The notes under the pieces are model-generated. The model ran no database searches, was not told where the DNA came from, and saw only the letters and a program-made list of their open reading frames with translations. Both the position numbers and the translations under genes were made by a program. Shown here piece by piece: positions 1 through 64,000 of a DNA stretch of 64,000 nucleotides. The stretch lies in contig CAVUZH010000016.1 in the NCBI GenBank assembly GCA_963745835.1, positions 256,001 through 320,000 on the forward strand, given 5' to 3'. The stretch comes from an uncultured delta proteobacterium. Its GTDB lineage: Bacteria; Desulfobacterota; Binatia; UBA9968. The first letter of the stretch is position 1, and each line of letters opens with the position of its first letter.

Positions 1-45
1 GGAATAAACACGACTCATGATTGACGGGCATCTTTAGAGTATGAG

Positions 46-417
46 TCAGAAGTCGGCTTTCGGTTCGCCGATCACCTTCTGAATTTCCGATAGCAACTCG
101 TTGGGCGAAAACGGCTTCCTCAGGAATGGGACGCCCAGTTCCGAGATGTCTGCACGATTATCGAAGTAGTAAGCCGTCATCAGGAGAATAGGCGTAGTTG
201 GGTCACTGGAGACAATGTGCGAGGCAAGGGTTAAACCATCCATACCCGGCATTCTAAGATCGGAAAGCACAAGATCGAATCGAGAGTGCCCCAACAGCTC
301 CATCGCTTCAACACCGTCTTTTGCCCCAGAGACTTCGTATCCTGCCTGATTCAGAAAGTGACTTACGAGTTTCAGGTTATCTTGTTCGTCCTCAACCACC
401 AGAATTTTCTTGGTCAT
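46..417 (-). CDS. Single-domain response regulator (REC)
   Basis: KKILVVEDE, phospho-Asp in LSDLRMPGMDG, C-terminal LRKPF. Confidence 0.9.
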   Translation of the reverse strand: MTKKILVVEDEQDNLKLVSHFLNQAGYEVSGAKDGVEAMELLGHSRFDLVLSDLRMPGMDGLTLASHIVSSDPTTPILLMTAYYFDNRADISELGVPFLRKPFSPNELLSEIQKVIGEPKADF

Positions 418-877
418 GGCCGAGCCCCAAAGAATCGTACGTAAGAGTTGAGGCCGTTCGGAAGCTCAGTAGAGAGATCGCGAGGCCAAGGCAGGCTCAA
501 GAACGGGAGATTGAACAAGAAACGCTTAGCAAGCTCCAAAAGGCGTGTCAATCATTGAGATGAAATTGACTCTGTTAAGCTGAGCCTTGCCGCTACTCAC
601 CGAATATCCCGCTTGATACGTAAACACAGTCGCGGACTCGGTGATTGTGGCTCATTGGAGTTCCGAGCCAAATCGCCACCACACGCCTACCCTGGGGCAG
701 TAAAGGTCTGAGATCGTCACGGCTACTGCCGAAACTCAGCTCACCGACGCTGCTCTTACTACAGCTAAGGAGGTAAAAAACGCTAGACGGATCCTGGAAA
801 AGTCTGCTATTGCGAGAAAAACTGTGAAAAATACCTATCTTGACGATTAGTCTGTGGGCGATAGGATTGGTCTATGT

Positions 878-3800
878 ATGAATGATCAGAGACGAAACCC
901 CAGAGTAGTCGGCATCGGCGCATCAGCGGGCGCAATGGATCCGCTCAAAGAATTCTTTACGGGAATCGGTACCGAAACCGGACTTGCCTTCGTGGTCGTA
1001 CAGCACCTCGATCCTAACCACATCAGCTACATGTCGGAAGTTTTGGCGCGCCAAACCGGCATGAAGGTTATCGAAGCAACCGATCGAGCGCCGCTCCAGG
1101 CCAATTTCGTTTATACCATCCCGCCCAATAAATATATTTCCTTAGACGATGGCGTGCTGCGGCTGAGCGAGCCGATCAAACGCGACGGCTTGAGACTGCC
1201 GATCGATTTTTTCTTTCGCTCTCTGGCTCATGACCGTGGCGTCGAGGCTATTGCCGTCCTGCTTTCAGGCGGCGGCTCGGATGGAACTCTCGGGATCAGA
1301 GAGATACGCGGCGCCGGCGGTCTGGTGATCGTACAGAATCCGGAGACCGCCGAGTTCGACTCGATGATCGAGAGCGCCATCGCCACCGGTCTTGTGGATT
1401 TTGTTCTGCCGGTTCAGGAAATTCCCGCCAAGCTGCTTCAGTATGTGCGCCAGGTTTCCGAAAACGATGGCGCCACACCGCAGACGATCAGCGCTGGCAT
1501 CGACGACATTCTCGAGCTCCTCGTCAATGAAACCAAGAGCGATTTCCGCTCTTACAAAAAGACTACCGTCCGGCGCCGCATCGAACGCCGCATGGGTGTC
1601 AATCGTATCCAGGACATATCCGGTTATCACACTTTTCTCAGGGATAATCCTGCGGAGCTGGCCAAGCTTGCCAAAGACATGCTGATCGGCGTGACCAGTT
1701 TCTTCCGCGACCTGGAGGCGTTTGCCGAGTTGCGCGAGAAAGTTATCAAGCCGCTGGTCCTGGAAAGTAACCGCTCAAGTCCTCTGCGCGCATGGATTCC
1801 CGGATGCGCCACCGGCGAGGAGGCTTATTCGATCGCGATCTTGGTGATGGAGGAAATGGCCGCCGCGAGGAAAAATCTGAGCCTGCAGATGTTCGCGTCC
1901 GACATCGACAGCGATGCCCTTAAATCTGCGCGCGAAGGGATTTATCCGCAAAGCATCGCCGCCGATGTAAACGAGGAGCGCCTGGCGCGGTTTTTTATCA
2001 AAAAGGACAGCATCTACCAGATCGAGCCGAGAATCCGCGAATGCGTCACCTTTGCCGAACACAACGCGATCCAAGATCCGCCGTTCCTGCGAATGGACTT
2101 GATCAGCTGTCGCAACTTGATGATCTACATAGAGCCGGAGGTCCAACAAAAAATTCTCAACCTCTTCGGCTTTGCTTTGAAACCGGACCGCTATTTGTTT
2201 TTAGGAAAAGCCGATACCAGCATCGAGCAAAGCGATCTTTTCGAGCCGGTCTCGCGAAGCTGGCGGATCTTTCAGCGGCGCCCGTCGGTGGCTGTTCCCT
2301 TCCGTAGCTTTCCTACTAGAACAGCGACCCATGCCATCAAATCGGAAGAGCAGCATCCGATCAAACTCGCCGACTTGAACCAGCAGGTGCTCCTGGATCA
2401 TTTCAATGCAAGCATGGTCCTGGTTAGGCAAACCGGCGAGATCCTCCATTTTTACGGCGCGACGCATAAGTATCTGTCGCACCCAGCCGGCGATGCCACG
2501 CTTAATCTTTTTAGCATGCTCGAAAAGCACCATGCCGTTGCGCTGCGCCTCGCCGTCGAGCGCGCCGAGCGCGAAGACGTAACCGTCACTTCGGAGCTTC
2601 GCGAGATTGCCCGCAACGATCCTGCCGAGATAGTTAAGATTACCGTCAAGCCGGTCAAAGATCCGATCTCGCGCAAGCGCCTGATCGCGGTCATCTTCCA
2701 GCCGGCCGAGCCGCAGCCTACGCCGGAGCCCGTCGCCCGGCAGGCAACCAAACCTCAGGATGGCGATATCGCCACCCAGCTGGAGGCCGAGAACAATCAG
2801 GTTGAAACAGGATCTTCAAACGGCCATCGAAACTTTTCAGGTGACGCATGAAGAATTCACCGCCGCCAACGAGGAAGTGCTGGCGATCAACGAGGAGTTA
2901 CAGTCGACAAATGAAGAGCTGGAAACATCCAAGGAAGAATTACAGTCGGTCAATGAGGAATTGATCACCGTCAATAACCAGCTCAACGATAAAGTCGAAG
3001 ATCTTAGCAAGGCCAATGATGATCTGGCGAATTTTTTAAACAGCTCGGATGTCGCGACGTTGTTTTTGGACCGGGGGTTTTGCATCCGCCGTTTCACGGT
3101 TTCGGCAACACGGCTGATGAACTTACTGAGCCTGGATGTCGGCCGTCCGATCAAGGATATCGCAAATCAGCTCGTCAACGTGAATCTGACCAGCGTGGCC
3201 GACGCCGTGCTCAAGAATTTGGCGACTTACGAACAGGAGGTCGCGGCCGCAAACGGGTCGTGGTACATGATGCGCTGCGTTCCGTATCGCACCCTGAACG
3301 ACGTCATCGACGGCGTGGTCTTCACGTTCACCGACGTGACCCGCCTGAAGCAATCGGAAGAAGCGATGCGTCGTGCCCGTGATTACACCGACAACATCAT
3401 TCAGACGGTTCCCGTTTCTCTGCTTGTGCTTGACGCCAAGCTCACAGTTGTCTGCGCCAATCAGGCTTTTTACCGGACCTTTGAAGTCGCGCGCGCAGAT
3501 ACCGAACATCGGCTCATCTATGAGCTGGGCAGCGGCCAATGGAATATTCCCAAACTGCGGGAGGTTTTAGACGATATCGCGAAGCGCGACTCGCACATCG
3601 ATAACTTCGAGGTGGAGCACGACTTTCCCGGCATCGGCCGCAAGATCATGTCTCTGAACGGCCGGAAACTCTCCAGCAATCACGGTGACGATAACAACTC
3701 GATACTGCTGGCCATCGAGGACATCACCGGACGCAGGCAAGCCGAAGAAGAGCGACTCTGGCTCGAAGGCGAGCTTCGCCAGGCGCAGAAGATGGAAAGC

Positions 3801-4509
3801 CTGGGCACACTGGCGGCGGGGATCGCGCACGACTTCAACAACATTTTAAATATCGTGCAGGGATACGCTTTCGTATTGCGCGATTCCAAGATCGCCGATG
3901 AACTGGTCAAAGAAAGTGTTTCGGCGATTCTTGACAGCACGACACGAGGCGCGACCATAGTCCAGCAGCTACTGACGCTAGCGCGCAAGACAGAGCCTAA
4001 GTTCGAGCTAGTAAACATTGATGCCCTGGTCGAGGAAGCTGGCGCAGTTGTTCGGCAAGTCCTCTCCGCAAACGATAGAAATCAAGCTCGAATTAAGCCG
4101 GCAGAGCCCGCCGGTCTTGGCCGATCGCAATCAGATTTTTCAAGCTCTGTTGAATCTCTGCCTGAACGCGCGCGACGCGATGGCGAGCGGCGGCACTCTG
4201 ACGTTGAAGACCTCGCTGGTCAATCGTAATGCCGTGCGTAATGCCGTGCCTAGCTCCGAGGAGGTCACGGCCGAACAGTATGTGCGCATCGACGTTAACG
4301 ATACCGGCGAGGGAATAGATGAAAAGGTCCTGGGTCGGATTTTTGAGCCTTTCTTCACCACCAAGGGCGCTGGCCGGGGAACCGGTTTGGGTCTAGCGGT
4401 CGTGTATGGGATTCTCAAGCACCACAAAGGTTCCATCCAGGTGACGAGTAAGCCCGGCGCGGGAACGTCTTTTCAAATTTATTTACCGGTTATGAGACCT
4501 AGTGATTGA
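878..4509 (+). CDS. CheB-CheR-coiled coil-PAS-histidine kinase fusion, about 1209 aa when two +1 frameshifts (about 2800 and 4034) are corrected
   Basis: CheB motifs (GASAG, QHLDP, SGGGSDG) and CheR motifs (IGVTSFFRD, GCATGEEAYS, DLISCRN) lie in ORF 854..2851. The NEELQSTNEELETSKEELQS coil, PAS and H-box GIAHDFNN lie in 2760..4229. N/G boxes ([22 protein letters not shown]) lie in 4018..4509. The domains continue across each frame change. Likely start ATG 878. Confidence 0.85.
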
Positions 4510-4936
4510 AGGATTGACCGGGATGCAACCTGGCGATAACCACTCGCGCACTATTCTTGTGGTGGAAGACGAACGTCTCATGCGCCGCTTGCTCGAGAGA
4601 ATTCTTTGCACGGATGATACGTCGGTGCTGCTGGCGGCTGATGGTCAGGAAGCGGTGGACATCTACCGCGATCACAAATGGGAGATCAGCGTCGTCTTAC
4701 TGGATCTCGGACTGCCCAAGCTCTCGGGTTGGGAAGTGTTCAAGAATTTGAAGCAGCAAAACCCCGATGTCTGCGTCATCGTCGCCAGCGGTTACCTCGA
4801 CCCCGACGTGAAGAGCCGGATGCATGAGGCCGGGGTCGAATACTTCATCGAGAAACCGTACAAGCTCAATGAATTGCTGGCGACGCTGCACGGGGTGATC
4901 AAGCACGGATGTGAGTGGCCTATAGCTAGACGCTAG
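4502..4936 (+). CDS. Response regulator receiver protein
   Basis: ILVVEDE, LLDLGLPKLSG, IEKPY. Overlaps the kinase stop codon. Confidence 0.88.
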   Translation: MIEGLTGMQPGDNHSRTILVVEDERLMRRLLERILCTDDTSVLLAADGQEAVDIYRDHKWEISVVLLDLGLPKLSGWEVFKNLKQQNPDVCVIVASGYLDPDVKSRMHEAGVEYFIEKPYKLNELLATLHGVIKHGCEWPIARR

Positions 4937-5070
4937 CGGAGTCTCTGCCGCTCCTGCTCAAACGGATTGTCTAAAAGCCCGGTACAACAGCCACCCTCGC
5001 CAATTGCCGTTTTTTTTGTTTAGCTGAATGTAGATGCCGCTAGTCATCGGCATCTTTCCAAGGAGAGTCT

Positions 5071-6070
5071 TTGCCGAATCGCGATATCATCGTCATGGGA
5101 GCTTCCGCCGGTGGGCTATCGGCATTTAACCGCATCATCAAGCACCTGCCGGAGCAGCTAAATGCGGCGGTTTTCATCGTCTGGCATGTCTCCCCCTTTT
5201 CGACGTCGATATTACCTGAGATTCTGAATCGAGCCGGCAAACTAAAGGCCAAGCATCCTGCCGACGGCGAGTCGATAGAGATGGGGAAGATCTATATAGC
5301 CCCGCCGGATCATCACCTGTTGCTCGAATCGGGTCGCATCCGCCTCACTAAAGGACCCAAAGAAAATCGCTTTCGCCCTGCGATCGACCCGCTGTTTAGG
5401 TCTGCTGCCTACGCTTACGGATCTCGTGTCGTCGGCGTTGTCCTTAGCGGCGCGCTTGACGACGGCACAGCCGGGCTCTGGGCCATCAAAGACCGCGGCG
5501 GCATCGCGGTGGTGCAAGATCCGGCCGAGGCGGAACAGTCGTCGATGCCGGCGAGCGCGCTGGCTAATGTCCAGGTCGATCACTGTGTACCGGTATCGGA
5601 GATTCCTCCGCTCTTAGTCGCACTCACTCAGCGAGCGGTCGAGGAAAGAAGGATTCCCGTGTCGAAGGATTTGGAGATTGAGACCAAGATAGCGTTGGGC
5701 GGGGATGCGGCGGATTTAGATGTAAAACAGCTTGGAGAAATCTCGGAATTCACCTGCCCGGATTGTCACGGATCGTTAATCCAGCTAAACAACGACAAAC
5801 TGCTGCGTTTCCGCTGTCACACGGGACACAGCTTTGGCGGCGCCAGCCTCGCTAGCTGAGCTAACTGATTCCGTCGAAGAGTCCGTCTGGACTGCCATTC
5901 GCGCCGTGGAAGAACGGATTAGACTGCTCAAGCACCTGGCGCAACACGCCAGCGATCTTGAGCAGACCGAGGCGATCAGCACGCTTGAGCGTGAGCTTCA
6001 AGAAAACGAGCGGCGGGCTGATTTGCTGCGCCAGGCGGCGATGCTCGATGGCAATAAGAATCTCTCCTAA
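5071..6070 (+). CDS. cheB: CheB-type methylesterase with C-terminal Cys/His-rich extension; +1 frameshift near 5850
   Basis: GASAGG, WHVSP, RFRPAIDPLFRSAA and LSGALDDG, followed by FTCPDCHG...RFRCHTGH. The tail (AELTDSVEESVWTAIRAVEE) continues in ORF 5834..6070. Confidence 0.8.
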
Positions 6071-6188
6071 CCGTTTCTGAATTCCTCAGCTCGCTGTCTT
6101 CTTCGGTAAGCGCTTCCAAAGTGCCGCTTCAACTTGACGTCTGAATCAAGTTTCGCATAACGTGCTTGCCATTATGGGAGCTTGCACG

Positions 6189-7181
6189 ATGAAAATTTTT
6201 AAGCTGCTCGTGGCGATCGTCAGTTTTGGCGTCCAGGCCACTGAAGCGTCTGCTCAGCTTACCAAAATTACCACTTCCTACGTCTCTGATTCGGCTGCCG
6301 TTCTGCCGCTGTGGATTGCCAAAGATACCGGTATTTTCGCGCGCAATGGGCTCGAGGTGCAGGCGGTTCGCGTTCACGCGTCGGTAGGGGTGATGGCGTT
6401 GTTGTCCGGCGAGCTTCAGTTTGTTCTCGCTTCGGGACCGGTAGTGGTCGAAAGCGCGCTGCGTGGCTCCAACGCAGTGTACGTTGCGTGCGGCATGTCG
6501 ACCTTGGACTTTGCGCTTGTGAGCCGTCCTGAAATAAAAAACGCGCTGCAACTCAAAGGCGCTACGGTAGGTCTTTCGGCGTTTAGGGGCGCCAATCCCA
6601 CCGCCACCCGCTTCGCCTTGCAGAAAATGGGAGTCGCGCAGAAAGACGTCTCGTTGATCGTGGTCGGCGGCACGACCGAAAGGATCGCCAGCCTTCGTGC
6701 CGGCAAAATCCAGGCGACGCTCTTTAGCCCGCCACAAAATTTTGCCGCGCAAGCTGAAGGATTCAACCTGCTCGCCGACGTCGCCGATCTGGGCCTACCC
6801 TTCGTCCATGTCGGAGTGGCGACCACCCGCGGTTTCGTTCGCGACAATCCGGAAACGTTGCGCCGTTATGTTAAGTCGCACATCGAAGCGATTCATTTGA
6901 TGAAGACGGATCGCGAAACCGGCATTAAAGTACTGGCCAAATACTTGCGATCAATAAAAGATCGCGAAATCTTGTCGAAAACCTATGACGGCGCCATTCC
7001 CGACAACAAGTTCACGCGTAAGCAATATCCGTCGATGCCGGGACTGCAAATGGCTTTGGACTTGTTAGCGGAAGAAAATCCGAAAGCCAAGAGCGCCAAG
7101 CCGGATGACTTTATCGACAGCCGGTTCGTCAAAGAGCTCGACAACAGCGGTTACATAGATGGACTGTACAAACGCAAGTAG
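6189..7181 (+). CDS. ABC transporter substrate-binding protein, NMT1/SsuA/THI5-like
   Basis: Signal peptide, PLWIAKDTGIFARNGLEV, C-terminal FIDSRFVKEL. GGGAG RBS precedes ATG 6189. Confidence 0.85.
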   Translation: MKIFKLLVAIVSFGVQATEASAQLTKITTSYVSDSAAVLPLWIAKDTGIFARNGLEVQAVRVHASVGVMALLSGELQFVLASGPVVVESALRGSNAVYVACGMSTLDFALVSRPEIKNALQLKGATVGLSAFRGANPTATRFALQKMGVAQKDVSLIVVGGTTERIASLRAGKIQATLFSPPQNFAAQAEGFNLLADVADLGLPFVHVGVATTRGFVRDNPETLRRYVKSHIEAIHLMKTDRETGIKVLAKYLRSIKDREILSKTYDGAIPDNKFTRKQYPSMPGLQMALDLLAEENPKAKSAKPDDFIDSRFVKELDNSGYIDGLYKRK

Positions 7182-7367
7182 CAGCGGATCGTATATGCTC
7201 CAATAGCTGTAAACGGTTCCACAAGCGACTCTACAGGCCAGGGTGCAACGGAAAACTACCTCATCGAGAAGAACAGATCCTCCGAGTCGTCATGGCGATG
7301 CTGAGACTAAAGATTCACTTGGCCAGCTCAGAACTACATCCTGATTAGGCGTTCGCCCAGATTAGAA

Positions 7368-8288
7368 ATGTTTCCGGTAGAACTGCCTGGCTATAGAAAA
7401 GATCGATACAAGGATTACACTTCTCTGCTTTTGGAGGCTTGTAGCTGGCTAGGAATAACACGGGGTCGCGCGCAAGATTACGTGCGCCTGCTAACCGAAT
7501 TTCATGAGCAACAGAAGCAGACACGTCAACATATCCTCGCATACAACGAGGCCTGTGAAGTCATCGATATTTACCGGTTCTGGCTGTCCAAAGTCGATCG
7601 CTTCCCGGGTCTTCGGACGAAAATTTCCAACGTGCTTCGTTCAGGGCCTGTGCTAATGGAAGAAGAACGAGCACAAAAATCGAACAATCGCGCACGAAAT
7701 GATTCTTTTGGCTACTATCTAGCAGGGATGCTTTTGGCGGCTGATGTACCAGTCATTGCGGTTGACAGCGTTCTCGAGCAAAGCCGATCGGGAATACAAA
7801 GCGCGGACATCACGCTTCTTTGGGGTACCGATCTGGTCGATATTGAGTGCAAAAGACCTCAACGTTGGCAGTCATTGGACGCACGCGTCAAAGAAGCAGG
7901 GAAGCAGATTGAAGCAAGAAACAGAACCGGAGTTATAGCTGTGGATTGCTCCGTTATGGTGAGACCACCTGGTGGAATGTTAAGAAGCCGTTCAATTGCC
8001 GACGCCAACAGTTTCATTGTTCAATCTCTAACGGCGAAGTGTTATCGGCCCCTAGCTAAACTCCGAAGCAAATCTTTGTTGGGATTCCTCCTGTTTGCCA
8101 GAATTCCCGTTATCACAAAGATTGCGAAATCGAGTGTGATAACTAGCGAGGGACAACCTCTGACGTATATTCAACGAGAAAGTCTTACGACCTACATATC
8201 GTTCAACAATAACGACTCCGATAAGCCTGGCTTGCTCCCGTCCATAGTTAGGCAATTTAAAACTTTAGTAGACTCAGGCTTACAGTAA
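7368..8288 (+). CDS. Hypothetical protein, possible PD-(D/E)xK nuclease-like domain
   Basis: 306-aa ORF, visibly more AT-rich than its neighbours. Motif ADITL...DIECKRP followed by GVIAVD. Confidence 0.6.
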   Translation: MFPVELPGYRKDRYKDYTSLLLEACSWLGITRGRAQDYVRLLTEFHEQQKQTRQHILAYNEACEVIDIYRFWLSKVDRFPGLRTKISNVLRSGPVLMEEERAQKSNNRARNDSFGYYLAGMLLAADVPVIAVDSVLEQSRSGIQSADITLLWGTDLVDIECKRPQRWQSLDARVKEAGKQIEARNRTGVIAVDCSVMVRPPGGMLRSRSIADANSFIVQSLTAKCYRPLAKLRSKSLLGFLLFARIPVITKIAKSSVITSEGQPLTYIQRESLTTYISFNNNDSDKPGLLPSIVRQFKTLVDSGLQ

Positions 8289-8340
8289 CTCATGCGCATT
8301 CGAAAAACTTCGATGTGCGACGTGGGAAGCTGATGTTTCA

Positions 8341-9336
8341 TTACCGTCCCGTAGCGAGCCCAAGCTCCTGATGCGCGCGACGCAAATAACTCATATCGAG
8401 GTACTTTTCCGGTCCGGGATAAGGACGCTGCTTGAAGAGGCGCTCGCCCATGAGATCGATCAAGCGCTGAAACCCTTCTCGATTGACCGAACCGTCCCGG
8501 CTGATAATTCCCTGTGAAAGATATTCATCGACGTTTTCGCGCGTGTACTTGAGAGGGATCCCGGTGCGCTGGGTTACGAGTTTTGCCGCCTCTTCTTTAT
8601 TGGCATGCGACCACTGCATCGCTCGAACCATGGCTTTGAGATAACGCACGGTGAGCTGGCTATTGGCTTCGGCCCATTTGCTATCGACGATCAGGCTATG
8701 AAACTGCAGATTGGGAATGTAATCATGCAGGCGCGCGATTTCGGTGAAGCCAAGCTCGCGAGCTCGCGGCAAATCGCCGCCGAGAACCATTGTCGCCGAG
8801 GTATTGCATCCCTTCAAGCTGGCCAGGCGCTGGGTCGTTGGTCCGCCCTGAATAATCGAGTAATCCTTGTTGATCTCCAGGCCTTCCTTCTTGAGCATCT
8901 CGCGTAGAAATATTGTGCTGCCCGAGACCAAGCTCACCACCCCGATACTGGTTCCTTTGAGCTCCTTGATGGATTTGTATTTGGGACAGCCAACCAGGGT
9001 GTAGGCGGCGATCGGCACGGTGCCGCCGATGATCTTTAACGATGCTCCCCGTTCCACCGCATTGATCGCCGGCGTCGGATCGACAATTGCAACATTTACT
9101 TGCCCGGCAATCAGAGCCTGGATCAAGGTATCTGTCGAGCCGATTAAAACGACATCGCCCTGAATCCCTTCTTGAGCAAAGAAGCCTTTGTCCGTGGCGG
9201 CATAGTTTGGCAGCTGCTCGACGGTGCGCGAGACGTTACCGATAATCACCCGGTCGGCAGCATCGGCGCTTTGGAGGCTTAAACCGGCAAGCGCCAATAA
9301 GAATCCGAGGAATCTCAGCGTTGATATCAAATTCAT
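8341..9336 (-). CDS. ABC transporter substrate-binding protein, NMT1/SsuA-like
   Basis: Signal peptide, LPNYAATDKGFFAQEGI, IKELKG, YLDMSYLRRA. Confidence 0.85.
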   Translation of the reverse strand: MNLISTLRFLGFLLALAGLSLQSADAADRVIIGNVSRTVEQLPNYAATDKGFFAQEGIQGDVVLIGSTDTLIQALIAGQVNVAIVDPTPAINAVERGASLKIIGGTVPIAAYTLVGCPKYKSIKELKGTSIGVVSLVSGSTIFLREMLKKEGLEINKDYSIIQGGPTTQRLASLKGCNTSATMVLGGDLPRARELGFTEIARLHDYIPNLQFHSLIVDSKWAEANSQLTVRYLKAMVRAMQWSHANKEEAAKLVTQRTGIPLKYTRENVDEYLSQGIISRDGSVNREGFQRLIDLMGERLFKQRPYPGPEKYLDMSYLRRAHQELGLATGR

Positions 9337-9351
9337 AACTGCCCTCCGGAA

Positions 9352-10221
9352 TTATGGCTTCTGATAGAAATTGGCGTAGAAATGATCCGCTATTTCGGCG
9401 CCAGTGGCTTTCCAAACACCCTCATGAGCGCAGATATATTCTAGCGCCTTATCGAGATACTTGGTCCGGAACGCCAGCCCGATCACAAAGGGATGCAACG
9501 GAATGGTCATGACCCTGGGCTGCGATGCGCCTTCGGCATACAAGGTATCGAACTGATCGCAGACCATTTGCAACCAATCTTTGGGCGTGTGACCGCCCTG
9601 AAAAATGACCCGAATATCGTTGAGTCCCTGCTGGTAAGGAATGCCGATCATGCGCCCCGATTTTACGCGCATCGGCACCGGCTGATCGTCACAACCCCAA
9701 TCGCAAACGTAGTCGAACCCTTCGGCCGCCAGATGGTCCAGAGTATGCGGACTCTCGTCGCCCCCACCCGGGCCTAACCAGCCGCGCGGCGCTTTTCCAG
9801 TTGAACCGGCAATGGTTTCCTTGATCTGCCGAATCACCGCGCGCTCCTCCTCGGCCGGGTATTGGTTCATCCGGATGTTGTTGGTAACACCGTGGCCGAG
9901 CCACTCCCAGCCGCGTTTGTTACCCTCCTCGATGATTGCCGGATGATGGGCGCAAACATCAGAGTTCAACAGCACCGTAGCGCGGATACCGTGCTTGTCC
10001 AGGACTTCCATCATGCGAAACACACCGATGCGCGAACCGTAATCCCGCAACGCATAACCGGTGACGTCCGGCAACTGAGAGCTGGAAGCGCCGGGAATAA
10101 CTTTGTCGACGTGAAAGAACTCGATGTTGGGCGCGATCATCAGCGCGACTCTGGCTTTATTCGGCCAGTGAATCGGCGCGCGACGGATAATCGGCGAATA
10201 GTCATACCGGTCGGTTTGCAT
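9352..10221 (-). CDS. Polysaccharide deacetylase-family hydrolase (PuuE/allantoinase-like subgroup)
   Basis: WPNKARVA, DYGSRIGVFR, WEWLGHG, PRGWLGPG, IPLHPF. Confidence 0.85.
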   Translation of the reverse strand: MQTDRYDYSPIIRRAPIHWPNKARVALMIAPNIEFFHVDKVIPGASSSQLPDVTGYALRDYGSRIGVFRMMEVLDKHGIRATVLLNSDVCAHHPAIIEEGNKRGWEWLGHGVTNNIRMNQYPAEEERAVIRQIKETIAGSTGKAPRGWLGPGGGDESPHTLDHLAAEGFDYVCDWGCDDQPVPMRVKSGRMIGIPYQQGLNDIRVIFQGGHTPKDWLQMVCDQFDTLYAEGASQPRVMTIPLHPFVIGLAFRTKYLDKALEYICAHEGVWKATGAEIADHFYANFYQKP

Positions 10222-10426
10222 TTAGAACTCCTTTAGCTTGGTCCGAATGTTACCTATGACAGGGGAGTCTTTAGGTCAAGATTTTTTCTATGAGGATGGT
10301 GCCCGCCGCGCGGCGATCCACTGGAACATGATTGGGGGCCCGGCCGCTTTTGTTTTTCCTGCCGGCTGTTAGACTCCTCACAGGCATCACACACCGCCCG
10401 AATCTTTCCCAAAAAGGAGATAAGCG

Positions 10427-11956
10427 ATGGCTACTGAGAAGCTGGCGGATATCGGCCTGATCGGCTTGGCAGTTATGGGCGAAAACCTGGCCCTAAACAT
10501 TGCGGATCACGGCTTTAGAGTCGCTGTCTACAATCGCACGATCCAGGTGATGAAAGGCTTCATTGCTGCCAACCCTGACACTCCGGGCGGCCTGATTGGA
10601 TGCGCGACGTTGCCTGAGCTGCTGGCGGCGATCAAGAAGCCGCGCAAGATCATCATTCTCGTTAAAGCGGGCCCAGCCGTCGATGCCGTGACGCGACAGC
10701 TCATGGATGACGGGCTGGAAAAGGACGACCTCGTAATCGATTGCGGCAACAGCCTCTGGACCGACACCATCCGGCGCGAGAAAGACTATGCCGGTCATTG
10801 TCGCTTCTTCGGCTCCGGAGTTTCCGGCGGGGAAATCGGCGCGCGCTTCGGCCCATCCTTGATGCCCGGCGGCGATGCGCAAGCATGGCAGCATCTCGAG
10901 CCGATCTGGAAAGCCATCGCCGCCAAAGTCGATCCCGAAACCGGCAAAGCGATTGAAACCGCCAGACCAGGCCAACCCGTAGTAGGTGGAATCCCTTGCA
11001 CCGCGTACATCGGCGAGAACGGCGCCGGCCATTATGTCAAAATGATCCACAACGGCATCGAGTACATCGACATGCAGTTGATCTCCGAGGCTTACTTTCT
11101 GATGCGCAATCTGCTTGACGCCGCGCCCGATCAGCTCGCGCAAACTTTCGCGCGTTGGAACGAAGGGGATCTCGATTCTTATCTTATCGAAATCACCGCA
11201 GACATTCTAAAGCAGCGCGATCCGCAGAAGCCGGATTCATTTCTCGTCGACCATATTCTCGATACCGCCCAGCAGAAAGGAACCGGTAAATGGACCAGCG
11301 TCAACGCCCTCGACATGGGAATTCCGGCCAATGCGATCGCCGAGGCGGTCTTCGCGCGCAATCTGAGCGCGCTTAAAGATGAGCGAGTGGAAGCATCCAA
11401 ACAATTAGTGGGCCCGGAATACAGCTATAGCGGCAACCGTGAGGAACTGATCGATTCGGTTCGCGATGCGCTCTACTGTTCGAAAATCTGCGCTTATGCG
11501 CAAGGCTTTCAGCTCATGCGCGCGGCCGAGAGCGAATACAAGTGGAAGTTCGATTTCGCCTCCATCGCCGCTATCTGGCGTGGCGGCTGCATCATTCGCG
11601 CGCGTTTCCTGCAAAAGATCACCGATGCGTATAAGCGCGAGCCGCGCCTGGTGAATTTGCTGCTCGACCCGTACTTCAAGGAGCAGATTCAGAAGACTCA
11701 GTCGCGCTGGCGTTCCGTGGTGGCCATAGCCGCGCAAGCGGGCATTGCCGTTCCCGCGTTCATGTCGGCGCTGGCGTATTACGATGGCTACCGATCGGCA
11801 CAGCTGCCGGCCAATTTACTCCAGGCGCAGCGAGATTATTTCGGCGCGCACACCTACGAACGCACCGATCAGCCGCGCGGCAGATTATTCCATTTGGACT
11901 GGCCGGCACCGGATCGGCCGGAACTTCCAATCGCGAATTCCGGCAAATCCGACTGA
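10427..11956 (+). CDS. gnd: 6-phosphogluconate dehydrogenase, decarboxylating
   Basis: [78 protein letters not shown]. Confidence 0.97.
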
Positions 11957-12188
11957 AGCATCAGTTACGAGATTCCTCGAAGCGATTGCGGTCTTAGGCG
12001 AACACGCCCCGAGTAGCTTTTTCTCAGCAGATTTGACAGAACTTGACTGTTACATACCTGTTGCTGTTACATTAGGAGGCATTTTGGCACCCCCAGGAGG
12101 TTAATGTACGGTAATCGCCATGCTTATTACCTGGATTTCAGTTACATTAAGAACGGCAGTTTGACAGCCAGGAGGTTCACGAACGACG

Positions 12189-12587
12189 ATGGCCATCCCC
12201 GGAGAAAAAGCAATTCAAATGGTGCGCAACGCGCATACGCAGGCAACGCAGTTGGACATCGCGGTTACGGCGGTAGTTGTTGATCAGAGTGGCCGAATGA
12301 TCGCGCTGGGCAGAATGGACCGGGCTCGTCCGATTACCGTAGAAATCGCCCTGAACAAGGCCTACACCGCCGCCAGTTTTCAGCAACCCACCAAGGAGCT
12401 CGCCGGAGTCGCCGGCCAAACATGGTTTCAGAGCCTGGTCGTGTCAAGCAACGGACGCATCATGCCGGGGGCGGGCGCGCTGCCAATTGTTGAAGGCGGC
12501 GCGGTTGTCGGCGCGGTGGCGGTGGCCGGCGGCACCGAAGATCAGGACCAACGCTGCGCTGAAGTGGCGTTGGCGTCGTATGCTTAA
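12189..12587 (+). CDS. GlcG/HbpS (haem-degrading/PduO C-terminal-like) family protein
   Basis: AVVVDQSG..RMD, IALNKAYTAA, GALPI...VGAVAVAGG...QDQRCA. GGAGG at 12171-12175. Confidence 0.88.
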   Translation: MAIPGEKAIQMVRNAHTQATQLDIAVTAVVVDQSGRMIALGRMDRARPITVEIALNKAYTAASFQQPTKELAGVAGQTWFQSLVVSSNGRIMPGAGALPIVEGGAVVGAVAVAGGTEDQDQRCAEVALASYA

Positions 12588-12607
12588 TCAAGGATGAGTT
12601 ATGAGAG

Positions 12608-12653
12608 CTGAAACCTGAAAAGGATTACTCCCGCTTTCCGTTTTCCGCTTTCC
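12608..12653. repeat. 7-bp tandem units in roughly inverted arrangement (CTGAAAN x2; CCGYTTT x3)
   Basis: ctgaaac ctgaaaa ... ccgcttt ccgtttt ccgcttt in the intergenic gap. Confidence 0.45.
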
Positions 12654-12672
12654 TAATTAAGGAGAAACTCGC

Positions 12673-13995
12673 ATGGCAGTGACTTTAGGGAAAACAACCG
12701 AATCAAACCAAAGCGCACACACTAAAGCAGACACCCCCCCGCCACCCTACCTCGGCCGCTCGGTCCGCATCGTTGGACCGGTGGTAAATGTCGACATGAA
12801 TCAGTCGCCGCATCCGAAAAATCAGCGCGGAGAATTGGGCAAGCCTCTTTTCAACTGGTATCACAACACCGTCTCCAAGGATCCTCTGACCCGGGTTTCG
12901 GCGCCAAACCATTTTGCCGACCGTCGCCATTTTCTCAGCACCATCATCAATCAGGCCACCAAGGGCAAGGTCAATCCGAGAAAAATAGAGGTGCCGGATG
13001 CGGCGGCGATGTCGCGCCACATCAAAGCGGTCGCGCATTACATGGGCGCCGACGTTGTCGCAGTTGCCCAAGCGCATCCATCCTTCCTGTACGCCGGCAG
13101 CCGCTATGTTCAAGACGGCACCGCAGAGGACGCCTATCAGGAAACATCGCCGACGGACCTTGTGAAGAAATTCCCCTACATCATCGTCGCCACCACTGCC
13201 TGGGATTACAACAAGCTTCAGGCGCATCGTCACCTGATCGGCGATGCCGCGTATCACGTCTCGCAAATCAAAGGCAACATGATTCTGAAGGCCCTGGAGG
13301 GCTACATCAAAGAACTGGGCTATACGGCGTTGCGCGGCGTCTGTACGCCGCAGGCCGCCGGCGTCGCTTCGGGAGTCGGCGAACTCGGGAGAAACGGGCT
13401 GGTCATCAACAAGACTTACGGGGCGCGCATCCACATGCCCGATCCGATCATGACCGACCTTCCTCTGGTGGCGGATCAGCCGGTCGATAATGCCGTCGAA
13501 GATTTTTGCAAGATTTGCCGGAAATGCGCTAACACTTGTCCCACCAACAGCATTCCGTTCGGCGATAAGGTCGTTCATAACGGTATCGAGAAATACAAGA
13601 TTAACTGGCTCACCTGCTACAAGTTGCGGCCGTATGTGCACGATTACTGGGGCAGCTGTCTGACCTGCGCCACGGTCTGCCCGTTTACCAAACCCAATGT
13701 CTGGTGGCACAGCCTCGCTACATGGTCTTTGCGCACCTGCCCGATCCCGGCGCGGCCCGCGCTAGTCCACGCGTTGAAATGGATCGATGACCGCTTCTGG
13801 GGAGTTGCGCGTAATAATCGCGTGCGCTGGCTCGGCTACGATTCCGGGATCAAGCCGGGAGATCAGGCGTGCACCGTCGCCGGCTGCAATGCATCGCATG
13901 AGGGAAAGGGGCCGGCCAAAGAAGTGGCCGGCAACGTCGGTTACTACGCGCCACTAAAAGAGAACACGAACCGGTTCGTCAAGCGGGATGCCTAG
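12673..13995 (+). CDS. Reductive dehalogenase (RdhA)-like cobalamin / 2x[4Fe-4S] protein, cytoplasmic type
   Basis: HIKAVAHYMGADVV, YIKELGY, GVGELGRNGLVI, TDLPLVADQPVD, FCKICRKCANTCP and C-x13-CLTCATVCPFTK. No twin-arginine signal. AAGGAG RBS. Confidence 0.85.
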   Translation: MAVTLGKTTESNQSAHTKADTPPPPYLGRSVRIVGPVVNVDMNQSPHPKNQRGELGKPLFNWYHNTVSKDPLTRVSAPNHFADRRHFLSTIINQATKGKVNPRKIEVPDAAAMSRHIKAVAHYMGADVVAVAQAHPSFLYAGSRYVQDGTAEDAYQETSPTDLVKKFPYIIVATTAWDYNKLQAHRHLIGDAAYHVSQIKGNMILKALEGYIKELGYTALRGVCTPQAAGVASGVGELGRNGLVINKTYGARIHMPDPIMTDLPLVADQPVDNAVEDFCKICRKCANTCPTNSIPFGDKVVHNGIEKYKINWLTCYKLRPYVHDYWGSCLTCATVCPFTKPNVWWHSLATWSLRTCPIPARPALVHALKWIDDRFWGVARNNRVRWLGYDSGIKPGDQACTVAGCNASHEGKGPAKEVAGNVGYYAPLKENTNRFVKRDA

Positions 13996-14621
13996 TGACC
14001 TTGCGATTGGGTCCGTTTAAACTGCCCGGGCTGAGACGAGATCCTCATAAGAACGATCCGTACTGGGATTTCTTTCTAAACACGCCGCCGGCGGATCTCG
14101 ACAACACAGTGACCGAGCTGATCCGCAATGCTCCGCCCGGCAATGTTTTTCCGACCAAGGCTGATATCCACACACCGGAGATTACCTCGAGCCATGTCAA
14201 AGGAATGGCTCACTACTTCGGCGCGGATCTGGTGGGTATCGTAAAATTACCGGCGCACAACCCATCGCCCTCGCCTCTCCCGCCAGCCGCGGATGGTAAG
14301 ATCGAAGAAGAATATCCCTTCGGAGTCATCTGCGTGGTTCGCGCTGAGTACGATCCACGCACCGCACCGGGCATTGGCGGGCAAGTGCCCGTGCAGAACG
14401 GGCTGTTCATTACCTTCGTACTGAGCGCGTGGATCAGGGAGCTCGGCTTTCGCGCCAAGGTCGCGCCCGAAACTAATGGCGAGAAGCTTGCTGCCGTGGC
14501 CGGTTTGGGCGAGATCAACGGGGACGGCCGATTAGTGACTCCTCAGTACGGCGCCGATGTTCATGTGATAAATATCATTCTGACAGATCTGCCACTCGCC
14601 GCAGACGGCACACAAATATGA
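13995..14621 (+). CDS. RdhA-like cobalamin-binding-fold protein lacking the Fe-S domain
   Basis: HVKGMAHYFGADLVGI, WIRELGF, AGLGEINGDGRLVTPQYG, ILTDLPLAADG, then stop. The GTG start overlaps the upstream TAG (TAGTG). Confidence 0.75.
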   Translation: MTLRLGPFKLPGLRRDPHKNDPYWDFFLNTPPADLDNTVTELIRNAPPGNVFPTKADIHTPEITSSHVKGMAHYFGADLVGIVKLPAHNPSPSPLPPAADGKIEEEYPFGVICVVRAEYDPRTAPGIGGQVPVQNGLFITFVLSAWIRELGFRAKVAPETNGEKLAAVAGLGEINGDGRLVTPQYGADVHVINIILTDLPLAADGTQI

Positions 14622-14626
14622 AAGCT

Positions 14627-14705
14627 GTTCCAGTCGTTCCAATAGTTCCACTCGTTTATGGGTTAGACAACCTGGAACAGTTGGAACGGTTGGAACAATT
14701 GGAAC
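14627..14705. repeat. Inverted array of 9-bp tandem units
   Basis: GTTCCA at 14627/14636/14645 and its complement TGGAAC at 14673/14682/14691/14700. Confidence 0.85.
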
Positions 14706-14730
14706 GTATCTTCATGCGCAGCGAGAACTC

Positions 14731-15393
14731 ATGCCCTACGTGATCACCAGCCTGTGCACCAATGACGGAGCGTGCGTTGACGTCTGTCCGGTCGCCTGCA
14801 TTCATACGACACCGGGAGCGCCGCAATTCTACATCGACCCTGAAGTATGTATCGATTGCGAGCAGTGCGAAATCGTCTGCCCCGTGGACGCAATCTTCAA
14901 AGACATCGATATTCCGGCCGAACATCAAACTGCCATTGAGGTCAACGCCGCCTTCTTTCGCAAAAACAAGGCAGCCGCCGGCCCGGTTTCCTTCGAGACC
15001 GCTTGGCAGATGATCCGCGCCGCGCATGATTACGCGCAGATTATGGGAATGGCGGTGACAGCCACCGTGGTCGATGAGGCGGGCGGGCCGATTGCCGTGG
15101 GGCGAATGGATAGTGCCGAACCGATGACGGCAGAGCTGGCGTTTAATAAGGCTTATACCGCTGCCGCCTTTCACGTCGCCACCGCCGAACTGGCGCCACA
15201 AGCGCGGCAACCGCGATTTCACAGCCTGACGATGTCCCATCGCGGTCGCATCATGCCGGTGGGCGGAGCTATTCCGATCATTAACGGCGTGACCATCGTT
15301 GGCGCCGTCGGTGTGGCGGGTGGGAGCCGCCCGGAACAAGATATTCTCTGTTGCCGCGCCGCGCTCGCGGTCATCGAAGGCCACGGTCACTAA
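14731..15393 (+). CDS. Dicluster ferredoxin fused to a GlcG/HbpS domain
   Basis: N-terminal MPYVITSLCTNDGACVDVCP...YIDPEVCIDCEQCEIVCPVDAIF (FdxA-like). C-terminal VVDEAGG..RMD, NKAYTAA, VGAVGVAGG. Confidence 0.88.
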   Translation: MPYVITSLCTNDGACVDVCPVACIHTTPGAPQFYIDPEVCIDCEQCEIVCPVDAIFKDIDIPAEHQTAIEVNAAFFRKNKAAAGPVSFETAWQMIRAAHDYAQIMGMAVTATVVDEAGGPIAVGRMDSAEPMTAELAFNKAYTAAAFHVATAELAPQARQPRFHSLTMSHRGRIMPVGGAIPIINGVTIVGAVGVAGGSRPEQDILCCRAALAVIEGHGH

Positions 15394-15411
15394 ACACTAA
15401 CGAGCATCGCC

Positions 15412-15720
15412 ATGTACCTCGTTCAACTACTCTTACCGCTGTACGATAATTTGAACGCCCGATTTCCGCCTGAGGCCTTCGATTGTGTGCGGCAAGAGCT
15501 AACCGAGCATTTCGGTGGGGTCACGGCTTTTCTGCGTTCACCAGCTCAAGGGTTCTGGCGGATAGCCGAGAACGCCATCAATCGCGATGAGGTGGTTATC
15601 TTTGAAGTGATGACCGATGAACTAAACCGGCGGTGGTGGGATGGATACCGAGCAGATCTGGAACAGCGCTTCAGGCAAATCGAACTGGTGATCCGGGCAA
15701 GCTCGATCGAGAGGCTCTAA
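15412..15720 (+). CDS. Conserved-looking hypothetical protein, 102 aa
   Basis: LLLPLYDN, FGGVTAF.RSPAQGFW, LEQRFRQ pattern, recalled from a widespread uncharacterised small family. Starts 18 nt after the previous gene. Confidence 0.7.
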   Translation: MYLVQLLLPLYDNLNARFPPEAFDCVRQELTEHFGGVTAFLRSPAQGFWRIAENAINRDEVVIFEVMTDELNRRWWDGYRADLEQRFRQIELVIRASSIERL

Positions 15721-15863
15721 CGACAATAGTGAGCTGGTACATCGTACTCGAATCTCAGAAACGCTTTTCGCCTCTTTGTCGCTTTCTTGTCGGCCTCTTC
15801 TCCATCAAGGTTCGGGCCGGTTCTTTTTCTCTTCTTTCCTCGCGTGTCTCTGCCCCTTGCCAT
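15717..15863 (-). CDS. Putative small Lys/Arg-rich protein, 48 aa (below the ORF track cut-off)
   Basis: GGAG 6 nt before ATG 15863; reads MARGRDTRGKKRKRTGPNLDGEEADKKATKRRKAF... Confidence 0.35.
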   Translation of the reverse strand: MARGRDTRGKKRKRTGPNLDGEEADKKATKRRKAFLRFEYDVPAHYCR

Positions 15864-16058
15864 CATGATCTCCGTCACGCTGCCGAACTGTCACCGCAAC
15901 CCACCTCGAACTCGGGTAAGTTAGACTCCAGCTGCAACGTACCGTGCCGCTATCCGCTTGATTTAAATCGATAGCAGCCGATCAAAAAACGACCGGTAGC
16001 GCCGCAACGCCCAGACAACCTCTTGGTTCGGCATCGAAGACCGTTTAGTATCGTCTGC

Positions 16059-17522
16059 ATGAAAGAAATTCGTTTTGTCGATACGACACTGCGCGACGGC
16101 CAGCAAAGCCTTTGGGCATATGGCATGCGCACAGGAATGATTGTTCCGATCGCCGAGCAGATCGATAATGCCGGCTTCGAGGCGATCGAGCTCGGCGGTC
16201 CCGTGGAGCTGCCGAAGTGCGTCCGGGAGCTGCGCGAAGATCCCTGGGAGCGTTACCGGCTGGTTTTAGCTCGCATCAAGAAAACCCCGCTTCGAGTCAT
16301 TCACGGCACTCGCAGCGGCTTCGCCATTTACCCGCATGCCATTCATCAACTCTACGACCGCTGCATGGCGGATATCGGGATTAAGCAGGTGCGCATCTCC
16401 GATTCATGGAATGACCCGGCCGATTGGCAGTGGCGGGTGAAACAAGCGCGGGCCGCGGGGCTCGAACCGATCATCAATTTGATCTATACGATTTCGCCGC
16501 GGCACACGGATGAATACTATGCGCAAAAAACCCGCGAAGCGCTGAAACTGAACGTGTTCAGGGTGTGTTTGAAAGATCCCGGCGGAATCCTTACACCGGA
16601 GCGCACTCGCACTCTGGCGCGGGCGGTTCTCCAAAGCGCGAACGGCACCATCGCGGAGTTACACACGCACTGTACCACGGGACTGGGCTCTCTCTGTTGT
16701 CTGGAAGCGATCCAGGCGGGTATGACATCGATTAACACCGCAATCCCTCCGCTGGCCGACGGTTCTTCGAACCCGTCAATTTTCAACGTTGCCAAAAACG
16801 CTAAGGCGATGGGCTTTGCGCCGGTGATCGACGAAGACCCTATTCGCCCAGTGGCGGCTCATTTCACGGCAATCGCCAAACGAGAGAAATTGACTATCGG
16901 TAAGCCGCCGGAATATGACTACGCTCAATACATCCACCAAATTCCCGGCGGCATGATTTCAAATCTGCGTCACCAGCTAGGTCGCGTCGGGATGGAAGAC
17001 AAACTCGAGCGAACCCTCGATGAAGCGGCTCAGGTGCGGGCAGAATTTGGCTATCCGATCATGGTCACGCCCTTGTCCCAGTTCGTCGGCAGCCAAGCCG
17101 CCATCAATGTAATCGTTGGCGAGCGTTACAAGGAAGTGACGGATCAGACCATCGAGTACGCCTTGGGAGTCTGGGGAAAAGAAGGCGGCGCAATGATGGA
17201 CCCCGCCGTAAAGGACAAAATTCTCAGCCGCCGACGCGCCATGGAAATCGCCAGACGTGAACCGCCGCAGATGCCGCTACAAGAGTTGCGGCGAAAATTC
17301 GGCGGATCAAGCGTATCCGATGAGGAAATTTTGTTGCGCTTTTTCACCAGCAAGGAAGATGTCGATTCTATGCGCGCGGCCGGGCCTGCCCGGCTTTACG
17401 CCAATGGGGGAAATCCGCTATTGCACCTGCTCGAAGAGCTTACGAGAACAACCAATCGCTCCAGCATATCGGTTCAACGCGGCGACTTGTCGGTGCGTTT
17501 ACATAGGAACTCGGCATTATAG
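16059..17522 (+). CDS. Pyruvate/oxaloacetate carboxyltransferase subunit (HMGL-like + OadA/PycB domain), no biotinyl domain
   Basis: VDTTLRDGQQSLW, CLKDPGG, LHTHCTTG, HQIPGGMISNL, GYPIMVTPLSQFVG. Confidence 0.88.
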   Translation: MKEIRFVDTTLRDGQQSLWAYGMRTGMIVPIAEQIDNAGFEAIELGGPVELPKCVRELREDPWERYRLVLARIKKTPLRVIHGTRSGFAIYPHAIHQLYDRCMADIGIKQVRISDSWNDPADWQWRVKQARAAGLEPIINLIYTISPRHTDEYYAQKTREALKLNVFRVCLKDPGGILTPERTRTLARAVLQSANGTIAELHTHCTTGLGSLCCLEAIQAGMTSINTAIPPLADGSSNPSIFNVAKNAKAMGFAPVIDEDPIRPVAAHFTAIAKREKLTIGKPPEYDYAQYIHQIPGGMISNLRHQLGRVGMEDKLERTLDEAAQVRAEFGYPIMVTPLSQFVGSQAAINVIVGERYKEVTDQTIEYALGVWGKEGGAMMDPAVKDKILSRRRAMEIARREPPQMPLQELRRKFGGSSVSDEEILLRFFTSKEDVDSMRAAGPARLYANGGNPLLHLLEELTRTTNRSSISVQRGDLSVRLHRNSAL

Positions 17523-17719
17523 GACTCGTATCACGCACCGGAGACTAAATCTGTAGTGCTATCTTCAGTGTCGCTTGCTTCCCGCTATTGACCTCGTCTG
17601 AATCTTTACAGTCCGAGCTGGGACAGGCTCCCAAGCTAATGTGTCGCCAGCGGCACACCCTTTTCTCTCGATCATCTGTTTAACAAACTCCTAAGTAGTT
17701 CATCGCGGACTTTACTCCT

Positions 17720-17734
17720 TGGCACAGACTTTGT
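17720..17734 (+). promoter_or_regulatory. Possible sigma-54 promoter (imperfect -12)
   Basis: TGGCAC-AGACT-TTGT, 40 nt upstream of ATG 17775. Confidence 0.4.
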
Positions 17735-17774
17735 TTTCAATCCAAGGCAGGAGCTACTGCTAAGGAGGTACGCC

Positions 17775-18422
17775 ATGACCAGGTTCAAACGTTTTTGCTC
17801 GCTCAAGCTAGGATTAGCATTGGGATTGACCCTGCTGCTTGTTGGATGTGTGGCCGGACCGACATTGCACGAAACGCGGCGCGGCGAGAGTGTGCCCGGG
17901 CCAGACACGACTCTACAGGCTGGTGAAATGAGAGCCGAAGTGGTCCAGGTTACCCCGAACCGAAACGAGATCCAGGTTCGAGCCGATGATAATCGCACCC
18001 GAGTACTGAGATATGATCCCTCTAGAACAAAAGTCACCTATCAGGGCCGGGACTATTCTGTCGAAAACCTTGAGGCCGGCGATATCATCGCCTTCCAGAC
18101 TTTCGGTCGCGACAGCACTATCGACACGATTCGCGTCCAGCAGCCAGTCCAAGCGCGGGCGACGTCAACTCCCGCCCGGCCCGGATCCGGTCTCACCAGG
18201 GGCGAAGTGCTCGAAGGCACAGTCGATAGAATCGACTACAATCGCGGCATCTTCGATGTAAGAACCCGGGACCGCGGCGTCATTACCGTCGCTTTGCCTT
18301 TCAATGCGAGGACATCCGACGTCGATGCATTTCGCCGTCTACGCAATGGCGACAGCGTAAGATTGGAGGGAGAGTTCGTTAATCGCGATAATTTCCAAGT
18401 CTCGTCGATAAGCAATCGCTAG
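17775..18422 (+). CDS. Putative lipoprotein with two repeated beta-rich (OB-like) domains
   Basis: Lipobox LVGC, AAGGAGG RBS, and two similar units ending LEAGDII / LRNGDSV. Confidence 0.7.
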   Translation: MTRFKRFCSLKLGLALGLTLLLVGCVAGPTLHETRRGESVPGPDTTLQAGEMRAEVVQVTPNRNEIQVRADDNRTRVLRYDPSRTKVTYQGRDYSVENLEAGDIIAFQTFGRDSTIDTIRVQQPVQARATSTPARPGSGLTRGEVLEGTVDRIDYNRGIFDVRTRDRGVITVALPFNARTSDVDAFRRLRNGDSVRLEGEFVNRDNFQVSSISNR

Positions 18423-18451
18423 CTCCTAGGCTGGCGATTCCTGCGCTGAGA

Positions 18452-18886
18452 TCATTTCAGCGCCTTCTTTAAGGCGCGCATCGCGTTATCCGCGTCGGTC
18501 GCGTTATCGAACGCAAGGTAAGTCACCATGCGCCGTCCCAGCGCCGCAGCCGAGACGCCGCGCAGGTTTATACCTGCATCGCTCAGCGCCCGAGTCAACT
18601 TCGTTCCCAGACCGGGCTTGTCCGGACCTTCAACCCGAACTGAATGCAGGCTGTCGGTAGTGCTCAATCCCGCGCTCTGAGCCGCATTCTTCTGCTTTGT
18701 TCCTTTCACCGGAGTTAGAAAAACCACCCCGGTTCCTGGCCGATCGGGAGCGCGGCGCGAAACAAGGAATTCCAAGTTGGCGCCCGCGTTGCTCAACGCC
18801 TCCACCGTCGCGCCTAGCCCACCCGGACGATCGGCGATCTCCCCGGCCCATACATCTACCTTCTTTATCGTGTATGCCATACTCAT
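18452..18886 (-). CDS. Tandem ACT-domain protein
   Basis: DRPGGLG..LSNAGANL and DKPGLG..LSDAGINL. Confidence 0.85.
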   Translation of the reverse strand: MSMAYTIKKVDVWAGEIADRPGGLGATVEALSNAGANLEFLVSRRAPDRPGTGVVFLTPVKGTKQKNAAQSAGLSTTDSLHSVRVEGPDKPGLGTKLTRALSDAGINLRGVSAAALGRRMVTYLAFDNATDADNAMRALKKALK

Positions 18887-18992
18887 TCTCCCTTTTTTGT
18901 TGGTGCGCCAAATCTAGCCGCTCATACCATCTGGCAAAAGAGTCTGTCAAATCGGCAACCGGGTTAGCGCTGCACTTCCACAACCGTCGAGC

Positions 18993-20357
18993 CTACGATC
19001 TGTTTGCTCCAATTAGCAACCGGCACAGCGGCCGGATATCTTCCAAAGTTTCCAAATGCTCGACGTCCTCGATAATGCGTTCAATAGAACTGCCATCGAG
19101 TGCTTCGCGCGCGCAACCAACAAATTTTTGTTTAAGTTCTTCGGCAGTCATGGGAGCTTCGCGGCTGCCTTTGGCGTAATCGATCTGCCGGGAAAAGCTC
19201 CGGCCGTCGCGCAGACGAATCGTGACCTTGCACGGACGGCTGCCTAGAGCAGTCGGTTGAAGATCGGCATCGAGGTGCATCTGAACCTTTTCAGCCAAAC
19301 GCAAAACATTGTCATCCCTAACTGCCGAATCGGTAAATGCGTCTAGGAAGAGCCTTCCATCGATGATTGCGCGCGCCAACAGATAAGGCATGGAAAATTT
19401 ACCCTGCAAGCCGTTTTCAGGGACGCGAAAAACAATTCTTTCAAACGTATGCCGCGCCACGCCAACATCGATGGACTCGATCATCTCAGCGGTGATCCCA
19501 TGCTTGGTCTTGAACTCGAGCACGCCGTCGATGGCTGGATGTGTCAGGCCGCCGCAGGGATAAGGCTTGATCCTGATGCCGCTGTTGATCAACTCGTACA
19601 CCGTTCCCAACTCTTCGAGCGGGCGCTTGTCCGGCTCTGCTCCGGGATAAAATACTTCATAAAAGCCCAGCCCCGCTTCGATTGCCTGTTTGTTGGCGGT
19701 AAAACCGGATTGCGCCAGCTTGGCTGCCATCACTCCATTTCTCGCACCAAGCCCGACGTGCAACGGTTTGGACATCGTGCCGAAATTACACACCAAGCCG
19801 CTGGCCATCGATGCCGCTGTGCCCAGCGTCATTTCTACTTGAGACTGGTTGAGCCCGTGCAGTTTAGCGCAGGCCACGCCGGCGCCGAACGAACCGAAGC
19901 TTGATGGCGGATGCCAGCCGTCTTCGGAGCGCTGCCGCAGCGACATAACTAATTTCGTAATCGTTTCGAAACCTGCGACGTAAGCCTCAAGGCAGCGGCG
20001 GCCGCTGCTGCCGAGCGATTCTCCCAAAGATATTATCGCCGGAATGATCGGCGCCGTGGGTTGACCCATCAGCGTAAAGCTGTGATCGAAATCGAGCGCG
20101 TGCGCGGCTGTGCCATTGGCAAAAGCCGCATGCATTGCCGATGACTTAAATCCCTGTCCAATGACGCTGGACTCTTCCTTTGCGTGCTCCTGGCGGGCGA
20201 TTTCGGCGCAGATCCTGGCGCTGGATTCTTTGCTACCCGCCAATGCCACTCCAAGACAATCGAGCACCGCTGTTTTTGCCAGCTTAATCGCTTCCGACGG
20301 AATTTTTTGGAATTCAGTCTCGAGTACGAACCGGGCAATTCTCGCCGTCGCGTCCAT
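18993..20357 (-). CDS. MmgE/PrpD family protein
   Basis: AAFANGTAAHALDFD, GTMSKPLHVG, IKPYPCG, GKFSMPY. GGAGG RBS before ATG 20357. Confidence 0.92.
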   Translation of the reverse strand: MDATARIARFVLETEFQKIPSEAIKLAKTAVLDCLGVALAGSKESSARICAEIARQEHAKEESSVIGQGFKSSAMHAAFANGTAAHALDFDHSFTLMGQPTAPIIPAIISLGESLGSSGRRCLEAYVAGFETITKLVMSLRQRSEDGWHPPSSFGSFGAGVACAKLHGLNQSQVEMTLGTAASMASGLVCNFGTMSKPLHVGLGARNGVMAAKLAQSGFTANKQAIEAGLGFYEVFYPGAEPDKRPLEELGTVYELINSGIRIKPYPCGGLTHPAIDGVLEFKTKHGITAEMIESIDVGVARHTFERIVFRVPENGLQGKFSMPYLLARAIIDGRLFLDAFTDSAVRDDNVLRLAEKVQMHLDADLQPTALGSRPCKVTIRLRDGRSFSRQIDYAKGSREAPMTAEELKQKFVGCAREALDGSSIERIIEDVEHLETLEDIRPLCRLLIGANRS

Positions 20358-20401
20358 GACACCTCCGATCTTTTCGTCGCACACCCGCTGCTTTGCCAGT
20401 G

Positions 20402-21460
20402 TTACTTGGCCATAAATTTTCTTACCTGCTGCACGATTTCAGGCGGTTGATCCAATACCTCCTTGATCAAAGCTTCCAATTCCTCGCCGGAGGTATAATC
20501 GACTTCCATCTTGGCTTTCTTGGCATCGTCTAAAAGTTCTGGATCTTTCAAGGCCCTGACGAAAGATTCACGAAGAATCTTCACCCGCTCCGGCGGCGTG
20601 CCTGGTGTCACCAAGAACGGGCGGCCGAACTCACCGCCGGACAACATGGCTTGGACAATGCGGCGATTGTTGCCGGGAACTTTGAATTCCTCGAGGATCT
20701 CGTAGATCGTCGGCGCTTCCGAGGCGCGCGGATCACGTTTGCGTCCGGTTTGCAGCAAGTGGCGATCGAACCCCTTCTTGTGCCAGCTATTGAAGGGTTC
20801 GCGGCCGAAATGGGCCGCCAAGGTATGAGCGCGGCAAGCGATCTCACCTTTCTCCACCGCCAAATCCGCCTCATTTCCGCCCGGATAGCCTAAAACAGAA
20901 TTGATGTTCGCGCCCAAAGTTAGTTCCAGAATTTTTGCAACCAGGTAATCGGAACTTGTTGTACCGGAACCGCCGCAACTGGGCGGCTGTTTCGCTTTGA
21001 CAATATCGCCGATGGTCTTGAACGGCGTGTCGGCGCGCATGTAGAAAATGATTGAATCCTGCGATGCCGAACCGATCCAGTGAAACTTTCGCAAGTCGAA
21101 CTGCACTTCCTTGCGCTCGACCAATTGCTCGATGTAGATGCTGTTATTCGGCAACACCATGCTTAACCCATCCGGTTTAGCCACCGCATACACATAGTTA
21201 GTCGCGGTTAAAGAACCCGCGCCCGGCATGTTTTGCACGATCACTTCAGGATTACCGGCAATTTGTTTGCCCCAATAACGCGCGAGCAGGCGTCCCCATA
21301 GGTCATAAAAACTTCCCGGCGTCGATCCGACCATGATGCGGATGGTTTTGCCTTTGTAGAAGTCAGCTTGTGCCAATACAGCAGAATCAAACAGTGGCAG
21401 CGCCGCCAACGCGGCGGTTAAAACAAGCACTGAGAAAACTTTTGGACTATGACGCTTCAC
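20402..21460 (-). CDS. Bug/TctC-family tripartite transporter substrate-binding protein
   Basis: FYKGKTIRI, VQNMPGAGSL, AKPDGL, GYPGG, PGTPPERV. Confidence 0.9.
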   Translation of the reverse strand: MKRHSPKVFSVLVLTAALAALPLFDSAVLAQADFYKGKTIRIMVGSTPGSFYDLWGRLLARYWGKQIAGNPEVIVQNMPGAGSLTATNYVYAVAKPDGLSMVLPNNSIYIEQLVERKEVQFDLRKFHWIGSASQDSIIFYMRADTPFKTIGDIVKAKQPPSCGGSGTTSSDYLVAKILELTLGANINSVLGYPGGNEADLAVEKGEIACRAHTLAAHFGREPFNSWHKKGFDRHLLQTGRKRDPRASEAPTIYEILEEFKVPGNNRRIVQAMLSGGEFGRPFLVTPGTPPERVKILRESFVRALKDPELLDDAKKAKMEVDYTSGEELEALIKEVLDQPPEIVQQVRKFMAK

Positions 21461-21631
21461 AAAACCTCCTGCCGAGAGTTGCGCGAGAATATTTGATGGC
21501 GGTAGGTGACATGATGGGATTGCTGGTTGCGTCGCCGGAGTTCACGCGTGCTTGAGCCCGTGGGCGACTCTCATCATGAGAGCTCTGAGTTGCCAGACAA
21601 CTTTCGAACCCTGCCTTATCAGCCGTCAGGT

Positions 21632-22363
21632 TTACGGCTTCATTCCCGAAAAGGAATTAACCGTAGCGTGAAGATTGCGGGCGAAGTCAGTGGCCGCCTG
21701 GGTGTTCATATTGAAAGCAGATCGACCATACTCCTTGACCGCCATCAAAGCGGGGAGCGGCGTCTGTTTCAGCCGCTCCACTAATTTGCCCACTGCCGCA
21801 TCGAGTTCCGCGGCCGGCACGACATCGCTGACGATGCCGAACATAAGGGCCTTATTGGCATCGATCTCCTGGGTTGAATAGATCAGGTAAGTCGCCGCTT
21901 TGCGCGGCACGCGGTCGACCAGCCCCGACATCGCGATCGTCGGCATGATATTGTGCGCCATCTCCGGTAACTGAAACCGCGCCTTGTCGCTGGCAATGGT
22001 GATATCGCATAAAGCCGCCAGCGCACAGCCCAATCCTGCGGCGCGGCCGTGAACAACGCCGATGATCGGCACTTTGGAACGCCGAAACGCGTCGTATAAA
22101 TCGAAGATCGTATCGGCTCTCTCGCGCATTTGATAAGCTTCGAGCGCCGGACCGGGTTTGCCCATCGCTTCGCGGCCCAGGCAAAAGTCCTCGCCCGCGC
22201 CTTTGAATAAGATCAGCCGCGACTCCCTCGCAGCATTGTCGATCATCTGAGCCAGCTGAGCCAAAGTCGCATCGTCCTGCCGGTTGCCGATATCAGGCCG
22301 GTTCAAGGTAAGGGTGGTCACGTCCGCGTCTCTTTGCTTAAGGATGTAGTCTGCCATGGTCAT
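21632..22363 (-). CDS. Enoyl-CoA hydratase/isomerase (crotonase) family protein
   Basis: LTLNRP, DFCLG, VHGRAAGLGCALAALCDITIA, FQLPE. Confidence 0.88.
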   Translation of the reverse strand: MTMADYILKQRDADVTTLTLNRPDIGNRQDDATLAQLAQMIDNAARESRLILFKGAGEDFCLGREAMGKPGPALEAYQMRERADTIFDLYDAFRRSKVPIIGVVHGRAAGLGCALAALCDITIASDKARFQLPEMAHNIMPTIAMSGLVDRVPRKAATYLIYSTQEIDANKALMFGIVSDVVPAAELDAAVGKLVERLKQTPLPALMAVKEYGRSAFNMNTQAATDFARNLHATVNSFSGMKP

Positions 22364-22441
22364 CGCCTCCGTAACTTCGATGAACCCGACTCTAGAAGCC
22401 TCGAGCGCATTTTGTCAACGAAATCTTCCAGTCGTCTCTGA

Positions 22442-23662
22442 TCATGAGCACCTGATCGTTTGCTTCACGATCCAAGCGATTCGCTCTACGTGTTCCAAGC
22501 TGACGTCGGGCCCGCAAGGCAGCTCAACCAGATTCATCCAGATTTTCTCGGCATGGGGAAACGATCGCACCGCCAACTGCCGGTAAGGCGCAAGCAGGTG
22601 GATCGGGATATAACTACCTTGAACTTCGAAACCGGCGCCGCGGAGGGAGGCAATCAGATCTGAGGCTGGATCGTGCCCCGGATATTTAGGCATGATTCGA
22701 ATGACTTGGGTTAGGCATGCAGAGCCTGCTCGGTGCGGCACCAATATCAAATGTTCATTTCCCAGCAATCCTTGATAGGCGCGAACGCGCAATCGGCGCG
22801 CGGCTAAATTGTCTTGCAAACTTTTCATCAGACTCGAAGCGACCGCGGCGTTGAGATTGGACATGGATTCTTTTCGATACTGCGCCGGCAGTGACTGAGG
22901 ATCTGTAGCTGCCGAATCGGATAAAGCTTCATGGAGCGGCACCGACCAGCGCCTCCAGCGATGCCAGATCAGGGTCGATGAAAGACTTCGCAGCGCGGCA
23001 GTAAAATCGGCTGCAGCCAAAGCGAATTCAGCAGCGCGTTCAAGGACTTCTCGGTGTCGCGCGACAAACACCCCGCCACCGGAGCCAGAGCAAACCTTCT
23101 CGTTGCCGAAACTTAAAATCCCAGCATCGCCGAACGTCCCTAGCTTCCGGCCATCTAAGCTCGCGCCCAGCGCCTGGGCGGCGTCGTCGATGACTCGGAT
23201 GTCTCGTCCGCGTGTCAGATCGATAATGGAATCTATTTCCACAGGATTACCAAAAAGATGCGGCACGATAATCGCCCGGGTCGTTTTACTTAATGCCGGC
23301 TCGACGGTCGCTGCCGTGAGATTGAGGTCCTCTCCGACATCGGCCAATACGGGGTAGGCGCCAACTGCTAAGATAGGTGAGATAATGCTTGTGCAGCAAA
23401 ACGCCGGAACCACCACTTCATCGCCTGATTTCACGTCACAGGATCGCAACGCAAGTTCGAGGGCGAGGCTACCGGAGCCGCACAGAATGGCATCTTGGAC
23501 GTCTAGTTCTTGCGCGATCCAAGATTTCAGCTCGGCAAGGTCCGGCCCAACGATAACCTGGCCCGAGAGCAGGCAACGAACGATTGCCCGAAAGGTCGCG
23601 CCACTCCAGAACGGAGTGGCAAGAGGCACGTGATAAGGCCGGGGAAGCAAATTCACGATCAA
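22442..23662 (-). CDS. DegT/DnrJ/EryC1/StrS PLP-dependent aminotransferase
   Basis: GSGSLALELAL, GDEVVVPAF, PHLFG, IDDAAQALG, SFGNEK. Confidence 0.88.
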   Translation of the reverse strand: MIVNLLPRPYHVPLATPFWSGATFRAIVRCLLSGQVIVGPDLAELKSWIAQELDVQDAILCGSGSLALELALRSCDVKSGDEVVVPAFCCTSIISPILAVGAYPVLADVGEDLNLTAATVEPALSKTTRAIIVPHLFGNPVEIDSIIDLTRGRDIRVIDDAAQALGASLDGRKLGTFGDAGILSFGNEKVCSGSGGGVFVARHREVLERAAEFALAAADFTAALRSLSSTLIWHRWRRWSVPLHEALSDSAATDPQSLPAQYRKESMSNLNAAVASSLMKSLQDNLAARRLRVRAYQGLLGNEHLILVPHRAGSACLTQVIRIMPKYPGHDPASDLIASLRGAGFEVQGSYIPIHLLAPYRQLAVRSFPHAEKIWMNLVELPCGPDVSLEHVERIAWIVKQTIRCS

Positions 23663-23871
23663 ACAAGAGCAAACAGAACGGCTGCCAAGTTTAAGACCGA
23701 TTCAATCGCTGCAAACACTCCTTGACGAGAAATATTTCCGTTCGTGGCGTAACGTCAGCTCCGCTGAGGCAGCAGTTTTACTGCAATCGGAAACTGTTCG
23801 GCTCCGGTCTCGATAATGCGCGCGCGATCGAGCGTGATCGTATTCAGCGCATCCGTGCGATGCAGGCGAGC

Positions 23872-24246
23872 TTAATGTTTCGACTGACTGCCGGCTGTAG
23901 TGACCGTGATATGTGACATCGGTGTATCTGCCGTGGCGCCATGCCAGTGCCGTTCACCGGCCTTGATGTGCACGACATCACCAACTGTGATCTCACGCTG
24001 CTCTTTTTCGTTTGCTATCGAACCCCGTCCCGCAGTTACCACCAGAATCTGATCGCAATCATGAGTGTGCCACCCGGTGGTAGCACCCTGCCGGAAGTTC
24101 ACGACGTTACATCGAAAATTATCGGAATCAGCTTCACCAATAATTGCTTGACGCGTGCGGCTCACCTCTCCTCCCGACCATCCGGGCACAGGTGTCGCTG
24201 CGTTCATCGGCTTTTCCGGTAACTCGGCAATTTTGAGTACACGCAT
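23872..24246 (-). CDS. Cupin domain protein
   Basis: WHTHDCDQIL and GDVVHIKAGERHWHGA. Confidence 0.88.
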   Translation of the reverse strand: MRVLKIAELPEKPMNAATPVPGWSGGEVSRTRQAIIGEADSDNFRCNVVNFRQGATTGWHTHDCDQILVVTAGRGSIANEKEQREITVGDVVHIKAGERHWHGATADTPMSHITVTTAGSQSKH

Positions 24247-24795
24247 TTACGCCTCCTTAAAATCAATGTACTTCACCTAAGACCAAGGCAGATCACAACT
24301 ACACCGCCGCAAACCGACCCGTCAAGAAATCTATCGCTAATAATTTAGCTGATCTACTAATTGACACTGGCCACTAGTTGAGACGAGGCCAGTTTACTTT
24401 CGCGCGAGTTCTCAAAGCGCCTTCTCCCAACGGGCACTTGCTTTTCCAACTGCTCGGGCGTCGTGCCTCGTTCGACATACCAGCGCTTGAAAGCATAGTC
24501 GCTACCGTGCTGCCGGAATCGACTCTCGAGGATTGATCCCCAGTTGAAATGAAATCTATCAACTAACCGCCGCACCGGCACGGCGAGCCTAAAGCGCGGT
24601 GCTCGCGCCGTTGGCAGGCGCCAACTTCATCGTCAAAAGAGATCGAAAATGAGTGCCAATCCCAGCGACTGCCAAATTTGACATCATAGCGCGTCGGAAA
24701 GATACTCCGTAGTCTTCGAAATTTCCACAACAATGCGTCATTTTCTGGGCAAAAGATTGAAGCTTTCACCGGCTCATGCTAATAATGCTCGATTT

Positions 24796-25770
24796 ATGAA
24801 AACGTCAGACTTAACTCATGTAGCTCGCACGTTCGTCCAGTGGTTCGATTCTGAGCATCTCGACCCAGCTGAGGTTAACGATGGTCGCGATGTCGACCGG
24901 ATCAATTGGCTCCGAACCTTGCCGTTTGTGATCTTACACTTTGGTTGCTTGGCGGTGTTCTGGGTCGGCTGGAGTTCTGTTGCGGTGCAGACCGCGCTCG
25001 TCATGTACCTGGTTCGAATGTTCGCTATAACCGGCATCTACCATCGCTATTTCGCACACAGAACTTTTCGCACTTGGCGTTGGGCGCAGTTCGCATTTGC
25101 TGTTCTCGGTGCCTCGTCGGCGCAACGGGGCCCTCTTTGGTGGGCGGCGCATCACAGGAACCATCATCGCGAGTCAGATTTGCAAGCCGATCCACACTCT
25201 CCGATTCAGTATGGTTTTCTCCGCTCGCACGCCGGCTGGTTCATGTGCAACCGCTACTATGCGACTCAATACAAACGGATCCAGGACTTTGCGCGGTTTC
25301 CTGAACTGGTCTGGTTGAATCGTTACGACAAAGCGGTTCCGTTTGTGTTGGGATTCGCTCTCTACCTAACCGGCGCTTGGCTGGAGCGATCAGCGCCCTC
25401 CCTGGGTGTCACCGGCCTTCAATTGTTCGTTTGGGGATTCGTGGTAAGCACCACGGTGTTGTTTCATGCCACCGCCAGCATCAATTCCATCGCGCATCTG
25501 ATTGGCAGCCGTCGATACGACACCAAAGATCAAAGCCGAAATAACTTACTACTAGCGTTGATTACACTTGGAGAAGGTTGGCACAACAACCATCATCAGC
25601 ATATGGGTTGTACCCGACAGGGATTCTACTGGTGGGAAATCGACCTCACGTACTATGTTTTGAAGCTTATGTCGTGGACTGGACTGATCTGGGACTTAAA
25701 GCCGGTACCGGCTAAAGCTTACAATCTCTCAGAACAGCTACCAATAAAGCGAATCGCATCGGCCGCGTGA
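24796..25770 (+). CDS. Membrane acyl-CoA (delta-9-type) fatty acid desaturase
   Basis: His boxes YHRYFAH, WAAHHRNHH, GEGWHNNHH, plus WWEIDLTY. Confidence 0.92.
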   Translation: MKTSDLTHVARTFVQWFDSEHLDPAEVNDGRDVDRINWLRTLPFVILHFGCLAVFWVGWSSVAVQTALVMYLVRMFAITGIYHRYFAHRTFRTWRWAQFAFAVLGASSAQRGPLWWAAHHRNHHRESDLQADPHSPIQYGFLRSHAGWFMCNRYYATQYKRIQDFARFPELVWLNRYDKAVPFVLGFALYLTGAWLERSAPSLGVTGLQLFVWGFVVSTTVLFHATASINSIAHLIGSRRYDTKDQSRNNLLLALITLGEGWHNNHHQHMGCTRQGFYWWEIDLTYYVLKLMSWTGLIWDLKPVPAKAYNLSEQLPIKRIASAA

Positions 25771-25870
25771 GCCAGCCGTAAACCAATCCGCTCCGAAGCC
25801 CCACTCAATAGTTCAAACGAACTTCAGATTGTCGAATTAGCGTAGCCGAGCACCGAGAGATTTCTCGTTG

Positions 25871-26227
25871 TCACACAGCCGGCGGCATGCCTGTCGAAGA
25901 CATCTCCACCCTCAGAGTAAAGATGCGTTTTTGCGCCTTATCGATCGCTCCGACACCGAGACTCTGCCGGGAAACCAATTTGCCGGATTCATCACGAACT
26001 TCCATCAAGATGAAGTATTCAAGCGCTTCGCCTGAGCCTGGGTGATTGATCGTACCTTCGACTGAAAGCGGGCACTCCGTAGGATTGGAAGATGCTTCTG
26101 CAGCGGCGGAGCCGAACTTGAGCACGTGTCGGCAAAGCGGGCACGACACCGAACTTTTCAGGATCGTAGCTTTGCAATGCGGGCAGCTGCGGGATTCTCC
26201 CGCAGCTGAGATACGTCCCGCTTTCAT
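25871..26227 (-). CDS. Hypothetical protein with N-terminal zinc ribbon
   Basis: CPHC-x10-CPLC. Overlaps the bactofilin stop (ATGA coupling). Confidence 0.7.
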   Translation of the reverse strand: MKAGRISAAGESRSCPHCKATILKSSVSCPLCRHVLKFGSAAAEASSNPTECPLSVEGTINHPGSGEALEYFILMEVRDESGKLVSRQSLGVGAIDKAQKRIFTLRVEMSSTGMPPAV

Positions 26228-26727
26228 TGATTGGTTCCATTTTTTGCGTTCTCAAGAGCTCGGCCATTAACAAACTTTGCCGCCTGTGCTTCGCTCCAGC
26301 CGAATTCTACATGGCCGCGCATCCGCGAACCGGCTGCCACGGTTAAGGTGGTCGCTTTGAGGTCGCCGATTAGCTGACCGGATTCCAGCAGCTTCACCTG
26401 CGCGCTCGCGACCACATTGCCTTCCACCTCGCCGGCTATGGTAACGGTTATCGCGCTGATTTTCGCCGACAGGTGCGCGCCCCTTTCGATATTCACGTCG
26501 CCTTTGACTTGAATATCGCCTTTGAACTTGCCGGCAATGCGCAGGTCGGCATCACCTTCAATCTTTCCCTCGATCGCAACGCCGGGTCCAAATACGGATT
26601 CGCGACGATCCTTGGAGGTGTGTTCACGCGGCGCATGGCTCGGGGTTACCGGGGCGATGGGCGGGGTGTGCTCGACATGCAGCTTCTCACCGTTATCCTC
26701 TTGCATGGGTTGATTCCAAAGTGCCAT
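26224..26727 (-). CDS. Bactofilin (polymer-forming cytoskeletal protein)
   Basis: Beta-helical repeats: IEGKIEGDADLRIAGKFKGDI, ITVTIAGEVEGNV, LTVAAGSRMRGHV. AAGGAGG RBS. Confidence 0.9.
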   Translation of the reverse strand: MALWNQPMQEDNGEKLHVEHTPPIAPVTPSHAPREHTSKDRRESVFGPGVAIEGKIEGDADLRIAGKFKGDIQVKGDVNIERGAHLSAKISAITVTIAGEVEGNVVASAQVKLLESGQLIGDLKATTLTVAAGSRMRGHVEFGWSEAQAAKFVNGRALENAKNGTNQ

Positions 26728-26804
26728 AGAACCTCCTTAATGTTTGATGACAGCGCACGACAATGATGAACTGAAGCTTAGAGCCAAAACTTTTCCAAAC
26801 CGAC

Positions 26805-26819
26805 GCAATGGAGGTGCCA
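26805..26819 (-). promoter_or_regulatory. Sigma-54 (-24/-12) promoter of the bactofilin operon
   Basis: Minus strand reads TGGCAC-CTCCA-TTGC, an exact consensus match about 78 nt upstream of ATG 26727. Confidence 0.7.
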
Positions 26820-27258
26820 GCTGTCAATTGCAGGACAGTTGAGCGTCCCGAGACGTCACACCGTTCGCGAACTCGGCTCGGCTAAGGCACGCACAAAGAC
26901 TTTTGGGAGCGTGAGGTCGCGTTACTTAGAGGAAGCTCAGACAAGCCCACTTAAGCTGTTCGAAAAAACGTAGCGCTCGCAAGGTTGCTAGACGCTCCAC
27001 AAATGTCGCCGCAAAGCTAGATTTGTACACAGGACCGCGCGGCGCTGAGCGGCTCTAATCTTGGAAATTTCTCATCGACAAGATTGAACCAATCAAAATC
27101 GAAGTGTTGCGGAATTGCAGGAGCCCGTGTGCGCGAGCGATATGTTTGTCAATCTCCGGATCGCGATTCACATTTGACAACCGAGGAACGGCGCTGTACC
27201 GCTAGCCATAGCAAGACCGGCATTCTATTGAAGAGCGGATTTCACGAAGAAATTTTTA

Positions 27259-28380
27259 TTGCTCCGGTTCACTAACGCATCGAGGTACGATCTGAAAATC
27301 ACCGAGGTCCAAGCAACATTGCATCGAGTTCCTGTGGAAGTGCCGTTGCTGTCGGAGAAAATCACTACGTCGGTGCTTTTCGCCAGGGTCGAAACCGACG
27401 AGGGCATTACCGGTTATGGTCTTACGCGCGGCGCGCAACGATTTGGGCTAAGAGAATTCGTCAATCGCGAGCTCGCGCCGTTCCTGCGCGACAAGAATCC
27501 ATTGGAAACCGAACGCGTTTGGCAGCAGCTCTACACCGCTTTTAATCCACGGGGACAAACCGGTATGTGGAGTTCGGCAGTAAGCGCCATCGACATTGCG
27601 CTTTGGGACATCAAAGGGAAAAAGTATAACGAACCGGTCTGGCGCTTGCTTGGCGGCGCGCATAATCCAGTGCAGTCGTACGTAACTTTTGGCCTCAAGC
27701 AATACAGCACAGAACAGTTGATTGAGGTGGCCAAACAGGTAGTTGCCCAAGGGGAGAAGCGACTCAAAATGGTCGTTGCCGTCGATCCCGAAAATCCCGG
27801 CGTCGACGCGGCGCGCGTGCGCGCTGTGCGTCAAGCGGTTGGAGATGAAGTGGAATTGATGATCGATGCCAATTACCTTTTTTCATTTAATCGCGCGCTG
27901 GAGCTTTGCAAGCTGGTTGAGCCCTATAACATCACCTGGTTTGAAGAACCGGTTTATCAGAATGACGCCCTGCTGCTCGCCGACTTGCGCCGACATACAT
28001 CGATCCCGATCGCTGCCGGGCAAAACGAAGGGCATCGATATCGTCATCGAGAACTGATTGTCAATCGTGGTGTCGACATCGCGCAGCCCAACGTTTGTTC
28101 GGTGGGCGGTTATACTGAAGCAGTGAAGGTTGCTGCGCTGGCACAAGCGTTCAATTTGCCCATCGCTAACGGCGGTGGTTGGCCGCACCACAACATGCAT
28201 CTGCAGGCGGCGATGTCGAACGGCTGGCGTGTCGAGTTTCATTTTGAAATGTGGGGTATCGGCGACAAGATCTACAAAGAGCCGCCAGCCCCGGATCAAG
28301 GCTGGGTTACGCTGCCGGAAACACCCGGTTTAGGATTAGAACCGCGTTGGGACGCGCTAAAAGAATTCGAAGAAAAATAG
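27259..28380 (+). CDS. Mandelate racemase/muconate lactonizing enzyme family protein (start may be CTG 27292)
   Basis: VETDEGITGYG, SAIDIALWDIKGK, LMIDAN, WFEEP, IAAGQNE. Confidence 0.9.
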   Translation: MLRFTNASRYDLKITEVQATLHRVPVEVPLLSEKITTSVLFARVETDEGITGYGLTRGAQRFGLREFVNRELAPFLRDKNPLETERVWQQLYTAFNPRGQTGMWSSAVSAIDIALWDIKGKKYNEPVWRLLGGAHNPVQSYVTFGLKQYSTEQLIEVAKQVVAQGEKRLKMVVAVDPENPGVDAARVRAVRQAVGDEVELMIDANYLFSFNRALELCKLVEPYNITWFEEPVYQNDALLLADLRRHTSIPIAAGQNEGHRYRHRELIVNRGVDIAQPNVCSVGGYTEAVKVAALAQAFNLPIANGGGWPHHNMHLQAAMSNGWRVEFHFEMWGIGDKIYKEPPAPDQGWVTLPETPGLGLEPRWDALKEFEEK

Positions 28381-28577
28381 CGGCAGCATACATGCTTGTG
28401 AATTGCACCTTACTCATACCTACGGAGAGAGCTTTGTTTGCTTCGATTTAATTGCTGTACCGCAAGTATCAGAACTTACCCTCCAAAAATATCTCGTTAA
28501 GCTGGCTCTACCATACTGCCGCGGAAGCAGTCTATGCAGCCATACCGCTGGCGGGCACAGTTATCACGTTATCAGTT

Positions 28578-29960
28578 TTAGTAGCCTGTTGCCTTTTGCT
28601 GAGGACCCTTGATGTCATCTCGATTTAACAATCGGAGGTCGGTTAGAATATTTCTCAGGAACTCTCTTCGGGTACTAGCGGTTTTCGCAATCGCTTCTTC
28701 AGCGTGCTCCAGCGTCATGTCCGTATTTGCATGGGCACTGGAAGAAACGTTATCTGTCACTAAAATTCCTACATATATCTCGGCCTGCTGAATACTGTCT
28801 CTTGAGTTGACCGCCTTCATAATATGAAACAGCTCCTGATCAACAGTTCTCACTCGGTCCCTTTTCATTCCCTCGGCCCATTGAGTTGTCTCGACAACTA
28901 CATTCTCAACCGATGCGTGGGCGGTTTGAATCCTGCCTTGCGCGACCGCTTTGTTTCGAATCAGATGTATTAAAACCCCTCTGTGTTGGACCGCTGGAAA
29001 CGGATCTCCGTTCATCACCATCGTAGGAGTGACTATTCGACCGACAATAGTCGGATCTTCTATAGCTCCGGCGCTGCCAAGAAAAACGATCGTCGGCGGA
29101 CTCGTCCCGGAGATTGCAAGGATCGCTTCGATCAATTCGCCTGATCTGCTCGCATATATCCGGTTGTGGTCGATGGAAACCAGGAGAACTTTCCTGCCAT
29201 TGGCGTTTTTGAACCAATTTATCCGCAACGATTCATCTGAGTAGAGTTCCGGATCGTGAATTCCTTCGGCCTTTAACAGAGAGCGAGTGTCTCCAATGAA
29301 TCCAATCATCACCGTGTCGGGACTGCTAACGCCGTGCTTAGCGAAAAAATCAACAAATTCTTGCCGAGCGCTGCGTGAAGACATGAACACCTTGAGGGAT
29401 TTTTTGAACGTGTGTAGCTTGTCGCGATACTTCCGTTGGCGCTCAGGGTCGGTGAAACCGGCGAGGTAAATCAGGCGAATGATCGTCTTTAGAGCGACCT
29501 CTCTGCCATTCTGCCCGATGATAATCAGATCATGTTGTGCCGGTGCGTGCTTTGCGGAAAATAATCGGATCTCGCCCGGCTCTTGATCTTTCTCCAGCGG
29601 AACAACAGATTCGTAGTGCTTTGGCAAGTTTGCTCGAACATCCTTTTCCAGGCCGCCGTAAAATACAACCTGCGATGCGCTAAAGATCGTATCTTGATAT
29701 TGCCCAAAGCGTTTAAACGTATACCATCGCTGATCCAGTACGGCGCCTTCTTTTTCATTCTTTGCGATGAGTCTCTCTGCATGGCCAACCAGCTCTTCAG
29801 TTCGATCCTCGAATGAAATGCGAGGTTCACTGAATTCTCGGATAGTCTCGTGTGATTGGCTTGTGAAGGATCCTTGACCGATGTCGATTCGCGCGGAATT
29901 GCACGCCAGCGAGAAGATTACGATGAGCGCAGAAAATAATGTTGCCGCGGAGCGGTTCAT
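28578..29960 (-). CDS. Hypothetical lipoprotein with possible nucleoside-phosphorylase-like C-terminal domain
   Basis: Lipobox SLAC; IVFLGSAGAI and VDQE motifs. Confidence 0.55.
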   Translation of the reverse strand: MNRSAATLFSALIVIFSLACNSARIDIGQGSFTSQSHETIREFSEPRISFEDRTEELVGHAERLIAKNEKEGAVLDQRWYTFKRFGQYQDTIFSASQVVFYGGLEKDVRANLPKHYESVVPLEKDQEPGEIRLFSAKHAPAQHDLIIIGQNGREVALKTIIRLIYLAGFTDPERQRKYRDKLHTFKKSLKVFMSSRSARQEFVDFFAKHGVSSPDTVMIGFIGDTRSLLKAEGIHDPELYSDESLRINWFKNANGRKVLLVSIDHNRIYASRSGELIEAILAISGTSPPTIVFLGSAGAIEDPTIVGRIVTPTMVMNGDPFPAVQHRGVLIHLIRNKAVAQGRIQTAHASVENVVVETTQWAEGMKRDRVRTVDQELFHIMKAVNSRDSIQQAEIYVGILVTDNVSSSAHANTDMTLEHAEEAIAKTASTRREFLRNILTDLRLLNRDDIKGPQQKATGY

Positions 29961-29963
29961 GGA

Positions 29964-30683
29964 TTATCCGCTAGCAGCGGCGTGAGGGGTTAACGCCAAA
30001 CGAAAGCCGTAATCGGCGTACCGAAAACTTGGCGGCAGAGAGCTGCGCGCCGCACATCGGCTAAACTTGATCCGGTGACGCCATGAACCGCCGCGTGACG
30101 CGCGCCTTAACCCTGAGGGCGGCCCCTGAGGATTCCTGTCAGGAGAATAGCTGTAATAGCGATAGTCATAGTAATCGCTGCACCACTCATGAACGCCTTC
30201 GCTCATGTCGTATAATCCAAAATCGTTGGGCTCGTTCATGCCGATTCGCTGCGGTCCGCCGGTCATCGTATCGTAACCGGGATACGCTCTTTGACAAGGT
30301 GGTTCATCGCCCCAAGGATAGGGCGCGTCTTGGCGCTGACCACGCGCCGCCTTTTCCCATTCGGCTTCGCTCGGCAGCCGGAAAGCTTTGCCGGTCCGCG
30401 CGCGCAACCAAGCGCAGTAGGCCACCGCATCATGCCAGCTGACGCCGACAACCGGCTGCTCGGGATCCGCAAACATCGGCTCCGACCAAAATGGCGCAGC
30501 CACAGCCTGGCGCTCCTCAACGCAGACTCTGTATTCTCTGTTGGTGACCGGAACCTTTGCAATCGCGAACGAATCGAGCCAAACCCGATGGCGCGGCATT
30601 TCATTTTCCGGCCCGACATCGCTTCCCATTAAAAAGAAGCTTGCCGGAATAGTGATCATCTCAGGCATAGCATCAACCATCAC
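29964..30683 (-). CDS. SUMF1/EgtB/PvdO (FGE-sulfatase fold) family protein
   Basis: FLMGS, PVTNREY, PVVGVSWHDAVAYC, RLPSEAEWEKAARG, RGGSW, GFRL. Confidence 0.88.
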   Translation of the reverse strand: MMVDAMPEMITIPASFFLMGSDVGPENEMPRHRVWLDSFAIAKVPVTNREYRVCVEERQAVAAPFWSEPMFADPEQPVVGVSWHDAVAYCAWLRARTGKAFRLPSEAEWEKAARGQRQDAPYPWGDEPPCQRAYPGYDTMTGGPQRIGMNEPNDFGLYDMSEGVHEWCSDYYDYRYYSYSPDRNPQGPPSGLRRASRGGSWRHRIKFSRCAARSSLPPSFRYADYGFRLALTPHAAASG

Positions 30684-30786
30684 GATCAGATTAGGTTTGC
30701 CCGATTGGTGTTGTCAACGACAATCAACTTATTGCACAAGCTTTGCGGATTGCCTATAAGCAGTTCTCAAAGGACAGGAGGGTTGC

Positions 30787-31830
30787 ATGAGGATTAGAGA
30801 TATAATCGCTGCGGCGCTAGTCGCTTTGATCTCGTTATTTTGGGGGAGCGCGGCACAAGCTCAAGCAACGCCATTTTACAAGGATAAAACCATCCGCATC
30901 ATCGTTGGTTTTACCGCGGGCGGCCTTTACGATCAGTATGCGCGCATTCTCTCCCGCCATATGCCCAAGTACATTCCTGGAAACCCGAATATCATTGTAC
31001 AGAACATGCCCGGCGCCGGTTCGCTGACCGCGACCAACTATGTTTATAGCGTCGCCAAGCCGGATGGTTTGACCCTCGGCATGCCCGGGAGCGGCATCTA
31101 TCTCGATCAGATGTTGGGACGAAAAGAAGCGACCTTCGATGTCACTAAACTGGCATGGCTTGGCAGCGTGGACCAAAGGGACTTGGTGCTTTACATGAAA
31201 GCCGACTCACAGTGGAAATCGATTGAGGACATTCTCAACATCAGCGAGCCTGCCAAATGCGGCGCAACCGGAACATCGGACTTGACGACAATCATGGTCA
31301 ATATTCTTGAAGAAACCCTCGGCGCCAAGTTCAACAACGTTAGAGGCTATCCGGGGGGCGTTGAGATCGACCTGGCAATTGAAAAAGGCGAAATCCATTG
31401 TCGGGGCACTGGCATTACAACCCACTTTGCCCGGGAGCCGTATTTCACCTGGCACAAGTCCGGCTTCGACAGGCACATAGTACAAACCGGAACCAAAAAA
31501 GACTCGCGGCTGCCGGATGCGCCGACATTGTCCGAACTGATGGACAAAAAGAAAACACCCGCGCTCAGCCGTAATGTCGCACGCGTGATGCTGGTCTCCG
31601 CGACTTTGGGGCGCCCGCTCATTGGTACGCCGGGTATGCCGCCAGAGCGCATCAAAGTTCTGCGTGAAGCCTATCTCAAAGCCTTCGCCGAACCGGAGGT
31701 CGTTCAAGAAGCCAAGAAGAGCCACCTCGATCTCGAAACTCTAGCCGGCGCGGAAGTCGAAACGCAGATTCGCGAGGTCATGAATCAACCGCAGGAAGTC
31801 ATCGAACGAGTGAAGAAGCTGTCTGAGTGA
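30787..31830 (+). CDS. Bug/TctC-family substrate-binding protein
   Basis: FYKDKTIRIIVG, VQNMPGAGSL, AKPDGLT. Clear paralogue of 20402..21460. Confidence 0.9.
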   Translation: MRIRDIIAAALVALISLFWGSAAQAQATPFYKDKTIRIIVGFTAGGLYDQYARILSRHMPKYIPGNPNIIVQNMPGAGSLTATNYVYSVAKPDGLTLGMPGSGIYLDQMLGRKEATFDVTKLAWLGSVDQRDLVLYMKADSQWKSIEDILNISEPAKCGATGTSDLTTIMVNILEETLGAKFNNVRGYPGGVEIDLAIEKGEIHCRGTGITTHFAREPYFTWHKSGFDRHIVQTGTKKDSRLPDAPTLSELMDKKKTPALSRNVARVMLVSATLGRPLIGTPGMPPERIKVLREAYLKAFAEPEVVQEAKKSHLDLETLAGAEVETQIREVMNQPQEVIERVKKLSE

Positions 31831-31878
31831 TTGAGTGGGAGGGTTGTTTGTGCTTCAGTTCTGAATACGACGTCCGAT

Positions 31879-32133
31879 ATGGAAATACATATTAAAATGG
31901 CTCCGGCGCAATATAAGCGATTGCGTAACTCCTACCCTATCGACTCTCCGGTACGTGATCTCATTGATAATGCCAGACGACTTGATCATGCCATCGAGGG
32001 GGTGCTGTTTGCCGGCTACACGATCGTTTGTAACGAGGACCAAGCGCGAATCTTTTTAGAGACAGCCCGGCAATGCTGCCCCGAGGTAATCCCACACATA
32101 GAGCAAGCCATCAAGCTCGCCCAAAGCGGCTAA
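31879..32133 (+). CDS. Small hypothetical protein
   Basis: 84-aa ORF filling the gap; ends ARQCCPEVIPHIEQAIKLA. Confidence 0.5.
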   Translation: MEIHIKMAPAQYKRLRNSYPIDSPVRDLIDNARRLDHAIEGVLFAGYTIVCNEDQARIFLETARQCCPEVIPHIEQAIKLAQSG

Positions 32134-32191
32134 TGGCCGGTATAGAACAAGTGCGCTCTAATTGGCTGGAGCAGAGCAAGCTGTCATGGCT

Positions 32192-33175
32192 TTACCCTTT
32201 CGCTGCTCTTTGTACTTTCCTTAATAGACTCATATCTTCCAGGTCATCAGGCGTAAACGGCTTGACGATTTTTAAACTGTCCCTGTAGACATCAATCTCG
32301 CGCTCAACAGCGGCGCGCGGTTTAGTGCCATCTTTGCTGTAGGATTGCATCTGCGTCGCAAAAGCCTTTTCTGCCAGCGGCAAATCGATTTTGTGAAAGC
32401 CGGCGATGTATTGAATAACCTCATGCCGGTTAGCCGGGTTGTGCAGGTAAACCAAAGTACGATGCAAGCCGGCGATCAGCCCATAAGCTTTGGTCGGATC
32501 TTTTGTCAATGAATCGGTGGATGCGACAAGACCGATGAAGCTAAGCGGCGCATAAGTCCTCGCTTCAGCCAGTCGCCGGTAGCCCTTCGCTTCCAATTCT
32601 TCGATGTACGGCGGTGCCATCAGGGTGGCGGCGACTCTGCGCGAGGTTAACGCCTTGTAGGCGTTGTCGGTCACTTGCGTCGCTAGAAGCGTCACCCGTC
32701 CCGGATCAATGCCATTGCCTTTTAGGACCAACGCCGCAGACATCCCCACAGCATCGGTCAGAGCCGTAACCGCAACCACTTTTCCGATCAATTCTTGCAC
32801 GCTTTTAATTTCAGGTTGCGCGATCAGCGCGTGGCTTGGATCGTGCTGCACGTAGAACACTCTCTTCAGCGGCAACCCACGCATGATGGCAGAGGTCGCG
32901 GCGCCCAAGGTCGCGGAGAAGTCCAATTCGCCGGCGACCAAAGCAGCGATGGCGGTGGGCGGCGCCATGACGATCAACTGCGGATCGATCTGCTCCGCTG
33001 CGAAGAATCCTTTATCCTTGCCGAAGTAGTACGGCATAATCGACAGACTCCTCGATGGAACATGAATGCTTACACGGGTCGCGCTCGACGCCGCAGCGCC
33101 CGGTGAAGCAAATAAGCTAATCACAATCAGGATGACGAGTGTGATGACCATCTTGGCGCCAAAAATTTTGTACAT
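32192..33175 (-). CDS. ABC transporter substrate-binding protein, NMT1/SsuA-like
   Basis: Signal peptide, PYYFGKDKGFF, ALVAGELDF, DMSLLRKV. Confidence 0.85.
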   Translation of the reverse strand: MYKIFGAKMVITLVILIVISLFASPGAAASSATRVSIHVPSRSLSIMPYYFGKDKGFFAAEQIDPQLIVMAPPTAIAALVAGELDFSATLGAATSAIMRGLPLKRVFYVQHDPSHALIAQPEIKSVQELIGKVVAVTALTDAVGMSAALVLKGNGIDPGRVTLLATQVTDNAYKALTSRRVAATLMAPPYIEELEAKGYRRLAEARTYAPLSFIGLVASTDSLTKDPTKAYGLIAGLHRTLVYLHNPANRHEVIQYIAGFHKIDLPLAEKAFATQMQSYSKDGTKPRAAVEREIDVYRDSLKIVKPFTPDDLEDMSLLRKVQRAAKG

Positions 33176-33402
33176 GAAACCTTCTAGTTTGCTAAGGTCG
33201 GAGCACGGCCTCGGATGAATCAATTCCGACGCCGAAACCCGGGCTCGCCGGGCCTAAACACATTTTAATTAAATCGCGAGGCGAACGCCCGACGCTCTGC
33301 GCGAATCTAATGATGCTCGAAATCGGTGACCATGAGTTCTCCAGCTAAACGAAGTAGCCTAAGGAGCGCCCAAGGTGGTGCGGATTAACGCAAACCTCGT
33401 AC

Positions 33403-34260
33403 TCAACTGTCAAGCGCTATGCTCTGGTTATCTCTGATAAAGCACACAGGCATATGGGTCGTGTTGCGAGCGTAACCGATTCGTCCGTGGCAATCGATCA
33501 TGATCAGGCCGGCTTGGGCTCCTGTTTTTGCCTCCAACAGTTCCAGAGATTTACGCGCGGCCGCATTTGGATCGATCCCTTCGGCGAGAAAGTCGATGGC
33601 AGTCTTGCCCAGGACAACGCGAATGATCGCTTCGCCCAATCCCGTGCAAGAGACACCACCGCGATCATCGGCATACGTTCCGCAGCCGGGCAGGGGGGAA
33701 TCGCCGATGCGGCCCGGCAGCTTATTGAAAATCCCGCCGGTGGAAGTCGCCACGGCGATCTTTCCGTTAGCGTCCAACACCACGCACCCCACCGTGCCGT
33801 GCTTCTCTGCCCAACGTTTTCTCTCGCGTTCGACAACCAGCGATTCTGGAGAACATTCCGGAAAGCCAATTTCCCGCGCAAACATCAGCGCGCCCTCGCC
33901 CGCCAGGATCACGTGCCGGCCATCCTCCATGACCCGACGCGCTAGCTTGATCGGGTTCTTGATTCGTTGTAACGCTGCCACGGCGCCAACACGCAACAAA
34001 TCGCCGTCCATGATCGCCGCATCCGTCTCCACTTTGCCAATTTGATTGAGCGTCGAACCGGTACCGGCATTGAAAAGCGGATTATCTTCGAGGACCATCA
34101 CTGCGGCTTCCGCCGCGTCCAGTGCCGATCCGTTCTGCGCAAGAATATCCCAGGCCGCCAGCGCCGCTGCTTTGCATCCGTCGAGCCGCTCTGGCAGCGA
34201 ATCGTCCCGGATCGGACCGGCGCCGCCATGGACGATTACGGCTGGTTTGGCATTGGTCAT
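33403..34260 (-). CDS. iaaA: Isoaspartyl peptidase/L-asparaginase (Ntn hydrolase)
   Basis: IVHGGAG, LEDNPLFNAGTGS, HG|TVGCV autoproteolysis site, ATSTGG, GRIGDSP. Confidence 0.9.
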   Translation of the reverse strand: MTNAKPAVIVHGGAGPIRDDSLPERLDGCKAAALAAWDILAQNGSALDAAEAAVMVLEDNPLFNAGTGSTLNQIGKVETDAAIMDGDLLRVGAVAALQRIKNPIKLARRVMEDGRHVILAGEGALMFAREIGFPECSPESLVVERERKRWAEKHGTVGCVVLDANGKIAVATSTGGIFNKLPGRIGDSPLPGCGTYADDRGGVSCTGLGEAIIRVVLGKTAIDFLAEGIDPNAAARKSLELLEAKTGAQAGLIMIDCHGRIGYARNTTHMPVCFIRDNQSIALDS

Positions 34261-34343
34261 AATGTTTCAAAACAATCTGGAGTGTTACCGGATAATCCTC
34301 CGCGCACCATCGAGTCTCGACTTTGAACTACCAGGGCGCTTTG

Positions 34344-34970
34344 TCAATTCAGTTCTCTGAGGATCGCGCGGCAGGGTGCGCCGTCCGATCCCGCCAGTTT
34401 CACCGGTGGGCAAATCAGCTCATACCGGCCCGGCGGAACCTGCGATAGATCGACGCCCTCGAGAAGCACCACTCCGTGATCGAGGAATGCTCGATGAACC
34501 GGAACCTGTTCATCGGCATGAGCCGCTGAAAGATAGTCGAGACCGACGAGACGAACGCCTGCATCGACCAATGCCTTCGCGCCGTCAACTGAAAATGCGG
34601 CGAAACTCGCATCATAGACGCCTTTGTGCAGTAGCTGCGAGTTGCGCGTTTTGAACAAGACTCGGTCCTCGCCTCGGATCGCGAGTTTGTTGATATCGCC
34701 TGCTGTTATATGACTGCCGGGTTCGAGCTCACAAACCCTGGCCGGGCCAATGAATAGATCCAGCGGCAGCGATTCGATCGTGACGCCCTCGGGTACGAAA
34801 TGGAAAGGCGCGTCGACATGGGTCCCGGCATGCACGCTGGTATGGATCGACGATGAATTGTTCGTATCGCCGCGGCTCATACGCTTGCGCTCGATTAGTT
34901 GCAGCGGGGTTCCGGTGACCCAATGAATCGTCTGAGGCGAAAGGCTCAGAGAGATATCGAAGAGTTTCAC
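34344..34970 (-). CDS. Cyclase family metal-dependent hydrolase (KynB-like)
   Basis: HAGTHVDAPFH, VGLDYLS, GSDGAPCRA. Confidence 0.9.
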   Translation of the reverse strand: MKLFDISLSLSPQTIHWVTGTPLQLIERKRMSRGDTNNSSSIHTSVHAGTHVDAPFHFVPEGVTIESLPLDLFIGPARVCELEPGSHITAGDINKLAIRGEDRVLFKTRNSQLLHKGVYDASFAAFSVDGAKALVDAGVRLVGLDYLSAAHADEQVPVHRAFLDHGVVLLEGVDLSQVPPGRYELICPPVKLAGSDGAPCRAILRELN

Positions 34971-35030
34971 GGCAGCACCTCCTGTCGTGTCGGATCTTAT
35001 GCGACACTGTTCGGACTCACAAGTATGAAC

Positions 35031-35906
35031 TCATCTGCCCAGATGGATCGCCGCATTGCCGGCAACGACGCTCAATATACCGAGAAGAGTTTTAAGATTG
35101 ATCGGTTCCATCTGCCGCAGAAAAATTCGTGCTTCAATGAGCGCCCAGATTGGATAACTGGCAGCGATCGGCGCTACCACCACAACCCGGCCCATACTGA
35201 TGGCTGTTATGATAAAAAGAATTGAAAAGGTTTCGAATAAGCCGGTGCCAATAAACGGCCAAAAAGACCTGCGGTCCCAGACCAGCTTCTGTGACCGCGG
35301 CGAAGCCGCCAGGTAGATCAAAAATCCAGCTAGAGAGACAGTGCCCATAAGAGCGGAAAAAAACAGCGGCTCGTTGGCCATGGCGAGAACGTAACGACGA
35401 ATCGGATGGTTCATGCCGGTCAGAAAAGCGGCTCCGAGCGGCAGCAATAGGTGCCACCGGCGAAATGCCGCAAGCTGTTGTTCCGGCTTCCAAGAAACCA
35501 AAACGATGCCGCCAACCACCAGGACCGTCCCCAGCACGATCAACAGAGAGGGTTGTTCGCCGAGAATTGTCACCGCAATAATGGCGCTGACTAACGGGCT
35601 GATCGACTGGAGCGCGCTGCTGCGCGATGCGCCGATCTTTTCCACGCCGGTATAAGCAAGAAGTCGAACACCCAGCTGAAAGATTCCTACCACAGTAAAC
35701 AAAAGAATTCCGGCTAACGGCACCGCATGCACGCCGCCGCTGGCATAGACTGCCGACCACAGCAGCAGGTTCTGCATGAGAATCGAAAACAGGGTCACCG
35801 TCGTCGGGGTTGAATAGCGCAGGCCGGCGCGCGCCGACACCAGCGCGGATGCGTATAGGACCGAGGTTATCAAAGCCAGCAGTTGCGCTGTGGCGTCGGA
35901 AGTCAT
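35031..35906 (-). CDS. EamA/DMT family transporter
   Basis: About 10 hydrophobic segments in two repeats; IGASRSS..ISPL..ILGE. Confidence 0.85.
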   Translation of the reverse strand: MTSDATAQLLALITSVLYASALVSARAGLRYSTPTTVTLFSILMQNLLLWSAVYASGGVHAVPLAGILLFTVVGIFQLGVRLLAYTGVEKIGASRSSALQSISPLVSAIIAVTILGEQPSLLIVLGTVLVVGGIVLVSWKPEQQLAAFRRWHLLLPLGAAFLTGMNHPIRRYVLAMANEPLFFSALMGTVSLAGFLIYLAASPRSQKLVWDRRSFWPFIGTGLFETFSILFIITAISMGRVVVVAPIAASYPIWALIEARIFLRQMEPINLKTLLGILSVVAGNAAIHLGR

Positions 35907-36184
35907 AACCAGGTGAAACTCGCAACAACAGAAGCACGCTTTGATGAGAGTGAAGGCAGTTTAAATTACTCGAGCTGGGCGTCGGGCCGAGCCTCTTGAT
36001 AGACTCGTTTACAGATGCTTGAAGGTCAACCGTTCTCTAGAAAATTTTCTGTAGATTCTTTTACTGGCGGCTCGAATTTCCAAAGCATCGTGCGGTTCCC
36101 GTAATCGTGTGCATAGAATCGGCTCTCGGCTCTGAGCCCCACACGCAACCAGAGCCAAGCGATGGAGCCAAGGAACGGGGGTCT

Positions 36185-36752
36185 TCAGCTGGCTGCGAGC
36201 GCGCGGCGAAATTTTTCACGATGCTCGTGGCTGTAAAGCCGCGGGAAATTCTCGGGGTACGCTTCGCCGGGTTCGACTTTCAGATCGACAAAGATCGGCC
36301 CGTCTTCCTTTAGAATGCGCGGCAACTCGCGTTCCCATTCGGCAATATCGGCCAGTTCGTAGGTGTTTCGGTATCCTGCGGTTTTGGCAAGATCGCTAAA
36401 TCGAATTTGTCCGGCGCGCGGTATCGGCACGGCGCCGTTGGTTTCGTAGGTGCCGTTTTCGCAAAGGCAATGAACTAGATTCTTTGGCGCTTGGTTGGCG
36501 ATGGTGACCAAGCTGCCAAGGTTCATCAGCAAACTACCGTCTCCGTCGAAAACGATGATCGCGCCGGTCCGGGCGCCCGAGGGCCAAACCGAGAGCATGG
36601 GATGAACCCTGCCCCATCGCGCCGGTGAAAGTATAATTAAGATCATTGGGCGCAATATGCGTAATCTCTTGCGCCGCCATGTAAACCGCCACAACGATTT
36701 CATCTTTTCGTTGACGTGCGAAGGCTTTGAGCATTTCATCGCGTTTCATCAT
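36185..36752 (-). CDS. TPP-dependent decarboxylase beta subunit (ComE/phosphonopyruvate decarboxylase-like); +1 frameshift near 36560
   Basis: GAMGQGSSHALGLALGRPDRR in ORF 36534..36752 joins IIVFDGDGSLLMNLGSL...ENGTYETNG in ORF 36185..36739. Confidence 0.8.
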
Positions 36753-36754
36753 CG

Positions 36755-37264
36755 CTAGCGCGGCTCCCTTCCGATTAGTACAGCTACAGGAAACGATTCA
36801 GCGAAGGCTTTGTCGATGGCCGGGCCGATTTTTTTCGCGTCGGCGTCACGCTCAACGAGGTGGTGTTCGATTCCCATCACGTCAAGAATCGGCTCGATAA
36901 TCTTCACTCCATACTTCTTGGACTTTGTCGGCGCCACGTCCGGTTCTTTACCCAGTAGCCCGACAATCATGCAGACCGGAAATCTCCCTTCGACGCCAAT
37001 GCCGCGGATCGAGTTGATCGAATCGAGTAAACCCGTGTACTGCATCATCAGAACCGAACGCTTGCCTGCGGCGTAAAGCCCGCTGCACACCGAGACGCCT
37101 TCGTCTTCCTTGCATACCTGAACGACATGAAAGTCGCCGTCGCTCAGCATTCCTTTGAGAAGATGTTGACTGGTGACCCGGTCCGGCAAGGCAACGACGA
37201 AGTGAATGCCGGCGCGTCTAATCTCGCTGCTGATTGCTGCAGCCGTCAACGGGTAATCGGGCAT
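36755..37264 (-). CDS. TPP-dependent decarboxylase alpha subunit (ComD-like)
   Basis: FVVALPD, CKEDEGVSVCSGLYAAGKR, MQYTGLLDSIN. GGAGG RBS before ATG 37264. Confidence 0.82.
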   Translation of the reverse strand: MPDYPLTAAAISSEIRRAGIHFVVALPDRVTSQHLLKGMLSDGDFHVVQVCKEDEGVSVCSGLYAAGKRSVLMMQYTGLLDSINSIRGIGVEGRFPVCMIVGLLGKEPDVAPTKSKKYGVKIIEPILDVMGIEHHLVERDADAKKIGPAIDKAFAESFPVAVLIGREPR

Positions 37265-37288
37265 GGCAGCCTCCCCGGATAAAAATCT

Positions 37289-37451
37289 GTTCAACCGTTC
37301 AAGGTTCAACGTCAGAGCACTTTCGCGCGTTCAACCTACTCAAACCGATCGGAATAGGTTTGCACCTAAAACATTGAATGTTTTGAGCCATCGGCGTTGT
37401 GCGGCTCCCGGCTGTCTGGCATTGAACCTTTGAACTGTTGAACTTTTGAAC
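37289..37451. repeat. Inverted array of 7-8-bp tandem units
   Basis: GTTCAA at 37289/37297/37304/37329 and TTGAAC at 37422/37430/37438/37446. Confidence 0.8.
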
Positions 37452-37455
37452 CTTC

Positions 37456-38967
37456 CTATGCGACTTCCTGCACAAAATCCGCCAAGCGCTCGCCGATCAT
37501 GATCGAGGTTAAATTCGTATTGGCCCGACTCACGACCGGCATAATCGAAGCGTCTCCAACCCAAAGATTGGCAATCCCATGAACCCGCAACCTCTGATCG
37601 ACCACCGCCATGCTGTCAGACGCCGGTCCCATCTTACAGGTGCCAACGCCGTGATGATAGCTGTCATAGGTCGTCCGCGCGAACTTGCCCCAATCTTCGC
37701 CGGGACTTGGTTGAATCAAAGGACCGTAAAACTCTCTGGTCTGCTCCTTGTGCACGAGCTCATCGATGAACTGCATGGCTTCGATCATTGCTTTTAAATC
37801 TTCGGGATGTTCGAGCATGCAGGAGTCAATGCCGAGCTGCTCCTGAGGGTCCGCGCTCTGCAAAAAAACCCGGCCGCGATTTCGCTGCTCGAGCAAGTGC
37901 GCCGAGACCGGCATCATGCGCTTAAGGCCGCTCACCTCAGTCGGCGGCCGCATGTTGATGTGAAAATTGGCCGCCTCACTGATTGGGTTCTTACGAATGA
38001 TCAGGCGGAAGCGCGGCACAACCCAATCTTCTTTGGACTCTCTGGGCCCTTCGAAAGTCATAAACACCACCGGATGGTCTTGATAGTTTTCGCCGATTCC
38101 TTTCAGCTCATGGACCACCGGAATGCCATGTTTTTTTAGCTGGTCACTTTGGCCGATTCCCGAAAGCATCAGTATCTGCGGCGAACCATATACCCCGGCA
38201 GTGAGCAGAATTTGCCCGCCCAGCACGGAGTGCACCTGGCCGTTCTTCTCATAACGCACGCCTTCGGCTTTTTTGCCAGAGAGCTGCAGAGAGTGGACCG
38301 TGGCCTCAGCGATAATCGTCAAATTGGGCCGGCCACGTACCGGGTCGAGATAGGCTATCGTCGTCGATTGGCGTTTGCCGTTCTTAATATTGTACGGCGA
38401 AGCGCAAACACCGTACGGCTCCGGCACGTTGAGATCGGGACATCTCGGCAAGCCCATACTATAAGCGGCGTCAATGAATGCGCGCACCGGCGGCGATGCC
38501 GGCATATCGAGAGTATAATGCCGCTTGACGTAGAGCGGCCCATCGTTACCGTGAATCGGACTATCGGGAAAATCCTGGTCCGACTCGATGCGTCTCATAA
38601 ACGGCAAGCAGGTCTGGTAGGACCAATCGGGATTGCCGGCCTGCACCCATTGATCAAGATCATAACGCTGCGGGCGCAGCACCGACATCACGTTTACCGA
38701 AGAGCCGCCGCCCATAATGCGGCCGGCAAGGGCATAATAAGTGCTGCCGTCGAGATGCCGTTGGGTCGGAAACATCGCGACGTATTCTGATTCAAGTAAC
38801 AAGCGCGTCTGATTCGAAGCCTCGGCGACAAGCTCGGGCAATGGCTGCGGGTCAGGCCCGGCTTCGAGCAACAAAACTTTGCGACTCGGGTCTTCTGTAA
38901 GCCGGTTGGCGGCCACGAGGCCGGCGGAGCCTCCGCCGACGATAATAACGTCATACTTATCTGCCAT
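37456..38967 (-). CDS. GMC family FAD oxidoreductase (choline dehydrogenase-like)
   Basis: DVIIVGGGSAG, GRIMGGGSSVN, SPQILMLSGIG, HHGVGTCKMG, NTNLTSIMIGE. Confidence 0.92.
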   Translation of the reverse strand: MADKYDVIIVGGGSAGLVAANRLTEDPSRKVLLLEAGPDPQPLPELVAEASNQTRLLLESEYVAMFPTQRHLDGSTYYALAGRIMGGGSSVNVMSVLRPQRYDLDQWVQAGNPDWSYQTCLPFMRRIESDQDFPDSPIHGNDGPLYVKRHYTLDMPASPPVRAFIDAAYSMGLPRCPDLNVPEPYGVCASPYNIKNGKRQSTTIAYLDPVRGRPNLTIIAEATVHSLQLSGKKAEGVRYEKNGQVHSVLGGQILLTAGVYGSPQILMLSGIGQSDQLKKHGIPVVHELKGIGENYQDHPVVFMTFEGPRESKEDWVVPRFRLIIRKNPISEAANFHINMRPPTEVSGLKRMMPVSAHLLEQRNRGRVFLQSADPQEQLGIDSCMLEHPEDLKAMIEAMQFIDELVHKEQTREFYGPLIQPSPGEDWGKFARTTYDSYHHGVGTCKMGPASDSMAVVDQRLRVHGIANLWVGDASIMPVVSRANTNLTSIMIGERLADFVQEVA

Positions 38968-38991
38968 CGAAACTCTTCCTCCGTCGCGCGC

Positions 38992-39450
38992 TCACGCTCT
39001 GGCTGTGGCGCCCAGACCCTGACGTAGGCGCCTGGTAAACTCTTGCAAAATCAATGTCGCTGTGGCGCGCAGCACCATATCCCCGAGAATTCCGAGCCGT
39101 CCTTTGATCTTGATGTCGGCACGGTAGTTCATCATCGTCTCATTGGCGGCAGGCTCTTGCAGATCCACGAGCATATCGGCATTCACCGTGCTCTTGGTCA
39201 CAGAATCCGTTCCCTCTGTCTTCACCACCATTTGTTCCGGTGGTTTACTTTCAACAATCATTGCACGAAAAGAAAATTTGCCCGAGATCGGGCCAACATT
39301 GGCGGCGATAACCCCGTCAAAGGTTTTGGCATCGATTTGTTTGACCTCCTGCAGGCCAGGCAGGCACGATGAGAATTTATTGATGTCGATCAGAAAATCC
39401 CACGTCTTGGCCGCAGGCACATCAAGATCGATCTTTCCTTCAAAAATCAT
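38992..39450 (-). CDS. CoxG/SRPBCC family protein
   Basis: WDFLID...CLPG, VGPISGKF, KGRLGILG. Confidence 0.85.
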   Translation of the reverse strand: MIFEGKIDLDVPAAKTWDFLIDINKFSSCLPGLQEVKQIDAKTFDGVIAANVGPISGKFSFRAMIVESKPPEQMVVKTEGTDSVTKSTVNADMLVDLQEPAANETMMNYRADIKIKGRLGILGDMVLRATATLILQEFTRRLRQGLGATARA

Positions 39451-39751
39451 CCTTGCTCCTCAATCAAAATCAGCGCCGATCTTATGCGACAAAAAAACTT
39501 CTGACAAGTGGATTAAGGCAGAAGGATGAACCGGAAAAGATAAACAGCCGGTATCGTGTTCGCAAAACAGGCGGGCCCGTGTCTTTGGACATTCTCCATG
39601 GGTTGAAGCTCGTCCTAGTGCCCGAAACAGAACACGAGCACGAATACGCCGAGGCTGAGTTTAGCCGTATTCACGTAACACTGGTAACCAGCCACGATGC
39701 TGGCCGAGCGCTGGCGCGCTCTCCACTGAACGTTCCCGAAATCGAATCGAA

Positions 39752-41977
39752 CTACTTACCGCCGTGCAGTGCTTCGTAAATCTTTTCTGCGGTAATCGGC
39801 AGGCTCTTGATGCGCACGCCGCAAGCATCTTCAACGGCGTTAGCGATGGCCGCGGCCGTGGGGATGTTGCCCGTCTCGCCGATCGGCATGCTGTCATAAG
39901 GACCCGCGCCGTGCGGCTCTTCCGTAACCGAACCTTTGAACACAGGAACATCCTTGATCGTGGGGATCTTGTACTCGCCGAAGTGAGTCGTTGCGACTTT
40001 GCCGTCGCTAATAACGACTTCTTCCATCAGCGTGTACCCGATGCCGGTCATGCTTGCGCCCTCGATCTGCCCCTGGTGCATCAGCGGGTTGAGCACCGTG
40101 CCGGTGTTATGCGTCGAAGTGAATTTTCTGAGATCAACCCGTCCGGTTTCCGGGTCGACTTCCACTTCCGCGACCTGCACGCACATGGAAGCGGCGTGAA
40201 TCTTCTTATTGTCGTTAAACGTGGCATCCACCGTGATCGGCGCGCCGTTGGCTTTGACAATTTCACCGTACGTGAGTCGCCTTTCCATGCGCGGGTGCAG
40301 CGCCGCGCCCTTAGCAAGCACGATTTGATCGGCCGCCACGCCCATCTGGCTCGCCGCCGCTTGCTTAATCGCATCCACGGCCTTCAAAGCCGCTTGGTAG
40401 CCCGCGGTGCCATAAACTCGCGTCGCGCGGCTGCCGCCGACGCCGGTATCCTTCACGCCGGTCTGCGTGTCCAGTTGCTGAGCCTTGACCTGGCTGAGTG
40501 GGATTTTGAGCTCTTCGGCAACGATTTCGCTCAGCACGGTGTAGGTTCCAGCTCCTTGGTCCGCCATGGCGGAGGAAATCGTAGCGATGCCTTTTTCATC
40601 CAGCGAAATGGCGACGGTACCCGTCCCACCGGCGGGGGTCCACTGCACCAACGCGATGCCGCGCCCGACGTTTTTCGCCTTGGTTTTCTCGTAGCCGGAA
40701 TCGTCCAGGGCTTTTCTAAGGGTCTCGTCGGTCTTGATATAGCTATACTCCTCCCCAGTGGGATCGATGTCGCCGTCGTGCATGAAGTTTTTCTGGCGCA
40801 GCTTGATCGGGTCCATGCCCAACCGTTTCGCGATTATGTTCATCTGGCTCTCGTTAGCAAAGAATCCCTGGGGATCGCCGGGCGAGCGCATATGGCCGCA
40901 GGGGATCTTGTTGGTGTAGACCATATGCTCCTCGATAAAGACATGAGGAATATTGTACGGCCCGGCCGACAGGTGCGGCCCGTTGAGAAACGCATTGGGC
41001 TTGAACGCGCCGTAGGCGCCGCTGTCGAAGATGAAGCTCATGCGGTGCGCGACCAGAGTGCCGTCTTTCTTTACGCCGGTTTTGACGTGGATGATCGAAG
41101 CGTGACGTGGATTGCCGGCGACGAATTCTTCTTCATAGTCCATCACCAATTTCACTGGCCGTCCGGCTTTCTTGGACAAAAGATAGACCACGGCAAGATC
41201 CATGAAATCGCCCTTGCCGCCGAAGTCGCCGCCAATGTAGACGGGGTTAAAGTTGAGTTTCTCTGGCGGCAGTTTGAGCGCATTGGCGACCTGTTCGCGC
41301 ACGCCGTAGGGCACCTTGCTGCACGACCAGAACTCCGCCGAACCGTCGGTCGCCGCGCTCACCACGCAGGAATGAGGCTCGATGTAACTCTGATGCACCA
41401 CCGGAGTGGTAAATGTGTTCTCGACGATGAGGTCGGCCTGGCGGAAACCGTCCTCGAGGTCGCCCTTGCCCCAGGTAACATAAACGAACTCATTGGACGG
41501 CGCCTCCAGCGCCTTAGGCAGACCTTTGTAGTTCATGACATCCGGGTGCAATAACTTTGCGCCGGGCTTCATGGCCTCGACCGGATCCAAAAGCGGTTCG
41601 GTTTCTTCGAATTCGACTTCGACGAGATTGAGCGCCTCCTCGGCGATGCTCTCATTGTCTGCCGCTACCGCGGCAACTTTCTCGCCGATGAATCGCACTT
41701 CGCCGTCTGCCAGGATCGGCATATCGTAGAGCCTGCGGCCAATCCGCAGGCCGGTACAATCTTCTCCGGTCACCACCGCGTGCACACCGGGGAGCGCTTC
41801 TGCCTTGCTGACATCAATCCTTTTTATCTTCCCGGATGCGATCGGGCTTCTATAGAGCTTGCCCCACAACATTCCCGGCAGGGTTACATCGACCGCATAC
41901 TTGGCCTTGCCGCTGACTTTTAGCTCGCCCTCCACCCTCGGTGTTGGATTGCCTACAACCTGCTTCGACGCTGCCAT
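39752..41977 (-). CDS. Xanthine dehydrogenase-family molybdopterin-binding large subunit (not form I CODH)
   Basis: KVSGKAKYAVD, GGDFGGKG, MRSPG, GGSRAT, EVEVDPETG, GQIEG, IGETG, AIANAVEDA. Confidence 0.92.
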   Translation of the reverse strand: MAASKQVVGNPTPRVEGELKVSGKAKYAVDVTLPGMLWGKLYRSPIASGKIKRIDVSKAEALPGVHAVVTGEDCTGLRIGRRLYDMPILADGEVRFIGEKVAAVAADNESIAEEALNLVEVEFEETEPLLDPVEAMKPGAKLLHPDVMNYKGLPKALEAPSNEFVYVTWGKGDLEDGFRQADLIVENTFTTPVVHQSYIEPHSCVVSAATDGSAEFWSCSKVPYGVREQVANALKLPPEKLNFNPVYIGGDFGGKGDFMDLAVVYLLSKKAGRPVKLVMDYEEEFVAGNPRHASIIHVKTGVKKDGTLVAHRMSFIFDSGAYGAFKPNAFLNGPHLSAGPYNIPHVFIEEHMVYTNKIPCGHMRSPGDPQGFFANESQMNIIAKRLGMDPIKLRQKNFMHDGDIDPTGEEYSYIKTDETLRKALDDSGYEKTKAKNVGRGIALVQWTPAGGTGTVAISLDEKGIATISSAMADQGAGTYTVLSEIVAEELKIPLSQVKAQQLDTQTGVKDTGVGGSRATRVYGTAGYQAALKAVDAIKQAAASQMGVAADQIVLAKGAALHPRMERRLTYGEIVKANGAPITVDATFNDNKKIHAASMCVQVAEVEVDPETGRVDLRKFTSTHNTGTVLNPLMHQGQIEGASMTGIGYTLMEEVVISDGKVATTHFGEYKIPTIKDVPVFKGSVTEEPHGAGPYDSMPIGETGNIPTAAAIANAVEDACGVRIKSLPITAEKIYEALHGGK

Positions 41978-42468
41978 CAAGCTACCTCCATCTTCTCAAT
42001 GAAATGATAGTATCTTAAAATATTCCGCACGGCCGCCGCTGATGAACTTGCCTAGGCTTAAAAAAGATTAGCTGACTGAGGGGCGTGGGTTATTGAGCGA
42101 ATGTAGGGGAAAACAGCTCGATCTGCAACTATGTAAACGCAAACTTACGGCCTTAGCGATGTATTGAAAAAGCACTAGGACGAGTGCAGTAGGTTTGCAT
42201 TTGAGCAGTTTGCCGCGGTAAGCGAGAATCAATGAATGGGGCTCGATCATGCTAGGGCCGCTTAAACTGTAGCCGATGGCGCGATTAATCGTTGCATCGG
42301 CTTTCTAAGTACAATATCCTCTCGCTTTTCACCGTTTACTTCAAATCAGGACTTTTCGTTTTAACAGGAACGGCGTTGCCGAACACGAGCATTTCAGAAT
42401 TGTCCTCTGCCCAATTCCGCCTGCTTGACGTCTAGATTGTCTATCGGCGCCATACCAACAGGAGACCG

Positions 42469-45400
42469 ATGATGGCTAAAAGAATGGTTCCTCAGGATCA
42501 AAGCCACCTGCTGGATTCGAAACTGCTGCTGCAGGTGCTTACCTCAGTGAAGAAGGGCGACTTTAGCGCGCGGCTTCCCGGCAGCTGGACCGGCGTTGAC
42601 GGCAAGATCGCCGATACCATCAATGACATCATCGAGATGATGTCAGATAGCACCAAGGAAATGGAGCGAGTCAGCCGGGTTGTCGGCAAAGAGGGGCGGC
42701 TGTCTCAACGGGCGGTGCTTCCAGGAGCATCGGGTTCCTGGAGGAGCAGAGTCAATGCGGTGAACCATTTGATAGATGATCTGGTCCGTCCAACTACGGA
42801 AATGGCACGGGTTATTGGAGCGGTAGCCAAGGGCGATCTAACCCAGACCGTCGCATTGGACGCCGAAGGTCAGCCGCTGCGAGGGGAATTTCTTCGCACC
42901 GCAAAAATGGTTAATGCGATGGTTAAACAGCTCGATGGTTTTGCCGAGGAGGTGACGCGTGTAGCGCGTGAGGTGGGCACTGAAGGCAAACTCGGAGGCC
43001 AAGCCCAGGTTCGAGATGTCAGCGGGGTTTGGAAAGATTTAACCGAGAGCGTGAACATGATGGCGGGTAATTTGACGGCGCAGGTGCGCAATATCGCCGA
43101 CGTCACCATTGCCGTCGCCAACGGCGACCTGTCCAGAAAAATTACCGTCGATGTGCGCGGCGAGATCCTGCAGCTCAAAGACACCATCAACACCATGGTG
43201 GATCAACTCAGAAGCTTTGCCGCCGAGGTGACGCGGGTGGCGCGCGAGGTCGGCACCGACGGCAAGCTGGGGGGCCAGGCCGTCGTTCCCGGAGTCGCCG
43301 GTACTTGGAAAGATTTGACCGACAGCGTCAATGCTATGGCCAGCAATTTGACATCGCAGGTGCGAAATATCGCCGACGTCACCATTGCCGTCGCCAACGG
43401 AGATTTATCGAGAAAAATCACTGTCGATGTCAAAGGCGAGATACTGCAACTTAAAGACACCATCAATACCATGGTCGACCAGTTGCGCAGCTTTGCCGCC
43501 GAAGTCACCCGGGTGGCGCGTGAGGTCGGCACCGAAGGTAAGCTGGGCGGTCAGGCCGTCGTTCCCGGCGTTGCCGGCACCTGGAAAGACTTGACCGATA
43601 GCGTCAACTTGATGGCGGGCAATCTCACCGATCAGGTTCGAAATATCGCTGACGTTACCATCGCGGTCGCCAACGGCGACTTATCGAAAAAGATCACCGT
43701 CGACGTGCGCGGTGAAATTCTCCAGCTCAAAGAAGCCATCAACACCATGGTCGACCAGTTGCGCAGCTTTGCCGCCGAAGTCACCCGGGTGGCGCGTGAG
43801 GTCGGCACCGAAGGTAAGTTGGGCGGCCAAGCGCAGGTTCGGGACGTCAGCGGTGTTTGGAAGGATCTTACTGAAAACGTCAACATCATGGCCGGCAATT
43901 TGACGGCGCAGGTGCGAAATATCGCCGATGTCACCATTGCCGTCGCCAACGGGGACTTGTCGAAGAAAATTACCGTCGATGTTCATGGTGAGATTCTCCA
44001 GCTTAAAGAGGCCATCAACACCATGGTCGATCAGTTAAACGCCTTCGCCGCCGAAGTCACCCGGGTGGCGCGTGAGGTCGGCACCGATGGCAAGTTGGGC
44101 GGCCAAGCGGTCGTTCCCGGAGTCGCCGGCACTTGGAAAGATTTGACCGACAGCGTCAATTTTATGGCCGGCAACCTAACGGCGCAGGTGCGCAACATCG
44201 CCGATGTCACCATCGCCGTCGCCAACGGGGACTTGTCGAAGAAAATTACCGTCGATGTTCATGGTGAGATTCTCCAGCTTAAAGAGGCCATCAACACCAT
44301 GGTCGATCAGTTAAACGCCTTTGCCGCCGAGGTCACCCGTGTGGCGCGCGAGGTCGGCACCGATGGTAAGTTGGGAGGTCAGGCCGTCGTTCCCGGAGTC
44401 GCCGGCACTTGGAAAGATTTGACCGACAGCGTCAATGCGATGGCGAGCAACTTAACCTCTCAAGTGCGAAATATTGCCGACGTTACCATCGCCGTGGCCA
44501 ACGGCGACTTGTCCAGGAAAATCACCGTCGATGTCAAAGGTGAAATCCTTCAGCTCAAAGACACGATCAACACGATGGTCGATCAGCTAAACGCGTTTGC
44601 CGCCGAGGTCACCCGGGTTGCGCGTGAGGTCGGCACCGAGGGTAAGTTGGGAGGTCAGGCCCAGGTTCGTGGTGTCAGTGGTGTCTGGAAAGATTTGACC
44701 GACAGCGTCAATTTCATGGCCGGCAATTTGACCGCGCAGGTGCGCAACATCGCCGACGTTACCATTGCAGTCGCTAACGGCGACTTGTCGAAGAAGATTA
44801 CCGTCGATGTTCGCGGCGAAATCCTCCAGCTCAAAGAAGCCATCAACACCATGGTCGATCAGCTAAACGCGTTTGCCGCCGAGGTCACCCGTGTGGCGCG
44901 CGAGGTGGGCACGGACGGCAAGCTGGGCGGCCAAGCCTTGGTTCCCGGTGTTGCTGGAACCTGGAAGGACCTGACCGACAGCGTCAATTTCATGGCTGGT
45001 AATCTGACTGCGCAAGTGAGGAATATCGCCGACGTCACGATCGCCGTCGCCAACGGCGACTTGTCCAAAAAGATCACTGTCGACGTGCAAGGCGAAATTT
45101 TACAGCTCAAAGAAGCCATCAATACGATGGTTGATCAGTTGCGCAGTTTCGCCGCCGAAGTCACCCGTGTGGCGCGCGAGGTCGGCACCGAAGGCAAGCT
45201 GGGCGGGCAGGCCTTGGTTCCCGGTGTTGCCGGTACCTGGAAGGATCTAACGGATAACGTTAATGTCATGGCCGCAAACCTCACCGCGCAGGTGCGCGGT
45301 ATCGTCAAGGTTGTTACCGCCGTCGCTAACGGCAGCCTCAAAGAAAAGCTCACTGTCGAAGCTAAAGGTGAAGTCGCCGCGTTGGCGGAAACGATCAACA

Positions 45401-48400
45401 ACATGACTGATACCTTGGCCATCTTTGCAGAGCAGGTAACGACCGTTGCTCGCGAGGTCGGGGTAGAAGGCCGCTTGGGCGGGCAGGCCAACGTGCCGGG
45501 CGCTGCAGGCATTTGGAAGGATTTGACCGACAACGTTAACTTGTTGGCGGCCAACCTTACCACTCAGGTGCGTGCAATCGCCGATGTCGCCACCGCGGTT
45601 ACCAAAGGTGACCTTACCCGTTCGATCCAGGTTGCGGCGCGAGGTGAGGTTGCCGAGCTCAAAGATAACATCAACGCGATGATCCAGAACCTCCGCGCGA
45701 CAACTGAGCAGAACACCGAGCAGGACTGGCTCAAGACCAATCTCGCCAAATTCACTCGCATGATGCAAGGCCAGCGCGATCTTACGACCGTGGGCCAAAT
45801 GCTGCTTTCGGAGCTTGCGCCGCTGGTAAGCGCGCAATACGGCGCAATTTATCAGATCGAGGGAAGCAATGGTGACTCGCGGCTGAAAATGCTCGCCAGC
45901 TATGCGCGTGAAGCGACTCAGAATGCGGCAGCGGAACTGCCCATCGGCGTCGGCTTGGTGGGTCAATGCGCCATCGAGAAACGGCGCATTTTGCTCTCCG
46001 AAGTCCCATCTGGTTACGTGCAAATTACTTCCGGCCTGGGCCGAGCCCGCCCGCGCAACCTGATCGTGCTACCGGTTCTGTTCGAGGCGGAGACCAAAGC
46101 TGTCATCGAGTTGGCCTCACTGGCTGAATTCACATCAACCCATTTGACCTTTCTTGCTCAGCTTACCGAGAGCATCGGTATCGTCCTCAATACCATCGAG
46201 GCAACGATGCAAACCGAAGGTCTGTTGCAGCAGTCCCAGAAACTTGCCGGCGAACTACAAACGCAGCAGAAGGAACTGCAGCAAACCAATGAAGAGCTGG
46301 CAACCAAAGCTCAACAGCTTGCCGAACAGAACGCCGAAGTGGAGCGCAAAAATCAGGAGATCGAACAGGCGCGCCACGCTCTTGAAGAGAAGGCCGCCGA
46401 ATTGGCTCTGGCGTCAAAGTATAAGTCGGAATTTCTCGCCAACATGTCGCACGAATTGCGCACCCCGCTCAATTCAATCCTCATCCTGGCGCAGCAGCTG
46501 ACATCCAATCCCGACCGGAATCTCACCACAAAACAGGTTGAGTTTGCCCGTAACATCCACGCCTCCGGCGGCGACCTGCTGAACTTGATCAGCGACATTC
46601 TCGATCTTTCTAAAATTGAATCCGGTACCGTCACCGTGGAACCTGAGGAGGTTCTCTTCAGCAAAGTGCAGGAAGCGGTGGAACGAAGCTTCCGCCATGT
46701 GGCCGAAGCGCGACATCTTACTTTTAAGATTGAAACGCACACCGAACTCCCGCAAGGCATGACCACCGATCTAAAACGACTCCAGCAGGTGCTGAAAAAT
46801 CTGCTCTCCAATGCGTTCAAGTTTACGACCCATGGAAGCGTTGTCTTCCGAATGAGAGTGGCTGAGGCGGGCTGGAGCGCGGAACACCCGATACTCAAAA
46901 ATAGTTCGCGAGTGATCGCTTTTGAGGTCAGCGACACTGGTATCGGCATCCCGACCGACAAGCAGAGAATCATTTTCGAGGCTTTCCACCAAGCCGATGC
47001 TGGTACCAGCCGCCGCTACGGCGGCACCGGCCTCGGGCTGGCCATTAGCCGAGAGCTCGCGACGTTATTGGGCGGAGAGATCCGGCTTGTCAGCAGCGTT
47101 AATGAAGGCAGCACCTTCACGCTCTATCTGCCGGAAGACTACTTTGCCTCGGCCTCCGGCGACTTCTCATCGAGATGGACGACATTTAATCCGGCTCCCC
47201 TGGTGGTGCAGCATTCGCTCAAGCCTGAAGAGATCGCCGACGATCGCGAAACGATTCTACCGAAGGACGCAGTCGTCCTTATTGTTGAAGATGATCCTCG
47301 CTTCGCCGGACTGTTATTGGACTTGGTGCGCGAGCGAGGCTTCAAAGCCGTGGTTACCAACAAGGGCTCCATCGCCCACAATCTGGCGCGCGAATTCAAT
47401 CCCGTTGCCATCCTATTGGATATCTTCCTGCCTGACATGCTCGGATGGACCGTGTTGAGCAACCTAAAACAAGACTCGACTACGCGCCACATCCCGGTGC
47501 AAATCGTCAGCGTCGAAGAAGAGCGCATACAGGGGCTGGGTCACGGCGCCTTCTCTTATCTGATCAAACCGGCCACTAGCGGCGAGTTGGAGATCGCCAT
47601 TGACCGCGTATTGGGCTATGCCAGGGCAGACCGCAAGGAGCTCCTGATCGTGGAAGACGACGCAGTGGAAAGGCAGAGCATCGTTGAACTGCTCTCCCAC
47701 GATAAGGTCGAGATCACTACGGCGCACACCGGCGGCGAGGCTTGGAACATTTTGCGCTCAAAGAAGTTTGACTGCATGGTTCTCGACCTGAAGCTGCCGG
47801 ACATAACCGGCTTCGATTTGCTGGAGCGCATTCGGCGTCAACGCGATCTGCAAGATTTGCCGATTGTCGTTTTTACGGGCAAAGACTTGACCGAGCAAGA
47901 TGAACTGCAGCTGGCACAACTGGCCGAGAGTGTGGTCATCAAGGGTGTCCAATCTCCCGAGCGTTTGCTCGATGAAACATCCTTGTTCCTGCATTTGTTA
48001 ACAACCGAACTCGCTCCTGCCAAACAACAAATGCTCGAACGACTGCGCCATAGCGACGAGGCGCTCAGGGGTAAGACAGTGCTGGTCGTGGATGATGACG
48101 TGCGCAATATTTTCGCCTTGACCAGCTTACTCGAACAGCACGGTGTGCGCGTCATCAGCGCGGAAACCGGTAAAGAGGCGATTTCGCTTCTCGATCGAGA
48201 GGAAGTGATTGACGCCGTGCTAATGGACATCATGATGCCGGACATGGATGGCTATGAAACCATGGGCCTGATCCGGAAAAGCACAAAACACAAGCTATTA
48301 CCTATTCTCGCGCTGACGGCTAAGGCCATGAAGGGTGACCGCGAAAAATGCCTGGAAGCAGGCGCTTCGGACTATATCGCCAAGCCGGTCAATACGGAGG

Positions 48401-48495
48401 AGCTGCTCGGACTATTACGCATATGGCTTTTCGGCAAGCAGACTAATTCCGGAGTCGGTTATGAACGCAGCAACGGCGAACATCCTCGTAGTTGA
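42469..48495 (+). CDS. Cytoplasmic poly-HAMP hybrid histidine kinase (HAMP array-GAF-HisKA-HATPase-3xREC; OsaA/Nik1 group III-like)
   Basis: Ten 92-aa repeats containing WKDLT, a GAF domain, [34 protein letters not shown] and three receiver domains. No transmembrane segment. AGGAG RBS. Confidence 0.93.
42930..45690 (+). repeat. Intragenic 276-bp tandem repeat (about 10 units) encoding the HAMP array
   Basis: The TGGAAAGATTT-like anchor occurs at 43030 and 43306 and then every 276 bp. Boundaries are approximate. Confidence 0.9.
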
Positions 48496-50578
48496 CGATG
48501 ATGTAAAGACGCTCGCGGCCATGGAGGCGCTTCTCGCCGGGCCGGGGCGAAACATCTCGACGGCTTCTTCGGGCACGGAGGCACTCCGCCTATTGTTACG
48601 AGAGGACTTTGCGCTGATCCTTATGGACGTCCGCCTGCCGGTGATGGACGGCTTTGAGACTGCCGCGTTGATTCGACAGAGAGAAAGGTTTCGCTACACC
48701 CCAATTATTTTTATCTCTGCCATCGATACCCTGGAATCGGACGTTTTTCGAGGAGCCGCCAGCGGGGCCGTTGATTACCTTTTCAAACCGGTTGTGCCGC
48801 AAATTCTTCAGGCCAAGGTTTCGGTTTTCGTCGACCTGTTTCATAAAAACGAGCAGCTAAAACTACAAGCAATCCGGCAAAGCGAAGAGCGCTTTCGAAT
48901 GGTGGTCGAAAGCTTGCAGGATTACGCGATTTTTATGATGGATCCGAGCGGCCGGGTCTCAACCTGGAATTTGGGCGCCGAGCGGATTGTCGGTTGGAGC
49001 CAGCATGAAGCCATTGGCAAATTGTTCGGCGCTTTCTACACGCCGGAAGACGAGGAAAAGGGCTTGCCTGGCCAGGCACTGAAGGACTCGGCTGGGGCGG
49101 GACGATATGAAGACGAGGGCTGGCGCCTGCGCAAGGATGGCTCTCGCTTTTGGGCTAATGTTGTGGTCACCTCGCTGGTCGATGATCACGGGGAGCTCGT
49201 CGGCTTTTCGGCCATCTTCCGTGACGTCACTGCCCGCAAGAAGACCGAAGAACAGCTTAAACGACTCAACTCCGATCTCGAAGAACGATATGTCGAAAAG
49301 GCGGCTGAGCTAGCCCACACAATCGGTGAACGGGAAAAACTCCAAGAGCAGCTTCTCCAAGTGCAGAAAATGGAAAGCATCGGCACTTTGGCCGGCGGAA
49401 TTGCCCACGACATTAACAACATCCTCAACATCATCTCCGGGTACGCCAATCTAATTTTGCAGAATAGCGACGGCAAGGACAAAAACTCCGAGCATGTAGA
49501 AGTGATTATAGAAACCGTCGAACGCGGCGTTTCTTTAGTCCGGCAGCTCCTAGCCATGGCGCGCAAGGCCGAAACCAAGTTCGAACCTGTCAGAGTGACA
49601 GGTGTGTTGCAGAAGCTTCAAGGGATTATCAATGATACCTTTCCTAAACAGATCGAAGTCATCTGGAATCTACAACCGGACTTGCCGTCGATCATGGCCG
49701 ACCCTCACCAAATTCATCAGGCGGTTTTCAACCTTTGCCTCAATGCGCGCGATGCCATGCCCGATGGTGGAAAGCTGATCGTTGCCACCGAAATAGTTGA
49801 CGGAGCCGAGCTGCGCAAGATTTCGCAAGAAGTGAAAGAGGAACTGTACTGCTGCGTCACGGTCAAAGACACCGGCATAGGCATGAGCATGTCAACCAAA
49901 AGTCGTATTTTTGAGCCGTTCTTTACGACCAAACGCCAGGGAGAAGGAACGGGATTGGGTCTGGCGGTGGTCTATGGGATCGTCGGTAAACACGGCGGTA
50001 TTATCGATGTCGAAAGCGAGCCAGATCGCGGCGCAAGCTTTCGGCTTTTTCTTCCCATCCCCAAAGATCAGGTCGAAGCAGGCGATGCCCGAGCGGCACC
50101 GCCGCGCAGGAAAATTGAGACACTGGTGGCCAACGGTGAAATGATTCTTTTCGTCGACGACGAGGTGCACCAGCTACGCTTGATGCAGATACATCTGCAG
50201 CGAGCAGGGTACAGAGTGATAACCGCGGCGGATGGCGCTGAAGCTGTCGATATGCACAATCGGCATAAGGACGAAATCGCGGCAGTAATCCTTGATTTTG
50301 GATTGCCGAAGCTAAACGGGTGGGAAGCTTATCGAAAGATGAAAGAAGTTGATCCTGACATTAAGGCGATTTTCGCCACGGGGTTTATCGCCTCTCAGCT
50401 TGAGACGGAACTGGCTAAGCAGGAACTGAGCGGTGTGATTATGAAACCGTATCAACTCGACGAAGTGTTAGAAAGAATCGACAGCGCCATCAAAAGCAAA
50501 GGCGTGAAATCTGTTGGAGATATTCGATTAACAATTCATTCCGCTTCGTTCCCCAAGACTGCTAAAAATCATTCCTGA
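48461..50578 (+). CDS. Hybrid kinase REC-PAS-HisKA-HATPase-REC
   Basis: [48 protein letters not shown] and a C-terminal receiver. GGAG RBS before ATG 48461. Confidence 0.92.
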
Positions 50579-50831
50579 TGGCACATCGCAGAAATCCAGG
50601 TGCATTCAGCAACTGCACTGATTTCCTCGAAGGTGAGTATACAGGATCTTCCCTTTCGGCGCCGTCACAAAACTGCATCTAAGACATCATGACACTGCCC
50701 TGTTCAAACGTTGCTTGATCGTTACAGGCACTTACACCTCTCACCAACCGCCATCTCAAATGTCCTGCGGCGGAAATTTCTAGACAAGAGTTGCCAAAGC
50801 GGCCGGAACGACATTTGCGATCCGGCGACCC

Positions 50832-51398
50832 GTGGCAACGGAAATTTCTTACCGCAAGACACACAACACGGATCTTTGGCATTTCTGCTCAAATTGTTCG
50901 AATTGGCCGGTTACAGATTTCGACAAACACGACCACGACGCTCCTCCGATGGATGAATTCTGTCCCGAATGTGTCGAGCACCAACGCCAAGGAACCTGCA
51001 CGCAGGCTAGCGGAAGAGAGGCAGGCGCATCGATTGCTCGCAAGAAGATCCTGATCATTGAGGATCACCCCGACGTTCGGCGGGTGCTCACAATCACCTT
51101 ACTTCATCTAGGTTATGAAACATGCGAAGCAGCCGATGCCCGCGCCGGAATTAGAATGAGCCTGATCGAGAATCCCGATTTGATCGTGATGGATCTTTCG
51201 CTACCTGACTCCAGCGGTTTGGAAACCGCCAAAAGGATAAAGGAGAATTCGCAGACGAATCACATCCCGATCGTTGCATGTTCCGGTTGGGAGAGCGACG
51301 AGATCCTTGCACAAGCAGCGGAAGCGGGCATCGTGGAGTTTTTAGCCAAGCCGATCTCACCGGAGCTACTTGTCGCCGTAATCGAAAAACTTACCTGA
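50832..51398 (+). CDS. Response regulator with N-terminal Cys/His-rich domain
   Basis: WHFCSNCSNWP...FCPEC followed by KKILIIEDH, VMDLSLP, LAKPI. Confidence 0.8.
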   Translation: MATEISYRKTHNTDLWHFCSNCSNWPVTDFDKHDHDAPPMDEFCPECVEHQRQGTCTQASGREAGASIARKKILIIEDHPDVRRVLTITLLHLGYETCEAADARAGIRMSLIENPDLIVMDLSLPDSSGLETAKRIKENSQTNHIPIVACSGWESDEILAQAAEAGIVEFLAKPISPELLVAVIEKLT

Positions 51399-51564
51399 AT
51401 TCAAAGAATACTTTCCCGCTAGTGTTTGCTCACTCAGTTACATCCGTTACTCACTAAAATCGAATATCTTAAAAAATTCGCCGGCTCGAGTTAATTCCGC
51501 AAGGCAAGCTTCCTCGTGTTGAGGAGGACTGGCGAGTTCTTCACCGAATCCCAAAGCTGCACAC

Positions 51565-51601
51565 GCAAAAGGCCATTCGACATTGTCGAAGGGCCTTTTG
51601 C
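51565..51601. terminator. Bidirectional intrinsic terminator between the response regulator and tRNA-Asn
   Basis: GCAAAAGGCC-A-TTCGA-CATTG-TCGAA-G-GGCCTTTTGC inverted repeat with A/T tails. Confidence 0.75.
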
Positions 51602-51614
51602 TTCTGGTCTAAGC

Positions 51615-51690
51615 TGGCTCCCCGGGAGGGACTCGAACCCCCGACCAATTGGTTAACAGCCAACTGCTCTACCGACTGAGCTACCGGGGA
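51615..51690 (-). tRNA. tRNA-Asn (GTT)
   Basis: Minus strand TCCCCGGTAGCTCAGTCGGTAGAGCAGTTGGCT-GTT-AACCAATTGGTCGGGGGTTCGAGTCCCTCCCGGGGAGCCA; 76 nt with encoded CCA. Confidence 0.97.
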
Positions 51691-51892
51691 ATAGAGACTA
51701 TTTCAATCCATCCGCGTCGGATAACATCGGCACCGCCGCATCTGGTCGCGAGCTGTTCGGACCGGTTCAACCAAGGGATGAACAGATCACTTAATTAGCA
51801 CACGAATCCAGCAAATTCCAGGCAGGGAGACTATTCTGTGAGTGGCAAATTGAGCCTGGCGAGCTTTCGCGAGCTCAATTTGCCAGTTGAGA

Positions 51893-52366
51893 CTACTCCA
51901 ATTGCAAATGTTCCAGTTCCTGCAGCATGTTCTGGTGATGAGTTGCGGGCCAATAGATACGGTGGCAATTGGCACACCAAAAAAAGTTTTCCTGAGTTGA
52001 AAAGACGTACTCGGGAACTGCTTGTTTGACGGAGGTTTTCGGACGCGGCTGCAGCGAAGAATTACAGATAAGACACCGCCTGAAAAGGTCGTCGCTTCGA
52101 ACCAGATGAAACGTACTGATGACCTGACGCAGTTGTTCGCGAAAATCATCGCTTTGTATAAACAGAGAGTCCTGCGGTTGAGTACGTAATCGGCGATCAC
52201 GGGTGAGAATAATCCTGTTTTCTTGGCGTGCCGCATGGACTAGACCGGCGCCTGAGAGATGTCGCCCGTAAAGCACATCTTGTCCTAATACCCTGAGCCA
52301 TTTCGCAAGCCTGCCAAGCATGACGTCGGCGGCGAATCTCAGTTCCGGAGGATTTGATTTCGACAT
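51893..52366 (-). CDS. Mut7-C RNase domain protein (PIN-like + zinc ribbon)
   Basis: FAADVMLGRLAKWLRVLG, RIILTRD, RCLICN...CANCHRIYWPATH. Confidence 0.9.
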   Translation of the reverse strand: MSKSNPPELRFAADVMLGRLAKWLRVLGQDVLYGRHLSGAGLVHAARQENRIILTRDRRLRTQPQDSLFIQSDDFREQLRQVISTFHLVRSDDLFRRCLICNSSLQPRPKTSVKQAVPEYVFSTQENFFWCANCHRIYWPATHHQNMLQELEHLQLE

Positions 52367-52426
52367 CTGCTGGCATTTAGTTTGAACTGATCTGCCTTTG
52401 CATTTACCATAGCCGTGTTCTACCGC

Positions 52427-53890
52427 ATGATCTTGAAACAATCCATTGGCCTCGCTGTCGTTGTGTTCTGGTGCGTAATGAACGTCCTACTCATCAAACG
52501 CCAGCTCTGGGCGCCGCCGCCGCCGCTTTTCGTCAGCGCGACGGAAACTCTTACGGAAGCGACTCAGGAATGGTGGGGAGTCTACTATCAGGGCGAGAAA
52601 ATCGGCTTCACTTCACAAAGCATTGAGCCGAACCAGACCGGATATCAGCTGCGCGATGAATCGCTGCTGCGCTTGAATCTATTAGGAACGACTCAGCGGG
52701 CTTCGACCCGGCTGGCCATGACCGTGGACAAAGAATGGGTGCTTAAAGATTTCGATTTTGAGCTGCTGTCAAACGATGTCCGTTTTCAATCCCGGGGCAA
52801 GGTTATTCCGGGTCAATTACACCTCGAAATTGAGTCGGCCGGCCATACATCGAAGCAGATTATCGCACTGACGCAACCGCCCTATTTAGCCGCGGCTTTG
52901 AAACCTTTAGTCGCAAGCCAGCAGTTGGAGCCCGGCAAAGAACATTTCTTCACAATCTTCGATCCTGCGACTCTTGCCGATCAAATCACTTCGGTGGTCA
53001 TCGAAGCTCGCGAGCACATCCTCGTCGGCGATCAAAAAGTGCCGGCGATCAGATTGCGGCAACGGTTCAAAGGGGTTTCGGTGGTTTCTTGGATCGATGG
53101 AAATGGCCGCACGCTGAAGGAAGAAAGCCCTGGCGGATTTGCTCTGCGGCAAGAAGCTCCGCCACAGGCAAAGAGCTTCGCTGATTCGCGCGCCGTTCCT
53201 TTGGACCTGATTGCACGCGCTTCGATCGCGGTCGGCGAATCGATTCTCCAGCCGCAAAGTAGAAGCAAGTTGCGACTAAGATTAAGCGGCGTGAACGTGG
53301 TAGATTTCGCATTGCATGGCGAACGCCAGAACTTTAGTGAGGATGTATTGCGCATAGAGCGAGAGCAGGTTAGCCCGTCCGACACTTACAAAATCCCGTT
53401 AAAAGACCGCCGCTTCGGCTCATTCTTGAACCCCACTGCATTTCTGCAAAGCGATCATCCATCGATCCGCGATCGTGCCGTGCAAATCCTCGGCGCGGAA
53501 ACAGATGCGCACAGAGCGGTGGTGCGCCTGAAAAACTGGGTTTACAACGAAATCGACAAGCAGCCGACCATCAGTATCCCTAACGCTCTCCAAGTGCTGC
53601 AAACCAAAAAGGGGGATTGCAACGAACATACTGTGCTGTTCAACGCGCTCGCTCGCGCCGCGGGCATTCCCGCCAGAACCGTAGTTGGGTTGGTCTATCT
53701 GCGCGGCGCGTTTTATTATCATGCCTGGTCCGAAGTTTGGCTCGGCAAATGGATCTCCTTGGACTCGGTGCTCGATCAGTTTCCCGCCGATGTCACTCAC
53801 GTCAAATTCATCGAAGGCGAAATCGACCGGCAGTTAGATATGCTGCAGTTGATCGGCAATCTGAGAATAGAAGTTCTGGAACAGGAATAA
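52427..53890 (+). CDS. Membrane-anchored transglutaminase-like domain protein
   Basis: N-terminal hydrophobic anchor; catalytic GDCNEH, YHAWSE and LD motifs. An alternative GTG start lies at 52415. Confidence 0.85.
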   Translation: MILKQSIGLAVVVFWCVMNVLLIKRQLWAPPPPLFVSATETLTEATQEWWGVYYQGEKIGFTSQSIEPNQTGYQLRDESLLRLNLLGTTQRASTRLAMTVDKEWVLKDFDFELLSNDVRFQSRGKVIPGQLHLEIESAGHTSKQIIALTQPPYLAAALKPLVASQQLEPGKEHFFTIFDPATLADQITSVVIEAREHILVGDQKVPAIRLRQRFKGVSVVSWIDGNGRTLKEESPGGFALRQEAPPQAKSFADSRAVPLDLIARASIAVGESILQPQSRSKLRLRLSGVNVVDFALHGERQNFSEDVLRIEREQVSPSDTYKIPLKDRRFGSFLNPTAFLQSDHPSIRDRAVQILGAETDAHRAVVRLKNWVYNEIDKQPTISIPNALQVLQTKKGDCNEHTVLFNALARAAGIPARTVVGLVYLRGAFYYHAWSEVWLGKWISLDSVLDQFPADVTHVKFIEGEIDRQLDMLQLIGNLRIEVLEQE

Positions 53891-54013
53891 TTTCACTAGA
53901 TCGACGGATTCTATCAACCCCGGTCGCGCGGAGAATTCCTAGGCGAGTTATCTGCCTTGGATCTTTAGTGGCCGGGGGCTTGGACGCCGTTAAATAGAGC
54001 AGCATCCCTCGCG

Positions 54014-54772
54014 ATGATTCGCATAATCAATTTACGCAAGCAGTACGGCCGCCTGGCTGCCGTAGATAATCTCAACATCGAAGTTGCCCCGGGAGAAATA
54101 TTCGGCTTCCTGGGGCCCAACGGCGCGGGCAAGACCACGACCATCCGGGTGATGATGGGGATCTTGAGAGCGAGCTCGGGCCGAGTGATTCTCGGCGGGC
54201 ACGATGTCGAACAAGAGCCGCAGCAAGCCAAAGCGATTGCCGGATTCATTCCCGATCGCCCGTTTATCTACGAGAAACTCAGCGGCAAAGAATTCCTTAC
54301 GTTCATCGCTAAGCTACACCGAATGGAATCGGCTCGACTAAGACGCAGGATTGACGAGCTCTTGGAATATTTCGAATTAGCCAATTGGCAGGACGAGTTA
54401 GTGGAAGGGTTTTCCCACGGCATGAAACAGCGCCTGGTTTTGTGCGCCGCGCTTGTCCATGAGCCGCGCATTCTCATTGTCGATGAGCCGATGGTCGGCT
54501 TGGATCCCAAGGGTGCGCGCACCATCAAGGATCTATTTCGTTCACTGGCGAAAAACGGTACGACGGTTTTCTTATCGACACATAGCATCAGCATGGCCGA
54601 GGAAGTATGCCACCGGATCGGAATCATTCAGAAGGGTCATCTGATAGCCAGTGGGACCATGGCGGATATTTACCGACTAACTCGGGGTCACGACAGTAAT
54701 TTGGAAGATGTTTTTCTCGAGTTAACCCAGCAGCAGGCCGACTTAGCATTGCCTCGGGAGCGGCGGGTTTGA
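54014..54772 (+). CDS. ABC transporter ATP-binding protein
   Basis: GPNGAGKTT, FSHGMKQR, LIVDEP, STH. Confidence 0.95.
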   Translation: MIRIINLRKQYGRLAAVDNLNIEVAPGEIFGFLGPNGAGKTTTIRVMMGILRASSGRVILGGHDVEQEPQQAKAIAGFIPDRPFIYEKLSGKEFLTFIAKLHRMESARLRRRIDELLEYFELANWQDELVEGFSHGMKQRLVLCAALVHEPRILIVDEPMVGLDPKGARTIKDLFRSLAKNGTTVFLSTHSISMAEEVCHRIGIIQKGHLIASGTMADIYRLTRGHDSNLEDVFLELTQQQADLALPRERRV

Positions 54773-56460
54773 GCACGATTCTGCTACTTCTCTCGCCCAA
54801 GTGGTTGACATGGCAAAACGACTTTCATCGCCGCCGGGCTCGGTCGGGCCGCCGCTGGTCACTCCTGGCCCTGGGGATCTGTTTCTGGATCGGCACGTTC
54901 TATGTGATTCGTCGCGTGCTCATGTATTTTCAATCCGTGCATGAGCTCGGCCCTGCCCTGGCCTATCAACTGTTGTTGATCATTCTGCTGACTTTTCTAT
55001 CGATGCTTCTGTTCAGCAATCTGATAACAGCGCTCTCGGCATTTTTTCTCGCGCGCGATCTGGACTTGATCATCTCTACGCCGCTGTCGCACAATGATTT
55101 TTACTATTCGCGTTTGCTTATGACGACGGTTAATTCGTCGTGGATGGTGCTATTTTTCAGTTTGCCGATTTTCGGCGCCTACAACACGGTCTTCGGCGGC
55201 GGAGTCATCTTTTACCTATGGCTGATGTTGAGTCTGCCGCTGTTCTTGATCATCCCCGCGGCATTCGGAGTTTTGGCTACGCATCTATTCGTCTACTTTC
55301 TTCCCGCCAAGCGCATCCGCGATATACTTTTTTTTGTCGGCCTGTTTGCCTTCATTTTGATTTATTTTCTCTTCCGGTTTTCCCAGCCGGAAAGATTAGT
55401 GCGGCCGGAAAGCTTCGGGCACTTTGTCCAGTTCCTAACCGCGATGGAAACACCTTCTTCGCCCTATTTACCGAGCAGTTGGTCGGCTGAAATCTTGGCT
55501 GGAACTCTATTTAACCGCTCTACGGACCAGGCCTTTTTCTTTGCCTTGCTGGCGAGCTATGGGCTGTTTTTTCCGCTCGTCACGTCATGGGTCTCGGGCG
55601 CAGTGTATCTGGACGGCTGGTCAAAGGCACAAGAGTCGAATCAGGGACGGCGAAAACTAAAATGGCTCGACCTGCTCATCAGTATGCTCACTCGGCCATT
55701 TTCGGGAGTGATGCGCGCTATTTTGATCAAGGATATCAAAACTTTCATGCGTGATAGCAGTCAATGGTCTCAAGTATTCCTGCTGGTCGCCCTCATTGTC
55801 GTCTACCTCTACAATTTCAAAGTGTTGCCGCTCGATCGATCGCCCATGCCGGCTGGAACCTTGAGAACCGTGGTTGCCTTCGTCAATTTGGCCCTGGCCG
55901 GGTTCGTGCTCAGCGCGGTCGCCATGCGCTTTGCGTTCCCGGCAGTAAGTCTGGAAGGCAACGCGTTTTGGCTCTTACAAACCTCACCGATACCGCTCAA
56001 GACACTGCTCTGGAGTAAGTTTTGGCTAAACTTATTGCCACTTCTTTTTCTCGGTGAGTTACTAGTCTTTTTCAGCAATCTGATGTTAGGCGTACCGAAC
56101 TGGATGATGATCTTATCGCTGGTGACGATCTTTTTAATGACCTTCGGCATTACCGCGATTTGCGTTGGTGTCGGCGCAATCTATCCCAAATTTACCTACG
56201 ATCATGTGGCCGAAATTCCCACCAGCTTCGGCGGTGCGATCTGCATGATTTTCAGCATCGGCTTCATCGGCCTTATTGTTATGATCGAAGCCTGGCCGGT
56301 TTATCTGCTGACCAGCCGCTCACTCGGGGCTGGAGTATCCCACACCTCCATAGAATGGGTGATTGCCCCCTCTCTGGTGACTGCGATCGCCCTGACGGTC
56401 GCCGCCGTGGTGGTGTCGATCAGAAAAGCTCTGAAAAGCCTTGAGGCGATGAGAGCCTAA
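54769..56460 (+). CDS. ABC-2-type multi-pass permease
   Basis: Many hydrophobic segments; KDIKTFMRD, PAVSLEGNAFWLL. Overlaps the ATPase stop. Confidence 0.85.
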   Translation: MSTILLLLSPKWLTWQNDFHRRRARSGRRWSLLALGICFWIGTFYVIRRVLMYFQSVHELGPALAYQLLLIILLTFLSMLLFSNLITALSAFFLARDLDLIISTPLSHNDFYYSRLLMTTVNSSWMVLFFSLPIFGAYNTVFGGGVIFYLWLMLSLPLFLIIPAAFGVLATHLFVYFLPAKRIRDILFFVGLFAFILIYFLFRFSQPERLVRPESFGHFVQFLTAMETPSSPYLPSSWSAEILAGTLFNRSTDQAFFFALLASYGLFFPLVTSWVSGAVYLDGWSKAQESNQGRRKLKWLDLLISMLTRPFSGVMRAILIKDIKTFMRDSSQWSQVFLLVALIVVYLYNFKVLPLDRSPMPAGTLRTVVAFVNLALAGFVLSAVAMRFAFPAVSLEGNAFWLLQTSPIPLKTLLWSKFWLNLLPLLFLGELLVFFSNLMLGVPNWMMILSLVTIFLMTFGITAICVGVGAIYPKFTYDHVAEIPTSFGGAICMIFSIGFIGLIVMIEAWPVYLLTSRSLGAGVSHTSIEWVIAPSLVTAIALTVAAVVVSIRKALKSLEAMRA

Positions 56461-56633
56461 AAGCCGGAAGGTACTGAAGTCGCATATCCGGAAGGAAAAT
56501 ATGGTCACAGCAGCATTGGTTCTAAATGACCGGAACCGGGCGCGGTGAACAAGCGGCTTGCGTCAATGCGCATTGCATAACCTGGATAGCTCGATAAAGT
56601 ATCGCGGGTAAAACATTCTCCCGAGGTTACCTA

Positions 56634-57317
56634 ATGGAACTGATTCACACGCTTTACGAGCCTGCGGGAAAAGGCCCGCATCCAACCATTCTGACGTTGC
56701 ACGGCAGAGGCGCCAGCGCATTCGATCTGCTCAGTCTCGCCCCATACCTCTGCGGCGGTCGATTCCTTATCATCTGCCCTCAGGGCCCGTTGGAAACACC
56801 CATCGGACCGGAAGCCACTGGTTACGCTTGGTATCCCATGAGCATGGGCGGACCGCCGGATATCGGGGCGATGTTAGTGTCGCGACAACGGCTGCAGCAG
56901 TTTCTCGACGACTGTCTCGCGCATTATCCGATCGATGCAAAGAAGTTGGCAATCCTCGGCTTTAGCCAAGGTGGCGTGATGGCCTACAGTTTGGCTCTGG
57001 CGAATCCGGATCGCTTTGCCGCGCTCGTGGCGCTAAGTAGCTGGCTGCCGCCGGAGCTCGTGCCGCACTTGTCGCTCGGCAATTCAGCGCAGGCTTTGCC
57101 GACTTTGGTTCAACACGGCACTCAGGATTCAATGATCGAAGTCGACCGCGCAAGACAGTCCGTGGAAACACTGCGTCAAGCGCGGATCCCGCTAACTTAT
57201 CGGGAATATGAGATGGGCCATGAAATCAGGCCGAGAAGCCTTTCGGACCTCTCGGCCTGGTTAGATGAGAAGGTACTATCGCCGATTGTACTGGCGAATG
57301 AGACGAGCGGAACTTAA
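56634..57317 (+). CDS. Phospholipase/carboxylesterase (alpha/beta hydrolase)
   Basis: LHGRG, GFSQGG, HGTQD, MGHEI. Confidence 0.9.
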
Positions 57318-58192
57318 CGCTGCATGTAGCTGTGGTCCCGGGCCATCGCCTCGAGACGGGCGATTCGATCTTCCATCGGCGGGTGCGTGCTAAACAGCGC
57401 GGCGAATCCTCCGCCGGTCAGCGGATTGACGATAAACATATGCGCTGTGGCGCTGGCCGTAGCCTGGCTGGTCTCGAGAGGAATGTGCTGTGAGCCGAGG
57501 TGAAGCTTGCGCAAAGCGCTGGCTAATGCGAGCGGATCTCCAGTGGTTTTGGCACCGCCAACATCGGCACCGTATTCCCGAGATCTCGACACCGCCATTT
57601 GAATCAGCATCGCCGCCAATGGTGCGACAATCATCATCACCAGCAGGCTGATCATATTACCGCCGCCCTCGCGATCGTCCCTATGGCCGCCGCCAAAGAT
57701 AGCGGTCCATTGCGCCATTTGCGCCAGGTAGCTGATGGCGCCGGCCAGGGTGGCGGCGATAGTGCTGACGAGAATGTCGCGATTAGCCACGTGCGCCAGC
57801 TCATGGCCTAAAACGCCGGCGAGCTCGCGCTTGTCGAGAATTCGGCGGATCCCGGCCGTGACCGCCACTGCGGCATGCTGCGGATTGCGGCCCGTGGCAA
57901 ACGCGTTCGGGGTTTCCTGCGGTAGCATGTAGACCTTGGGCATCGGCAGTCCGGCGCGCTGAGTGAGATCCTGCACCAATCCGTAAAGCTCCGGATCATC
58001 CTGCGGCGTGATTTCTTGCCCTTGATACATTTTGATGACGATTTTGTCGCTGAACCAATAACTGAAAAAGTTCATTGCGGCAGCGATAACAAAGGCAATT
58101 ACTGCTCCCTGGTGCCCGCCGAGAATGCTACCCACCCAAACGAGCAGCGCTGTCAACAATGCCAGCAGAACAGTTGTACGAAGCATGTTCAT
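57314..58192 (-). CDS. htpX: Zinc metalloprotease HtpX
   Basis: [36 protein letters not shown]. Confidence 0.93.
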
Positions 58193-58362
58193 AAATTCCC
58201 CTTTTCCGCATACGATTGGTTATGCCGACGTACGATTTGGTTAAGTGATGTCAAGTATACACCACGCAGGGTAATTTGCGTACGAGCTAGACAAAAAGCA
58301 AGCCCCGAGCTAGACAAAAGCTAACGGATCAATGGTTTATCGGTCCGGGAACGGAGAAAACT

Positions 58363-59235
58363 ATGCGAATAGGGGTGGTATTTCCCCAGACGGAAATCGG
58401 CACGGATGCAGCCGTAATCGGGGAGTACAGCCAGGCTGCTGAACAGCTCAGTTACCATCATATTTTGGCGTATGACCATGTGCTGGGCGCCAATCCCGCG
58501 AGCCGGCCCGATTGGCGGCCACCCTACACACATCAAAACACATTTCATGAGCCGTTCGTTCTTTTCGCCTATCTGGCAGGACTGACCAAGACAATCGAAT
58601 TGGTGACCGGAGTTCTCATCTTGCCGCAGCGACAAACCGCCTTGGTCGCAAAACAGGCAGCGGCTCTGGACATATTGAGCGGCGGCCGTTTGCGGCTGGG
58701 GATTGGGATCGGCTGGAACCCGGTCGAGTATGAAGCGCTGGGCGAAAATTTTAGTAATCGCGGGCAGCGCTCGGAAGAACAGATTGAACTGCTGCGTCTG
58801 CTCTGGACTCAGCAGCTCGTCAGCTTCGATGGTCGTTGGCACAAGATCAGCGATGCCGGGATCAATCCGTTGCCGGTTCAACGGCCGATTCCGATCTGGT
58901 TTGGCGGCGGTCACGACCGGGTGCTGCGGCGTTTAGCACGCCTTGGGGACGGCTGGTTTCCTCAACTGCCTCCCGACGAGAAATGCCGCGCCGCGATTGA
59001 GAAGATCACGACCTATGCCCGAGAGGCCGGACGAGACCCGAAAACGATTGGCATCGAGGGTCGAATAACGATAAGCGCTAAATCGGCCGAGACATGGCAG
59101 GAACAGATCAAAGCTTGGAAAGAAGTAGGGGCAACGCACCTCAGCGTCAACACCATGAACGCTGGGTTTAGCAACCCTGCCGCTCATATTGAAGCGATCC
59201 GGAGTTTTCGTGAGGCAACAAAACAGCTTTGGTGA
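58363..59235 (+). CDS. LLM class F420-dependent oxidoreductase
   Basis: FPQTEIG, YDHVLG, HEPFVL, LPQRQTALVAKQAA, GIGWNPVEY. Confidence 0.9.
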   Translation: MRIGVVFPQTEIGTDAAVIGEYSQAAEQLSYHHILAYDHVLGANPASRPDWRPPYTHQNTFHEPFVLFAYLAGLTKTIELVTGVLILPQRQTALVAKQAAALDILSGGRLRLGIGIGWNPVEYEALGENFSNRGQRSEEQIELLRLLWTQQLVSFDGRWHKISDAGINPLPVQRPIPIWFGGGHDRVLRRLARLGDGWFPQLPPDEKCRAAIEKITTYAREAGRDPKTIGIEGRITISAKSAETWQEQIKAWKEVGATHLSVNTMNAGFSNPAAHIEAIRSFREATKQLW

Positions 59236-59255
59236 GCGCTTTCTCGGCCTCTAGG

Positions 59256-60407
59256 TTATCCGGCCTGCTCGATCGCTCCAGCCCTATGCTTTGTTAACCA
59301 GGAACGTAGGGCCGCGAACGGCTCGCCGCCATTTTGCGTAGCTTGCTCTAAAGCAGCGATTGTCCGAACGAGATTACGACCTTCGAGTTCGTACAAAGAT
59401 TCAAATAGCTGCAGGTTGTTTAGATAAACGCCATAGTGCATTAGCACCGCATTATTGAGCGGCTGTTGGGAAAAGCCGCGGAAACGATGCGCCGGTTGAT
59501 CCGCAATGCGTCGGGCCCATTCGGACTTGCTGCGGGCGAATACTTCTTCACGTATGCGCAGCTTATCTTGCTTCGCTATATTGCGCCGATACAACCCTGA
59601 AAGATTGACGATAAGGTCTTCGATAAAACCAGCAAATTCAAGCTCTTCTTGCCACAGTTCAACCGCCCTTCGATGTTCCGCGCTGTCAGGGCCGAATCTT
59701 TGATTGAAAAAATCGATGGTTGCTCGATGGCCGATGAAATTAGCGGCGCTCTCGTTAAAGGCGCCTGCTCCCTTTATATACAAAGTATTATGAAAGAGTT
59801 CGTGAAAAACCACCTCGCTAAGGGCGATCTTGTCGAATCTGAGAAGGTGTGAGAGCAGCGGATCGTCAAACCAGCCAAGCGTGCTGAACGCCGCCGAAGT
59901 TCGGATCGTCGTGTCGTAGCCTTGCCTGTGAAGACGTTCGGCTTCCGACTGCGCCTCGCTCTTACTAAAAAAACCTTTGTACGGCACGTGACCGACGACT
60001 AAAAACCACCAGGTATAAGGCCGCAGTTCGGTTTGGGGAGCGGCGATGACCAGGTACGTCAGATCCGGCCGGTCTACATAAGAGTAACTTGCGTAACTCC
60101 CGGCCACGTTAAGATTGAGAACTTTCTGGGCGTAATCGCGCACTGCCAAAACTGTAGTGAGCTTTTCTTTGGTGTCATTATGCAGATCCGGAGTGGCCAA
60201 GAAATCCGCGATTGGCTGGCGGCGCCAGAGTATTCGTCCTTCCTCGTATGCGGCGCGCAGAAAATAGATCGGCGAACAACCCGAGAGCATCGAGCTCAGC
60301 ATCAATCCCGCAATAATGGACCAAGAAAATGCCCGGCTGATAATGTGGGTGGGGCAAACGAGTTTCCGCAATCCACGTAAAACTCCCCAACGCCCGCAAC
60401 TACCCAT
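59256..60407 (-). CDS. Putative zinc-dependent aminopeptidase lipoprotein (true start may be near 60302)
   Basis: Lipobox LSGC, AFSTLGWFDDP, HELFH, FNES. Confidence 0.82.
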   Translation of the reverse strand: MGSCGRWGVLRGLRKLVCPTHIISRAFSWSIIAGLMLSSMLSGCSPIYFLRAAYEEGRILWRRQPIADFLATPDLHNDTKEKLTTVLAVRDYAQKVLNLNVAGSYASYSYVDRPDLTYLVIAAPQTELRPYTWWFLVVGHVPYKGFFSKSEAQSEAERLHRQGYDTTIRTSAAFSTLGWFDDPLLSHLLRFDKIALSEVVFHELFHNTLYIKGAGAFNESAANFIGHRATIDFFNQRFGPDSAEHRRAVELWQEELEFAGFIEDLIVNLSGLYRRNIAKQDKLRIREEVFARSKSEWARRIADQPAHRFRGFSQQPLNNAVLMHYGVYLNNLQLFESLYELEGRNLVRTIAALEQATQNGGEPFAALRSWLTKHRAGAIEQAG

Positions 60408-62217
60408 AGATCTTGGGCTCCGCTTCTTGAACCGGCAGTCTCAATTCCTCGCGCTCGTACTGCAGCTGATACAGCCGATGGTAAATCCCTTGCTTCTCCA
60501 TCAGTTGTGAATGAGAGCCGAATTCGCGCACCTCACCGCGATGAAGCACGATGATACGGTCGGCATTGCGAATAGTCGAGAGCCGGTGCGCGATCAATAA
60601 ACAGGTGCGATCGCGCATAACTCGCTCCAGTGCATCCTGAATCAACGCTTCGGTCTCGGTGTCGACACTGGAGGTGGCCTCGTCCATCACCAGGATTTCC
60701 GGCTCGAATACCAGCACTCGCGCAAGTGCGAGAAGTTGCCGCTGTCCACCGGAAAAATTGCTGCCGCGCTCCCGTACGTCGGCGCCAAAACTTCCGGCAA
60801 GCCGCCGTATAAAGGTATCGGCATTGGCCAAACGAGCGGCATTTTCAATGCGCTCGAGCGACACCGAACGGTCACCGAGCGCGAGATTGGTGCGGATATC
60901 CCCGGAGAAAAGAAAAACGTCCTGCAAAACAACCCCGATATGCCGTCGCAGCGCCTGCAGATCCCAGTCGCGGACATCCACGCCGCTAACTTGGATCGAT
61001 CCTTTCTGTACGTCGTAAAAACGATTGAGTAACTTGATGGTGGTCGTTTTCCCCGAGCCTGTCGCTCCGACGACCGCGATTTTTTCTCCGGGTTCGATGC
61101 GGAAAGACACTCCTTTGAGGACCGGGTCGTCGGCTTTATAGTTAAACCAGACGTCGTCAAAGACCACTTCACCGCGGAACGGCTTCGGTATAACGGGTTT
61201 TTTCGGGCTCTCAATCGTAACCGGCGTATCCAGAAGCTGAAAAATTCTTTCTGCCGACGACATGGCAGACTGCATTACGGCGTATTTCTGGCTGAAGTCG
61301 CGCAACGGAACAAAGAATCGATGGATGTATTCCTTGAATGCCACGACCGTGCCGATACCGATGATGCCGTGCAAAACTTCGCCGCCTCCATACCAGAGCA
61401 GCAGCGCCACGCTCACCGAGCCGGCGGCTTCAACCATCGAATAAAGCGCCGCTTCATAGAAGTTTGAAAGATGATAAGCGTCGCGATGAGCCGCATTGAG
61501 CTCGTCGAACTCCCGATAGGTCTTCTCCTCGCGGGCAAACAGTTGAATGATCGCCATTCCCGAGATCGCTTCGCCGAGGTAGGCGTTGATGCGCGCGATC
61601 CGCTCGCGAATCAAACGGTATGTCTGGCGCGCCTTAATGCGAAAAAAGTTGATGGCAAAAGCCATTGGCGGGATCAGCGCCAGTGAAACCAATGCCAGTT
61701 CCGCATGCAGATAGAACATGATGCCGACGATCCATACAACCATGACGAAATCGGAGATCAGGGTCATCACCCCGGAAGAAAACATCTCCTGTAGAACGTC
61801 GACATCGGTGGTCATACGAGTGACCAATCGGCCCACCGGGTTCCGATCGAAATAAGCCATAGGCAACTTCTGCACGTGTGAGAATAGCTCTACCCGGAGA
61901 TCGGCAAGACAGCGCTGCGCCACCGCCATGGTGAGATAGTAGTGAAAAAAAATCATAATGGTCTCGCCAACAATGGCTGCCAAGAAAAGCAGGGCGACGG
62001 CTTGCAGTCCCGATAGATCGCCTTGGGCAATATATCGATCGATACCGATTTTCATCAGGTACGGTTGCGCCAGGCCGAAGGCTTGCTGCAGCGGCAACAG
62101 TAACATGGCAAAAAAGAACAAGCGCTTGTACGGCCTTATGTATCTCCACAGCCGTCGGATCAACCGCAGATCATAGGCTTTGCCGAGGATTTCTTCTTGA
62201 TACGACGGATCGGCCAC
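60400..62217 (-). CDS. ABC exporter ATP-binding/permease subunit (MdlB-like)
   Basis: TM domain, GATGSGKTT, FSGGQRQ, VMDEATS. Confidence 0.92.
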   Translation of the reverse strand: MADPSYQEEILGKAYDLRLIRRLWRYIRPYKRLFFFAMLLLPLQQAFGLAQPYLMKIGIDRYIAQGDLSGLQAVALLFLAAIVGETIMIFFHYYLTMAVAQRCLADLRVELFSHVQKLPMAYFDRNPVGRLVTRMTTDVDVLQEMFSSGVMTLISDFVMVVWIVGIMFYLHAELALVSLALIPPMAFAINFFRIKARQTYRLIRERIARINAYLGEAISGMAIIQLFAREEKTYREFDELNAAHRDAYHLSNFYEAALYSMVEAAGSVSVALLLWYGGGEVLHGIIGIGTVVAFKEYIHRFFVPLRDFSQKYAVMQSAMSSAERIFQLLDTPVTIESPKKPVIPKPFRGEVVFDDVWFNYKADDPVLKGVSFRIEPGEKIAVVGATGSGKTTTIKLLNRFYDVQKGSIQVSGVDVRDWDLQALRRHIGVVLQDVFLFSGDIRTNLALGDRSVSLERIENAARLANADTFIRRLAGSFGADVRERGSNFSGGQRQLLALARVLVFEPEILVMDEATSSVDTETEALIQDALERVMRDRTCLLIAHRLSTIRNADRIIVLHRGEVREFGSHSQLMEKQGIYHRLYQLQYEREELRLPVQEAEPKIYG

Positions 62218-63957
62218 TTAGATCTGTTCCAACTCCTCGGTCAAGCGTTGCTGCTGGTGCAGTTCGGCATAAAGTCCGCCGCGCTCCACCAGTTGATGGT
62301 GGGTGCCGCGCTCGAGAATTCGACCGTCCTCGAAAACAAGGATTTCGTCGGCATCCTTAACCGCGGAAATCCGGTGGGAAATGATCAGACAGGTTTTCTC
62401 TTCCAGAATCGATCGTAACCCCTGCAAAATTTCCGCTTCGGTCTGCGCATCAACGCTCGACAAACAGTCATCGAGAATAAGCACCGGAGGATCGATCGCC
62501 AGCGCGCGCGCCAAAGTCGCCCGCTGCTTCTGACCACCGGAAAGGGTGACGCCGCGTTCCCCGACCACGGTATCGAGCCCCCGAGGAAAATTTTCCACGT
62601 CGCGGTCGAGCCGGGCGATGCGCACAGCGCGTTGCAAATCCTGATCGGAAACATCGTCTCGACCGAAGGCAAGATTGCGCCTGAGAGACGTGGAAAAGAG
62701 AAACGGCTCTTGAGGGACATAGCCCAATGCTTTGCGTAGATCGCGCAGCGACAACTTACGGACATCTTGACCGTCTATAAGAACCTCGCCCGATGACGCA
62801 TCGAACAGCCGCGGCACGAGCTGCGCCAGGGTGCTCTTTCCGGAACCGATCCGGCCCACCAGAGCGATGGTTTTTCCCTTAGGCAACGAGAAGCCGATGT
62901 TGTTCAGAATCGGGTGGCCATTAGCCTGCTGCTCGTAGGCAAAGGAAACCTCCCGGAACTCGATTCCATTCGTTAGTCCCGCAACCGGCAATGCGCCAGG
63001 CAAACTGGCAATGGCCGGTTGGGTGTTGAGAATTTCCTCGAGCCGCTTCATCGCGGCACGACCGCGCTCGACCAGCGAGAGCATCCATCCGAAGGCGGCA
63101 GTGGGCCATGCCAAAACGTTTAGATAAGCGATGAAGGCGACAATATCGGCCACCAGTAAATCGCCGCGCGCGACACGCACGCCGCCGTACCAGATCACGA
63201 TCACGACCGTCAACCCGTTGATGCCCTGCATGATTGGGGTAATAATGCCACGCATTCGCGCCATCTCTAAACTTTTGCTGCGAAACTCTTCGTTGAGCGC
63301 GACAAATTGCTGCGTCTGATATTTTTCCTGCGCATAGGCTTTGACCACATGCATTCCACTAAGATTCTCCTGCACATGGCTGCTGAGCGCGGACATCTGC
63401 TGCTGAACCTCGAGTGAAGATTTCATGATCCGGCCGCGAAATTTGGCCGCGGCGTAGATCAGCAGAGGGAACGGCGCCAACGCCGCCAACGTCATGCGCA
63501 CATCCATCGAGAGCATCAAGACAAGAGCATAAACATAATAGAGCGGCGCGTTGGCGAAATTGAGCACTCCCGGACCGAGCATCACGCGCACGGCGGAGAT
63601 ATCGTTGATCACTCGGGACATTAAATCGCCGGTGCGGCGCGCGTGATAGAACGACGAAGGCAATTTCTGCAGATGTGCGAATAGATCGTTGCGCAAGTCA
63701 TACTCGACATTGCGCCCGGCATTGAAGATCAATGCTCGGGAGCAAGTTCGTATGATCCCCTGCGCCAGCGCGGCGAAAGCGATTACAGCAGCATAGAATG
63801 TGACGTCGCTAAGCGCGCCGCCTTGCTCGAGAATGCGCACGGCCTCGCGGATCCACCAGGGGATCCACATCACCAAGGTTACCGTGCCCAACAAGCATAA
63901 CCCGCCCAAGAAATAACGGCGCCAGTAGCGCCAAAGGTAGGTCTTAAGCCGCCCCAT
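62218..63957 (-). CDS. ABC exporter ATP-binding/permease subunit (MdlA-like, degenerate site)
   Basis: TM domain, GRIGSGKST, LSGGQKQR, degenerate Walker B ILDDCLS. Confidence 0.92.
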   Translation of the reverse strand: MGRLKTYLWRYWRRYFLGGLCLLGTVTLVMWIPWWIREAVRILEQGGALSDVTFYAAVIAFAALAQGIIRTCSRALIFNAGRNVEYDLRNDLFAHLQKLPSSFYHARRTGDLMSRVINDISAVRVMLGPGVLNFANAPLYYVYALVLMLSMDVRMTLAALAPFPLLIYAAAKFRGRIMKSSLEVQQQMSALSSHVQENLSGMHVVKAYAQEKYQTQQFVALNEEFRSKSLEMARMRGIITPIMQGINGLTVVIVIWYGGVRVARGDLLVADIVAFIAYLNVLAWPTAAFGWMLSLVERGRAAMKRLEEILNTQPAIASLPGALPVAGLTNGIEFREVSFAYEQQANGHPILNNIGFSLPKGKTIALVGRIGSGKSTLAQLVPRLFDASSGEVLIDGQDVRKLSLRDLRKALGYVPQEPFLFSTSLRRNLAFGRDDVSDQDLQRAVRIARLDRDVENFPRGLDTVVGERGVTLSGGQKQRATLARALAIDPPVLILDDCLSSVDAQTEAEILQGLRSILEEKTCLIISHRISAVKDADEILVFEDGRILERGTHHQLVERGGLYAELHQQQRLTEELEQI

Positions 63958-64000
63958 TTAAATGATCAAAATAGTCCAGGGGATGAGCGTTATCAAGAAA

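Follow-up and report, generated by a model that had tools for sequence, protein, structure and literature searches.

The window (the whole 64,000-nucleotide stretch of DNA that was analyzed) contains a cassette of four genes that is a real and widespread new variant of the RdhA-family enzymes. The cassette encodes a stand-alone GlcG/HbpS/DUF336 protein (GlcG1), an RdhA-like catalytic subunit, a paralogue of the RdhA core that lacks the Fe-S domain (RdhN), and a ferredoxin fused to a second GlcG domain (Fd-GlcG). The preliminary description of this DNA considered the architecture to be new relative to characterized systems. Indeed, in the literature that we searched, such a split arrangement, with a ferredoxin and two GlcG-type proteins, is not described for any studied RdhA-family enzyme, and we found no paper that links RdhA to GlcG/DUF336 proteins. 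Our favored reading, which we consider reasonably probable, is that the operon encodes a soluble, cytoplasmic, multiprotein cobalamin/Fe-S reductase, with RdhN acting in trans, Fd-GlcG as the electron donor, and an oligomer of GlcG domains.

Layout and conservation of the cassette

Five co-oriented ORFs lie at positions 12189 to 15720 on the forward strand, just where the preliminary description had placed them, with successive spacings of 85 nt, a 1-nt overlap, 109 nt, and 18 nt. GlcG1 (12189..12587; 132 amino acids) is first and matches PF03928 (E = 4.3e-28). It is followed by the RdhA-like subunit (12673..13995; 440 amino acids), which has a cobalamin core and two [4Fe-4S] motifs (matches to TIGR02486 and Fer4_7); by RdhN (13995..14621; 208 amino acids), which matches positions 125-196 of the RDH profile (E = 2e-13); and by Fd-GlcG (14731..15393; 220 amino acids). 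Fd-GlcG combines an N-terminal, putatively 7Fe-type ferredoxin domain (amino acids 1-85, nt 14731-14985; Fer4, E = 4e-13) with a GlcG/DUF336 domain (amino acids 87-213, nt 14989-15369; PF03928, E = 5.7e-30). The fifth ORF (15412..15720) encodes a hypothetical protein of 102 amino acids. Among the ORFs and family matches of the five-gene span, we found no gene for an RdhB-like small membrane protein and, in agreement with the earlier claim, none for a flavin reductase.

The neighborhood that had been proposed from this one sequence is conserved in other genomes. We surveyed 78 genome loci that were seeded with RdhA; the denominators are the loci with room for the gene in question. RdhN lies within 200 nt downstream of RdhA in 68 of 70 loci, and Fd-GlcG follows RdhN in 62 of 64. 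In 55 of 72 loci, there is a GlcG1-type match no more than 700 nt upstream of RdhA, and in 54 of them it is a true GlcG1; the other match, at L050, is in fact Fd-GlcG, and this locus has a deviating gene order and lacks RdhN. (Another locus, L031, lacks Fd-GlcG.) All four genes are present in 44 of the 59 loci with both flanks, and GlcG1 is the only missing gene in 13 more, mostly from Dehalococcoidia. In a reciprocal survey, seeded with Fd-GlcG, the gene immediately upstream is RdhN in 47 of 51 loci; RdhA is in place in 32 of 36 loci, and GlcG1 is in 26 of 27. Just four of the 51 loci (L154, L155, L164, and L167) have Fd-GlcG without an adjoining RdhN or RdhA; at L155, the annotated ORFs that flank it encode ABC permeases and a triple-RidA protein. 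Overall, the gene order is far above the chance expectation. In 32 of 59 loci, the start codon of RdhN shares 1 nt with the stop codon of RdhA; in 20 more, the two genes are 0-5 nt apart. Errors in the binning of metagenome-assembled genomes (MAGs) could inflate the taxonomic spread of the cassette.

The Dehalococcoidia appear to have a three-gene form: none of the three genomes from this class that we searched (G003-G005) yielded an orthologue of GlcG1. GlcG1 seems to be dispensable there, and thus inessential to the core. The 102-amino-acid protein, which the preliminary description had counted as part of the system, has to be dropped from it: among the loci that have room for its gene, just 4 of 62 from genomes and 4 of 65 from metagenomes have it, and its conservation is limited to near-identical relatives. 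It matched no family in Pfam or NCBIfam, and its Atlas clusters are labelled "hypothetical protein." It is a lineage-specific neighbor outside the conserved cassette.

Upstream of GlcG1 is an element that, by its match to the consensus, is promoter-like (TTGACT-N17-TGTTACATT; 12043..12073, forward strand). Of 55 regions upstream of GlcG1, 33 contain the pattern TTGACN-N14-17-TGNTANNNT; none of 55 control stretches from within rdhA does. The distance from the end of the element to the start codon of GlcG1 is mostly 38-41 nt in the relatives; the copy in the window starts 146 nt upstream of the GlcG1 start codon, and the leader is longer than in most relatives. Contigs from soil RNA libraries (four studies) together span all four genes of the cassette, and one contig of 2,012 nt joins GlcG1, RdhA, and RdhN, but such contigs may include DNA and are not proof of a single transcript.

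The RdhA-like subunit and RdhN

The RdhA-like subunit has a cobalamin-binding, nitroreductase-like core followed by a ferredoxin-like domain for two [4Fe-4S] clusters, with eight invariant cysteines (C279, C282, C285, and C289; C315, C329, C332, and C336). Its solved relatives include NpRdhA (4ras, E = 5.4e-27), PceA (E = 3.8e-24), and QueG (E = 1.6e-9). Foldseek matches of its model include the RDH complex/PceA and NpRdhA, at 1e-11 to 1e-14 (8q4h, E = 6.5e-14; PceA, about 1e-11; NpRdhA, 5e-11, with an rmsd of about 5), and hhalign aligned the family with other RdhAs at a probability of 100%. In the tree, the RdhA-like proteins form their own clade (SH-aLRT of 100), which is sister (88) to the clade with the representative of the NpRdhA cluster (P0263). 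On inspection, the N terminus has no twin-arginine motif with a hydrophobic stretch after it. Together with the lack of an RdhB gene, this agrees with the earlier proposal that the enzyme is cytoplasmic and nonrespiratory, and it would be of the catabolic type.

Could the enzyme instead belong to the QueG type (tRNA epoxyqueuosine reductases) or to the respiratory reductive dehalogenases? One of the 120 homologue clusters listed (P0108) was named QueG by a source, and the subunit does have a weak match to TIGR00276 (QueG), with 51 bits and a cut-off of 200. However, the true QueG of this genome is encoded on another contig (C24) and scores 398 bits, and QueG is a distant outgroup in the tree, so the separation from QueG made in the preliminary description stands. 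A respiratory role is opposed by the missing TAT motif and RdhB gene. We consider either identity to be extremely improbable, and both are refuted to the limit of sequence analysis. The genome also encodes CobS.

The preliminary description saw a split RdhA. There are indeed two proteins, and the nature of the second can now be refined. RdhN has no match in Pfam. The best structural match of its AlphaFold2 model (pLDDT of 82) is to residues 38-221 of NpRdhA (VIA-align; Z = 15.9, rmsd of 3.0, 164 aligned residues); the other scores are 13 for the PceA core, 11.6 for QueG, 7.4 for CblD, and 6.9 for CblC. RdhN ends in a TDLPL motif, at the point where the Fe-S domain of RdhA starts. These models indicate that RdhN corresponds to the cobalamin-core domain that is vestigial and N-terminal in NpRdhA, and therefore that the cassette would encode an RdhA of the catabolic type whose vestigial domain is supplied in trans. 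The vestigial domain is described in PMC10463259 as a mimic of the PceA dimer interface. Similarly, RdhN would be a separate, translationally coupled protein that packs on RdhA as a pseudo-dimer partner. Two segments of the RdhA-like subunit (residues 40-87 and 377-440) are highly conserved and have low confidence in the monomer model, which is expected if they fold on partners.

The closest comparison is with NpRdhA from Nitratireductor pacificus (PDB 4RAS and 6ZXU). Both enzymes seem to be cytoplasmic; they lack a TAT signal, have a cobalamin core and two [4Fe-4S] clusters, share a vestigial second core domain, and belong to neighboring clades. In contrast to NpRdhA, where the vestigial domain precedes the catalytic part, it is separate and comes after the catalytic part in the cassette, and the two enzymes share about 26% identity in sequence. 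The "simplified cytosolic" RdhA-like proteins described in PMC12219181 (about 395 amino acids, from Desulfobacterota and Chloroflexota) come from similar taxa, and like the subunit discussed here, they are short and are described as lacking TAT signals, transmembrane helices, and a fused vestigial domain. As far as that description goes, however, the type has no vestigial domain, whereas here it is encoded by the adjacent gene and there are GlcG partners as well. Another pair that resembles RdhA and RdhN is human CblC (MMACHC) and CblD (MMADHC), a B12-binding nitroreductase-like protein and its homologous noncatalytic partner of the same fold, but this likeness is distant and at the level of the fold only: they have no Fe-S domain, and their role is B12 processing and trafficking.

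Active site, GlcG proteins, and electron supply

As placed by the hmmsearch profile, MAFFT, and hhalign alike, the column of the canonical and nearly invariant catalytic tyrosine of RdhA (Y246 of PceA and Y426 of NpRdhA) is Q198 in this protein, and it is Q, S, A, L, or T across the family; the column of the Lys/Arg partner of the tyrosine (K488 of NpRdhA and R305 of PceA) is H254, and H, N, or Q across the family. Neither substitution had been pointed out in the preliminary description. Thus, of the catalytic and substrate-binding residues of NpRdhA (Y426, K488, and R552), only R552 has an invariant counterpart (R319). In place of the canonical dyad, the family has an invariant motif of its own, AHRH-x2-GD-x2-Y (A184-H185-R186-H187, G190, D191, and Y194). 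A pairwise phmmer alignment sets Y426 of NpRdhA beside Y194, which is four residues (one helical turn) before the canonical column, and it is possible that Y194 takes over the role of the tyrosine. Because the Tyr and Lys/Arg columns are not conserved, the chemistry may differ from dehalogenation.

The same complex might then be a B12-dependent reductase that acts on an epoxide, hydroxyl, or N-O leaving group in a fixed metabolite or soil compound, much as QueG, which has the same superfamily fold, B12, and two [4Fe-4S] clusters, puts this fold to nonhalide chemistry. We take this possibility seriously, but we do not think it probable. Besides the altered columns and the residues that are invariant in this family only, it would fit with the score of the subunit against TIGR02486 (141.4 bits, or 137.7 bits in the genome search), which is under the cut-off of 160.35; with the lack of a match to the Pfam dehalogenase family (PF13486) at E = 0.01; and with the long stem of the clade (0.63). 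Also, the RdhA-like proteins are 73-87% identical across MAGs that are labelled as different phyla, which suggests a single, tightly constrained substrate, although recent transfer could also give such identity. Against it, R319 is invariant, Y194 could stand in for the canonical tyrosine, and the closest relatives, both solved and phylogenetic, are dehalogenases. A more specific version seems doubtful to us: the remodelled active site (His-Arg-His/Asp/Tyr) would belong to a nondehalogenase B12 system that carries out another kind of reduction, on a compound common in soil or in cells, and its GlcG/DUF336 subunits would dock a dedicated ferredoxin and either maintain the corrinoid or reactivate it.

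Under the favored reading of a soluble multiprotein reductase, the 440-amino-acid subunit, with a corrinoid and two [4Fe-4S] clusters, would perform the chemistry. Because the His/Arg/His-Asp-Tyr set of the family replaces the Tyr-Lys/Arg dyad, the substrate would probably be a single, particular compound that may be anionic. One candidate is an aromatic compound from soil organic matter that is halogenated or activated in some other way; an organohalide would not be required.

Electrons would come from the operon's own ferredoxin, which general cellular reductases would reduce. Ferredoxins of the 7Fe type have the pattern C-x5/7-C-x3-CP ... CxxCxxCxxxCP. The cysteines of Fd-GlcG (C9-x5-C15-x3-C19-P ... 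C40-xx-C43-xx-C46-xxx-C50-P) fit this type ([3Fe-4S] plus [4Fe-4S]); its score against FdxA_Actino is 74.7 bits, under the cut-off of 125. Dependence on ferredoxin would be another likeness to NpRdhA, but the operon of NpRdhA, as described in PMC10463259, encodes a ferredoxin reductase and two ferredoxins instead of GlcG1 and Fd-GlcG.

Both GlcG proteins match PF03928 over the full domain and above the gathering cut-off of 25 bits (GlcG1, 98.3 bits; Fd-GlcG, 104.4 bits), and the GlcG domain of Fd-GlcG is 55% identical to GlcG1. Among 19 orthologues of GlcG1, which represent several phyla, the mean column identity is 86%. Its best solved relative is OrfY of K. pneumoniae (2a2l, E = 4.9e-23), followed by NahX, PduO-C, and EfgA. 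GlcG1 does not retain His18, the heme ligand of PduO-C, which aligns with Ile9; conversely, H16, which is invariant in GlcG1, has a valine as its counterpart in PduO-C. As reported in PMC4923194, there are links between DUF336 proteins and B12 enzymes elsewhere (PduO-C and OrfY), PduO-C and HbpS bind heme, and HbpS also binds aquo-cobalamin. In PduO-C and OrfY (both from clusters for B12-dependent diol and glycerol dehydratases) and in HbpS, as in the cassette, the GlcG/DUF336 fold is found beside a cobalamin enzyme. The cassette differs in having an RdhA-type reductase as the partner and in the fusion of one copy to a ferredoxin, versus an adenosyltransferase in PduO. We infer that the GlcG proteins associate physically with the enzyme and handle its corrinoid: most likely, GlcG1 and the GlcG domain of Fd-GlcG would form a small oligomer that docks the ferredoxin on the enzyme, holds the corrinoid in an active reduced state, or both.

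It is also conceivable, if unlikely, that the GlcG proteins are cotranscribed small-molecule binders, sensors, or protectants against a reactive product (the role of EfgA toward formaldehyde) rather than subunits, and that the ferredoxin domain alone meets RdhA, transiently. According to PMC8153426, the DUF336 protein EfgA senses formaldehyde, an example of DUF336 acting as a small-molecule sensor; NahX, the second-best solved relative of GlcG1, is from an operon for aromatic degradation. The form without GlcG1 in Dehalococcoidia and the few loci that have Fd-GlcG without RdhA would also be consistent with this. However, the covalent fusion of ferredoxin to GlcG is retained in nearly all of the surveyed loci (the 62 of 64 mentioned above), DUF336 is repeatedly found beside B12 enzymes, and the column identity of GlcG1 is higher than is usual for a protein that merely binds a ligand, which suggests that many of its surfaces are constrained.

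Implications for the RdhA family and for soil bacteria

Published schemes, as given in PMC10463259, sort RdhAs into four domain organizations. The cassette would add a further one: a catalytic subunit with the vestigial domain in trans and a dedicated Fd-GlcG. According to PMC10463259, NpRdhA needs a ferredoxin, and attempts to reconstitute its cognate donor system did not succeed; the identity of the physiological donor is thus a standing question for catabolic RdhAs. Here, the cassette itself seems to encode the donor, joined to what is probably a docking module; therefore, the question of the donor becomes directly testable.

The cassette would be a third case, independent of the other two, in which DUF336 is paired with a cobalamin enzyme. 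If the GlcG proteins are subunits of a nondehalogenase reductase, this would be the first defined role for DUF336 beside B12 enzymes, and it would explain PduO-C and OrfY. The cassette is common in soil bacteria: it is abundant in soil metagenomes, with hundreds of clusters at 90% identity, some of which have hundreds of members. Given this abundance and its presence in soil RNA libraries, its substrate may matter for the cycling of halogens or carbon in soil.

Gene content and conservation of the cassette

The preliminary description had placed five co-oriented open reading frames here, and all five are present exactly where it put them. GlcG1 (132 aa; window 12189-12587, + strand) is GlcG/HbpS-like and matches PF03928 (E = 4.3e-28). 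RdhA (440 aa; 12673-13995, +) has a two-cluster ferredoxin-like domain, and its top NCBIfam match is RDH (TIGR02486), at 141.4 bits, which is under the cut-off of 160.35. RdhN (208 aa; 13995-14621, +) had no match in a Pfam search and aligns to positions 125-196 of the RDH profile (E = 2e-13). Fd-GlcG (220 aa; 14731-15393, +) combines Fer4 (residues 1-60) with PF03928 (residues 87-213), and the last gene (15412-15720, +) encodes a 102-aa protein without a Pfam or NCBIfam family. GlcG1 and RdhA are 85 nt apart, RdhA and RdhN overlap by 1 nt, and the two remaining gaps are 109 and 18 nt. The reported lack of a TAT signal and of an RdhB-like anchor also held up: the N-terminus of RdhA has no twin-arginine motif with a hydrophobic stretch, and there is no small membrane-protein gene within the cassette span.

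An RdhA-seeded scan of one genome per species gave 97 relatives, from which 78 distinct loci were kept. Their MAGs are labeled as Binatia, "delta proteobacteria," Acidiferrales, Rokubacteria/Methylomirabilota, Chloroflexota, Dehalococcoidia, Eremiobacterota, Eisenbacteria, Udaeobacter, and Syntrophobacter. RdhN lies within 200 nt after RdhA in 68 of the 70 loci with room for it (it is 223 nt away in L066 and missing from L050), and Fd-GlcG is downstream in 62 of 64 loci (the exceptions are L031 and L050). Upstream, 55 of 72 loci have a GlcG1-type match no farther away than 700 nt; 54 of these are true GlcG1, as the match in L050 is Fd-GlcG. GlcG1 is 2.2 kb upstream in L051. Among the 59 loci with both flanks, 44 contain all four genes, 13 contain three genes without GlcG1, and 2 have another arrangement. 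The 13 loci are from Dehalococcoidia and Chloroflexota, and we searched for GlcG1 in five genomes with GlcG1-less loci (G001-G005, of which G003-G005 are Dehalococcoidia). G001 has a second cassette, with a GlcG1 that is 79% identical; the best matches in the other four were only 38-44% identical, and in G003 and G004 the match was Fd-GlcG's own domain. Two Dehalococcoidia genomes have a tandem RdhA pair followed by one RdhN and Fd-GlcG (L065:6001-8670 and L066:6001-8639). The 102-aa gene, which had been proposed as a member of the system, should be dropped from it: it is present in 4 of 62 loci, every one a near-identical relative.

In a reciprocal test, the Fd-GlcG alignment was compared with metagenome contigs. 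Among the best 80 of 470 matches (74-96% identical), RdhN was directly upstream in 47 of 51, RdhA in 32 of 36, and GlcG1 in 26 of 27. The gene-neighborhood check suggested in the preliminary description thus showed that the order is kept. Also among these best 80 of 470, Fd-GlcG had neither RdhN nor RdhA beside it in L154, L155, L164, and L167; L155, the sole exception with annotated ORFs, has ABC permeases before Fd-GlcG and a triple-RidA protein after it (L155:2980-4152).

The cassette is a self-contained module, since its outer flanks differ between loci. In the window, it lies between the NADPH-forming gnd (6-phosphogluconate dehydrogenase; 10427-11956) and an OadA/PycB-type carboxyltransferase subunit (16023-17522). 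The closest relatives share gnd (L001-L003, L040, and L044) and the carboxyltransferase (L001, L002, L040, and L044; the L003 contig stops earlier); other lineages lack this synteny. Recurrent flanking genes encode NMT1-type binding proteins, Amidohydro_2, UbiD, SDR, triple-RidA, bicupin, and GST proteins, at 4-19 of the 78 loci each. We rejected conserved flanks as a clue to the substrate: no neighbor is universal across the 78 loci, and the ORF calling was crude and included antisense ORFs. Seven of the 78 genome loci (L018, L020, L032, L035, L036, L048, and L067) have a protein of about 400 aa with three RidA/L-PSP domains directly after Fd-GlcG, and genes for NMT1-type binding proteins often come next.

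The distribution is patchy in the GTDB phylum to which the window genome belongs: a search of 401 genomes with the Fd-GlcG query gave only the window genome's own copy and one weak GlcG-only match. RdhA is 73-87% identical across MAGs labeled as separate phyla. This suggests that the gene spread horizontally, is under strong constraint, or both; binning errors are a caveat.

In 33 of 55 loci, GlcG1 is preceded by a promoter-like element, TTGACN-N14-17-TGNTANNNT, which mostly ends 38-41 nt ahead of the GlcG1 start codon; the element was found in 0 of 55 control stretches. The window's copy is at 12043-12073, with a longer leader behind it. This leader region (12043-12188) exceeds that of most relatives by about 100 nt and contains repeats of GTTACAT and AGGAGG, as though the promoter/RBS region were partly duplicated; L002 is similar, and L001 is not. 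An Rfam search of the whole window found no riboswitch, including cobalamin riboswitches, at threshold; only a tRNA gene (51618-51690, - strand) passed. In soil metatranscriptome assemblies (four runs from four studies), each of the four genes is covered by contigs of 90-99% likeness. A 2,012-nt contig spans GlcG1-RdhA-RdhN, another covers RdhA-RdhN, and a third covers Fd-GlcG and the 102-aa gene; RNA libraries may contain DNA, and a contig across genes need not reflect one transcript. Gaps in coverage (such as 14536-14679 in X6) carry no interpretation.

The catalytic subunit and its altered active site

When compared to solved structures by sequence, RdhA is most similar to NpRdhA (4ras, E = 5.4e-27), the catabolic reductive dehalogenase of Nitratireductor pacificus, and to PceA (3.8e-24); QueG is far weaker (1.6e-9). 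The alignment covers the C-terminal half of NpRdhA (residues 332-616). All eight cysteines of the Fe-S motifs (279/282/285/289 and 315/329/332/336) are invariant in 35 family members. The AF2 model has a mean pLDDT of 61; the core (100-140 and 160-280) is confident, and 40-87 and 377-440 are poor. Foldseek matched this model to the RDH complex and PceA (6.5e-14 to 1e-11) and NpRdhA (about 5e-11), and more weakly to QueG (about 1e-5) and MMACHC (0.018).

Scanned in full, a set of 1.84 billion representative proteins yielded 2,067 matches at E ≤ 0.001. Among the matches listed, high scores went to just two full-length representatives (P0121, 514 bits; P0124, 367 bits); P0128 (413 aa, 38% identity) reached 258 bits, and no other full-length RdhA exceeded 190 bits. 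We built a quick IQ-TREE tree (LG+G4) of 99 rows, rooted on the window genome's QueG; the rows were 87 of the 150 listed representatives (63 representatives under 340 aa were left out as fragments), ten family members, the genome's short RdhA-like protein, and QueG. The cassette RdhAs form a single clade (SH-aLRT 100) whose stem measures 0.63. P0128 is its sister (99), and together these are sister (88) to a clade that includes P0263, the representative of the NpRdhA cluster (654 bits to 4ras). Cassette RdhAs are therefore a clade of their own, within the catabolic part of the tree. The phylogeny against RdhA and QueG references proposed earlier thus puts it beside the NpRdhA-cluster clade and apart from QueG. 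We also considered whether RdhA might itself be QueG. Sequence analysis ruled this out: the genome's true QueG (398 bits, against a cut-off of 200) is on a separate contig, and the RdhA clade is distant from QueG.

The window genome (7.28 Mb in 25 contigs, 97% complete, 9% contamination) has a second RdhA-like gene, of 301 aa, which adjoins prfB on contig C18 (L083:1402-2307, +). Its product is cytoplasmic, with two Fe-S motifs (118.5 bits to TIGR02486), and is placed, with a long branch, apart from the cassette clade in the RdhA tree; no GlcG or RdhN is beside it. The genome also encodes CobS, which is consistent with cobamide use. No CobN was found in this 97%-complete genome; since CobS is present, this says little about B12 supply.

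In NpRdhA, as described in the accessible text of PMC7565698, Tyr426 donates the proton, with Lys488, and the substrate's hydroxyl is bound by Arg552. We located the corresponding columns by aligning the family profile to PDB chains, by MAFFT with 10 other RdhAs, and by hhalign against 30 other RdhAs, and all three agree. The arginine is kept (R319, invariant in the family), but the near-invariant tyrosine is replaced by Q198 (Q/S/A/L/T across the family) and its Lys/Arg partner by H254 (H/N/Q). The family has invariant residues of its own: A184-H185-R186-H187, G190, D191, and Y194. Y194 is one helical turn ahead of the canonical tyrosine column, and it might be a functional stand-in for Tyr426 because pairwise phmmer sets Tyr426 beside it. 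The sister P0128 has neither the tyrosine nor the HRH motif.

RdhN as a vestigial domain in trans

The RdhN model (pLDDT 82) best matches NpRdhA's N-terminal domain (4ras_B residues 38-221; Z = 15.9, rmsd 3.0, 164 aligned). Further matches were the cobalamin core of PceA (Z about 13), QueG (11.6), CblD/MMADHC (7.4), and CblC (6.9). RdhN ends with a TDLPL motif, at the very point where RdhA's Fe-S domain starts. Of 59 loci, 32 have a 1-nt overlap between the RdhA stop and the RdhN start, and in another 20 the start comes 0-5 nt past the stop. In the accessible text of PMC10463259, the N-terminal domain of NpRdhA is a vestigial domain that lacks cobalamin and mimics the dimer interface of PceA. 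As judged from the predicted structure, RdhN is this vestigial domain, encoded in trans. No fused forms were found among proteins of 771-2,200 aa at E = 1e-20, a search that is itself weak evidence. "Simplified cytosolic" RdhA-like proteins, about 395 aa long and reported from Desulfobacterota and Chloroflexota in a 2025 survey, are described there as having no vestigial domain (PMC12219181, accessible text); in contrast to those, the cassette keeps it, as the next gene. RdhN also has an invariant N-terminal motif, DPYWxxFxxxxxxDxxN (residues 21-37, window 13995-14105; D21, W24, F27, D34, and N37), which is outside the core fold, where model confidence is only moderate.

GlcG proteins and the proposed reductase

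GlcG1 is highly conserved (mean column identity 86% across 19 orthologues) and is 55% identical to the GlcG domain of Fd-GlcG. Among solved structures, Klebsiella pneumoniae OrfY (2a2l, E = 4.9e-23) is closest to GlcG1, ahead of NahX, PduO-C, EfgA, and HbpS. PduO-C, which is related to OrfY and HbpS, binds heme via His18 and is needed for efficient B12-dependent use of 1,2-propanediol; HbpS binds heme and aquo-cobalamin (PMC4923194, accessible text). EfgA, a DUF336 protein, is described as a formaldehyde sensor (PMC8153426, likewise in part). In GlcG1, the His18 column is Ile9, so PduO-C-type heme ligation is not conserved there and was rejected.

Most family members have the C-terminal segment IKPGxxACTVAGCxAxH of RdhA (two Cys and a His; residues ~390-410, window 13840-13900); the eight Dehalococcoidia sequences without it are likewise devoid of GlcG1. 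The correlation does not hold throughout, since L063 and L071 retain the segment but have no GlcG1 orthologue. A complex prediction for RdhA and RdhN with GlcG1 as the partner scored 0.29 against a mark of 0.32, without controls, and counts neither way on binding.

The ferredoxin of Fd-GlcG has the cysteine pattern C-x5(7)-C-x3-CP ... CxxCxxCxxxCP, which we take to be of the 7Fe FdxA type; NCBIfam FdxA models score under their cut-offs. The fusion has 930 database relatives at E ≤ 1e-10, and source names among the best 120 of these include "ferredoxin," "ferredoxin--NADP+ reductase," "heme-binding protein," and composite GlcG (DUF336)/PreA.

In the searchable literature (subscription-only papers and supplements being outside its scope), no paper paired "reductive dehalogenase" with "GlcG" or "HbpS," and broader searches found no trans-encoded vestigial domain or ferredoxin-GlcG partner. 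"Reductive dehalogenase" and "DUF336" did not occur together among the matches listed.

The best-supported reading is that the cassette encodes a soluble catabolic-type B12/Fe-S reductase, comprising RdhA and its trans-encoded vestigial domain and served by Fd-GlcG. A dedicated ferredoxin, fused to a GlcG domain, would feed the RdhA-RdhN reductase, and the paralogue GlcG1 would be a further partner in most lineages. We infer both the physical association of these proteins and the handling of corrinoid or heme by GlcG. A built-in and possibly docked donor for RdhA is plausible, because NpRdhA proved difficult to reconstitute with its neighboring ferredoxins (PMC10463259, accessible text). Because the catalytic residues are modified, there is real room for chemistry beyond dehalogenation.

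Follow-up and report, generated by a model that had tools for sequence, protein, structure and literature searches.

An iron-sulfur-less, stand-alone paralogue of the corrinoid-binding core encoded next to an RdhA-like reductase in a Binatia bacterium

Genes of the locus

The window analysed here is a stretch of 64,000 nucleotides from an uncultured bacterium of the Binatia (contig CAVUZH010000016.1, positions 256,001 to 320,000). On its forward strand lie, in this order, genes for a small HbpS-like protein, an RdhA-like corrinoid/2x[4Fe-4S] reductase (RdhA), a short protein related to it (RdhA') and a ferredoxin fused to a second HbpS-like domain. The small HbpS-like protein (12189..12587, 132 aa) belongs to the DUF336 family (GlcG, PduO-C type; PF03928, E 4.3e-28). 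RdhA (12673..13995, 440 aa) carries no vestigial domain of its own. RdhA' (13995..14621, 208 aa) begins with GTG, and its first base, read directly, is the G of the TAG stop codon that closes the RdhA gene; the two genes thus overlap by one base at the junction TAGTG (13993..13997), as the preliminary description of this DNA had claimed. The fusion protein (14731..15393, 220 aa) consists of an N-terminal FdxA-type ferredoxin (Fer4 in Pfam, E 4e-13; FdxA_Actino in NCBIfam, E 5.9e-21 and under the cut-off of that model) and an HbpS-like/DUF336 domain (PF03928, E 5.7e-30). It is a candidate electron donor or tetrapyrrole-handling partner.

The upstream reductase

RdhA matches the reductive dehalogenase model TIGR02486 of NCBIfam with E 5.8e-41, and Fer4_7 as well, but its TIGR02486 score of 141.4 bits is lower than the cut-off of 160.35 and RdhA is therefore a divergent member of the family. 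Its closest solved relative is NpRdhA (E 5e-27, spanning NpRdhA residues 332-616). The HMMER alignment to NpRdhA points to Tyr194, His254 and Arg319 as candidate active-site residues: Arg319 aligns with Arg552, Tyr194 lies one column off Tyr426, and His254 takes the position of Lys488. One Fe-S motif begins at residue 279, the first Cys of CxxCxxCxxxC, 11 residues past TDLPLVAD (261-268), and the other at residue 329. The predicted structure of RdhA (residues 25-412) superposes on NpRdhA 269-682 with Z 33.9 and rmsd 2.9-3.4 A over 343-350 residues, and on PceA with Z 29.4-31.6. Judged from sequence and model together, RdhA has the core fold, two Fe-S motifs, and a Tyr and an Arg at the predicted active site.

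The C-terminal tail of RdhA (residues 379-440) is predicted to be disordered on its own and bears a PLKEN motif. This motif is present in 22 of 24 RdhAs that have an RdhA' partner and in none of 29 others, a correlation confounded by phylogeny since the partnered RdhAs form a single clade.

A diverged copy of the corrinoid-binding core

RdhA' parallels the core of RdhA motif by motif. All four pairs named in the preliminary description are present in the translations: HVKGMAHYFGADLV and HIKAVAHYMGADVV, WIRELGF and YIKELGY, GLGEING and GVGELGR, and TDLPLAAD and TDLPLVAD. By BLASTP, residues 33-204 of RdhA' are 29% identical to residues 82-268 of RdhA over 193 columns (E 1e-18), which agrees with the strong divergence that had been noted for this copy. 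Profile-profile comparison gives a probability of 99.96% and E 5.1e-39 over 195 columns, a likeness between the two sequences that is far beyond chance. TIGR02486 finds RdhA' with E 2e-13 and 50.9 bits, below the cut-off of 160.35, and a Pfam search with RdhA' returned no family at E <= 0.1.

RdhA' ends just where the Fe-S domain would start: its last residue is 4 past TDLPLAAD (197-204). It has no CxxCxxCxxxC motif, indeed no Fe-S motif, and a single Cys, C113; every catalytic relative has an Fe-S domain and C-terminal parts that are entirely missing here. The catalytic Tyr (Tyr426 of NpRdhA, Tyr246 of PceA) is absent too. Val133 aligns with Tyr426, and in the profile-profile alignment a 4-residue deletion takes out the 'DAAY' segment in which its counterpart would lie; the consensus of the RdhA' family at this site, GIGGQxPVQNG, is free of Tyr. 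Likewise, E237 and R240, invariant in RdhAs (GELGR), are not retained; the RdhA' consensus there is GLGxLN, with G175 in the window. In contrast to these losses, A169, G170, L171 and G172 as well as T197, L199 and P200 are nearly invariant in the RdhA' family and belong to motifs shared with the catalytic RdhAs, and His190 occupies the column of RdhA His254 and NpRdhA Lys488. Since it retains AGLG, TDLPL and His190, RdhA' is less degenerate than the vestigial domain of NpRdhA and might still bind a corrinoid.

Comparison with solved structures

The AlphaFold2 model of RdhA' has a pLDDT of 80.8. Foldseek places it with PceA (2.9e-9) and NpRdhA (6e-8), so that the corrinoid-binding nitroreductase-like core fold is predicted to be present. 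The best structural fit is to the N-terminal domain of NpRdhA, the comparison that the preliminary description had proposed: VIA superposes residues 25-206 of the model on NpRdhA 38-221 with Z 16.1-16.7 and rmsd 3.1-3.3 A over 162-164 residues in three of the five NpRdhA entries, and with Z 14.6-14.8 in the other two, the same range being aligned in all five. The PceA cores follow with Z 14.3-14.9, and the preference for the NpRdhA N-terminal domain amounts to only 1.2-2.4 Z units. At the sequence level, the RdhA' profile scores 45.4 bits on the catalytic core of NpRdhA versus 33.4 on its N-terminal domain. As the RdhA' model covers NpRdhA 38-221 and the RdhA model 269-682, the two genes together tile NpRdhA. 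A passage of PMC10463259 describes the N-terminal vestigial domain of NpRdhA as a mimic of the PceA monomer-monomer interface, in line with what had been said of it, and as unable to bind cobalamin.

Selection on RdhA' and conservation of the module

In the current dataset, 1467 near-length relatives of RdhA' were found. Among the near-length matches listed, those that are named at all are called 'hypothetical protein', apart from two 'epoxyqueuosine reductase'. Stand-alone members are about 190-215 aa long. The median dN/dS of RdhA' by the NG86 method is 0.107 (range 0.051-0.206; 56 usable of 78 pairs), compared with 0.089 for RdhA and 0.036 for the HbpS-like gene at 12189..12587. In approximately 39 of 43 complete metagenome ORFs, the stop codon lies 0-8 residues past the last aligned profile position. 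Pseudogenes are marked by relaxed selection and variable truncation points, and RdhA' displays neither. Homologues continuing into an Fe-S domain had been named as the observation that would make this copy a truncated pseudogene, and neither the search for longer homologues nor the searches at all lengths gave a credible longer form. The former returned 6 matches and no credible RdhA-RdhA' fusion. Only one of the 6, P0391 (403 aa), joins a C-terminal part of RdhA to RdhA' residues 1-85; an internal segment of P0391 resembles none of the relatives and both its ends are cut, as indel errors would give, and it looks like a frameshift-ridden gene call. Given the low dN/dS, the conserved stop and the lack of a credible longer form in these searches, RdhA' is a conserved diverged copy rather than a truncated pseudogene.

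RdhA lies directly upstream of RdhA' in all 14 genome loci that reach that far, and an RdhA-like ORF takes this place at 44 of the 46 metagenome loci; the two genes are separated in one marine clade (L091), with RdhA 2.9 kb upstream. The TAGTG junction is retained in 10 of 13 loci, the window included. Two others (L007 and L009) deviate from it, and L011 has TAGGTG, in which the genes are adjacent and in the same frame. RdhA' is followed by the ferredoxin-HbpS-like gene at 14 of 14 genome loci reaching that far, and likewise at 43 of 43 metagenome loci whose sequence continues for more than 300 nt beyond RdhA'. Of the 25 loci with RdhA and without a stand-alone RdhA', several of them truncated at contig ends, L142 alone has a ferredoxin-HbpS-like match, a weak one. 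In the Binatia relatives the cassette opens with the small HbpS-like gene, which precedes RdhA in 13 of 13 genome loci reaching there; among the distant metagenome loci it occurs in only a few (L083, L089, L119 and L123). No other conserved neighbour hints at a substrate: the gene family that comes next in frequency is present at 5 of 55 loci.

In relatives, RNA-library contigs from 4 studies span the operon and bridge the RdhA/RdhA' junction; these contigs are weak evidence, as DNA may be present in such libraries and they prove neither a single transcript nor strand nor expression level.

Phylogeny and fused forms

The trees were built by neighbour-joining with bootstrap, a weaker approach than maximum likelihood, and the distances are saturated. 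In these trees RdhA' forms one clade (96-98%) and the partnered RdhAs another (99-100%). The distance matrices of paired RdhA and RdhA' correlate with r = 0.77, a value reached in none of 5000 permutations. Judging from these comparisons and from gene order, RdhA' is inherited together with a dedicated RdhA clade and the ferredoxin-HbpS-like gene.

Two core domains also occur within one chain in metagenome proteins. P0200 (685 aa) consists of two complete RdhA units; P0184, L145 and L148 (592-617 aa) combine an Fe-S-less N-domain with a core. With the RdhA' profile the N-domains of the latter three score 73-80 bits, and their mean distance is 1.07 to their own cores versus 1.69 to RdhA', which suggests separate duplications. 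The N-domain of the NpRdhA-like protein P0229 joins the RdhA' clade in the neighbour-joining tree, probably as a long branch with distances saturated at 2.10.

These data do not support the suggestion, made earlier, that RdhA' is the unfused intermediate. First, the gene order is reversed: RdhA' is encoded downstream of the enzyme, whereas the vestigial domain of NpRdhA is N-terminal. Second, the sister relationship of the RdhA' clade to the partnered RdhAs has a neighbour-joining bootstrap of only 22-26%, and the N-domains of the fused forms are no nearer to RdhA' than the catalytic cores are.

RdhA' as a putative partner subunit

From the above observations, it is rather probable that a cytoplasmic RdhA-like cobalamin/Fe-S reductase has RdhA' as its second, non-catalytic subunit. 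A heterodimer would fit the conserved adjacency, the overlap of stop and start codons and the co-diversification; the same three features are also expected of neighbours that do not touch each other. Theoretically, termination and reinitiation at TAGTG would keep the synthesis of RdhA and RdhA' at roughly 1:1. RdhA' would then pack on the RdhA core at the place taken by the second monomer in PceA and by the vestigial N-terminal domain in NpRdhA, and the outcome would be a pseudo-symmetric heterodimer with a single active site. The conserved PLKEN tail of RdhA may fold onto RdhA', and the ferredoxin domain of the fusion protein encoded downstream may supply electrons to the Fe-S clusters of RdhA.

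To our knowledge, reductive dehalogenases come in two forms, homodimers such as PceA and monomers with an internal dummy domain such as NpRdhA. The RdhA/RdhA' locus would be a third solution, in which a gene of its own, closely linked to that of the enzyme, encodes the dummy domain; it is the split-gene form of the known pseudo-dimeric architecture. The catabolic (cytoplasmic) group includes NpRdhA (PDB 4RAS, 6ZXX and 6ZY1), BhbA and JtRdhA. RdhA resembles this group in the catalytic fold of its model and, by eye, in having no twin-arginine motif at its N-terminus; in the metagenome loci, the neighbourhood of the module holds no further conserved gene family, and therefore no conserved membrane-anchor gene. 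As in NpRdhA, the cobalamin-fold core is predicted to have a second copy that is free of Fe-S motifs, here RdhA'. Unlike in NpRdhA, this copy is encoded on its own, downstream of the enzyme, rather than fused to the N-terminus, more of the core motifs survive in it than in the vestigial domain, and the enzyme has His254 in place of Lys488. Moreover, RdhA lacks a C-terminal PDOR reductase domain, and the ferredoxin-HbpS-like fusion gene follows instead. The respiratory PceA (PDB 4UQU and 4UR0; RDH complex 8Q4H) shares its core fold with the models of both RdhA and RdhA', and the proposed heterodimer would reuse a PceA-type monomer-monomer face, if the interface is as the passage of PMC10463259 has it. 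However, PceA has two identical, fully catalytic subunits, whereas one subunit would here be a catalytically dead, half-size paralogue. The fused metagenome forms likewise have two core domains in each functional unit, but within a single polypeptide.

CblD itself is not known to bind B12 the way CblC does. MMACHC (CblC) and MMADHC (CblD) (PDB 9MRS, 3SC0 and 5CUZ) are a further example of a B12-binding nitroreductase-fold protein that pairs with a paralogue sharing its fold but encoded by another gene, and their complex is indicated by the PDB title of 9MRS. The resemblance to RdhA' is one of architecture only: the identity is 10-14%, and neither protein is a dehalogenase or has an Fe-S partner domain.

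Alternative roles

By analogy with B12-trafficking proteins of the same fold, RdhA' may instead still bind a corrinoid or another tetrapyrrole and, together with the two HbpS-like proteins, carry or load the cofactor of RdhA or provide a second site for a cofactor. This is doubtful, although the AGLG and TDLPL residues and His190 are kept as in catalytic RdhAs and the model shares a fold with MMACHC (Z 7.7) and CblD (Z 7.3). Also in its favour, a passage of PMC4923194 reports that HbpS binds aquo-cobalamin and PduO-C binds haem. Moreover, the genome probably depends on acquired corrinoids, since it has no CbiC match but contains CobS and six B12-binding domains. On the other hand, Z values of 7-8 are within the range of a shared general fold, RdhA' has lost E237, R240 and the Fe-S and C-terminal parts, and its best structural match is the very domain described as unable to bind cobalamin.

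A larger role, also unlikely on the sequence evidence at hand, would have RdhA' retain a tetrapyrrole site and, jointly with the ferredoxin-HbpS-like protein, handle the cofactor and admit electrons in a three-component B12/Fe-S reductase that is soluble and widespread among soil and marine bacteria. The natural substrate of this enzyme would not have to be an organohalide, given the His at the Lys488 position and the RdhA score below the family cut-off.

Quite unlikely is a role of RdhA' as an electron-donor adaptor that docks the ferredoxin-HbpS-like fusion onto RdhA or regulates it, with or without being a pseudo-dimer partner as well. The strict co-occurrence of RdhA' with the fusion gene at all informative loci, its near absence where RdhA stands without RdhA', and the lack of any other conserved neighbour would fit such a role. 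However, the co-occurrence may simply mirror one inherited three-gene module, and several of the comparison loci lie on truncated contigs.

Finally, RdhA' could be a truncated relic left by partial duplication, or else frameshifting or read-through could join it to RdhA as the C-terminal part of one fused protein. This is highly improbable and already contradicted: P0391 and the overlapping frames at TAGTG could suggest it, but P0391 resembles a product of indel errors, and the purifying selection, the many near-length relatives, the conserved stop and the stand-alone members at low identity all argue against it. Programmed frameshifting or read-through is rejected because the frame relation varies, as in L011, and no slippery heptamer was seen by eye.

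Implications

In metagenomes from soil and sea, RdhA' is conserved at identities between 96% and about 31%, and the RdhA/RdhA' pair is widespread but unstudied in soil bacteria. In our literature searches, neither a split RdhA/RdhA' pair nor the operon of RdhA, RdhA' and ferredoxin-HbpS-like genes was described, and no paper linked a reductive dehalogenase with Binatia or joined one with DUF336, GlcG or HbpS. Searches for heterodimers or non-catalytic, truncated or partner forms of RdhA gave nothing relevant as judged from the listings, and the available portions of the Binatota dehalogenase literature mention only dcmA and dhaA. Surveys of metagenomes that count rdhA genes overlook RdhA' entirely, which is in no Pfam family. 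If the partner-subunit proposal is true, a two-core assembly would be a general requirement of the reductive dehalogenase class, and the locus would be a natural split system for studying the need for the second core. Heterologous expression of the abundant RdhA-like enzymes of soil would probably fail without RdhA', and perhaps also without the ferredoxin-HbpS-like protein.

Other features of the locus

Past the fusion gene, an ORF of 102 aa on the forward strand (15412..15720) belongs to no known family. It has no Pfam match and no match in the metagenome loci, and it is kept only in the closest relatives (97-100% identical in L004, L005, L006 and L012).

Between RdhA' and the fusion gene lies a palindrome (14625..14706) of inverted repeats with the 9-nt units TGGAACNNT and GTTCCANNN. 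Its predicted RNA fold has -45.4 kcal/mol (z -5.09). It has 156 matches in the genome, versus 0 for the reversed control, and is thus a genome-wide dispersed repeat, not specific to this operon. An RNA-library contig of a relative has other letters in place of this intergenic stretch.

A paralogue of the RdhA core without its catalytic parts

Four genes lie on the same strand between positions 12189 and 15393 of the window. They encode an HbpS-like/DUF336 protein (12189-12587, +; PF03928, E 4e-28), a 440-aa RdhA-like enzyme (RdhA; 12673-13995, +; Fer4_7, and TIGR02486 with E 5.8e-41 and 141.4 bits, the cut-off being 160.35), a 208-aa protein, RdhA' (13995-14621, +; no Pfam match, TIGR02486 E 2e-13), and a fusion of a ferredoxin with a second HbpS-like domain (14731-15393, +). 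In the literature searched, neither a split RdhA/RdhA' pair nor this operon is described.

The preliminary description had presented RdhA' as a strongly diverged relative of RdhA that follows it motif by motif and stops where the Fe-S domain would begin; all its sequence statements were borne out on re-reading. Residues 82-268 of RdhA align with residues 33-204 of RdhA' at 29% identity (E 1e-18), and the two family profiles match with a probability of 99.96% (E 5e-39). RdhA' ends 4 residues past TDLPLAAD, and in RdhA the first cluster cysteine comes 11 residues past the corresponding motif. The two Fe-S motifs of RdhA begin at residues 279 and 329; its Tyr194 falls one column off Tyr426 of the monomeric dehalogenase NpRdhA in the HMMER alignment, and its Arg319 occupies the column of NpRdhA Arg552. 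RdhA', with a single cysteine and no Fe-S motif, has lost most of these residues: the Tyr426 column holds Val133, the 'DAAY' segment is a four-residue deletion in the profile alignment, and E237 and R240, invariant in RdhA, are not retained. Since AGLG, TDLPL and His190 are kept, RdhA' is less degenerate than the dummy domain of NpRdhA.

Both paralogues have a histidine in the column of NpRdhA Lys488, which is replaced by His254 in RdhA (13432-13434) and corresponds to His190 in RdhA' (14562-14564). According to PMC7565698, Lys488 plays a critical part in the binding of substrate and halide. The histidines hint at an altered chemistry or substrate.

Conservation and linkage

RdhA' is a genuine, conserved, stand-alone protein. 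In the 90%-cluster database it has 1467 relatives, between 114 and 364 aa in length; the top 120 of the 1467 are 167-241 aa long, and the named ones among these 120 are labelled 'hypothetical protein', or in two cases 'epoxyqueuosine reductase'. With no length limit, HMMER found 267 matches among 1.84 billion representatives, with full-length stand-alone members of ~190-215 aa present down to 31% identity, and 26 of the 30 nearest clusters in a language-model atlas are unnamed proteins of ~190-220 aa from Binatota and Chloroflexota. Selection and stop-codon conservation, proposed at the outset as checks, both speak for an intact gene and against a truncated pseudogene. The median NG86 dN/dS of RdhA' is 0.107 (56 usable of 78 pairs, 13 loci); the corresponding medians are 0.089 (RdhA), 0.036 (HbpS-like gene) and 0.090 (fusion gene). 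The protein ends exactly at ...ADG in 9 of 13 loci, and most complete metagenome ORFs stop 0-8 residues past the last aligned profile position. A search for longer forms returned six matches, only one of which, P0391 (403 aa), joins RdhA to RdhA', namely the C-terminal part of the former to residues 1-85 of the latter. Its internal stretch is unlike all relatives and both its ends are cut; we take it for a gene call riddled with indels.

Among 15 loci on genome contigs of Binatia-type MAGs, RdhA lies directly upstream of RdhA' wherever the contig reaches that far (14/14), the ferredoxin fusion gene lies downstream (14/14) and the HbpS-like gene precedes RdhA (13/13). A second set, 80 metagenome loci found with distant family members, has a stand-alone RdhA' in 55. 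An RdhA-like ORF ends at its start in 44 of the 46 loci with >300 nt of upstream sequence, the exceptions being an overrunning upstream RdhA frame (L089) and an RdhA 2.9 kb upstream with two genes in between (L091); the fusion gene is present in all 43 with >300 nt downstream. The remaining 25 carry full-length RdhA-like genes without RdhA', several cut by contig ends. Beyond these three genes no neighbour is conserved at the metagenome loci. Just 5' of RdhA', a marine clade has an ORF of 65-72 aa (L091:3223-3438, L094:146-343, L098:1912-2106) that resembles RdhA near its N-terminus (profile positions 21-66), always with a one-base frame shift.

A match of stand-alone size (E <= 2e-65) was found in 41 of 401 sampled genomes of the class (39/399 without the unpublished genomes G728 and G780), all of them in family f1 or its sister family f113; the 18 other families gave 0/333. 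When the phylum was sampled evenly, a stand-alone form turned up in the window's genome only. That genome also encodes, on contig C18 (L003:1339-2244) and away from this operon, a second short RdhA-like protein of 301 aa with an Fe-S region (TIGR02486 E 2.7e-34).

Structure and origin

The AF2 model of RdhA' (pLDDT 80.8) has the RdhA fold, with Foldseek matches to the respiratory homodimer PceA (2.9e-9) and NpRdhA (6e-8). The proposed likeness to the vestigial N-terminal domain of NpRdhA is supported by VIA re-alignment, where NpRdhA ranks first through that very domain: residues 25-206 of the model superpose on NpRdhA 38-221 with Z 16.1-16.7 and rmsd 3.1-3.3 A over 162-164 residues, against Z 14.3-14.9 for PceA cores, ~11 for QueG and 7.3-7.7 for MMACHC/CblD. 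The RdhA model (pLDDT 75.7; below 50 in the tail, 379-440) matches NpRdhA 269-682 with Z 33.9, so that the two gene products jointly cover the NpRdhA structure. Sequence does not single out the N-domain of NpRdhA: the RdhA' profile reaches 33.4 bits there, against 45.4 bits on the core. PMC10463259 describes the vestigial domain as unable to bind cobalamin and as a mimic of the interface between PceA monomers that makes NpRdhA monomeric; the interface idea appears likewise in PMC12219181.

In a neighbour-joining tree of 109 core domains (198 columns; the partial matches P0236, P0243 and P0258 and the internally deleted RdhA' of L108 left out), RdhA' sequences form one clade (96-98% bootstrap) and partner RdhAs another (99-100%), the two being sisters with only 22-26%. 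The partners have diversified together: paired distance matrices correlate with r = 0.77 over 22 pairs, a value reached in 0 of 5000 permutations, and RdhA' evolves at 1.43 times the rate of its partner core. The suggestion that RdhA' is the unfused intermediate is not upheld, as nothing marks it as a precursor of NpRdhA and the gene order is the reverse of the vestigial-domain/core order there. Metagenomes also contain 592-617-aa proteins with an Fe-S-less N-domain before the core (P0184; L145:186-1964; L148:330-2183) and a 685-aa protein (P0200) with two complete RdhA units and two Fe-S motif sets in tandem. The N-domains of the former are nearer to their own cores than to RdhA' (distance 1.07 vs 1.69). 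Two-core architectures thus seem to have arisen repeatedly.

Possible function of the pair

RdhA and RdhA' would form a soluble heterodimer with one active site, probably in a geometry like that within NpRdhA. A candidate contact is the RdhA tail (residues 379-440, 13807-13992), predicted to be disordered in the monomer. This tail is conserved and includes the motif GYYAPLKENTNRF. Partnered RdhAs have a median of 102.5 residues beyond the last cluster motif vs 64 in others, and the PLKEN motif occurs in 22/24 partnered RdhAs, 0/29 others and 117/120 close homologues, a correlation confounded by phylogeny.

The TAG stop of RdhA and the GTG start of RdhA' share their G. This TAGTG junction is conserved in 10 of 13 loci; at L011 it is TAGGTG in the same frame, which argues for coupling by proximity, not frameshift. 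The two proteins may thus be made in a 1:1 ratio. The junction is spanned by contigs, 90-97% identical to the window, of four soil RNA libraries from four studies, and one of these contigs, 2012 nt long, runs from the HbpS-like gene to position 14419 in RdhA'; they are compatible with co-transcription, not proof of it.

The electron donor of the heterodimer would be the ferredoxin domain of the fusion protein encoded downstream. HbpS is reported to bind haem and aquo-cobalamin, and PduO-C haem (PMC4923194); the HbpS-like domains may therefore handle tetrapyrrole. The window's genome (97.1% complete) gave no match to CbiC (PF02570) and contains CobS and, above the cut-off, six B12-binding domains, which suggests corrinoid salvage, not de novo synthesis.

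Downstream of the fusion gene lies a 102-aa ORF (15412-15720) without a Pfam match, 97-100% identical in the closest relatives (L004, L005, L006 and L012) and with no counterpart among the metagenome loci. The spacer between RdhA' and the fusion gene contains a long hairpin (14625-14706; -45.4 kcal/mol, z -5.09) of three GTTCCANNN and four TGGAACNNT units. With 156 genome-wide occurrences of the unit array and 0 of its reversed control, the hairpin is a dispersed REP-like repeat that has 9-nt periodicity.
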